From: the human T2T-CHM13v2.0 reference genome, Homo sapiens
Assembly (NCBI RefSeq): GCF_009914755.1
Contig: NC_060925.1
DNA length: 64,000 nt
Reading direction: 5' to 3' (one strand)
Shown: in pieces, positions 1 through 64,000 of the stretch
Position numbering within the stretch: the stretch's first letter is position 1
Layout: every line of letters begins with the position of its first letter
Notes under the pieces: generated by a model
Databases searched by the model: none
What the model was told of the DNA's origin: nothing
Seen by the model: the letters and a program-made list of their open reading frames with translations, nothing else
Made by a program: the position numbers and the translations under genes

Positions 1-1
1 A

Positions 2-151
<150 letters not shown>

Positions 152-578
152 TCAAAAAAAAAAAAAACAAAAAAACAAAAAACGCAGGACTCAAGCGAGA
201 CTGGGTTTGAAAGCTATTTCTACTCTATGACCTTGGGTAAGTTACTTAACTGCTCTGTCTCATTCACTTTGAGTATAAAAATGGAAATAACAGCACCTAC
301 CTCCTAGAGTTATGGTGAGGATTAAATGAGTTAATTCACATTCATCATTAGGACAGTGTATGGCATATAGCATATGCTCAGTAAGTATAGTCAGATTACG
401 ATCTGCTGAGTAATAAGCAGTTTACATCCATTATCTCCTTAAAACCTCAGAAACTTCTGAGGTAGGTAAATACTATTATGAAGAGGCTTAATAACTTGAA
501 GAGTTACAATAAATAGCCGGGCGCAGTGGCTCTCGCCTGTAATCCTAGCACTTTGGGAGGCCGAGGCAGGCCGGATCA

Positions 579-815
<237 letters not shown>

Positions 816-973
816 TTATAATAAATAACAAGTCAGGACTTGAATTCGAGTCTATCCTGAAAGCTCATGAGGGCCCTTAACTCTTATGCCATTCATTTAA
901 AAAATTGTGGAGGATGGGTGCGGTGCCTCATGCCTGTAATCCCAGCACTTCGGGAGGCGAGAAGGGTGGATCA

Positions 974-1226
<253 letters not shown>

Positions 1227-1698
1227 CTACTGTTATACATTCCTGGCTGAAATAATCCAGATATAGCCCCTGCTCATGGAGTTTACTACATTCTAGTGGG
1301 GAATGAGACAATAAATAAGTAAACATAACCAAATGCGTATTTTCAGATAGAGGTTCTCTATTGCCTCCATGTTCTTCTTTCTCTTTGAGGTCTTAGTTTT
1401 CCTTAGGGAATTATCAATTTGTCAGTGTTTATCAAGCAGCTACTCTTTTCCTTTTTTTTTTTTTTTTGAGACGGAGTCTCGCTCTGTCACTACCCAGGTT
1501 GGAGTGCAGTGGCGCGATCTTGGCTCACTGAAAGCTCCGCCTCCTGGGTTCACGCCATTCTCCAAGCAGCCACTCTTTTCTCGGTACTCTACTACATGTG
1601 GCTTGCTAAAACATCAAATGGTTTAAAAATAGAGATGAGACATTTGAAAGATACTTTGTGTATTCAGAACCCCATTACCTAGGAAAAGGTTTTTCTGA

Positions 1699-2013
<315 letters not shown>

Positions 2014-2121
2014 TAGCCAGATGGTCTCAATCTCATGACCTCGTGATCCGCCTGCCTTGGCCTCCCAAAGTGCTGGGATTACAGGTGTGAGCCACCGCGC
2101 CCGGCCCCTTTCTACTTTTTA

Positions 2122-2818
<697 letters not shown>

Positions 2819-3155
2819 TAGTAGAGATGGGATTTCACTGTGTTAGCCAGGATGGTCTCAATCTTCTGACCTCTGCCTGCCTCAGCCTCCCAAAGTGCTG
2901 GGATTACAGGCGTGAGCCACTGCGCCCGGCCTAATTTTTTCTATTTTTAGTATAGATGGGATTTCACTGTGTTGGCCAGGCTAGCCTCGAACTCCTGACC
3001 TCAGGTGATCTGTCCGCCTCAGCCTCCCAAAGTGCTGGATTACAGGCATGAGCCACTGGGACCAACCTTACTGTTTATTGAAATAAGATATGGGCCAGGC
3101 ACAGTGGCTCACACCTGTAATCCCAGCACTTTGGGAGGCCGAGGCAGGCGGATCA

Positions 3156-3442
<287 letters not shown>

Positions 3443-3451
3443 TTACTTTGA

Positions 3452-3778
<327 letters not shown>

Positions 3779-3854
3779 TGATCCACCCACCTTGGCCTCC
3801 CAAAGTTCTGGGATTACAGGCGTGAGCCACCGCTCCCGGCCAACACCCAGCTAA

Positions 3855-4042
<188 letters not shown>

Positions 4043-4368
4043 TAGTAGAGACAGGGTTTCACCATGTTGGTCAGAACTCCTGACCTCCTGATCCACCCGC
4101 CTTGGCCTCCCAACGTGTTGGAATTACAGGCGTGAGCCACTGTGCCCAGCCCGCCCTGCTAATTTTTGTATTTTTTTTTTTTTTTTTTTGAGATGGAGTC
4201 TGGCTGTGTTGCCAGGCTGGAGTGCAGTGGCGTGATGTTGGCTCACTGCAACCTCTCCCTCCGGGTTCAAGCAATTCTTGTGCCTCAGCCTCCCGAGTAG
4301 CTGGGATTACAGGCACACACCACCCCACCCAGCTAATTTTCGTATATTTTTTTTTTGTTTGTTTTTGA

Positions 4369-4756
<388 letters not shown>

Positions 4757-4916
4757 TGATCCGCCCGCCTCGGCCTCCCAAAGTGCTGGGATTACAGGCG
4801 TGAGCCACCGCGCCTGGCGAAACTGGACGTTTTCTTACATAACCACAATGCTTATATCACACTAACAAAATTATCAGTGATTCTCTAATACCATATCATA
4901 GCAGGTCTACATTTAA

Positions 4917-5209
<293 letters not shown>

Positions 5210-5472
5210 TAATGTATAAAAGCCAACCTCTTTTTTTCCTCATACTATTTAACTTTTTAAGGAGGTAAGACTAGTTGTCTTTATAAGAGCCTATATTCTG
5301 AGGCTGGGTGCGGTAGCTCATGCCTGTAATCCTAGCACTTTGAGAGGCCGAGGCGGGCAGATCACCTGAGGTCGGGAGTTCAAGACCAGCCTGACCAATA
5401 TGGAGAAACCCCATCTCTACTGAAAATACAAAATTAGCTGGGCATGGTGGCGCATGCCTGTAATTCCAGCTA

Positions 5473-5613
<141 letters not shown>

Positions 5614-6587
5614 TCAGAAAAAAAAAACAGATCATACATTCTGCATTCATTTGTTTACTTGTGGTGTTTTGCATAGTCTATCTCTAAAATTTCCTGGAAC
5701 TGGTTATTAGATCTAAAGTCTTGATGGGATTGCATAATACAATTTTGACAAGAGTATTCACACATGATAAAATGCATAAATGAATGTTTACTAAATGAGT
5801 CTGGGGCCAGGTGCCTTGGCTCATGCCTGTAATCCCGGAACTTTGGGAGGCCGAAGTGGGTGGATCTCCTGAGGTCAGGAGTTCAAGATCAGCCTGGCCA
5901 ACATGGCAAAATCCCATCTCTACTAAAAATACAAAAATTAGCCAGGCATGGTGGTGGGTACCTGTAATTCCAAGTGTTCATGAGGCTGAGGCAGGATAAT
6001 TGCTTGAACCTGAGAGGCAGAGGTTATAGTGAGCTGAGATCGAGATGATATCCGTCTCATAAATAAATAAATAAATACAGATAAACGAATCTTGGACTGG
6101 CCCAGATGGACAATCCTTATATTCAGGCTTGTAAATTAGGTCTGAGCTGGGGTATGGCAGGGAACAAAAACAGTGTTGGCTCAGATTAGAAAAACATTTC
6201 TTTCTCCCTTCAAGGCCAAGACCCATCTTGAGCCTTTTTTTTTTTTTTTTTAAAACAGTCTCAAACCAGCCTGTTGCTCAGGCTGGAGCAGTGTGGCATG
6301 ATCTCAGCTCACTGCAACCTCCACCTCCTGGGTTACAGCAATTCTCCCCCTCAGTCTCCCGAGTAAGCTGGGACTACAGGTGTGCGCCGCCATGCCCAGC
6401 CAATTTTTGTATTTTTAGTAGAGATGGTGTTTCAGCATGTTGTCCAGGCTGGTCTCCTGACCTTCAGTGATCCACCTGCCTTGGCCTCCCAAACTGTTGG
6501 GATTATATGCGTGAGCCATCACGCCTGGCCTCATCTTGAGCCATTTTATCTTTAACCATTTTCTTTCTCTATTTGCTTTTTTTCCAG

Positions 6588-6687
6588 GATCCCAGCTGGC
6601 TACTGCTTTGTAGAATTTGCAGATTTGGCCACAGCTGAGAAGTGTTTGCATAAAATTAATGGGAAACCCCTTCCAGGAGCCACACCT
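6588..6687 (+). CDS. TRNAU1AP: TRNAU1AP (SECp43) internal coding exon, RRM1 ([34 protein letters not shown])
   Basis: Polypyrimidine tract and CAG acceptor at 6585-6587, GTAAGG donor at 6688. Contains RNP1 motif AGYCFVEF. Phase matches the next exon. Confidence 0.96.
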
Positions 6688-7300
6688 GTAAGGACATTTA
6701 GATAATGATGATGTTGCCATTATTATTGTCATTGCTTACTACCATCTATTGAATCCCTACTGTATACTTATTTTATTTAATCCTAAAACAACCCTTTACA
6801 GTAGGCATTGTTATCTTTGTAGGCCCAGGAAACTGAAGCTCAGGGAATTGAAATAACTTGTCCAAGGCAACACAGGTAGTAAATGGCAGAGCCAGGATTC
6901 AGACTGAAGATTGGTTGCCTCCCAAATCCATGCCTTTCCATTCTGCATTGCTGCCTCCCATAACCGAAGACTTGAAACTCTAGACCTCTTGCCTGATTGG
7001 GAAACTAGAATAGGCTGGCAGCAGCAAGGACACATTTCAAGAGAGTTGCATTCTGCTCTTCCCACAGTTACTTAGCTTACAGCTGCACCAGCTGGCACAC
7101 CTGGGCTCATAGAACCATGGAGCTGGCAGTGCCCTTAGCGGTCATCCGTGCAACCCCCTCATTTTATACAGGAGAAAAAGCTGAGGCTTAGAGAGGGGGA
7201 GATGTTTTGGCCAAGGTAATTTATTTCAGTTTTCTTCAAATATTGTTCAACTCTTGAAACACCTTTCTCTGTTTTAGTTTGTTTGTTTTTCAACTTCCAG

Positions 7301-7353
7301 GCGAAACGTTTTAAACTGAACTATGCCACTTACGGGAAACAACCAGATAACAG
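7301..7353 (+). CDS. TRNAU1AP: TRNAU1AP coding exon (AKRFKLNYATYGKQPDNS)
   Basis: ttccag|GCG acceptor and AG|gtaggt donor. Continues the frame from 6687. Confidence 0.95.
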
Positions 7354-8425
7354 GTAGGTACAAAGTCATGTCTAGACAGACATAAGATGTGTCACTGTGC
7401 CTGTCACTGCCATATAGGAGGAGGGGAGCCGGTTTGGCTGCACTTGGTTCCCTCCTGAAGGACGACGCTCTTCTCCCTTCCTTGCTGGTGGACCTTCCTG
7501 GTGTGCTTCATGCAAGACCCTGGCTTTTCTGTATTTGGTCCCTGCCCCTGGCTTCCTACCCTGCTACTCCTCACAGTATTGAAGTTTTATTCAATAAGAA
7601 TTGCCTTGTTAGCCAGGTGCAGTGGCTTACGCCTGTAATCCCAGCACTTTGGGAGGCCGAAACAGGCAGATTGCCTGAGCCTAGGAGTTCAAGAATAGCC
7701 TGGGCAACATGGCAAAACCCTGTCTCTACAAAAAAATACAAAAATGGCCGGGTGTGGTGGCTCACTCCTATAATCCCAGCACTTTGGGAGGCCAAGGCGG
7801 GCGGATCACGAGGTCAGGAGATCGAGACCATCCTGGCTAACACGGTGAAACCCCGTCTCTACTAAAAATACAACAAATTAGCCGGGCGTGGTGGCAGGCG
7901 CCTGTAGTCCCAGCTACTCAGGAGGCTGAGGCAGGAGGCTCACCTGAGCCCAGGGAGGGCTACAATGATCAAGGCTACTGTGAGCCATGATCGTGCCACT
8001 GCACTCCAGCCTGGGCAACAGAGTGAGACCCTGTCTTAAAAAAGAAACCCAATGAATTGACCTGTTATAGCAACATAAATTGATTGGAATTTCAGGTTGC
8101 CATTTGAAAGCATTAAAACGGTGTACCAAAAGCTTAAAAAACATTTATATGCATTAACCCTATAATTCTACTTTTCAGTATTTATTCATGGACGTGTGCA
8201 AAGATTAGCCTCAGATGTATTCATTGAAGTATTGTGTATAATAGCTAAAGTTGGGGAAAACCCAAATAACCTAATAGTAGGGAAGTGATTAAATTATGGT
8301 CATTAGTTAGGATGCGGTGTATCCACTGACAAGTCATTGCAGTATACTGACATGTCAAGATATTGGCAATATGTTGAAAATGAAAAAAAATACTAGAAAC
8401 AAAATACGATGGATCGTATTTATGA

Positions 8426-9085
<660 letters not shown>

Positions 9086-9604
9086 TGATCCACCTGCTTC
9101 GGTCTCCCAAAGTGCTGGGATTACAGGCATGAGCCACTGCGCCTGGCCTTGTGTATTCTTATTATACAAGGAATATGTATAATATGTATAATCATACCTG
9201 AAATAAGATAATAACAAAGGTAGGCCGGGTGCGGTGGCTCACGCCTGTAATCCCAGCACTTTGGGAGGCTGAGACGGGCAGATCACAAGGTCAGGAGTTT
9301 GAGGCCAGCCTGACCAACATAGAGAAACCCCGTCTCTACTAAAAATACAAAAATTGGCTGGGCGTGGTGGCTTACACCTGTAATCCCGGCACTTTGGGAG
9401 GCCGAGGAGGGTGGATCACCTGCGGTCGGGAGTTCGAGATCAGCCTGGCCAACATGGTGAAACCCCGTCTCTACTAAAAATACAAAAAATTAGTTGGGCG
9501 TAGTGGCGGGCACCTGTAATCCCAGCTACTCAGGAGGCTGAGGCAAGAGAATCGCTTGAACCTGAGAAGCAGAGGTTGCAGTGAGCTGAGATTGCGCCAC
9601 TTCA

Positions 9605-9847
<243 letters not shown>

Positions 9848-10657
9848 TTATTTTTTTAATAGAATTGACCTCCTATAATAGGAGTTGGTAAACTTTGGCC
9901 TGATTTGTATCACCCACAAGCTCGCAGTGGTTTAAGAGGTTGGGTATGGTAGCTCACACCTGTAATCCCAGCACTTTGGGAGGCTGAGGCAGGTGGATCA
10001 TTTGAGGTCAGGAATTTGAGACCAGCGTGGCCAACTTGGCGAAACCCCGTCTCTGCTAAAAATACAAAAGATTAGCTGGGCGTGGTGGTGCGCACCTGTT
10101 ATCCCAGCTGGTCGGCAGGCTAAGGTGTGAGAATCACTTGAACCTGGGAGACAGAAGTTGAAGTGACCCCAGATCACACCACTGCACTCCAGCCTGGGCA
10201 ACGAGCAAAACTCCATCTCAGAAAAAAAGATTGGGGATTTAATTTTCGCTAGGCTTTACGTCCTTAGAAGATAAGATCTAGTTCTTTTTTTTCTGTCTTT
10301 TAACATTTATGTTTAAAATATACAAGGAATGCAGAATGCATTATTATGCTGTTTTTATGCAGTTTTATCTTTTGAGTGCCTTAGATGCACTTCTGACCCC
10401 ATCCACACATCTGCACTCATGTAATACTTGAAGTCAGACAAGTTCTGTGGAGTGGGTGAGGGATTTGGGGCAGGGACTATTTCCCTAACTCTTCTGCCAG
10501 GACTGCTCTGATGAAACAAAGTAGGGGCTGGTTAAGTAGACCCATCAAATGTTTTCCTTAAGGGGCCTGGGAGAGGTTTACCTGGAATATGCAAAAGAGC
10601 TTTTCAGAGCAGAGGTTTTGGTCTTTGCCTCTGAATCTTCTTGTTCTCTCTCCTCAG

Positions 10658-10789
10658 CCCTGAGTATTCCCTCTTTGTGGGGGACCTGACCCCGGACGTG
10701 GATGATGGCATGCTGTATGAATTCTTCGTCAAAGTCTACCCCTCCTGTCGGGGAGGCAAGGTGGTTTTGGACCAGACAGGCGTGTCTAA
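10658..10789 (+). CDS. TRNAU1AP: TRNAU1AP coding exon, start of RRM2 ([44 protein letters not shown])
   Basis: tcctcag acceptor and gtaagg donor. Contains RNP2 motif LFVGDL. Confidence 0.96.
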
Positions 10790-11190
10790 GTAAGGCCTTA
10801 CTTGTTACTGATGCTTAACTGTGTTAGTTTCAGCCTTTCTCTCCTGAGTGGAGGTGTTTTAGAAAGGCCCTGCAGCATGGCGATTAAGACCACAAGCTCT
10901 GGAGCCAAACTGCCTGGTTCAAATCCCAGCTCCAATACAGGTGAGGGAGAATGCCAGTATTGTAGAATTGAAGCTCTGTGACCCTTACAGCCCCATCTGT
11001 AAAATGGAGCTGATTAATAATAGCTGCTTGTAGGGTTGATGTAAGGATTAAAGGATATAATATAAGTAAGTCACATTTGAAATGCTTTATAGGTGTTTGC
11101 TGTTTTGCTTGTTATTGTTACTGAGCCTTTCAGTGTAGTTAGAAGTGTTCCACTTCAGGCTGGGCGTGGTGGCTCATGCCTGTAATCCTA

Positions 11191-11855
<665 letters not shown>

Positions 11856-12074
11856 TCATGCTTCTGCCATGACTTTGGGCAAGTTGTTAAATCTCACTGA
11901 ACTGGTTACCTCTTCAGTAAATGTGGATACCACTTTCATGGAATTATTAGACAGTTTGATTAGATCACCCTGAGAAAATGCTCAGCACAGGCTGGGTGCG
12001 GTGGCTCACGCCTGTAATCCCAGCGCTTCGGGAGACAGGCGGGTGGATCACCTGAGGTCAGGAGTTCAAGACTA

Positions 12075-12350
<276 letters not shown>

Positions 12351-12488
12351 TCACCTGAGGTCAGGAGTTCGAGACCAGTCTGGCCAACATAGCGAAACCC
12401 AGGTCTCCACTTTAAAAAAAATACAGGCCAGGCGTGGTGGCTCATGCCTGTAATCCCAGCACTTTGGGAGGCCGAGGCGGGTGGATCA

Positions 12489-12782
<294 letters not shown>

Positions 12783-13248
12783 TTAGCTTGCATTAATTTA
12801 TTCCTCTGCTAGAATTTGAGCTCAGGAGAGCAGGAACGTTGTCTTTCTGTGACTGCTGCATCCTGTGCGTAGCACAGTGCCTGGCATACAGGGCAGACTG
12901 TAAATATTTGCTGAATTTTCTTCTATGAGTTACTTTCCAGCAGGGTGTCGGGGAAGCTCCTATTTGGGAATGTTCCCTAGGGGTGAAGGTGTCGAGGAGG
13001 ATGGTGAACTGAATGTGGGAATTCCTGCAGATATTAGAATTGTTTGTACTTGGATCTTGACACTATGTGGACACCTGTTGATGGGACTCTCCTTTCTTCC
13101 TCTAGTTTAATGGACTCTCTCTTTCTCTTCTCAGCCTCTTTTCCTTTCTACATTCCTGCCCACCTTCTTATCCTTACTTCTTTTTCATGTGTCCATTCTT
13201 AGACTTTAATCACATTTGTGATCTAAATTGTATATTTTTTTCATGCAG

Positions 13249-13368
13249 GGGTTATGGTTTTGTGAAATTCACAGATGAACTGGAACAGAAGCGAGCCCTG
13301 ACGGAGTGCCAGGGAGCAGTGGGACTGGGGTCTAAGCCTGTGCGGCTGAGCGTGGCAATCCCTAAAGC
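13249..13368 (+). CDS. TRNAU1AP: TRNAU1AP coding exon, RRM2 ([40 protein letters not shown])
   Basis: tgcag acceptor and gtgagt donor. Contains RNP1 motif KGYGFVKF. Lies within ORF 13187..13372. Confidence 0.96.
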
Positions 13369-13775
13369 GTGAGTCCTGCAGGGAAGGTAGAGAGACTCTA
13401 GACTCCCCTCCAGACACTCCTCTTTTGTTTGCTGAGAATCAGGGCATCCATACGCTGGATGGGAGGCTGAAGGGGATCCAATTCAAGTCACAAGTACTGA
13501 ATGCCTGCTGTTTGCCAGGCTGTGGGTGCTGGGGTTGAACTAGCCCCACTCCTGCAGAAACTTAGAGTTGGGGATAGAGTATGATTTGGAAAGGCTGATG
13601 TATTCAGACATTACTGGTGACAGCATTGGAAAAGCTGTTTGGCTGTCCATACCTGATGTCCCTGTTCTTTGCCCAGTAGTCCCATTGTTGGGAACTTATT
13701 CATAGAATTAATAAGATTTGAATAAAGGGGAAAAAATTACTTCCATTTTTAGCCTTATTTATATTAATGAAACTA

Positions 13776-14147
<372 letters not shown>

Positions 14148-14552
14148 CTACAGAACATTATATACTTCACTATCACACCTGTCATGCTAGGTAGAAAATC
14201 TTCTTCCCTTACAACTCCAAACTTTTCTCTGAATGGGATTTTTTGTTTGTTTGTTTTTTCCCTGAGTCAGGATCTCAAAGTCACCCAGGCTGGAGATCAT
14301 GTCTCACTGCAGCCTCGACCTCCCCAGGCTCGGGATCCTCCCATCTCAGCCTCCTGATTAGCTGGTACTACAGGTGCACACCACCATGCTAGGCAAATTT
14401 TGTGTTTTTTGTAGAGATAGGGTCTTGCTTTGTTGCCCAGGCTGGTTTCGAATTCCTGGGCTCAAGCAATCTGCCCACCTTGGCCTACAAAAGTGTTGGG
14501 ATTACAGGCATAAGCCATTGTGCCTGGCCAGATCTTTTATCCTTTAGCCAAA

Positions 14553-14752
14553 TTAATGATTTTCAACTGGAGTGATTTTGCCTCCCAGAGGACATTGACA
14601 ACATCTGGAGACATTTTTGGTTATCACAACCAAGGATGTACTAATGGCACCTAGTGGGTATCGGCCAAGGATACTGTTAAACATCATGCAATTCATCGGA
14701 CAGCCACCCACCCCTCCACGTCAATAGATCCAGGGCTGAGAAACTCTACCCT
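14553..14752. mobile_element. MER20-like hAT DNA transposon fossil
   Basis: gtgattttgcctcccagaggacatt...tctggagacatttttggttatcacaac...ctagtgggta resembles the MER20 consensus. Limits approximate. Confidence 0.7.
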
Positions 14753-14764
14753 AAGAGTAGTTGA

Positions 14765-14992
<228 letters not shown>

Positions 14993-15592
14993 TGACCTCA
15001 GGTGATCTGCCTGCCTTGGCCTCTCAAAGTGCTGGGATTACAGGCGTGAGCCACTGCGCCCAGCCAAATAGCCATGTTTTTGAAAGCAATGATTTAGGGG
15101 TTCTTTATGGTTTAACTGTGTTTAATACATTGAAGATCAGGCTTAGTGACTTCTCCCAAAAATGTTATTTGTTGTAAATAAATTATTATATAAAAACATT
15201 AAATTAGCTGGGCTTGGTGTACTCCTCTAGTCCCAGCTGCTCTGGTGGCTGAAGTGGGAGAATTGATTGAGCCTAGGAGTTCAAGGTTACAATGAGCTAT
15301 GATAACTCCACTGCACTCTAGCCCAGGCAACAGAGTGAGACCGTGTCTCTTAAAAAACAAAATAGGCTGGGCGTGGTGGCTCATGCCTGTAATCCCAGCA
15401 CTTTGGGAGGCCGAGGTGGGTGGATCACAAGGTCAGGAGATCGAGACCATCCTTGCTAACATGGTGAAACCCCGTCTCTACTAAAAATACAAAAAATTAG
15501 CCAGGTGTGGTGGCGGGCACCTGTAATCCCAGCTACTCAGAGAGGCTGAGACCGGAGAATGGCATGAACCCAGGAGGCAGAGCTTGCAGTGA

Positions 15593-15736
<144 letters not shown>

Positions 15737-15753
15737 TGAGACCATCCTGGCTA

Positions 15754-16135
<382 letters not shown>

Positions 16136-16909
16136 TCAAGCGATTCTCCTTCCTTAGCCTCCCAAGTGGCTGGGATTATAGGCGTGAGCTACCACGTCTG
16201 TCTCTTTTCTTTTTTTTTTGAAACAGAGTTTCACTTTTATTGCCCAGACTGGAGTCCAGTGGCACAATCTAGGCCCATTGCAACCTCTGTCTCCCAGGTT
16301 CAAGCGATTCTCCTGCCTCAGCTTCACAAGCAGCTGGGATTGCGGGCGCGCCATCCCACCCAGCTAATTTTTTGTATTTTTAGTAGAGATGGGGTTTCAC
16401 CATGTTGTCCAGGCTAGTCTTGGAACTCCTGACCTCAGGTGACCCACCTGCCTTCGCCTCCCAAAGTGTTGGGATTACAGGTGTGAGCCACCGCACCCAG
16501 CCCTTTTTTGTTTTGTTTTTTTTTTTAAACAGGATATCCTTTTGCCAGTCCTGACATAGTTTGTTAAGAGAGACAAACCTATCCATTAAAATCTCCTGTA
16601 TTAAAAGCATGGTCTCTGGAGCCATACTCTCATATTAGCTGTGTGACTTTGGACAAATTACTTAACCTCTCTGTTCCTCAGTTTCCTTATCTGTAAAATA
16701 GGAATAATGATACACTTATTGCATATGGTTGTTTTGAGGATTAAAAGAGTTAATTGGTGGCCGGGCTCCCAGCACTTTGGGAGGCTGAGGCAGGCGGATC
16801 ACGAGGTCAGGAGATCGAGACCAGCCTGGCTAACATGGTGAAACCCTGTCTCTACTGAAAATACAAAAAATTAGCCAGGCGTGGTGGCACACACCTGTAG
16901 TCCCAGCTA

Positions 16910-17033
<124 letters not shown>

Positions 17034-17130
17034 TTAATCGGTATAAAGCACTTAAAATAGTCTGTGGCCACATAGGCAGTGTTACGGAAATGTTTGCTTA
17101 CACTTATTTTTGTTTCTGTCTTCATTTAAG

Positions 17131-17293
17131 GAGCCGTGTAAAGCCAGTGGAATATAGTCAGATGTACAGTTATAGCTACAACCAGTATTATCAGCAGTAC
17201 CAGAACTACTATGCTCAGTGGGGCTATGACCAGAACACAGGCAGCTACAGCTACAGTTACCCCCAGTATGGCTATACCCAGAGCACCATGCAG
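17131..17293 (+). CDS. TRNAU1AP: TRNAU1AP coding exon, Tyr/Gln/Ser-rich low-complexity region
   Basis: tttaag acceptor and CAG|gtaacc donor. Encodes [34 protein letters not shown]... Confidence 0.95.
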
Positions 17294-17821
17294 GTAACCA
17301 TGACTTGGCAAGACTGGTCCCCTTGGGTTGTGTTTCTCCTCTAGAAACAGGTCATTCTCTAGGATGGGATTGGTAAGGACAGGGGCTTGGGCTTCAGAAA
17401 AAATAGGGAAAGTTGAAGCAGTCCAGTTCCTCTTGTTAAAAATAAGCCATTGTGGGTAGGGCCCAGTGGCTCACACCTGTAATCCTAGCACTTTGAGAGG
17501 CCGAGGCAGGTAGATCACCTGAGGTCAGGAGTTCAAAACCAGCCTGGCCAACATGGTGAAACCCTGTATCTACTAAAAATACAAAAAATTAGCTGGGCAT
17601 AGTGGCAGGCGCCTATAATCCCAGCTGCTCAGGAGACTGAGGCAGGAGAATCTCTTGAAACTGGGATGCGGGTGTTGCAGTGAGCCGAGATCACGCCACT
17701 ACACTCTAGTCTGGGTGACAGAGCTAGACTCCACCTCAAAAAAAATAAAAAATATAAGCCACTGTGGTCCTGGGCCAGGATTTCACCATGCCCCTAACCC
17801 ACATCTCTGGTCTCTTGGCAG

Positions 17822-17855
17822 ACATATGAAGAAGTTGGAGATGATGCATTGGAAG
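17822..17855 (+). CDS. TRNAU1AP: TRNAU1AP 34-nt coding exon (TYEEVGDDALE)
   Basis: ggcag acceptor and AG|gtaagg donor. Phase links exon 17131-17293 to the exon at 23456. Confidence 0.92.
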
Positions 17856-17980
17856 GTAAGGGTTCATACGTTCCTTACTCTGTCAGCCATTATCAGGTGA
17901 CTGCTGTGGCTGGCACTGTGCTCTCAGCTAGAGGGAAGACAAGATAAATTCTGCTCTGGAAGAACTTACATTCTGGTTAG

Positions 17981-18595
<615 letters not shown>

Positions 18596-18726
18596 TAGTA
18601 AAGTATGGGCCAGGCATGGTGGCTCACGCCTCTAATCCCAGCACTTTGGGAGGCCGAGGCAGGTGGATTGTGAGGTCAGGAAATCGAGACCATCCTGGCT
18701 AACACGGTGAAACCCCGTCTCTACTA

Positions 18727-18936
<210 letters not shown>

Positions 18937-19729
18937 TCACCCCATATCCTATTACAACATAGTAATAGCCATTATTAATTTTTTCTTTTTCTTTTTTTTT
19001 TTTTTTTGAGGCAGAGTCTTGCTGTGTCACCCAGACTGGAATGCAGTGGCGCAATCTCATCTCACTGCAAGCCCGCCTCCCGGGTGCAAGTGATTCTCCT
19101 GCCTCAGCCTCCCGAAGAGCTGGGATTTCAGGCACATGCCACCACGCCCAGCTAATTTTTGTATTCTTAGTAGAGACGGGGTTTCACCATCTTGGCCAGG
19201 CTAGTCTCAAACTCGACCTCGTGATCCGCCTGCCTCGGCCTCCCAAAGTGCTGGGATTACAGGGGTGAGCCACCGTGCCCAGCCCATTATTAATTTTTTA
19301 ATTAAAAATATTTAAGCCTTGCACGGTGGCTCACCCCTGTAATCCCAGCCCTTTGGGAGGCCAAGGAGGGTGAATCATGAGGTTAAGAGATCGAGACCAT
19401 CTTGGCCAACATGGTGAAACCCCGTCTCTACTAAAAATAAAAAAATTGCCAGGCGCGGTGGCTCACCCCTGTACTCCCAGCACTTTGGGAAGCCACGGCG
19501 GGAGGATCACCTAAGGTCGGAAGTTCTAGACCAGCCTGGCCAACATGGTGAAATTCTGCCGGTACTAAAAATAAAAAAATTAGCCAGGCGTGGTGTTGCG
19601 CGCCTATAATCTCACCTCCTCAGGAGGCTGAGGCAGGAGAATCACTTGAACCCGGGAGGCGGAAGTTGCAGTGAGTCGAGATCATACCACTGTACTCCAG
19701 CCTGGGCAACAGTGCAAGACTCTGTCTCA

Positions 19730-19891
<162 letters not shown>

Positions 19892-21135
19892 TCAAAAAAA
19901 AAAACAACAGTATTTACTGTCTAGGCACGGTGGCTAAAGCCTGTAAGGTCTTTGGAAGGCCAACGTGGGTTGGAGGATGGCTTGAGCCTAGAACTTTGAG
20001 ACCAGCCTGGGCAACATAACGAGACCCCATCTCTTTTTTTTTTTTTTTTTTTGGGAGACGGAGTCTTGCTCTGTCACCCAGGCTGGAGTGCAGTGGTGCA
20101 GTCTCCAATCTCAGCTCATTGCAACCTCTGCCTCCCAGGTTCAAGTGATTCTCCTGCCTCAGCCTCCTGAGTAGCTGGGATTACAGGCATGCACCACCAC
20201 GCTCGGCTAATTTTTGTATTTTTAGTAGAGACAGGGTTTCAGCATGTTGGCCAGGCTGGTTTCGAACTCCTTACCTCAAGTAATCCTCCCGCCTCAGCCT
20301 CCCAAAGTGCTTTGATTACAGGCATGAGCCACTGTGCCCGGCCAAGTATTTATAATTTTCACTGAATTTCACAGAAGAAAAAGGAAAGAAAAACTGAAAG
20401 CCAAGCATGGTGGCCTGTGGTTCCAGCTACTTGGGGGAGGCTGAGGCAGGAGGATTGCTTGGGCCCAGGAGGTTGAGGCTTCAGTGAGCTGTGACTACAG
20501 TTGTGCCCCACCATAACTGGCTATTTTTTTCTATTTTTTTGTAGAGGCAGGGTTTCACCATGTTGCCCAGGCTGGTCTTGAACTCCTAGGTTCAAGTGAT
20601 CTGCCCATCTCGGCCTTCCAAAGTGCTGGCATTATAGGCATGAGCCACTGCTCCTGGCCAAAACTTTTTTTGAGGTACAAAAAGACTCAAAGTTTGAAAT
20701 CTGTTTTGAGGATTCGTCTTCAAGAGAAAGTCATAGGGAAAATGTTTTCTGTCAAGAAAATGTTCGTTAAAGGAAACAGATCCCTTTTAGGGCATGAACA
20801 AACTTGTCTAGTTCATAACATTTTAAAGCACTTTCTTGTGTCCTCTCATGTGATGCCAACTGTAGTGACCTTGTGGGGTGGGCTGGGAAGGACACAGGAG
20901 CTCCATTTCACAGATGGGAAACTAGTGGCTCGGAAAGCCCAAGTGATCTGCTGAGGGTCACACAGTGTGGGGCAAAGTCAGGACAGTCCGGTCTTTTTAT
21001 ATTCAAGTCTCTAGTTGTTTCCCCCTGGGAGACATTGCCTTCTTTCTAGAGATAATTAGCCTCATAATATCTGTAGATAAGTCCTTAGAATTTTCCAATC
21101 TCTTTTTAATCCTTTTTTTGTTTTCTTTTTCTTGA

Positions 21136-21234
<99 letters not shown>

Positions 21235-21390
21235 TGAATAGCTGGGACTACAGATGCGCGCCACCACGCCCAGCTAATTTTTGTATTTTTAGTAAAGATG
21301 GGGTTTCACCATGTTGGCCATGATGGTCTCTATCTTTTGACCTCATGATCCGCCCGCCTCTGCCTCCCAATGCTGGGATTACAGGTGTGA

Positions 21391-21689
<299 letters not shown>

Positions 21690-21700
21690 TAACCCCATAA

Positions 21701-21838
<138 letters not shown>

Positions 21839-21841
21839 TAG

Positions 21842-21994
<153 letters not shown>

Positions 21995-22098
21995 TGAGTA
22001 GAGACAGGGTTTCACCATGTTGCCCAGGATGGTCTCAATCCCTTGACCTTGTGATCTGCCCACCTCGGCCTCCCAAAGTGCTGGGTTTACAGGCATGA

Positions 22099-22813
<715 letters not shown>

Positions 22814-23355
22814 TGAAGTGCTGGGATTATGGGCATGAGCCACTGTGCAGAAAAAATTTTTAATAGTATTTTACCACCAGGGACAGGGACTCATGCCTGT
22901 AATCTCAGTACTTTGGGAGGCTAAGGCGGGAGGATCACTTTAACCTAAGAGTTCAAGGCTGCTGTGAGCTGTAAGTGTGCCACTGTACTCTAGCCTGTGT
23001 GACAGAGCAAGACCCTTTCTCTAAAGTACATACACACACACATACATACATACAGGACTTGGCCTTTCAGCTCCTATATTTGACTGAAGTTCTTCCACTA
23101 TGCACTTATTGTCAGTTCTTGAGATGATGCTCTGGACTTAATAACTTTGATCAGACCTTCTAAACCCAAATTTGAAGTGAGGACCAGACCAGAAAATCTA
23201 GGATACATGATGGCTAGAGACACAGGTGTAGCTTTTAATAGATGCAGGCTAACAGCTGCCATTTTCCCATTCTCTAGATACATTATTCTATTTTCATCTT
23301 CCCCAGAACCCTGCAAGGCAGTGCTTTCACTTCCTGAAAGAAACTGGCAGGATAG

Positions 23356-23592
<237 letters not shown>

Positions 23593-24497
23593 CCAGGCCA
23601 AAGGACAAGCCAGGTTGCATGATGTGAGGGAGATGAGAGACTCCTTTTTAAAAATTGTGAAACCTTTTTGGAAATATGATTTGTAAGATTTTAATAATGA
23701 CTGTTTTTGGAGATCATGAATGTTTCTACAACACTGCTGCATTCATTTGACCATTTGAGTTTGAAGACCAAGGGAACAACTTTTAAACAAGGTTCAAATT
23801 GGTTTCCTTCACAGGAATCCTTTGTCCAGGTAGTTATCCACATAGGACAGTTTGGGATTATCCAAAACTGGGATGAGCAGCTTGGGATAATTCACACACT
23901 AAAGCCTGAGTTCAAGGTTTCTCAGTTGACAGGTAGGTATGTAAATCAGGGTTCTCTGGAGTATTTGTAGGACCTGCCATATTTGAGTCCTAACTTGGTG
24001 CAAGTCTGGCAGCTAGGTAGAAAAGGCACTCTAGCAGGTGTGGTAGGAGCACGCCCCAGAAGGTAGAATGTGGTGGGGTGTGATGGAACAGGCCAGTTGG
24101 CCTAAGAATTAGTACTTGCTCTAATAATGGGTTTCATCTATTTTCATGAGTTGCAGCATCTGCATATACAAGGCCTGGATCACTTTAGGATCAATATTTT
24201 GACACGGGAGAAGGCAGCTCAGAAAGGATTAAGGAAGATAGCTCAAAGCCAAAGCAGACCCTCCGTGTGAACTTTATACTGCTCACTTCCGTGTTTCCCA
24301 AGTAAATGGGGAAACTGTCCAACCTTGTCATGTGTTGGGACTTACTGCTTGAGGCAAAGCATTCATCCTACATCATAAAAAATCTCCAAAGATCTCTTTA
24401 AGGGCTGGGCATGGTGGCTCACTTTGGGAGATGGATTGCTTGAGCTCGGGAAGAGACCAGTTCGGTCTCTACAAAAAAATACAAACACAAATATACT

Positions 24498-24526
24498 TTT
24501 ATTAGTCTTTTTATTCTTCTTTTATT
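24498..24526 (-). terminator. Three tandem AATAAA polyadenylation signals of SNHG12
   Basis: tttatt on the + strand at 24498-24503, 24510-24515 and 24521-24526, inside the last SNHG12 exon. Confidence 0.8.
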
Positions 24527-24704
24527 GATCACCTCTGAAGTTCAGTAGCACACTGCATAATTTTTTGCATTAGCATGCTGTTGTTTCTACCTAAAATGAC
24601 CGGGGTCCTTGCCTTCTGCTTCCCATAGAGATTGTCCTGCAAAGGAAGTGTAAGCCATTGTGTTACTAATTCCCAGATTTCCCCCACCCAGACATTTTCC
24701 TAGG

Positions 24705-24778
24705 AGCTGGTCTCAGTCCCATATCCGCATTTCTCATCCATGGATGTCCACTCAAATTAGGTTTCATCCTGGACCAGT
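24705..24778 (-). ncRNA. SNORD99: Box C/D snoRNA SNORD99
   Basis: Minus strand reads ACTGGTCCAGGATGA...GGGACTGAGACCAGCT. It has a variant C box (AGGATGA), D box CTGA and terminal stem CTGGTC/GACCAG. The 3' end is 68 nt upstream of the acceptor at 24637, typical C/D spacing. Confidence 0.93.
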
Positions 24779-25719
24779 CATTCTAAATACAGTGTGTGCT
24801 ACATGGAACCCCTTGTTTCTACCCCACTCTCAACTCTCCCTAATGCTGAGAGACGTCCCACCAAAGAATGCATCATGAGCTCCAGCCACCACTGAACATT
24901 TGTGGCTACCAGGCCTTGTGGCCCACGGTGCCCTCTGATGCCTTCAATGCATTTTAGGGTGGGTAAATCATGTTCTAACCATCTTTGCCCTCTGGTAATG
25001 AATAGCTAAGGGCACACGAGGGAGGCCAAATGTAAATGTTACTAAGATGCTAAGACTTTCTGGCCCGGCACAGTGGTTCATGCCTGTAATCCTAGCACTT
25101 TGGTAGGCCAAGGCAGGCAGATCACTTGGGGTCAGGAGTTCAAGACTGCCCTGGGCAACGTGGTGAAACCCTGTCTCTACTAAAAATACAAAAATTAGCC
25201 AGACATAGTGGTGCGTGCTTATAGTCCCAGCTACTCAGGAGGCTGAGGCAGGAGAATCACTTGAACCTGGGAGGCAATTAGCCAAGATTGTGCCACTGCA
25301 CTCCAGCCTGGGTGACAGAAAGACCCTGTCTCAAAAAAAAAAAAAAAAAAAGCTGTAACTTTGACACAGACCTAAGTAACCTTATAGTTCTATTAGGTTG
25401 ACTACTTAGGACAGGATCCCAGATAGTTGAGCACTACCTGCAGCTACACACCAAGTTGTGACAAAGCTTTGGGTAGTCACTAACTTACCCAACTCCATAG
25501 GTCCATAGTCACAAATGAGGACAGCTTTACATGTAACATGAATCTAAAAGAAAAAAACACCACCCTTAATTAAGAGGCAAGGAAGCTATGACAGATCCCT
25601 CCCAAATGCAGTAATAGGTCAGCTATTACTATACCAACCTCCAGAGCTTCACACGCATCCTTCCCTTAGCCTAAGATTATACTTCATTTTACAATTTCAG
25701 AGATCCAACCATCTCTGAA

Positions 25720-25849
25720 ACCTGTCTGAAACTAGCCCACATGCCATATACCAGATTACAACATTTAGGCCAGCTTCACTATTACTTTTCCTCCTTTTAC
25801 GACCACCAAGACCAGTGTTCAGATCCGATGGGAAAGGGATCAGGAGGAT
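25720..25849 (-). ncRNA. SNORA61: Box H/ACA snoRNA SNORA61 (ACA61)
   Basis: ATCCTCCTGATCCC...AGGAGGA hairpin, H box AAAGTA, and ACA followed by GGT at the 3' end. Intronic in SNHG12. Confidence 0.9.
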
Positions 25850-26050
25850 TAAGCTGATCAACTTTACCTTAAAGCACAGCTCCAGAAACAAGCTCACCTC
25901 CTCAGTATCACACACTGCCAGGAAACTTGGGGGCAACCTGCAGAACAAAAAGCTTAGCGTGAAAACTAAACTGGCCAGGAGCGGTGGCTCATGCCTGTAA
26001 TCCCAGCACTTTGGAAGGGGAGGCCGAGTCGGGCGGATCACCCGAGGTCA

Positions 26051-26468
<418 letters not shown>

Positions 26469-26875
26469 TTCTGTCCCACCAGGCAGCCCCCAGTTAGTCT
26501 CCAAAAGAAACCTACCAGGTCCCCTGCATTTCATCACTGTCATTACCCCGGAAGTCCTCGATCACCAGAAAAATCACCTTCTGTCATCTTAAGAGTCTTC
26601 ATCTGGACAGCAAAATGAGAACAACTGTCATGAACAATTTTATTGTTCCCATCATTTGGTCCTCAGAATGATACAAATCTGACCAGCCTTTGGTCCCAAT
26701 ACTGATGCCTTAAGCTATCAGTTAAGCTGTGTCACATCCCAGCTGGATTTTCCCAGTACGAGTCTTATGCTGGTTAACTGTACATGCAAACCCCCAACCG
26801 TTCTGCTGTTCTGTGGAAACAAGCCCATTTTGATAAAGGTCTCTGGCTACAGCTGAAAGGTGGCAGGTACAATGG

Positions 26876-27009
26876 AACTGTATTTTCCCAAAATGTTGCA
26901 GATCAGTTACAACAAACAGAACGGCGACCGTCAAGGAAAACTGTCACTCTGGGCTCCTTTTTGACCACAGCAGCTATGCGGAAGCAGCTGCAGCTTCGAT
27001 AAGGGCCAA
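26876..27009 (-). ncRNA. SNORA16A: Box H/ACA snoRNA SNORA16A (ACA16)
   Basis: Minus strand reads TTGGCCCTTATCGAAGC...TTTTCC...GGAAAATACAGTT. It has two hairpins and ACA plus 3 nt. Intronic in SNHG12. Confidence 0.9.
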
Positions 27010-27399
27010 GGGGCAATTCAGATCCCAGGGCGGCCGCCTAAAGCCTCACCTGTCCATCATTACTACCTGCTTAAGTACGCCGGGATCTCTGTAGACTAAG
27101 TCAGTCATCCTGTAGGCCCCACTGCCCACGCTGTGCCAATAGCTGGTGTGCTTTTTCTCAGTCTTGATGGGACCGTTTTATCCGCCTATTACAGGTAAGA
27201 GGTTTAGACCGATTAAGTTACTTCCTGAAGGTCGCTTAGTCACTTAGCGAGGCTGAAAGCAACAAGCTGGGATGCACGCAAGGGTCTGAATGCCTAAAAC
27301 CCGTCCTTCTGAAAACCGTGTCTACCAGGGCGACCTCCAGAGGTCTCGCGCGTAGTCACCAGTCCCAAAATCACCTAGCTGGTAAATGTCACAGATTCA

Positions 27400-28250
27400 A
27401 CTGGAGGCCATCCTGACACCAGCATGCGGCCTCCCCCTGAATTAAGACACTTCAGGCCCAGGGATTCATCCCCGCATCCCCCAGGAGACCGGTTCCCAAA
27501 CCCCCACCCCTTCCGTAAACCCGGCCGCCTGCCTGCAACACTCACCTGTCAGCCCAGAGCGCAGCGTTGCGCAGTCCGAAGCGAGAGAAGGGCGCGGCCC
27601 CCGCGGGCTCCCGCCCCTCTCACTGCCGAGGGGGCCTTTCGGAGCTCGGGCCCACCGGGTTGGAAGGCCCGGCTCCTCCGTGCCACATTCACCACCATCT
27701 CGAGGCCGTGGGAGGAAAAACCCGGCGAGTGCGCGCCAGCAGCAGCGACTAGCGGGGAACGGCGCGCAGGAAGGCAGGCAGAGGCTTGCAGCTAGTAAGT
27801 CGACACCGGGAATGCGGCGGGGAGAAAGGGCGCTGAAGCCGCGAGCAAGAGCTTATATAGGCCGCCCCTCGCGGCCACACCCGACAGTAGGCCGCCCGCG
27901 TGGCGCACAGCTGCCTGGGAGTTGTAGTTTGCTCGCCCCGGCGTTGTCCGCGCGTCACCTCCCCAGCCCTACGCGCGTGTCCATCCCGAGCCCGCGAAGC
28001 GAGAACCGCCAGAGGCTTTCCTCCGAGCGGAAGAAGCGCCTTCACCTTTCAGTGCCCGGCGCTGGGCCCACGCAGGAAGCCGACCCGCCTTGGCCTCTGG
28101 AGTTGTCTCTGGGATGTCTTTCAGTCTGGAAATGAACCCTGTGTGCTGGGAAAGGGCTCGGGCTCCGCTCCGAGCTCAGTGGGCGTGCGAGCGAGCAGCG
28201 CCTGAGTGGGTTTCGGGGAGGGGGTCATACTCCCCGAAAGGCGATTTATT
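27400..28250. promoter_or_regulatory. CpG island at the SNHG12 promoter
   Basis: High GC content and dense unmutated CpG outside repeats. Limits approximate. Confidence 0.85.
27819..27930 (-). promoter_or_regulatory. SNHG12 core promoter: 5'TOP/TCT start CTTTCTCCCC (27828-27819), TATATAA (27859-27853), ZNF143/Staf site AAACTACAACTCCCAGGCAGC (27930-27910)
   Basis: The TATA box begins 31 nt upstream of the pyrimidine-tract C, and the ACTACAnnTCCCA motif is canonical. A 5'TOP start is typical of snoRNA host genes. Confidence 0.85.
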
Positions 28251-28488
28251 CAAGGCTTGTCTCTTCCACTAATATGTAATTTTACTGAGCGCGTGCTATT
28301 TTAACTGTGTCTGATTATCTGATCTAGTTTTCATAAAAACCCTGTGTACGCTCTGTGGACAAATAAGGAAACTTAGGAATGGATCACACAGCTATCGCAA
28401 GCGAGGAGAGGACTGGAATTTGGAGCCCACCCCAGGCACCACACATAGCGCAATGTTTTGCCCATGGAATGAATAAGCCTCAGTATGA

Positions 28489-28860
<372 letters not shown>

Positions 28861-28862
28861 TA

Positions 28863-29066
<204 letters not shown>

Positions 29067-29339
29067 TTAGCAGGTCGTGGGGGCGCATGCCTGTGGTCCT
29101 GGACTCCTCTCTTTCTCTAACATCACATGTCCAAGCCATCAGCAACTCCTGTGTGCTCTACCTTTAAAATGTATCAATAATCTGACTGTTTCTTACCCCT
29201 TCCACTGATGTTACCCTAATCGTTGACCCAGATGATAGCAATAGTCTCTTATCTCCCAGATCCTGCTGTTGCTCCCGACAGTCTGGTCTCCACACGCCAG
29301 CCAGCCTGCTAAAAGTTTTTTAATTTTTATGAAGTCTAA

Positions 29340-29682
<343 letters not shown>

Positions 29683-29790
29683 TAAAAGCTTAATAATTAT
29701 GCTGGGCGCGGTGGCTCCCACCTGTAATTCCAGCACTTTGGGAGTCCGAGGGGGCAGATAACCTGAGGTCAGGATTTCAAGTCCAGCCTA

Positions 29791-29979
<189 letters not shown>

Positions 29980-30183
29980 TCAAAAAAAAAAGAAAAAAAG
30001 TAAAATTATTAAACTTTTTTTTTTTTTTTTGGAGATGAAGTCTCGCTTTTTCGCCCAGGCTTGTGCAGTTTATTCTGTGTCAATTATGCCTCAATAAAGC
30101 TGTCAAAAAACCATTAAGAAAAAATGTATATCTCCCAGGCGCAGTAGCTCCCACCAATTCGGGAGGCCAAGGCAGGTGGATTA

Positions 30184-30430
<247 letters not shown>

Positions 30431-30895
30431 CTATCTATATCTATGTGTGTGTATATATAGATAGATAGATATACATATTATATTAAGGCAGATGCAGTGG
30501 ATCACCTGTAGTCCAGCTACTTGGGAAGCTGAAACAGGAGGATCACTTCTGTCCAGGAGCTGGAGGTCAGCCTGGGCAACAAAGTGAGACCCTGCCTTTA
30601 AAAATAAATAAGGCCAGGCACAGTAACTCATGCCTGTAATCCCAGCACTTTGGGAGGCCAAGGCGGGTGGGTCACGAGATCAGGAGTTCAAGACCAGCCT
30701 GGCCAAGATGGTGAAACCCCGTCTCTACTAAAAATATAAAAAATTAACCAGACATGGTGGCGGGCGCCTATAATCCCAGCTACTCGGGAGGCTGAGGCAG
30801 AGGTTGCAGTGAACCGAGATCGTGCCACTGCATTCCAGTCTGGGCAACAGATCAATATTCCATCTCAAAAGTAATAATAAAATAAAAGTAAATAA

Positions 30896-31042
<147 letters not shown>

Positions 31043-31976
31043 TAGCTGGGATTACAGGCACCTGCCCCCAGGCCCGGCTAATTTTTTGTATTTTTAGTAG
31101 AGACGGGGCTTCTCCATGTTGGTCAGGCTGGTCTTGAACTCCCGACCCCAGGTGACCTACCTGCCTTGGCCTCCCAAAGTGCTGGGATTACAGGCATGAG
31201 CCAGGCCTAAAAAACATTTATATCATGTTATTCACTTGCTCAGAAATCTCCCATGACTTCCCAACACACTTAGAATAAAAACGGCAATCTCCATAATGGT
31301 CTCCAAGGTCATACGTGATCAGGCTCCTCCTCCTTCCTGCCCTCATCACGCACCACTTGCTCCCTCACTCAGTCAGCTCCATCTTCCTGGACTCTTTGCT
31401 CTTCTTGAAGCACCCCAGGGCCTTTGCTCTTGCCTGGAACTCGCCCCACCTGAATATCACAGACAATCACACTTCTTAAGCCTCACTTCCCCTGGGTTTC
31501 TGTCCACACGTCACCTCCTCAGGCCATCCTATTTTGATACAGCACCCCTCCATCCTCCAACCTTCAAGTCACTGCCTCCTTGATTGTTATTTACAGCACT
31601 TAGTGCTTCCTGACATGGTATTATATATGTATTTTGTTTTCTGTTTTCCCTATTAGAATGTGAGCATCCCAAGAGAGCTGGAATTTTGTCTTTTTTCCCC
31701 CCTACTGCTGTATAAATGCCTGGTACATAAAAGATGGCCAGCATTCTTGAAATAATCACCAAGTGGGCCGGGCGCGGTGGCTCACACCTGTAATCCCAGC
31801 ACTTTGGGAGGCCAAGGCGGGCAGAACACGAGGTCAGGAGAGCGAGACTATCCTGGCTAACACAGTGAAACCCTGTCTCTACTAAAAAACAAACAAACAA
31901 AAAAAAAAAACAGGCTGGGCGCAGTGGCTCAGGCCTGTAATCCCAGCACTTTGGGAGGCCAAGGTGGGCGGATCAC

Positions 31977-32405
31977 CATCAGGCCTCTGAGCCCAAGCTA
32001 AGCCATCATATCCACTGTGACCTGCACATATACATCCAGATGGCCTGAAGCAACTGAAGATCCACAAAAGAAGTGAAAATAGCCTTAACTGATGACATTC
32101 CACCATTGTGATTTGTTTCTGCCCACCCTAACTGATCAATGTACTTTGTAATCTCCCCTATGCTTAAGAAGGTTCTTTGTAATTCTCCCCACCCTCAAGA
32201 ATGTACTTTGTGAGATCCACCCCCTGCCCAGAAAACATTGCTCCAAACTCCAGCTATCCCAAAACCTGTAAGAACTAATGATAATCCCACCACACTTTGC
32301 TGACTCTCTTTTCGGACTCAGCCCGCCTGCACCCAGGTGAAATAAACAGCCTTGTTGCTCACACAAAGTCTGTTTGGTGGTCTCTTCACACAGACGCATG
32401 TGACA
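31977..32405 (+). mobile_element. HERV-H LTR7-family solo LTR inserted into an AluY-like element
   Basis: Starts (CA)TCAGGCCTCTGAGCCCAAGCTAAGCCATC, has AATAAA at 32341 and ends ...GCATGTGACA. 5-bp TSD ATCAC/TTCAC. Alu sequence is contiguous across it (GGCGGATCAC|GAGGTCAGG). Confidence 0.92.
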
Positions 32406-32440
32406 TTCACGAGGTCAGGAGATTGAGACCATCCTGGCTA

Positions 32441-32696
<256 letters not shown>

Positions 32697-32870
32697 CTAC
32701 ACGGGACACTGAGGCAGGAGAATCGCTTCAACCTCGGCGGAGGTTGCAGTGAGCCGAGATTGTGCCACTGCACTCCACCCTGGGCAATAGAGTGAGATTC
32801 TATCTCAAAAAAAAAAAAAAAAAATCACCAAGTGAATGAATGAATGAATAAAACTTGGCTGAGGTCACAC

Positions 32871-33352
32871 TGTAGCAGGACGAGCCGCAGAAAAAACCTC
32901 TCAGACACCGAGTTGTAGAAGGAGGGGCTTTATTCAGCTGGGAGCATCGGCAAACTACTGCCTTAAAATCCGAGCTCCCCAAATGCACAATTTCTGTCCC
33001 TTTTAAGGGCTCACAACACTGAAGATTTCACATGAAAGGGTCATGATTGATTTGAGCAAGCAAGGGGTACGTGACAAGGGCTGCATGCACCGGTCGTCAG
33101 AGAGAAACAGAACAGGGTAGGCAGTTTCACAATGTTCTTCTATACAATGTCTGGAATCTATGAATAACATCGGTTTCTAAGTCATAAGTTGATTTTTAAC
33201 TACTAGGTTTAGGCCAGGCAGGCCCAGGTCCGGTTTTGGGCCTGGCGCTGGGCTGCCTGTCTTTGTTTCATTTCCTTTTTTTTTTTTTTAAAAAACAGGT
33301 ACTGAGTATAAAACAATATAAAACAATATGAGAGGGTCTCTCTCTTCCCTCA
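32871..33352 (-). mobile_element. ERV1 3' LTR (LTR15-like, HERV15/RRHERV-I group)
   Basis: Minus strand reads TGAGGGAAGAGAGAGACCC...AATAAA...CGTCCTGCTACA with TG...CA ends. Preceded by polypurine tract AAAGGGGGAAAA (33364-33353). The family name is from memory and less certain than the LTR call. Confidence 0.85.
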
Positions 33353-33381
33353 TTTTCCCCCTTTGAGACTCTCACTTTTTA

Positions 33382-35583
33382 TTAGTGGGAGTACTCACTC
33401 TTATTTTTGCTACTTATGTCTTTTTGTGCAACAGATAGATAGTGATTCATATAGTACACTTGTGCTGAAGCATTTTGGTGAACTAAGGTAGCAATGAAGC
33501 TTTTTATCATTTAAAGAAGTACAGGTAGCAAACAAGGGAGCAGTAAGCAGGTTTTTATTGCTATTATAACTCCTATTATAAGAGTTTTAAATCTTCCTAG
33601 TGCTGGGAACCACCTTCTAAACATGGCTTCAGGGTTGAATCTGTGCTACACTTGCACGGGTACATGTGCCAGTTTTGTTATGTCTTTAACTATGTCCTCA
33701 ACTACTTGCCCCTGATCATCTATGTGTAGACAACAATTAGTAAAGTTAAATTTTCTTTTTTTTTTTTTTTTTTTAAGAGACGGGGTTTCACTGTGTTAGC
33801 CAGGATGGTCTTGATCTCCTGACCTCGTGATCTGCCCACCTCGGCCTCCCAAAGTGCTGGGATTACAGGCGTGAGCCACCGCGCCCAGCCAATAAGGTTA
33901 AATTTTCTACAAATTCCTCCTTCAGCTGCTAGCAAGTAGTCAAGAGCTAGTCTATTTTGATAGATCGCATTTCTCATCAGAGTCTCTTGCCAGGCAAGAA
34001 CAGTCAAGGCTTGACTGGTTTTATTAGTAATAATTTCTAAAACAGCTTGCAACCGTGTGATTCGGTTGAGCATGCAGATGGGGGTTCGATATCCTCATGA
34101 GCCATCTTGTGCCTAAGTGGCGGGTCTATAGTATTGTACGATTCTTTCAGGGGGCCATTCATTATTTTTCTAATCACCTATGGCTATGCTTCGTTTTTCG
34201 TGGGAAGCATAGACTGGGAAGCCTAGAAGTTCACCTGTTTTTATGGGCAGTAAGAAGAAAGATGGCTTAATGGTGCTAATTACACAGCTACCTGTCCACT
34301 GATCAGGCAGCTTAGCATAAGCTCTGTGTCCACATATCCAGTATAACCTGGTGGGGGCCATCCAGTCCCAGTGGAATTCTGGGTGGGCCCAAACAGTCTG
34401 CAACTTTGGAAATTTACTGAATGGATTTCTTTCTGTGTAATTGGAATTCCACCATGTAACTGTTTTTGTGGTACCATTATACAGCTTTTGCCTAAGACAA
34501 CTAAGCCGTCTTACAGGATGAGTGAATCCTTTTCCTTCTCTAGCTATGCAATACTGTCCAATAATTGAGACTTTCAGAACCCAAAAATTGTCAGGGTGGT
34601 TCTTTTGGGCTGGGAATTCATCAGGAACTGGGCCTGTGGGAACTAATTCTCGGGCTTCCCATGGCCATTGATCTCCTGTTACGGTTCTTCTACAAACATA
34701 ACATGAAGTGACATTTAGAGACTGGGCTACATGCTCGGCTAATTTCAAAAACAAATTTTTAGTTTTTCCTGGAATCTCAGATACTGGCACATTTAATTTA
34801 TCATAGAAAGTCTGAAATACTGGTTCTGGAGAGCGTCTTTGAACCTCTCCTTTTATTAGGATGCTTACACTAGGATCTAGTCCTTTTCCATCAATGCCTA
34901 ATGTTACATATTTTCCTTTATTCTACTTTGGGTCTGAGGGGTTTGTGATTATCAATTCTAAAGGGTTGCAGCTCCCACTCATGCAGGAGGGGCTGATTTT
35001 TCCTTTTTGGAGCCAAACAGGATCTTTTTAAATCTTCTTTCCAAGTAGCCCAAATGACACAAGACCAGTATTGACACATCTCACATAAATATGATTTTTG
35101 ACAAATGTACTTATTTTCTGCTGTGTAACTTTTTTCCCAATCTAGAGAACCGCATCCTATCCCATGCTGTTTACTATTAATAGCGGCACAGGCGTCAAAT
35201 TTTAAGGTTACATTTTTGGGGACCCCTCTTTCTTCTGTCCTAGCTATTACTTCACTTGTGTCACCTAGAAAAGGACCAGTCCTTAGTCTTACTTCAAAGA
35301 CTGTGATCATGGGAGGTTCAGAGGGGTCATAGCACACATCGGACTGGTCACTTCCTGGATTACATACTTTGTACTGAATGTTATTGTACGAACAGGTTCC
35401 TTTTGGAGTTCCTAGGCATTCATAAAAACTATAAAATAATAGGGCTGTAGCACTCTTTTGTCCTACCTCAGTGACCTGATGTATATACTGGGAACAGCCC
35501 TCAGTCTGAAGAAGGTCAGTTGAAGTCCTTACTGTACAAGTCCAGATTTTAAGGAAAATGAGTCCCGCGATGAGTTTCCTCAT
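33382..35583 (-). pseudogene. Disrupted gammaretroviral env (HERV-E/ERV3-like group)
   Basis: ORFs 34918..35583, 34170..34790 and 33720..34073 give a signal peptide, SU, an EKR cleavage site and immunosuppressive domain [16 protein letters not shown]. Lesions are a frameshift near 35025, stops at 34923, 34170, 34113 and 34095, and an Alu insertion at 33756-33890. Confidence 0.93.
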
Positions 35584-35605
35584 GCTTTGGCCGCGCGTGG
35601 ACCAG

Positions 35606-35773
35606 TCAGCTTCCGGGTGTGACTGGAACAGGGCTTGCCATCTTCTTCAGAGTCACTTTGCAGGGGTTGGCGAAGCTGCTTCCATCCACGTACAGCTCCC
35701 AGTCTACTGATGTTTAAGGGTGGTCTCGGAGGTTGGGCCTACTAGAATAAACTGAGTCCAACACCTCTACACA
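35606..35773 (-). pseudogene. Residual pol fragment (tether/RNase H start fused to integrase C-terminus)
   Basis: Translates as CVEVLDSVYSSRPNLRDHP*TSVDWELYVDGSSF-ANPCKVTLKKMASPVPVTPGS*. Confidence 0.8.
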
Positions 35774-36328
35774 GGGTCTCTCTCTTCCCAGTAAGTGGCC
35801 GTTGGAACTACAACCCAGGTCTGTTTTTTGTGTGTGTGTGATGGAGTATCCGAAGTGTAATGGTGCAATCTAGGCTCACTGCAACCTCTGCCTCCCGGAT
35901 TCAAGTGATTCTCCTGCCTCAGCCTCCCAAGTAGCTGGGACTACAGGCGCGTGCCATCACGCCCAGTTAATTTTTATATTTTTAGTAGAGACGGGGTTTC
36001 ACCATGTTGGCCAGGATAGTCGTGACCTCCTGATCTGCCTACCTCAGCCTCCCAAAGTGCTGGGATTACAGGCGTGAGCCACCGCGCCCAACCCAACCCA
36101 GATATGTTCTAATGCAAGTGCAGATAACCTTAACTGCTGTGTCACGCGGCTCCTCCAGAACTACCCTGTGAGATTAGGTACCGTGATTTGCCTGACTTAG
36201 CAGAAGAGGAAGCAGGGATCAGGGAAGGGAAATAACTTACCCCAGGTTACACAGTGAATCTGTGGCAGAAGTCATGGCAGAAGTCAGCTGACATCTGGAT
36301 TTAACTGCAGTCAGAGGCAGACACATGA

Positions 36329-36915
<587 letters not shown>

Positions 36916-37121
36916 TGAAGTGATCCACCCTCAGCCTCCAAATGTGCTGGGATCACAGGTGTGAGCCACTGCGCCTTGAGTTTCTACTTTATGCCAAGCG
37001 CTGAGTTAGGCCCTGAGGATACAATCATCAGCCCCTGCCCTCAAGGAGCCTGCAGCCTGGGAGAGAGACTGACATCAGAGATGGTCAGAAGTGCATGTGG
37101 GCCAGACGTGGTACAGGTTCA

Positions 37122-37545
<424 letters not shown>

Positions 37546-38329
37546 TCACCCAAGCAAAACTCAACCAGTGTCTTAGTGCTTGTGGGACCTGCTTTGTCCC
37601 CTTTTGTGGCATCGAAGGGGTGATGAAGGATGAGACAAACCTGGATGTGAGTCCCAACTCTGCTGTGTGACCTGAGACAAGCCGTGCCTCTGAGCCTCAG
37701 TCTCCTCAGCTCTAAGAGGGGCACTCCCATGGCCCTGTCAAAGGGTTGCTGTCCACAAAACATGAACTGACCGTTGGCCTCATACATGTTAGTTGTCGAA
37801 TCCACAGGCCAACTGCACTCCCTTTAGAACTGCAGTTGTCTGTGTCTGTCCTGCCTCCTCAACCAGACTGTGCCCAAGTTCCTTCTGGGGCCCTGGTGTC
37901 CAACTCAGACAGGCATTAGAGGAAGCCGTGGGGGCTGTTGAACGTTGAACCTGAACACTGAACTAGAGGCCCCAGGCCGGGGCTAATGAGGGCTCCAGGA
38001 AAGGGCTTCTGGGTGGAGAGGGAGCATCTACTAACCACTCACTTCCAGAGTGGCCTTCCCGGGTCCAGCAGAGGGTTGGGCGCCAACTAGGGAACCCACA
38101 GAGGAGGCGGGGGGTGGGGCGGGGGAGCGGTGTGGAGCGGGTAAGGGGGTGGGGCTGGAGATTAAGAAATGAGTGAGGTGGATGCTTCAGCGCTGTTAGT
38201 CTCCTCCCCATGCCCCTCCTCACTTCATCTAGTTTAGTCCCTTTATCCTGTGAAGTAGGGGTCATCATTAGCCCCCTTTTACAGAGGAGAGAATTGAGGC
38301 TTCGAGAGAGAGAAACTTGGCCAGGAGTT

Positions 38330-38830
38330 TCCACTCGGTCCGACGCCCTCGGTGCCCCGCCGGGTACGGTGGCTGGGCGCGGGGAGCGGGGGGCGGCGCC
38401 GGCGGGGCCCCGGGCAGGGGCGGGGTCGGGGCGCGGACAAAACCGCCGCGGGGCGGCGGGGTGGCGGACGCGGCCATGGAGGCCGAGGGCTGCCGCTACC
38501 AATTTCGGGTCGCGCTGCTGGGGGACGCGGCGGTGGGCAAGACGTCGCTGCTGCGGAGCTACGTGGCAGGCGCGCCTGGCGCCCCGGAGCCGGAGCCCGA
38601 GCCCGAGCCCACGGTGGGCGCCGAGTGCTACCGCCGCGCGCTGCAGCTGCGGGCCGGGCCGCGGGTCAAGCTGCAACTCTGGGACACCGCGGGCCACGAG
38701 CGCTTCAGGTGCGGGTAGCCGGGGCGCGGGAGGGACTTCTGGTGGGGGGCTCGGTGAGCGTGCTTTAGGCCACGGCAACTCCCGAGAGGCCAACTCAGAG
38801 GTCAGGCGGAGGGCGAGGTCCCTGCCCTGG
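38330..38830. promoter_or_regulatory. CpG island and GC boxes at the RAB42 5' end
   Basis: Dense CpG, GGGGCGGGG boxes and G-runs at 38109-38126 and 38412-38431. Confidence 0.85.
38476..38708 (+). CDS. RAB42: RAB42 coding exon 1
   Basis: Kozak GCCATGG. Encodes MEAEGCRYQFRVALLGDAAVGKTS (P-loop)...WDTAGHERFR. AG|gtgcgg donor at 38709. Confidence 0.95.
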
Positions 38831-38964
38831 GTCCCGCCCGGTCCACTGGGGCCAGAACCTCCCCTGCTCGGAGTCATTTTTCCCACGAACACTGCGGGGT
38901 GGGTCGAGTCCCAGAGACCAGGAACATCCCTGGCTTTGAGCTCTGGACTCTGGAGAGATGCTGA

Positions 38965-39398
<434 letters not shown>

Positions 39399-39657
39399 TG
39401 ATCTCGTGATCCACATCCACCCGCCTCGGCCTCCCAAAGTGCTGGGATTACAGGCGTGAGCCACCGCACCCGGCCAGCACCCAGACTGTTAGGAGAGACA
39501 CAGACACCGAGGCAGAGAACCACGGGGCCGTGTGAAGTGAGCCCTGTTGGGGTGTGAGGCATTCTGTGGATCCCAGGGGGAGGAGGTCCTGCCTCTGGGG
39601 GTGTCATGGAGGCATCAGCCTCTCCCAGCTTACCTTTCCACCTCCCTGCCTCCCCAG

Positions 39658-40081
39658 GTGCATCACCAGGTCCTTTTACCGGAATGTGGTGGGTGTCCTG
39701 CTGGTCTTTGATGTGACAAACAGGAAGTCCTTTGAACACATCCAAGACTGGCACCAGGAGGTCATGGCCACTCAGGGCCCGGACAAGGTCATCTTCCTGC
39801 TGGTTGGCCACAAGAGTGACCTGCAGAGCACCCGCTGTGTCTCAGCCCAGGAGGCCGAGGAGCTAGCTGCCTCCCTGGGCATGGCCTTCGTGGAGACCTC
39901 GGTTAAAAACAACTGCAATGTGGACCTGGCCTTTGACACCCTCGCTGATGCTATCCAGCAGGCCCTGCAGCAGGGGGACATCAAGCTAGAAGAGGGCTGG
40001 GGGGGTGTCCGGCTCATCCACAAGACCCAAATCCCCAGGTCCCCCAGCAGGAAGCAGCACTCAGGCCCATGCCAGTGTTGA
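39658..40081 (+). CDS. RAB42: RAB42 coding exon 2 (total 657 nt, 218 aa)
   Basis: ccccag acceptor. Encodes [13 protein letters not shown] and ETSVK, and ends in the CQC prenylation motif plus TGA. 233+424 nt is in frame. Confidence 0.96.
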
Positions 40082-40237
40082 CTCTAGGAGAGAAAGGGTT
40101 AAAGCAGTCCCAGCCTTAGCCCACCTGGTGGGATGGGGAGTGTTAATATCTCTCTGGAGGACAAATGACAGAAGGGTTCATATAAACAGTATCCTGACAC
40201 AGTCATGCTTCCTGGATTTTGGAGTCGAGGCTTTCTA

Positions 40238-40630
<393 letters not shown>

Positions 40631-41039
40631 TCATAAAAGATCCCACCTTGAAGGGAGGTGGTGACCACAAATGAGACAGTGGACAGGATGTGCTCACCCA
40701 GAGCCTGCCGCGCTGTGAATTGAATGACAAAAGCTCTCATTCCCACTCCCTTTTTCTTGGCTGCGATGTGGCCACTCTGGCAGCATTCCTGGGCTCAGAC
40801 ACTGAGAAGCCAGCGTCAGGAAGCTGATGCATGGGCAAAGGCAGGTGCGGGGAATTCCAGGGGGAGCTTGGCTTGGAGGCTTCTTATGTCCTCAGGCTAA
40901 AATGATTCTGGGCATGGGATTAATATGTGACGTCAAACCCAGGGTTGCTGGCCAATGCCCCCCCGACCAGGCCCAGGGGCTGAAAAATGGATGTTGGAGG
41001 CTGGGATGAACATGAATGTGTAGCAACTATGTTGGGCAC

Positions 41040-41449
41040 ACAGTGGCCACTGTGATGAGCCACCAAGATCCCCCTTTCTGGCTGGGGAACCCATCAACCC
41101 TCTCCCCAGCTGCTGGAGTGCCACTGGATGATGGACTTCAGCTTGCCCCACTCTCTGGGAAAGGCCCTCCCTTCAGGGCAGCTTGTATCCAAAGTTCATC
41201 TCCTGGGGGGCCTTAAAGGACTCCCTCTTGCCCCAGCTCTGGACAACTCTGAAAGTCAAAACCAACTTTATCAGTCTCTGTGGGCTTCATTGAGGACACT
41301 GTTGTGACATCATAGCCAAGTTATCCCCTTGCCCAATCCTGCTTCCTTTTCTTCCCCAAACAGGTATCCATTTCAAGAATATCCCCTAATAAACATCTGC
41401 ACACTCATCTCCATCTCAGAATCTGCCTCCTGGTAACCTAACCTATGAT
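41040..41449 (+). mobile_element. LTR16-like ERVL solo LTR with AATAAA at 41388-41393
   Basis: The 3' part ccctaataaacatctgcacactcatctccatctcagaatctgcctcctggtaacctaaccta resembles the LTR16 R/U5 end. 5' limit approximate. Confidence 0.7.
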
Positions 41450-42114
41450 GGGAACTGCTAGGCAGGGAATGTCCTGGGAGCAATTAGGGAAGGCTTCATG
41501 GAAGAGACACTGTTTATGTTAGGCCGAATCTCAGCAGGTGTAGGGCTTAGTGGGTATCATTGTGCTGTAGCAAAAAGCACAGCCACTTTGCTGGGTGCAG
41601 TGGCTCACGCCTGTAATCCCAGCACTTTCGGAGGCCTAGGCAGGCAGTTCACTTGAGGTTGGGAGTTCGAGACCAGTATGGCCAACACGGCGAAACCCTG
41701 TCTATACTAAAAATACAAAAATTAGCTGGGTGTGGTGGCTCATGCCTGTAATCCCAGCACTTAGGAGGCTGAAGCATGAGAATTGCTTGAGCCCAGGAGG
41801 CAGAGGTTGCAGCGAGCCACGATCCCGCCACTGCACTCCAGCCCTCTAACTTGGGTGGCAGAGCAACACTCCGTCTCATAAAAAAAGAAAAAAGCATAGT
41901 CACTTAACTCTCTTTTGTGACCTTGAGCTAGTTACTTGGCCTCCTTGAGCCTTGGTTTCCTCCTCAGTCAGTAACATGAGACTGATAATCCCTCCCTCCT
42001 AGGGTTCTTAGAAGGTTTTCAGAATGAGTTTCTTAGCTTCCTCCCCATGGAGAGGGGGCTGAGGGGTCTTCCTGTGCACTTGGTCCTGCCTCTTTTTTTT
42101 TTTAAACCCATAAA

Positions 42115-42830
<716 letters not shown>

Positions 42831-42991
42831 CTGCCTCTTCTTTTTAAACATCCTTATTCATCCTTGTGACGTGGTGAGGTTGGCACAATCATCCCCATTT
42901 CACAGATAAGAAAGCTGGGGCCAGGAGAGGAAAATTACTTGCTTTAGGGTATCTTTTCATTCCTTCATCGTTTTTTTTTTTTTTTCCTTAG

Positions 42992-43138
<147 letters not shown>

Positions 43139-43141
43139 TAA

Positions 43142-43701
<560 letters not shown>

Positions 43702-43808
43702 TGAGTAGCTGGGACTACAGGCGCACGCCACCACGCCCAGATAATTTTTTGTATTTTTAGTAGAGATGGGGTTTCACCATGTTAGCCAGGATGGTCTCGA
43801 TCTTCTGA

Positions 43809-44472
<664 letters not shown>

Positions 44473-46503
44473 TAAAGGTGCGTGCCACCACGCCCAGCTA
44501 ATTTTTTGTATTTTTAGTAGAGATGGGGTTTCACCATGTTAGCCAGGATGGTCTCAATCTTCTGACCTCGTGATCCGCCCGCCTCGGCCTCCCAAAGTGC
44601 TGGGATTACAGGTGTGAGCCACCGTGCCCGGCCCTACCAGAGGCTTATTATTAAACCCACAGCAACCCCGTGAGGTTGGGCTGATCTTGTCCATTTCACA
44701 GACCTCAGCTCCAAGACAGAAAACTCATGTGGCTAAAGTGATGAACCCAGGCCAGCTCCAATAATCTTGTCCACTGCCTCAGGCCAGCCCCAGGGTGGGT
44801 CCTTTCTCAAACTTCAGCGCTCCAGTCCTACCCTCACTATCCCCCTCAGTGTGGCAAAATCTCGAGAGGCTGTAAGTGGCTTTGATGGGTGTGTGCCTGC
44901 ACAAGCAGAGCGAGCCCAGGCTACAGGAAAGGCAGAGGCACCAGTGTACATTGTGCCACTCCTTTTGAGTCTCAGGCCTCTAGGTTCTCCTGTAATTCAG
45001 CATCCACACTGACCCAGAGGGATCTTTTTAAAGGACAGTTTTGGCTTGGCCGCCTCCCTGCTAGAATCCTCCTATGGCCCCACACCTACAGCATAAAATC
45101 CAAATCCTTTTGCTCTAATCCAAGCCTTTCATCACCTGGAGCCAGCTGCATCATCTCTAACCACTGGCCCAGGCGGCCAAATTCTGAACCAGGTGCAGCT
45201 CTGGACTTCGCATATGCTGTTTTCTGTGCCGGGAAAGTCCCAGCTCTCTCTCTCTCCCTGTGTTATCTGATCTGCCTGCAACACTCAGGTAGACATCACT
45301 TCCTTTTAACCACATTATCCCAGCTGCCAAAAATAGGACAGGCTTTGCTGTCAAACCTGGTTTGAATCTCAGTTCCACTAACAGTGGGACCCTGACTAAC
45401 TCACTTTATCTTTCTAAGCCTCAGTGATTTAAAAATGGGGATAATAGGCCGGGCGCGGTGGCTCACGCGTGTAATCCCAGCACTTTGGGAGGCCGAGGCG
45501 GGTGGAACACGAGGTCAAGAGATCGAGACCATCCTGGCTAACACCATGAAGCCCCGTTTCTACCAAAAAATATAAAAAATTAGCCGGGCGTGATGGCACG
45601 CGCCTGTGGTGCCACCCCAACCCTGAGGGCCAAGGAGAGAACTCATCCACCAGGAAGGGAGGGGTCAAGAGAAGGGGCCTTGGAGGCCATTTAGAAGGAT
45701 GGACACTGGACTAAGGGCACAGGTCTGAGTCCTGACCTGCCTAGTGACCTTGGACAGGTCACACGACCTCTCCAGATCTCAGCATTATCTGTAAAATAAG
45801 GGCCACATTGGATGACCTCTGAAGGCCCCTTCTTTTGTAACTCCAGGTAATTGTAAGACCCTAGCTTAACTCTGCTTTCCTCCTCCCAGCTTCACGCCAT
45901 GCAGGCACAGGGGATTCTTTCCAGGATGGCTCCCTGGTCCCAGATGGCTCCTTCTGTGTCCTTGGAACTCATCCTGTTGTTACAGCCAGACCCTGCCCCT
46001 GTCTTTTGGTTAACTCCTTCTTGGGAAAACGTCTCAAGTCTTTTTTTTTAGATGGAGTCTCACTCTTGTCGCCCAGACTGGGGTGCAGTGGTATGATCTT
46101 GGCTCACTGCAGCCTCCACCTCCTGGGTTCCTGCTATTCTCCTGCCTCAGCCTCCCGAGTAGCTAAGATTACAGGCACATGCCACCACGCCCGGCTAATT
46201 TTTGTATTTTTAGTAGAAACAAGGTTTCGCTATGTTGGCCAGGCTGGTCTCGAACTCCTGACCTCAGGTGATCCACCTGCCCTGGCCTCCCAAAGTGCTG
46301 GGATTACAGGTGTGAGCCACCACACCCGGACTCAAATCTTATCACCTTTAGTCCAAAAAACTGTAGCAACTTCCGGCTAGTATCCCTCCTGCCTGCTTCC
46401 AATTCCACCTTCCACACTGGCAGCCAGAGAGGCTTTTAACATGCAAACATAGTTACACCACTCCTTCATCTGAAACTTCAGGGGTTCCCAAAGGCTCTGC
46501 AGT

Positions 46504-46554
46504 GGTGTGTGTGTGTGTTTTTTTTTAATGTGTGTGTGTGTGTGTGTGTGTGTG
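46504..46554. repeat. Interrupted (TG)n microsatellite
   Basis: gtgtgtgtgtgtgt-T run-aatgtgtgtg...tg. Confidence 0.9.
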
Positions 46555-47761
46555 CAGTGGTTTTCAAAACTTTTTATCTGTTTTGAGCATTAGAATCCTC
46601 ATCTGACGGAATGTTTCTCAGAGCCCTAAAAATGTCCAACAGTTAAGAAAGATGTTATGCAGACTGAAGAAAAGTGGAAAGCTTGGAACCAGCCTGCTGG
46701 GCCTCCCACACTACAGCCTGCAACACACACACAACACACAGCAGCCTCCAAGGCATGGGCACTGAACTGAGGGCTCCACGTACCTTCATAAGAAGCCAGG
46801 ATAGGCTGGGCACAGTGGCTCACACCTATAATCCCAGCACTTTGCGAGGCAGCGGTAAGCAGATTGCTTGAGCCCAGGATTTTGAGACCAGCCGGGGCAA
46901 CATGGCAAAACTCTCTGTTTTTAAAAAATTAATTAAAAAAAAAGGAGGCCAGGCATGGTGGCTCACACCTGTAATCCCAGCACTTTGGGAGGCAGAGGTA
47001 GGAGAATCACCTGAGGTCAGGAGTTAGAGGCCACCCTGGCCAACATTATAAAACCCCGTCTCTACTAAAAATACAAAAATTAGTCGGATGTAGTGGCGCA
47101 CCTGTAATCCCAGCTACTTGGGAGGCTGAGACACAAGAATAGCTTGAACCCGGGAGGTGGAGGTTGCAAGAGCCGAGATCGCATCACTTCATTCATTCCA
47201 GCCTGGGTGATAGAGTGAGACTCTCTCTCTCTCTCTTTTTTTTTTTTTAGATGGAGTCTCCCTCTGTCGCCCAGTCTGGAGTGCAGTGGTGCAATCTCGG
47301 CTCACTACAACCTCCGCCTCCCAGGTTCAAGCAATTCTCCTGCCTCAGCTGCCTGGCTAATTTTTTATATTTTTAGTAGAGACGGTTTCGCCATGTTGGC
47401 CAGGCTGATCTTGAACTCCTGACCTCAAGTGATCCACCTGCCTTGGCCTCCCAGAGTGCTGAGATTACAGGCTTGAGCCACTGCGCCCGGTCACCTGGGT
47501 CTGTTTTTATTCATCATTGTATCCCTCTGCTTAGGACAGGCATGGGATTATAAATACTTGCTGAGTGAATGAACAAGTCCCTCAATATGCAGATAGGACA
47601 AGACTGAGATAGATGACGCCACTTACTTGTCACACTGCAAATCAAGAACTGGGGTCTTTTGATTCTACCTCAGCTCTTTCCATTAAACTTCCCCGATTCC
47701 TGTGTTCCCTTCTGTCTTAGTGGAGATCTCAAAACTAATTCTAGATTCCTTGGCTGCCAAG

Positions 47762-48181
47762 GTCAGTGACTCATCGTACTACTGAAACCCAGCTGGAGGC
47801 CCCTTGGTGTTTGGTATCACCAACAGAATATCCTTTATGAGTGTCACCACTGGCATCAGGAGGTTCTGGGGAAAGTGAAACCCTTCAGCATCCTCGTCCT
47901 GATGGTTGGCCACAAGAGTGACCTGTTGGTGAGCACTGGGTGACACCACAGGGAAAGAAGCTGGCTGCCTCTTTGGGGCATTGAAACTTCAGCCAAGAGC
48001 AACAGTAACATTAGCACAGCCTCTGAGGAGCTCACTCAGTGTATCTGTGAGACTGTGAAGTGGGGGGGACATGGGATCTAACTCAGGGTGGGAGGGAATT
48101 TTGAAATGCAGGGTCTCATCCTGGGCCAAGCTTCAGGACGCAGAGGACCAAAGCAAATCAAGGTGGCTGTGCCTGTGCTAG
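47762..48181 (+). pseudogene. Decayed Rab39/Rab42-subfamily terminal exon (unprocessed pseudogene fragment)
   Basis: With frameshifts it translates as SVTH-YY*NPAGGPLVFGITNRISF...WHQEVLGKVKPFSILVLMVGHKSDL...KKLAASLG-IETSAKSNSNI...GWEGI...RWLCLC*. 23-nt identity to RAB42 exon 2 (47903-47925 vs 39801-39823). Same-phase AG acceptor. Confidence 0.88.
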
Positions 48182-48516
48182 TGACCCTTGGGTAGGACAG
48201 CCATCCTCCCTAGAGCCCACAGAACTCTCACAATCCACAAGGGCCATGCTGGGCCCAGGACAGGATGATGCTAGGTGCCACTGAAGGACATGACCCAGAG
48301 GTCTGGAAGGCGCCTGGTTTCTTCTGCATGATGGTGAAAACACCAGGATCAAAGATAACAGCAACTAAGAAGAGATGGGCACCTGCACAGACATGCCTAT
48401 CCTGAGGACAGGGGCCTACTCCCATCCTTTCTCAGGGACAGGGACAAACACAGCTTTCTCCAGGAGTTCCAGAAGAGCAGGTCAAAAAGGGTTTTTAGGC
48501 CGGGCGCGGTGGCTCA

Positions 48517-48870
<354 letters not shown>

Positions 48871-49074
48871 TTATGGCCGAGAAGCTGGACTCAAACTCCT
48901 GCTGATGTTATGGCCTCCCTTGGGGTAAAATGATGGAAAATCCCTGAGTTTTTCTCAAACACCAAAATGAATAACGATGCTGCCACCTGCTGACTAGAGA
49001 GCTACAATCCAGGCTTGCTTGTCCTGACTCCCTCTGGGATTTCAAAGGTACCCTGTCTTTCGATTAATAACTTC

Positions 49075-49334
49075 TTTATTCTGGAAAAGCAAATGAAAGT
49101 CATATTCATATAAACACTGACATTACAAAGTACAGGGAAAAGGGGAAGGGAGAAGGAAACAAAACCCTTTACAAATCCTGCTAATACTGTCTTACCCAAA
49201 AAGACCATAATGCTTTGTCCCATATTCAGTCACTTATATAATAAACCACAAATAAAATCTTCTCTGGAAGATACATTGCTCCTCTTTGAGATGGCAGGGA
49301 AAAGGGACCGGAAGTTGGGGTAGGAGGCTTTATT
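49075..49334 (-). terminator. TAF12 polyadenylation signals (AATAAA at 49334-49329 and 49080-49075)
   Basis: tttatt hexamers on the + strand downstream of the TAF12 stop codon. Confidence 0.7.
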
Positions 49335-49500
49335 CTTTTGGCAGATCCTCTCAGTCATTATAGATATTGCTGCACTGTTAATAAAAAATATATGCTTCTC
49401 TGTAAAGCATTAAAAAAAAAAATCCAAGGATGAGATGGCTGAGTTCTCAGCTCAAGTATCTCCAAATACATTGCTGTCCATTCCCTGACCTTTCCGTGTG

Positions 49501-49536
49501 TTATTTCTTGGTTGTTTTCCGGATCAATGCCATTCT
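49501..49536 (-). CDS. TAF12: TAF12 terminal coding exon (RMALIRKTTKK*)
   Basis: tctcctttcag acceptor and TAA at 49503-49501. Recognised TAF12 C-terminus. Confidence 0.95.
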   Translation of the reverse strand, partial: RMALIRKTTKK

Positions 49537-49834
49537 CTGAAAGGAGAGACAAATAAGCAGTTATACAGCAGCAGCTGGAGTCAGGAGCTTTCTGGAACAT
49601 TCTGTGTGGCTAGCAGGCCTCATGGTCTACACTGTAGGCCGCAGCCCTCAGAGACCTGCAGTCACAAGGCATCTCAGTAGATTCCTTTTAACCAGAGAGC
49701 AGTCTGCAAGGCCCCAAGAGATGTTTAGATGGGCTAGTGGACCCATTTCATCCACCAAACTGCTCTAGGCTAGCAGAATGGCAAAAAAGTTAAAAGCAGG
49801 AGAAAGTGACAGCTCTTGAGTTTTGGTGACTTAG

Positions 49835-50287
<453 letters not shown>

Positions 50288-51333
50288 TGACCTGCATTGA
50301 AGGGAAACTGAAGACTAACAACTTCTACCACAGTCCATCATGGAAACACTCAGATCATAGGTTTCATGATCTGAATTCTTTTACTATTACTAGCTACTAG
50401 CCAAATTAACAACTTACTTTGTTCATTCTTTTTGACCAAATACCAATATTATGGCATTTGTCGACTAAATAAATAGGGCTGAAAATGGTTAACTTGGGAG
50501 CACAAAGTGACAGTCCATTGTTTGCAGGGACTCTCTTCTGAACAGTGCAATCTTTCCATTCAGGAAACTGGTGGCTTCCCTTTAGGGCTTGCTTCGTGAG
50601 CTTTACAAACACCGGCTCCAGAGATACCAGGCTATGGCGAAGCAGGGGCACTCAACCAGGACTGCCCAGTTGTGCCTGCTAAGCTTGGAAAAAGCTCACG
50701 TTTCAAATCAGAGTAGCCACTTAAGTTAAGACAGAAAGGATAACAGCCTTGTCAGAGGGAGGCCAACACTGCTGTTGGACTGACCAAAGATGGGGATGAC
50801 TTGCTCCACAGCAGAAGTAGTATTCTCACACTGACTCCTAGGTTCCTTGTTCAGAGGGAACCTTGTTCAAAGGTAAAACCAGGACACAGGCCAGAATGTC
50901 CAGCACGGCAGCCTGGATACTACCTCTCAGAACAAGTACAGCACATTTTTGCTTTCTTTAACCTGCCCTCTCTTCATAGGACCATATATGGTGTTGCAAT
51001 CAGCAACAATGAAGGAAGATTTCATTAAGGAGGTATGGTGGGGCGAGCTGCATCCATATTAGAAGAACCCAGAATCAACAGCTTTAAGTGACACTCAACA
51101 GAGTTACGAGAAAAAACAGACCACATGTGGGAACAGCACAGCACCATGTGAATATCTTATTGATCTCCCGGAGACCGCTGCTGCCTCTTGCCCTCTCTGA
51201 CCCTTGCTCCAGAGAGTGAAGTTTGCTGTGTGGAGGAAGCGAGGCCCCCTAGAAGGTAGCTGTGTGTATCCACTCTGAGACGTAACTCAAGGAATCAGCC
51301 CTGGCTGTCCCCAGGGCTCTGGCATTTCCTCAC

Positions 51334-51422
51334 CTGTTTGTGAGCTTCTGTGGTGCAAGCTTTTTTGTAGGGTCGGATTTCTTCAGAGCCAAATCCTGGG
51401 ATCCACATGTTCCACTGGCGCT
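51334..51422 (-). CDS. TAF12: TAF12 coding exon (ERQWNMWIPGFGSEEIRPYKKACTTEAHKQ)
   Basis: ccttgcag acceptor and CAG|gtgagg donor. Phase consistent with neighbours. Confidence 0.96.
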
Positions 51423-51845
51423 CTGCAAGGAAGAAGCCAGCACAGAGATAAACGTACCAAGAAGGCAGTACCAGGAGTGCAATGTGACCCCCTTGGATCA
51501 GGGAGGATGAATGTGGGCATCTGGCTACTAACTCCACAAAGGGATTCTATTACAAATAGGGAAAATGGACATGGCTTCTCCAAGGTTTTTTCTTTTTTTT
51601 TGGAGACAGGGTCTTCCCACTCTGTCACCCAGAGTGGGGTGCAGTGGCACAATCTTGGCTCACTACAGCCTTGACTACCCCAGCACAAGCGATATTCCCA
51701 TCCTGGCCTCCCAAGTAGCTGGGACTACAGGCGCATGCCACCATGGCCAGCTAATATTTCTTATTTCTTATATTTCTTTAAGACGGAATTTTGCTCCTGT
51801 TGCCCAGGCTGGAGTGCAATGGCGCAATCTCGACTCACTGCAATC

Positions 51846-51886
51846 TCTCAGGCTTCAACATTGAATATGCCACAGGCTCATTTGCC
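51846..51886 (+). other. Micro-NUMT: mitochondrial ND1 fragment inside an Alu
   Basis: TCTCAGGCTTCAACATTGAATATGCCACAGGCTCATTTGCC encodes [13 protein letters not shown], against ND1 [13 protein letters not shown]. It interrupts the Alu between CACTGCAA and CCAGGTTCAAG. Confidence 0.85.
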
Positions 51887-53491
51887 AGGTTCAAGCAATT
51901 CTCCTGCCTCAGCCTCCTGAGTAGCTGGGATTACAGGTGTGTGCCACCATGCCTGGCTTTTTTATTTTTTATTTTTTGGAGATGGAGTCTCACTCTGTTG
52001 CCCAAGTTGGAGTGCAGTGGTGCGATCTCGGCTCACTGAAACCTCTGCCACCTGGGTTCAAGCGATTCTCCTGCCTCAGACTCCCGAGTAGCTGGGATTC
52101 CAGGCATCTGCCACTGCATCTGGCTAATTTTTGTATTTTTAGTAGAGATGGGGTTTCACCATCTCGGTCAGGCTGGTCTTGAACTCCTGACCTCGTGATC
52201 CACCCACCTCGAACTCCCAAAGTTCTAGGATTACAGGCGTGAGACATCGCACCTGGCCTCAGCTAATTTTTTGTATTTTTAGTAGAAACGGGGTTTCACC
52301 ATGTTAGCCAGGCTGGTCTCAACCTCTTGACCTCAGGTGATCTGCCTGCCTCAGCCTCCCGAAGTGCTGGGATTACAGGCGTGAGCCACTGCGCCTGGCT
52401 GTATATTTCTATTTTTTGTAGAGAGGGGGTCTTGTTATGTTGAACTTTTGGGCTCAAGCACATCCTCCTGCCTCAGCCTCCCGAAGTGTTGGTATTACAG
52501 GCATCAGTCACCATGCCTGGCTTCCTCCAAGGTTTCTAAAGGACAAAATTCAAGCTTCTTGCAAAGAAAAAGAGGTAATTTAGTCAAAGCTGTGAATGCT
52601 GAGACCTAAGGTTTCCATGCAGCTTATCCAATTCACAGAAAATAAATATCATTTATTTCTTTAGTTGTCTTAATCCTAAGGCTCAAAGTAACCCCTCTCA
52701 CACCTAAGGGACATGAAGGCACTTCAAGCATTCTGGAATTAAGAGCCAAAGCTGAGGTCTGCTGCTTCACTGAGCAGCTGTATGACGCTGGCTCCCAGTT
52801 TCTTCATTTTTTATGTAGCTGTAACAACAGTAATAACCACTGACAGGGTGGTTGGGGCATTCAATGACATAAGGCATGTGAAGTATTCAGCCCAGAGCCT
52901 AGGGTAAACATATAGGTATGGATATAGAGAGAAGTATGTCCACACCACAGTTCCATGACCTGGTGCCCCTGGATATTATCTTCCTTATAAGGTTATCACA
53001 AGAAGTTCCCAGAGGACAGGGACTTTGTTTATTCCTCTTTGACAGTAACTGGCATAGGGGCATGGCCCCCTAAACTCATGTATAAAGGTGTACGTCACTT
53101 TTAGCAAATCACAGGCATAAGCCACAACACCTGGCCCAATATTTCTTTGAAAACAGAATGTCTGAAACCTTCTGCTAACAATTTATGTTATTAGTATTTG
53201 AAAGTGACACTGGCCAGATGTGGTGGCTCATTCCTGTAATCTCAGCACTTTGGGAGGCCAAGACGGGAAGACTGCTTGAGCCCAGGAGTTCAAGACCAGT
53301 GTAGGCATAATAGTGAGACTGCATTGTTACTAGAAATAAAAATATTAGCTGGGCGGGAGTGGTGGGTCACGCCTGTAATCCCAGCACTTCGGGAGGCCAA
53401 AGTGGGCGGATCACCTGAAGTCAGGAGCTCAAGACCAGTCTGGCCAACATGGTGAAACCTGGTGTCTACTAAAAATATAAAAAATTAGTCA

Positions 53492-54329
<838 letters not shown>

Positions 54330-54415
54330 TCAGGTGGTGGAGGTTGCAGACAAAGGTTATTCTCTACGAATTGAACTTTACAGTCAACAAAAAGTAGATA
54401 AAGTGTGCAAAGTCA

Positions 54416-54901
<486 letters not shown>

Positions 54902-55032
54902 TCAAAAATAAATAAAGAAAGAAATAATAAAGACAGTAGCTACCACACATGAATACATACATGTATGTGTGTCTATTTATGTAACTACGTATACCTATAT
55001 GCGTTATGTGTGTATACATATATCTTATATAA

Positions 55033-55341
<309 letters not shown>

Positions 55342-55433
55342 TAATCTTAATATAATAGCAACAACAATCATTTAGTGAATGAAATGTAGTAAATGCATGG
55401 TCAAAGCAACATTGTGCAAAGCATTCTATGTAA

Positions 55434-55685
<252 letters not shown>

Positions 55686-55749
55686 TGACCCGCCCACCTT
55701 GGCCTCCCAAAGTGCTGGGATTACAGGCGTGAGCCACCGTGTCTGGCCC

Positions 55750-55925
55750 CAATTCACATTTGTTATGCAACCATCAGCATCATCCATCTCCAGAACTCCC
55801 AAATTGAGGATATCCATCTTCCCAAACTGAAACTCTATATCCATTAAACAACTCCCTGTACCCCCTTCCCCTTAGCCCCTGGTAATCACCATTCTACTTA
55901 TTCTACTTTCTGTCTCTATGAATTT
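55750..55925 (-). mobile_element. L1MB-type LINE 3' end fragment
   Basis: catccatctccagaact...atcttcccaaactgaaactctatatccattaaacaactccc...cccctggtaatcaccattctac. Confidence 0.7.
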
Positions 55926-56579
55926 GTGTTGTGGGGGATTATTTTTTTTTTCTTTTTTTTGGGACGGAGTCTCTGTCACCCAGGCTGGAATGCAGTGGCA
56001 AGATCTTGGCTCACTGCGACCTCCACCCCACCAGGTTCAAGTGATTCTCCTGCCTCAGACTCCCGAGTAGCTAGGATTACAGGTACCTGCCACCACACCC
56101 AGGTAATTTTTGTATTTCTAGTAGAGACAGGGTTTCACCATCTTGGCCAGGCTGGTCTTGAACTCATGATCCACCTGCCTCGGCCTCACAAAGTGCTCGG
56201 ATTACAGGCGTGAGCCACTGCGCCTGGCCGATTTGTTTTTTAATTATGTATGTATTTACTTATTTATTTATTTAGAGACAGGGTCTTACTCTGTCACTCA
56301 GGCTAGAGTGCAGTGGCATGATAGCTCACTGCAGCCTTGACCTCCCAGGCTCAAGTGATCCTCCTGTCTTAGCTTCCTGAGTAGCTGGGACTACAGGTGC
56401 ACTCCACCATGCCTGGCTAATTTTTTAAATCTTTTTTAAATCTTTTAAATCTTTTGTAACACAGTGAGGTCTCACTGTGTTAACCAGGCTAGTCTTGAAC
56501 TCCTGGGCTGAAGCGATCCTCCTGCCTCAGCTTCCCAAAATGCTGGAGTTACAGGTGTGAGCCACCATGCCAGGCCACT

Positions 56580-57945
<1,366 letters not shown>

Positions 57946-58122
57946 ATCTGTCCTTTTCTCTAGATACCAGCAACATTACCTGAAGTGTGTTATTTACTTT
58001 ACCTAGACTACCAATGCCTCCCCAAGGCAACAGCTTCTTGACACTGTGAAGAAAGTCTTTCAATAATTAGTCATGGGCTGATCTGCACCGAATCTCATTC
58101 ATTTGGCCTGTCTCTATAGTTA

Positions 58123-58302
<180 letters not shown>

Positions 58303-58406
58303 TTAGGAGGCTGAGGCAGGAGAATCGCTTGAACCCAGGAGGTAGAGGTTGCTGAGATGGCATCACTGCACTCTAACCTGGGTGACAGTGAGACTCGATC
58401 AAAAAA

Positions 58407-58556
58407 ATATATATATATATATTTATATATATAAAGTATTATACATAAAGTATATACAAATATATATAAAAATTATATATAAATATATATAAATTATATA
58501 TAAATATATATACACACATAAATATATACATATATATACATATATATAACACATAG
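58407..58556. repeat. (TA)n-rich simple repeat grown from an Alu tail
   Basis: atatatatat...aaatatatata runs directly after an Alu 3' end. Confidence 0.9.
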
Positions 58557-59208
58557 TTATAGACTGATCTCTTTCTTTTAATCACATCGTATCCAATGCA
58601 GAGGGCTGCTTATTCATTTCCAAGTGATTATGGTCATCACTGTTAGCTGAGTATCTCCCAGAAAAACTCAAACTCAAATTTAGTGTCTGTTAAGTAGAAA
58701 AGGAGACTATAAAATTGTATGTATATTACGATTATAAACTTTGGAAAAAATGCATAAATAGGCTAAAACTCTAAGGGAACACTGAGGAACAGTTTTATTT
58801 GCATGGTGAAGACATAACAGTACCTACATTGACTAGATCCTACTTTGTGCAGGCCCTGTGCCAGTCACTTTACAGACATGGTCTATAATTCTCACGATTA
58901 TTCTGTAAGGAGGATATTATGATCCTCACTTTACAAATGAGGAAACAGACTCTAAGAGATACTAGGTAGGAAAAATAGGCTGATACAACTAGAAAGTGGC
59001 AGAATCTGGTTTCAAACCCATGCCTGGGCTCATTCTCCCTACCACAGATGGATTTCTCTTTTCTATTTGGTGCTGTTATTGAATTAATACATAAATCCCA
59101 GTGCCCAAAAGTCTGGTTCTGGCATGAAGGTTCCTCTGACTACACTTTCCCTGGCAGTCCTGAAGAAGCAGTTGAATCCATACTTCAGGGAGAAACAAGA
59201 CCACATAC

Positions 59209-59323
59209 CTAAATGCAGCTGGACATCTTTCACCTCCAGGGTGCTAGACTTGCGATGCCGCGCAAGCTGACAGGCTGCTGTCACCACACTCTCGATAAAA
59301 TCATCAGCAATCTGCAGCAGCAT
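59209..59323 (-). CDS. TAF12: TAF12 coding exon, histone fold ([38 protein letters not shown])
   Basis: ccccag acceptor and G|gtatgt donor. Lies within ORF 59084..59323. Confidence 0.97.
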
Positions 59324-59982
59324 CTGGGGAAGGTAAAGTGGGAAGAGTCAGCACGACATTGGCAGGGTAGGCTCCTGTTGCTGGGACAACTGCTTTCAGC
59401 TTGGATTGCATATTTAGTCAGGCATTCTAGTAGAAGGCTGGAATCAGCATTTGGGCTAAGGTGGGGAAGAGGAATGAGAAGGACAAAAGAAATGTTACCC
59501 AGGTTGAGTGCAACTCACACCTTTCTGAGCATATACTTTCTACCCAGCAGTGATCAACTATCCCAATCCCTACCCTCCATATCTTTATTTATTAGTGGGA
59601 AAATAAAAGTGAATCATTTCAATTCCTCACTCACAGTATCTTAAAAGCACTTTTGTTTCCATTATCTCACTTAGTCCTTACAATAATCCTGTGAAGAAAA
59701 TGGGACATGGATTTTATTCATTCCATAGAGGATTTCACAGACTCAGAGAGACTAATTTGTTCATGGCCATGTAAGTAGAAAGCAGAAGGCCAGGTACAAT
59801 GGCTCATGCCTGTAATCTCAGCACTTTGGGAAGCCGAGTTGGGAGGATCACTTGAGGTCAGAAGTTCGAGACCAGCCCAACAATATTGCAAGAGCCCCAT
59901 CTGTATTTAAAAATAAATAGGCCGGGCGTGGTGGCTCACGCCTGTAATCCCAGCACTTTGGGAGGCTGAGGCAGGTGAATCA

Positions 59983-60718
<736 letters not shown>

Positions 60719-61339
60719 TCACTATCAATTATTATTGGACTGTGTGAAGAGAAGGATGAGAATTCTGAAGATAAAAATCTACGAGGCCAGGAGCAGTGGC
60801 TCACTCCTATAATCCCACCACTTCGGGAGGCCGAGGCAGATGGTTTGATTGAGCTCTGGAGTTCGAGACTAGCCTGGGCAACATGGATGGCAAAACCCTG
60901 TCTCTACAAAACATACAGAAATTAGCTGGGCTTGGTGGCATGCACTTGTAGTCCCAGTTACTTGGGAGGCTGAAGTGGGACGCCTGCTTGAGTCCAGTTA
61001 GTCGAGACTACAGTGAGCTGTGATCATGGCACGGCACTCCAGCCTAGGTGACAGACACCTTGTCTCAAAAATAAATAAATAAATAAATATATATATATGC
61101 ACGCACATGAAAAAACTGAGATTTTTATCAGTCAATATAGTCCCCATGGCAGCTTCTGCTGACAAACAAAAACAAACTAAAATTACAACCATAGATACAA
61201 AATTCCTTGTTCTGGTGGACCATTAACTCATTGTCATCTTTACTGTGGGAACCAAATGGACACCATCTTAGAGAAAGATTTCAGATTAAACAGCAGATCA
61301 ACTCTAAAAATAACCTCCTGTCCCTCCCTAATCCCATTA

Positions 61340-61531
<192 letters not shown>

Positions 61532-61534
61532 TCA

Positions 61535-61765
<231 letters not shown>

Positions 61766-61825
61766 TTAGGGAATCTTCCATTAGGAAGGTTGACTTGTGG
61801 ACAAATTACTCTGAAGTAAAGTCTT

Positions 61826-62008
61826 GTGGTCTGCTAGAGTGAACCGAGACCAGCTCATAAAAGCCAACTGTGTACCTCTTTTCCCAAGTTTGTATTTAGT
61901 GATGTCATGTTGGTAGAAATAGTTACACCACAGAAATAATAAAGCACTGCAAATCGGGCATTTTTCTCCAAAGAGCTAGTTGTTAAACATTTACCCATAT
62001 ATTACTGG
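61826..62008 (+). mobile_element. MER63A-like hAT DNA transposon fossil
   Basis: agccaactgtgtacctcttttccca...gtcatgttggtag...gagctagttgttaaacatttacc...actgg resembles MER63. Confidence 0.65.
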
Positions 62009-62214
62009 GCCAAATCCATCAATTATACTTCAAATCAGCTTTTCAGTGAGTGATTCTTTAAGAATGAATAGCCAGGGTCGGGCATAGTGGCTCAGACCTA
62101 TAATCCCAGCACTGTGGGAGGCTGAGGTGGACAGATCACTTGAGGTCAGAAGTTTGAGACCAGCCTGGCCAACATGGTAAAACTTTGTTACTACTAAAAA
62201 TACGAAATTAGTCA

Positions 62215-62427
<213 letters not shown>

Positions 62428-62791
62428 TCATGCCTGTAATCCCAGCACTTTGGGAGGCCGAGGTGGGTGAATCACCTGAGGTCAGGAGTCCGAGACCAGC
62501 CTGGCCAACATGGCAAAACCCCATCTCTACTAAAAAATACAAAAATTAGCCAGGTGTGGTGGCACATGCCTATAATCCCAGCTACTTGGGAGGCTGAGGC
62601 AGGAGAATCACTTGAACCCCCGGGATGCAGAGGTTGCGGTAAGCTGAGATCCTGCCACTATACTCCAGCCTGGGCAACAGAGCAAGACTGTCTCAAAAAA
62701 ATAAATAAATAAATAAATAAAAGTTATATGGCACACATTGAGTAGTGTAAAAAATTCTCATCTACCATAATAGGGAATCAACAGAATCTTA

Positions 62792-63104
<313 letters not shown>

Positions 63105-63913
63105 TTAATGGGTCAAAGAGTATCTTTTTAAGTATATTACTTAGAAATATAGAAGAATGTTACAGAAACAGCTAAAATTGTTGAAAGTGATTGCCTGTGA
63201 GCAACAGACTATGCCGTTTTTAACAGGCAAAAGTAGCAGCAGTTATTGGGTATAAAGCAAATTCAGATTTGTCTGTGCTCTTATTTTATTTATTTATTGC
63301 AGTGGTACAATCTTGGCTTACTGCAACCTCGGCCTTCTGGGTTTAAGAACACTTCAACCTCCCTAGTAGCTGGAACTACAGGTACACACCACCACGCTCA
63401 GCTAATTTTTTTTCTTTTTTTTTTTTTGAGATGGAGTCTTGCTCTGTCGCCTAGGCTGGAGTGCAGTGGCATGGTCTCGGCTCACTGCACTCCGCCTCCC
63501 AGGTTCACTTCATTCTCCTGCCTCAGCCTCCCGAGTAGCTGGGACTACAGGCGCCCGCCACCATGCCCGGCTAATTTTGTTTTTTGTATTTTTAGTAGAG
63601 ACGGGGTTTCACTGTGTTAGCCAGGATGGTCTTGATCTCCTGACCTTGTGATCCGCCCACCTCGACCTCCCAAAGTGCTGGGATTACAGGAGTGAGCCAC
63701 CACACCTGGCACTCAGCTAATTGTTTAATTTTTTGCAGAGACAAGGTCTCATTATATGGCCTAGGCTGGTCTTGAACCTCTGGGTTCCAGCAATCCTCCT
63801 GCTTTGGTCTCTCAAAAGGCATGAGCCACTGCATCTGGCCTGTTTGTGCTCTTAACCACTATGCTATACCGGTTCTCAGGGACCAGTTTCTGGGGTACCC
63901 AACCCCACCTTAC

Positions 63914-63991
63914 CTCCTCCACATCTTCATCCAACTGCTCATTAGGATCCACTTCTCTTACTAAGTCCTGTAATTTCTTCTTGGTCAATAC
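63914..63991 (-). CDS. TAF12: TAF12 coding exon (VLTKKKLQDLVREVDPNEQLDEDVEE); upstream exons off-window
   Basis: tttag acceptor and GAG|gtaagg donor. 78 nt, in frame with the exon at 59323. Confidence 0.95.
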
Positions 63992-64000
63992 CTAAAGTTA

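What the first reader, a model, noticed from the sequence alone, without database searches (positions are those of the whole stretch)
47762..48181. Hidden fossil of a second Rab39/42-family gene between RAB42 and TAF12
Seen: a 420-nt segment missed by the ORF track aligns colinearly with RAB42 exon 2 (424 nt). It has a same-phase acceptor (AAG|G TCA) and the motifs YYxN, LVFxxTNRxSF, WHQEV, VGHKSDL, LAASLG, ETSAK and GWEG. It ends in an intact CXC geranylgeranylation motif (CLC*). Lesions are TGA at 47783 (probable CGA>TGA) and frameshifts near 47775, 47850, 47929, 47979 and 48068. Several residues (SVT-YY, GG, ITNR, ETSAK, GWEG, CLC) look more like Rab39 than RAB42. Inference: this is not a recent RAB42 copy or a retrocopy. 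It is probably an ancient tandem paralog, a unitary pseudogene whose orthologue may survive as a 'Rab39B-like' gene in non-mammalian vertebrates.
Basis: partly seen in the sequence, partly recalled or inferred. Interest (0 to 1): 0.85.

Follow-up and report, generated by a model that had tools for sequence, protein, structure and literature searches.

The report
Dead Rab GTPase gene beside RAB42
Between RAB42 and TAF12 lies the decayed last exon of a second, ancient Rab39/42-type GTPase gene that is still intact in marsupials, reptiles, birds, amphibians and fish, so humans have lost a membrane-traffic gene that most other vertebrates keep.

Summary
Window 47762-48181 (+) is a broken Rab39/42-type second coding exon. 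It has the same-phase AG acceptor as RAB42 exon 2, one TGA, at least five frameshifts, and a CXC-stop end.

The exon is only 41-46% identical to human RAB42, RAB39A and RAB39B. It is 65-68% identical to predicted proteins of three placentals (Talpa, Suncus, Equus) and 52-54% to five marsupial 'Rab-39B-like' proteins.

In a 40-row tree it sits inside that mammalian group (100/100), which belongs to a vertebrate-wide clade labelled 'Rab-39B-like', 'RB39B' or 'Rab-42b'. That clade is separate from amniote RAB42.

Read-through gene models in a rattlesnake and in a bird-like record join RAB42 to this paralogue in the human order. No intact copy and no first exon survive anywhere in the human genome.

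It is therefore a unitary pseudogene of an old tandem paralogue of RAB42, and has probably been dead since early placental evolution. The supplied RefSeq table does not list it, and six searches of open papers found nothing on it. GENCODE could not be checked. This is a solid but modest find: a new member of a known kind.

The parts
47760..47761 (+). Splice acceptor AG of the relic exon. The exon starts at 47762 with one base that completes a split Arg codon.
   Evidence: codon layout. Same phase as the RAB42 exon 2 acceptor at 39656-57/39658. Alignments with full-length orthologues begin at this residue.
47762..48181 (+). Decayed second (last) coding exon of the lost RAB42 paralogue ('Rab-39B-like'/'Rab-42b' clade). 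It is read in frames 0>2>1>0>1>2>0>2 and ends CLC-TAG.
   Evidence: Identity is 96-103 of 142-158 aligned residues to Talpa, Suncus and Equus. Tree placement.
47772..47773 (+). Remnant 'CA' of an Arg codon: a 1-nt deletion and the first frameshift.
   Evidence: Orthologues read SVT-R-SYY.
47783..47785 (+). In-frame TGA at a position that is Arg in all 36 clade and family members aligned (YYRN). A CGA>TGA change is plausible.
47846..47850 (+). A -1 frameshift between ...SFMSVT and WHQEV.
47905..47925 (+). VGHKSDL, the G4 guanine-specificity motif (the HKxD form typical of Rab39/42). It is intact.
   Evidence: A 35-nt stretch here is 91% identical to RAB42 at DNA level.
47926..47930 (+). A -1 frameshift after VGHKSDL. 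One codon is also missing further on (VTP-QGKK).
47979..47979 (+). A single C stands where orthologues have three codons (A/T-R-Y): an 8-nt deletion and frameshift.
47983..47997 (+). ETSAK, the G5 motif. It is intact.
48059..48070 (+). A +1 frameshift inside a run of seven G.
48116..48116 (+). A +1 frameshift relative to the Talpa and Suncus orthologues. After it, HPGPSFRTQRTKAN is read in frame 0.
   Evidence: (19 of 26 residues identical to Talpa in that frame).
48159..48184 (+). Junction back to frame 2, giving R-W-L-C-L-C, then TAG (48179-81) directly followed by TGA (48182-84). Marsupials and a caecilian end W-K-C-P-C-W-stop, so TAG probably replaces the final Trp codon and TGA is the ancestral stop.
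   Evidence: DNA; orthologue C-termini. The ancestral state is an inference.

Best explanation
The segment is the last exon of a unitary pseudogene.

Origin. Vertebrates ancestrally carried a second Rab39/42-subfamily GTPase gene immediately downstream of RAB42, on the same strand and convergent with TAF12. Automated annotation calls the living gene 'Rab-39B-like', 'RB39B' or, in ray-finned fishes, 'Rab-42b'.

Loss. In the lineage leading to humans the gene was inactivated long ago. Exon 1, which encodes the P-loop, switch I and the WDTAGQE switch II motif, is no longer detectable. Exon 2 drifted neutrally and picked up one nonsense codon, about seven frameshifting indels, two in-frame indels and near-complete CpG loss. 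It makes no Rab protein and has no coding function.

Shown versus inferred. Shown: the homology, the lesions, the clade membership and the absence of any intact human copy. Inferred: the timing, near or before the primate-rodent split, and the order of the lesions.
For: 1. Similarity grades with phylogeny. DP scores: Equus 391, Talpa 376, Suncus 344; five marsupials 276-287; sauropsids, amphibians and fish of the same clade 158-249. Human RAB39B scores 189, RAB39A 180 and RAB42 175. Shuffles give a mean of about 30.
2. Tree of 40 rows and 143 columns. The pseudo-exon falls in a placental set (97/94), a mammalian set (100/100) and a tetrapod set (99/97) of this clade, and the species tree is recovered inside the clade. 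Placement is the same when the reading is guided by RAB39B or by RAB42.
3. AU tests. Grouping with RAB39A/B is rejected (p 0.0057). Grouping with amniote RAB42 is disfavoured (p 0.045).
4. Both genes coexist in the same species: Sphenodon, Salvator, Polypterus and 5 marsupials. In all 5 of 5 marsupials the two proteins sit on contigs of identical length.
5. Tandem order. Crotalus horridus model P0242 is RAB42-type at residues 19-183 (75.5% to Sceloporus RAB42) and of this clade at residues 223-436 (81.3% to Rhineura). P0099 joins a RAB42-type exon 2 to an exon 2 of this clade.
6. Searching the human genome with the Talpa protein gave 60 matches. None is above 59% identity and there is no intact orthologue. 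Exon 1 searches found only RAB42's own exon 1 in the window.
7. Signs of neutral decay. CpG observed/expected is 0.11 over 47600-48300, against 0.93 at the RAB42 promoter. The pseudo-exon keeps 61 of 80 residues at sites where Talpa, Suncus and at least 4 of 5 marsupials agree.
Against: - Synteny in other species is indirect: fused gene models and equal contig lengths only. No other vertebrate DNA could be read.
- The AU test against a RAB42 grouping is only marginal (p 0.045).
- The pseudo-exon is a long branch (0.4-0.8).
- Rab39 is represented by two human sequences only, and only exon-2 residues were used.
- 'Intact' orthologues are predicted proteins. Suncus is flagged LOW QUALITY and the Equus model is itself degenerate.
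- Pfam found nothing in four stop-free fragments of 21-35 aa, which are too short to be informative.
- GENCODE and pseudogene databases could not be consulted, so the locus may already be catalogued.
Confidence: 0.92

Rival explanations
1. It is a fragment of a fairly recent duplication of RAB42 itself, either a segmental duplicate or the product of gene conversion, that then decayed.
For: It lies 7.7 kb downstream of RAB42 on the same strand. It shares WHQEV, VGHKSDL and LAASLG with RAB42, and a 35-nt stretch is 91% identical.
Against: Identity to RAB42 is only 54/130, below its identity to RAB39A (60/131) and far below its identity to Talpa (96/142). In the tree it lies in a different clade, with 100/100 support. 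Forcing it with RAB42 costs 17.8 lnL (p-AU 0.045). The DNA search finds no second copy.
Confidence: 0.02
2. It is a processed retrocopy of RAB39A, RAB39B or RAB42 mRNA that landed here by chance.
For: The genome does hold a RAB42 retrocopy with a 221-codon open frame on contig C14. Rab39-like residues are present.
Against: Similarity begins exactly at an AG acceptor in the family's conserved intron phase. The sequence just upstream has no likeness to exon 1. Grouping with RAB39A/B is rejected (p-AU 0.0057). The position matches the tandem order seen in the snake and bird-like read-through models.
Confidence: 0.01
3. The coding function is dead, but the relic now serves another role, for example as part of a non-coding transcript or as a regulatory element for RAB42 or TAF12.
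For: In the supplied table, RefSeq functional elements flank it (enhancers at 45037-45618 and 48401-48901). It lies 630 bp from the TAF12 3' end.
Against: Neither enhancer overlaps 47762-48184. CpG observed/expected of 0.11 and the lesion load fit neutral drift. No expression or conservation data were available here.
Confidence: 0.05

Closest known systems
Vertebrate 'Rab-39B-like' / 'RB39B' / teleost 'Rab-42b' genes (for example Talpa occidentalis P0239, Gracilinanus agilis P0232, Sphenodon P0188, Labeo rohita P0286)
   Same: Orthologous clade. Shared features are the SVTRSYYRN-type start of exon 2, AGG, KVKPF, VGHKSDL, LAASLG, ETSAKS-SN, EW[ED]GV, and a C-x-C(-W) end. Identity is 65-68% to the placental members.
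   Different: The human copy lacks exon 1 and carries a stop and about seven frameshifts. The living genes are 211-223-residue Ras-family proteins (Pfam PF00071, E 1e-52). The names are automated labels, and no experimental study of this gene was found.
Human RAB42 (window 38476-38708 and 39658-40081)
   Same: Tandem neighbour on the same strand, with the same two-coding-exon structure and intron phase. Member of the same Rab39/42 subfamily; the 2020 Rab review groups Rab39 and Rab42 as paralogues (PMC7818423, passages read).
   Different: A paralogue, not the parent: 41.5% identity. It belongs to a separate clade that also contains reptile RAB42, so the split predates amniotes.
Human RAB39A and RAB39B (loci L004/L034 and L005/L035, named from recalled chromosomal positions; Rab39B structure 6s5f)
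   Same: Same subfamily. The marsupial orthologue's best solved relative is Rab39B (E 8.8e-73). The pseudo-exon is 44-46% identical to them.
   Different: They are on other chromosomes. Grouping with them is rejected (p-AU 0.0057).
RAB42 retrocopy on contig C14 (L003/L033)
   Same: Another non-RefSeq-window relative of RAB42 in the same genome.
   Different: It is intronless, 96-97% identical to RAB42, and keeps a 221-codon open frame. It is young and processed, whereas this locus is an old duplicated gene with an intron boundary.

Membership tests
Rab/Ras small GTPase (Pfam PF00071) | G4 [NH]KxD and G5 ETSAK nucleotide-binding motifs | tested here: met
   VGHKSDL at 47905-47925 and ETSAK at 47983-47997. 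Intact orthologues match PF00071 at E 1e-52.
Rab/Ras small GTPase (Pfam PF00071) | G1 P-loop, G2 switch I and G3 WDTAGQE (encoded by exon 1) | tested here: not met
   No exon-1 relic was found in 40100-47770 or anywhere in the window apart from RAB42's own. The locus is therefore a gene remnant, not a gene.
Rab/Ras small GTPase (Pfam PF00071) | Profile match of the translated fragments themselves | tested here: inconclusive
   Four stop-free fragments of 21-35 aa gave 0 Pfam families at E<=1. They are too short for the test to decide.
Rab39/42 subfamily, 'Rab-39B-like'/'Rab-42b' clade | Phylogenetic placement inside the clade, apart from RAB42 and RAB39A/B | tested here: met
   Support of 97/94, 100/100 and 99/97 for the nested sets. 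The result is robust to the guide protein.
Rab39/42 subfamily, 'Rab-39B-like'/'Rab-42b' clade | Conserved position downstream of RAB42 on the same strand | tested here: inconclusive
   In human, yes. No genomic DNA of other vertebrates was readable.
Unitary pseudogene | Disabled reading frame | tested here: met
   One TGA, about seven frameshifts, and exon 1 missing.
Unitary pseudogene | No functional copy of the same gene elsewhere in the genome | tested here: met
   The Talpa protein against the whole T2T genome gave 60 matches. The best are the RAB39A/B exons (55-59%) and RAB42 with its retrocopy (45%).
Unitary pseudogene | Functional orthologue in other species | not testable with these tools
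   Intact predicted proteins with short branches (0.03-0.11) in marsupials, Talpa and Suncus suggest purifying selection. Function and expression were not tested.
Rab C-terminal prenylation box | Cysteine motif (CXC/CC) at the extreme C-terminus | tested here: inconclusive
   C-L-C-TAG is present at 48170-48181. Relative to the placental orthologues it is reached only through two offsetting frameshifts.

The most novel reading that the evidence does not exclude
The loss may have begun with one lesion shared by boreoeutherian mammals. All four placental sequences (human relic, Talpa, Suncus, Equus) read ...K-A-x-x-G-G-C... through the place where marsupials and a caecilian end W-K-C-P-C-W-stop. 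In the human DNA, the marsupial-like W-x-C-x-C ending followed by a stop lies one frame off. This suggests a frameshifting deletion just before the prenylation box in their common ancestor.

If so, moles and shrews have kept an otherwise well-conserved Rab with a non-canonical, possibly unprenylated tail for about 90 My, while most other placentals let the gene decay. That would be a natural experiment on what a Rab can do without its lipid anchor.
Probability: 0.25. Interest if true: 0.55.

Novelty: new member of a known kind. Interest (0 to 1): 0.42.

Why it matters
It adds a lost gene to the human Rab inventory. The vertebrate Rab39/42 subfamily had at least four members (RAB39A, RAB39B, RAB42 and this tandem partner), and humans, apparently with most placentals, retain three.

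It also clarifies nomenclature. Proteins labelled 'Rab-39B-like', 'RB39B' and, in many birds, 'Rab-42' are orthologues of teleost 'Rab-42b', not of RAB39B or mammalian RAB42.

This bears on the use of zebrafish, chicken or opossum to model RAB42 or RAB39B biology. It also offers a dated gene-loss marker for placental phylogeny.

It is not a new kind of element, and nothing suggests a function in humans.

Tried and rejected
1. Exon 1 relic.
- RAB42, RAB39A and RAB39B exon-1 peptides against 40100-48300 at E<=100 gave only noise, much of it Alu-derived. There was a weak colinear cluster at 45016-45210 (E 0.26-5).
- Better queries (Talpa, Suncus, Equus, two marsupials) did not recover that cluster. 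The best DP scores were 29-36 on both strands, at shuffle level, and tblastn at E<=0.5 hit only RAB42's own exon 1. The cluster was rejected.

2. Echinops 'Rab-42-like' (P0113). I considered it as a placental orthologue but rejected it by eye from its sequence. It follows tenrec RAB42 and looks like a degraded RAB42 copy. It was not put in the tree.

3. Pfam on the four stop-free fragments: no hits.

5. Literature. Six searches found no paper describing this pseudogene or the paralogue: 'RAB42'+'pseudogene' (12 papers, listing only, none relevant by title or abstract); 'rab42b' (0 papers); Rab42/Rab39/paralog/vertebrate; Rab39B-like/rab42a/Rab39c/RAB42P (3 papers, irrelevant); Rab42+Rabifier; unitary pseudogene/Rab. 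Passages read in PMC7818423, PMC3425129 and PMC3192815 mention only Rab39 and Rab42 as one subfamily. Subscription journals, GENCODE, Ensembl gene trees and supplementary tables were not seen.

6. Dating by shared lesions was not possible, because there was no primate or other mammalian DNA. The structure prediction, complex prediction, ESM Atlas and representative-library tools were not used because the question did not need them.

Full report
**1. Is it there?**

Yes. Translating 47700-48260 in three frames shows Rab-type peptides that hop between frames. These are SYY*NPAGGPLVFGITNRISF (frame 2), WHQEVLGKVKPFSILVLMVGHKSDL (frame 1), KKLAASLG (frame 0), IETSAKSNSNIS... (frame 1) and SGWEG...RWLCLC* (frame 2).

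The RAB42 protein, taken from the window's own exons, hits two of these pieces in tblastn with a joint E of 6.7e-10. RAB42 exon 2 DNA matches 47891-47925 at 91% over 35 nt.

I wrote a protein-to-DNA dynamic programme that allows frameshifts.
- It aligns RAB42, RAB39A and RAB39B exon-2 peptides colinearly over 47774-48176/48178.
- The scores are 175, 180 and 189, with identities of 54/130, 60/131 and 57/131.
- For each of three queries (Talpa, RAB42, RAB39B), 100 shuffles of the DNA gave means of about 30 and a maximum of 53.

The RAB39A and RAB39B peptides came from the own-genome loci L004 and L005. I named those loci from my recollection of where the two genes lie.

The exon begins at 47762 after an AG at 47760-61. 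A single base completes a split codon, exactly as at RAB42's 39658. The 561-nt stretch has no second copy in the genome.

**2. What is it related to?**

A search of the large protein collection with RAB42's exon-2 peptide returned mammalian and reptilian RAB42 (166 proteins at E<=1e-10 among 196 candidates, 120 listed). It also returned an odd 233-residue record, P0099. P0099 is a RAB42-type exon 2 followed by a second, different Rab39/42-type exon 2 that resembles the pseudo-exon.

Searching with that second half (236 proteins among 271 candidates, 120 listed) opened up a large clade. Sources name it 'RB39B', 'Rab-39B-like', sometimes 'Rab-42' (birds), and 'Rab-42b' (ray-finned fishes). It includes birds, crocodilians, turtles, squamates, tuatara, caecilians, marsupials and one placental, the mole Talpa occidentalis.

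A third search used the Talpa protein (1567 proteins at E<=1e-30 among 2839 candidates, 120 listed).
- The only placental entries in that list were Talpa, Suncus etruscus (flagged LOW QUALITY) and an Equus asinus model labelled RAB42.
- Five marsupials were listed: Dromiciops, Gracilinanus, Trichosurus, Sminthopsis and Macrotis.
- Axolotl, lungfish, bichir, bowfin and many teleosts were also listed.
- No primate, rodent, carnivore, bat or cetartiodactyl protein appeared, although such orthologues should outrank the marsupial ones. Only 120 of the 1567 were shown, so this is an argument from ranking, not an exhaustive count.

**3. Orthology**

Aligned to the pseudo-exon, the scores fall with phylogenetic distance:

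| Query group | DP score | Identity |
|---|---|---|
| Equus | 391 | 103/158 |
| Talpa | 376 | 96/142 |
| Suncus | 344 | 91/134 |
| Five marsupials | 276-287 | 69-71 of 131-132 |
| Sauropsids, amphibians and fish of the clade | 158-249 | not tabulated here |
| Human RAB39B / RAB39A / RAB42 | 189 / 180 / 175 | 57/131, 60/131, 54/130 |
| Reptile, monotreme and marsupial RAB42 | 142-161 | not tabulated here |

The maximum-likelihood tree used exon-2 residues only (40 rows, 143 columns, LG+C20+F+G4).
- It puts the pseudo-exon with Talpa, Suncus and Equus (97/94).
- That set joins the marsupials (100/100), inside a tetrapod set of the clade (99/97).
- The species tree is broadly recovered within the clade.
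- Amniote RAB42 forms its own group (100/99) on a long stem (0.63).
- Ray-finned 'Rab-42a' proteins sit outside both groups, so their exact orthology is unresolved.

Placement is unchanged when the reading of the broken exon is guided by RAB39B or by RAB42 instead of a marsupial protein (quick method: the 9-row mammalian set at 100, the 20-row set at 96-97).

AU tests show that holding the pseudo-exon with RAB39A/B costs 24.9 lnL (p 0.0057). Holding it with amniote RAB42 costs 17.8 lnL (p 0.045, marginal).

Caveats: the pseudo-exon is a long branch (0.4-0.8), and Rab39 is represented by two human sequences.

**4. Tandem arrangement and age of the duplication**

Tuatara, tegu and bichir each have one protein of each kind. 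The split therefore predates amniotes and probably bony vertebrates.

In all 5 of 5 marsupials, the RAB42 protein and the 'Rab-39B-like' protein come from contigs of identical length, that is, from the same chromosome-scale contig.

Three read-through gene models show adjacency:
- Crotalus horridus P0242 is RAB42-type at residues 19-183 (75.5% to Sceloporus RAB42) and of this clade at 223-436 (81.3% to Rhineura). This is the human order and strand.
- P0099 is RAB42-type at residues 19-156 and of this clade at 152-233 (86% to an owl protein).
- Cirrhinus P0193 joins a divergent Rab to Rab-42b.

This evidence is indirect. No genomic DNA of another vertebrate was available.

**5. State of the human locus**

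The codon layout, read against the orthologues, gives these lesions:
- An Arg codon reduced to CA at 47772-73.
- TGA at 47783-85, in place of the invariant Arg of YYRN.
- A -1 shift near 47847-50.
- A -1 shift near 47927-30, with one codon lost soon after.
- Three codons replaced by a single C at 47979.
- A +1 shift in a run of seven G at 48059-70, and one extra codon in EGILK.
- A +1 shift at 48116.
- A further shift near 48159 that brings R-W-L-C-L-C-TAG-TGA back into the frame of GWEG.

Between them, the frame-0 peptide is 19/26 identical to Talpa.

Marsupials and a caecilian end W-K-C-P-C-W-stop. The human TAG-TGA therefore looks like a Trp codon turned into a stop, sitting directly before the ancestral stop. 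This is an inference.

Exon 1 is gone. Genome-wide and local searches with eight different exon-1 peptides found only RAB42's own exon 1 in the window. An exon as well preserved as exon 2 (about 68% to Talpa) would have been seen.

The whole human genome holds no intact orthologue. With the Talpa protein, the best matches are the RAB39A/B exons (55-59%) and RAB42 with its C14 retrocopy (45%).

**6. Timing (inferred)**

At the 80 sites where Talpa, Suncus and at least 4 of 5 marsupials agree, the human relic keeps 61 residues. The degenerate Equus model keeps 67 of 80.

About a quarter of constrained residues are replaced, there are about seven frameshifting indels in 420 nt, and CpG observed/expected is 0.11. 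By my recollection of mammalian neutral rates, these figures are what roughly the whole time since the boreoeutherian ancestor would give. That fits the absence of primate and rodent proteins.

The short branches of Talpa (0.10), Suncus (0.11) and the marsupials (0.03-0.10) suggest that those copies are still under constraint.

**7. An unexplained detail**

All three placental models read ...K-A-x-x-G-G-C-... past the point where marsupials end. In the human DNA, the marsupial-like ending lies in another frame. A frameshift just before the prenylation box may therefore be shared by boreoeutherians. Without their DNA this stays a hypothesis (see the novel case).

**8. Comparison with what is known**

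The intact orthologues are ordinary Ras-family proteins (PF00071, E about 1e-52). Their nearest solved structure is Rab39B, 6s5f (E 8.8e-73).

Reviews and evolutionary surveys that I read in passages treat Rab39 and Rab42 as one subfamily and mention no further member and no human pseudogene (PMC7818423, PMC3425129 and PMC3192815). Six full-text searches found nothing on 'rab42b', on 'Rab39B-like' in vertebrates, or on a RAB42-linked pseudogene.

The RefSeq table supplied with the finding lists nothing between RAB42 and TAF12. GENCODE, Ensembl gene trees and pseudogene catalogues could not be checked, so prior cataloguing cannot be excluded.

**9. Verdict**

The feature is a unitary pseudogene of an ancient tandem paralogue of RAB42. 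It is a new member of a known kind. It is of moderate interest for Rab evolution, gene nomenclature and the choice of model organisms, and it is not a functional element in humans as far as these data show.

Noticed in passing
Own genome G000:C14:84115972-84116619 (loci L003, L033), outside the window: An intronless RAB42 copy, 96-97% identical to RAB42, keeps a 221-codon open frame covering the whole protein. It looks like a young processed retrocopy with an intact ORF.
   Followed up: partly
window 45016-45210 (+), inside the RefSeq enhancer 45037-45618: Three exon-1 peptides (RAB42, RAB39A, RAB39B) gave weak colinear tblastn hits here (E 0.26-5; for example QVQLWTS against KLQLWDT). Closer queries from the orthologous clade did not reproduce them, so this is probably chance.
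   Followed up: yes
Protein P0259 (Equus asinus, labelled RAB42) against window 48105-48281: The donkey model is a degenerate member of the lost-paralogue clade: its P-loop and WDTAG motifs are altered and it has internal deletions. It reads 59 residues past the ancestral stop, 66% identical to the human frame-0 translation. It looks like a gene model built on a decaying locus and mislabelled RAB42.
   Followed up: partly
Protein P0113 (Echinops telfairi 'Rab-42-like'): A second tenrec RAB42-like protein, 62% identical to human RAB42 exon 2, with no P-loop region and a broken HKxD motif. It looks like a degraded copy of tenrec RAB42 and is unrelated to the paralogue studied here.
   Followed up: no
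Database names: The same orthologous clade carries at least six different automated names: RB39A, RB39B, Rab-39B, Rab-39B-like, Rab-42 and Rab-42b. Many bird 'Rab-42' entries belong to this clade, not to mammalian RAB42.
   Followed up: partly
window 42964-47494: Much of the stretch between RAB42 and the relic exon is Alu-type and other masked repeats (masked blocks 42964-43503, 43576-44311 and 46798-47494, plus Alu-like peptides in the hits). Repeat-mediated deletion is a plausible route for the loss of exon 1.
   Followed up: no
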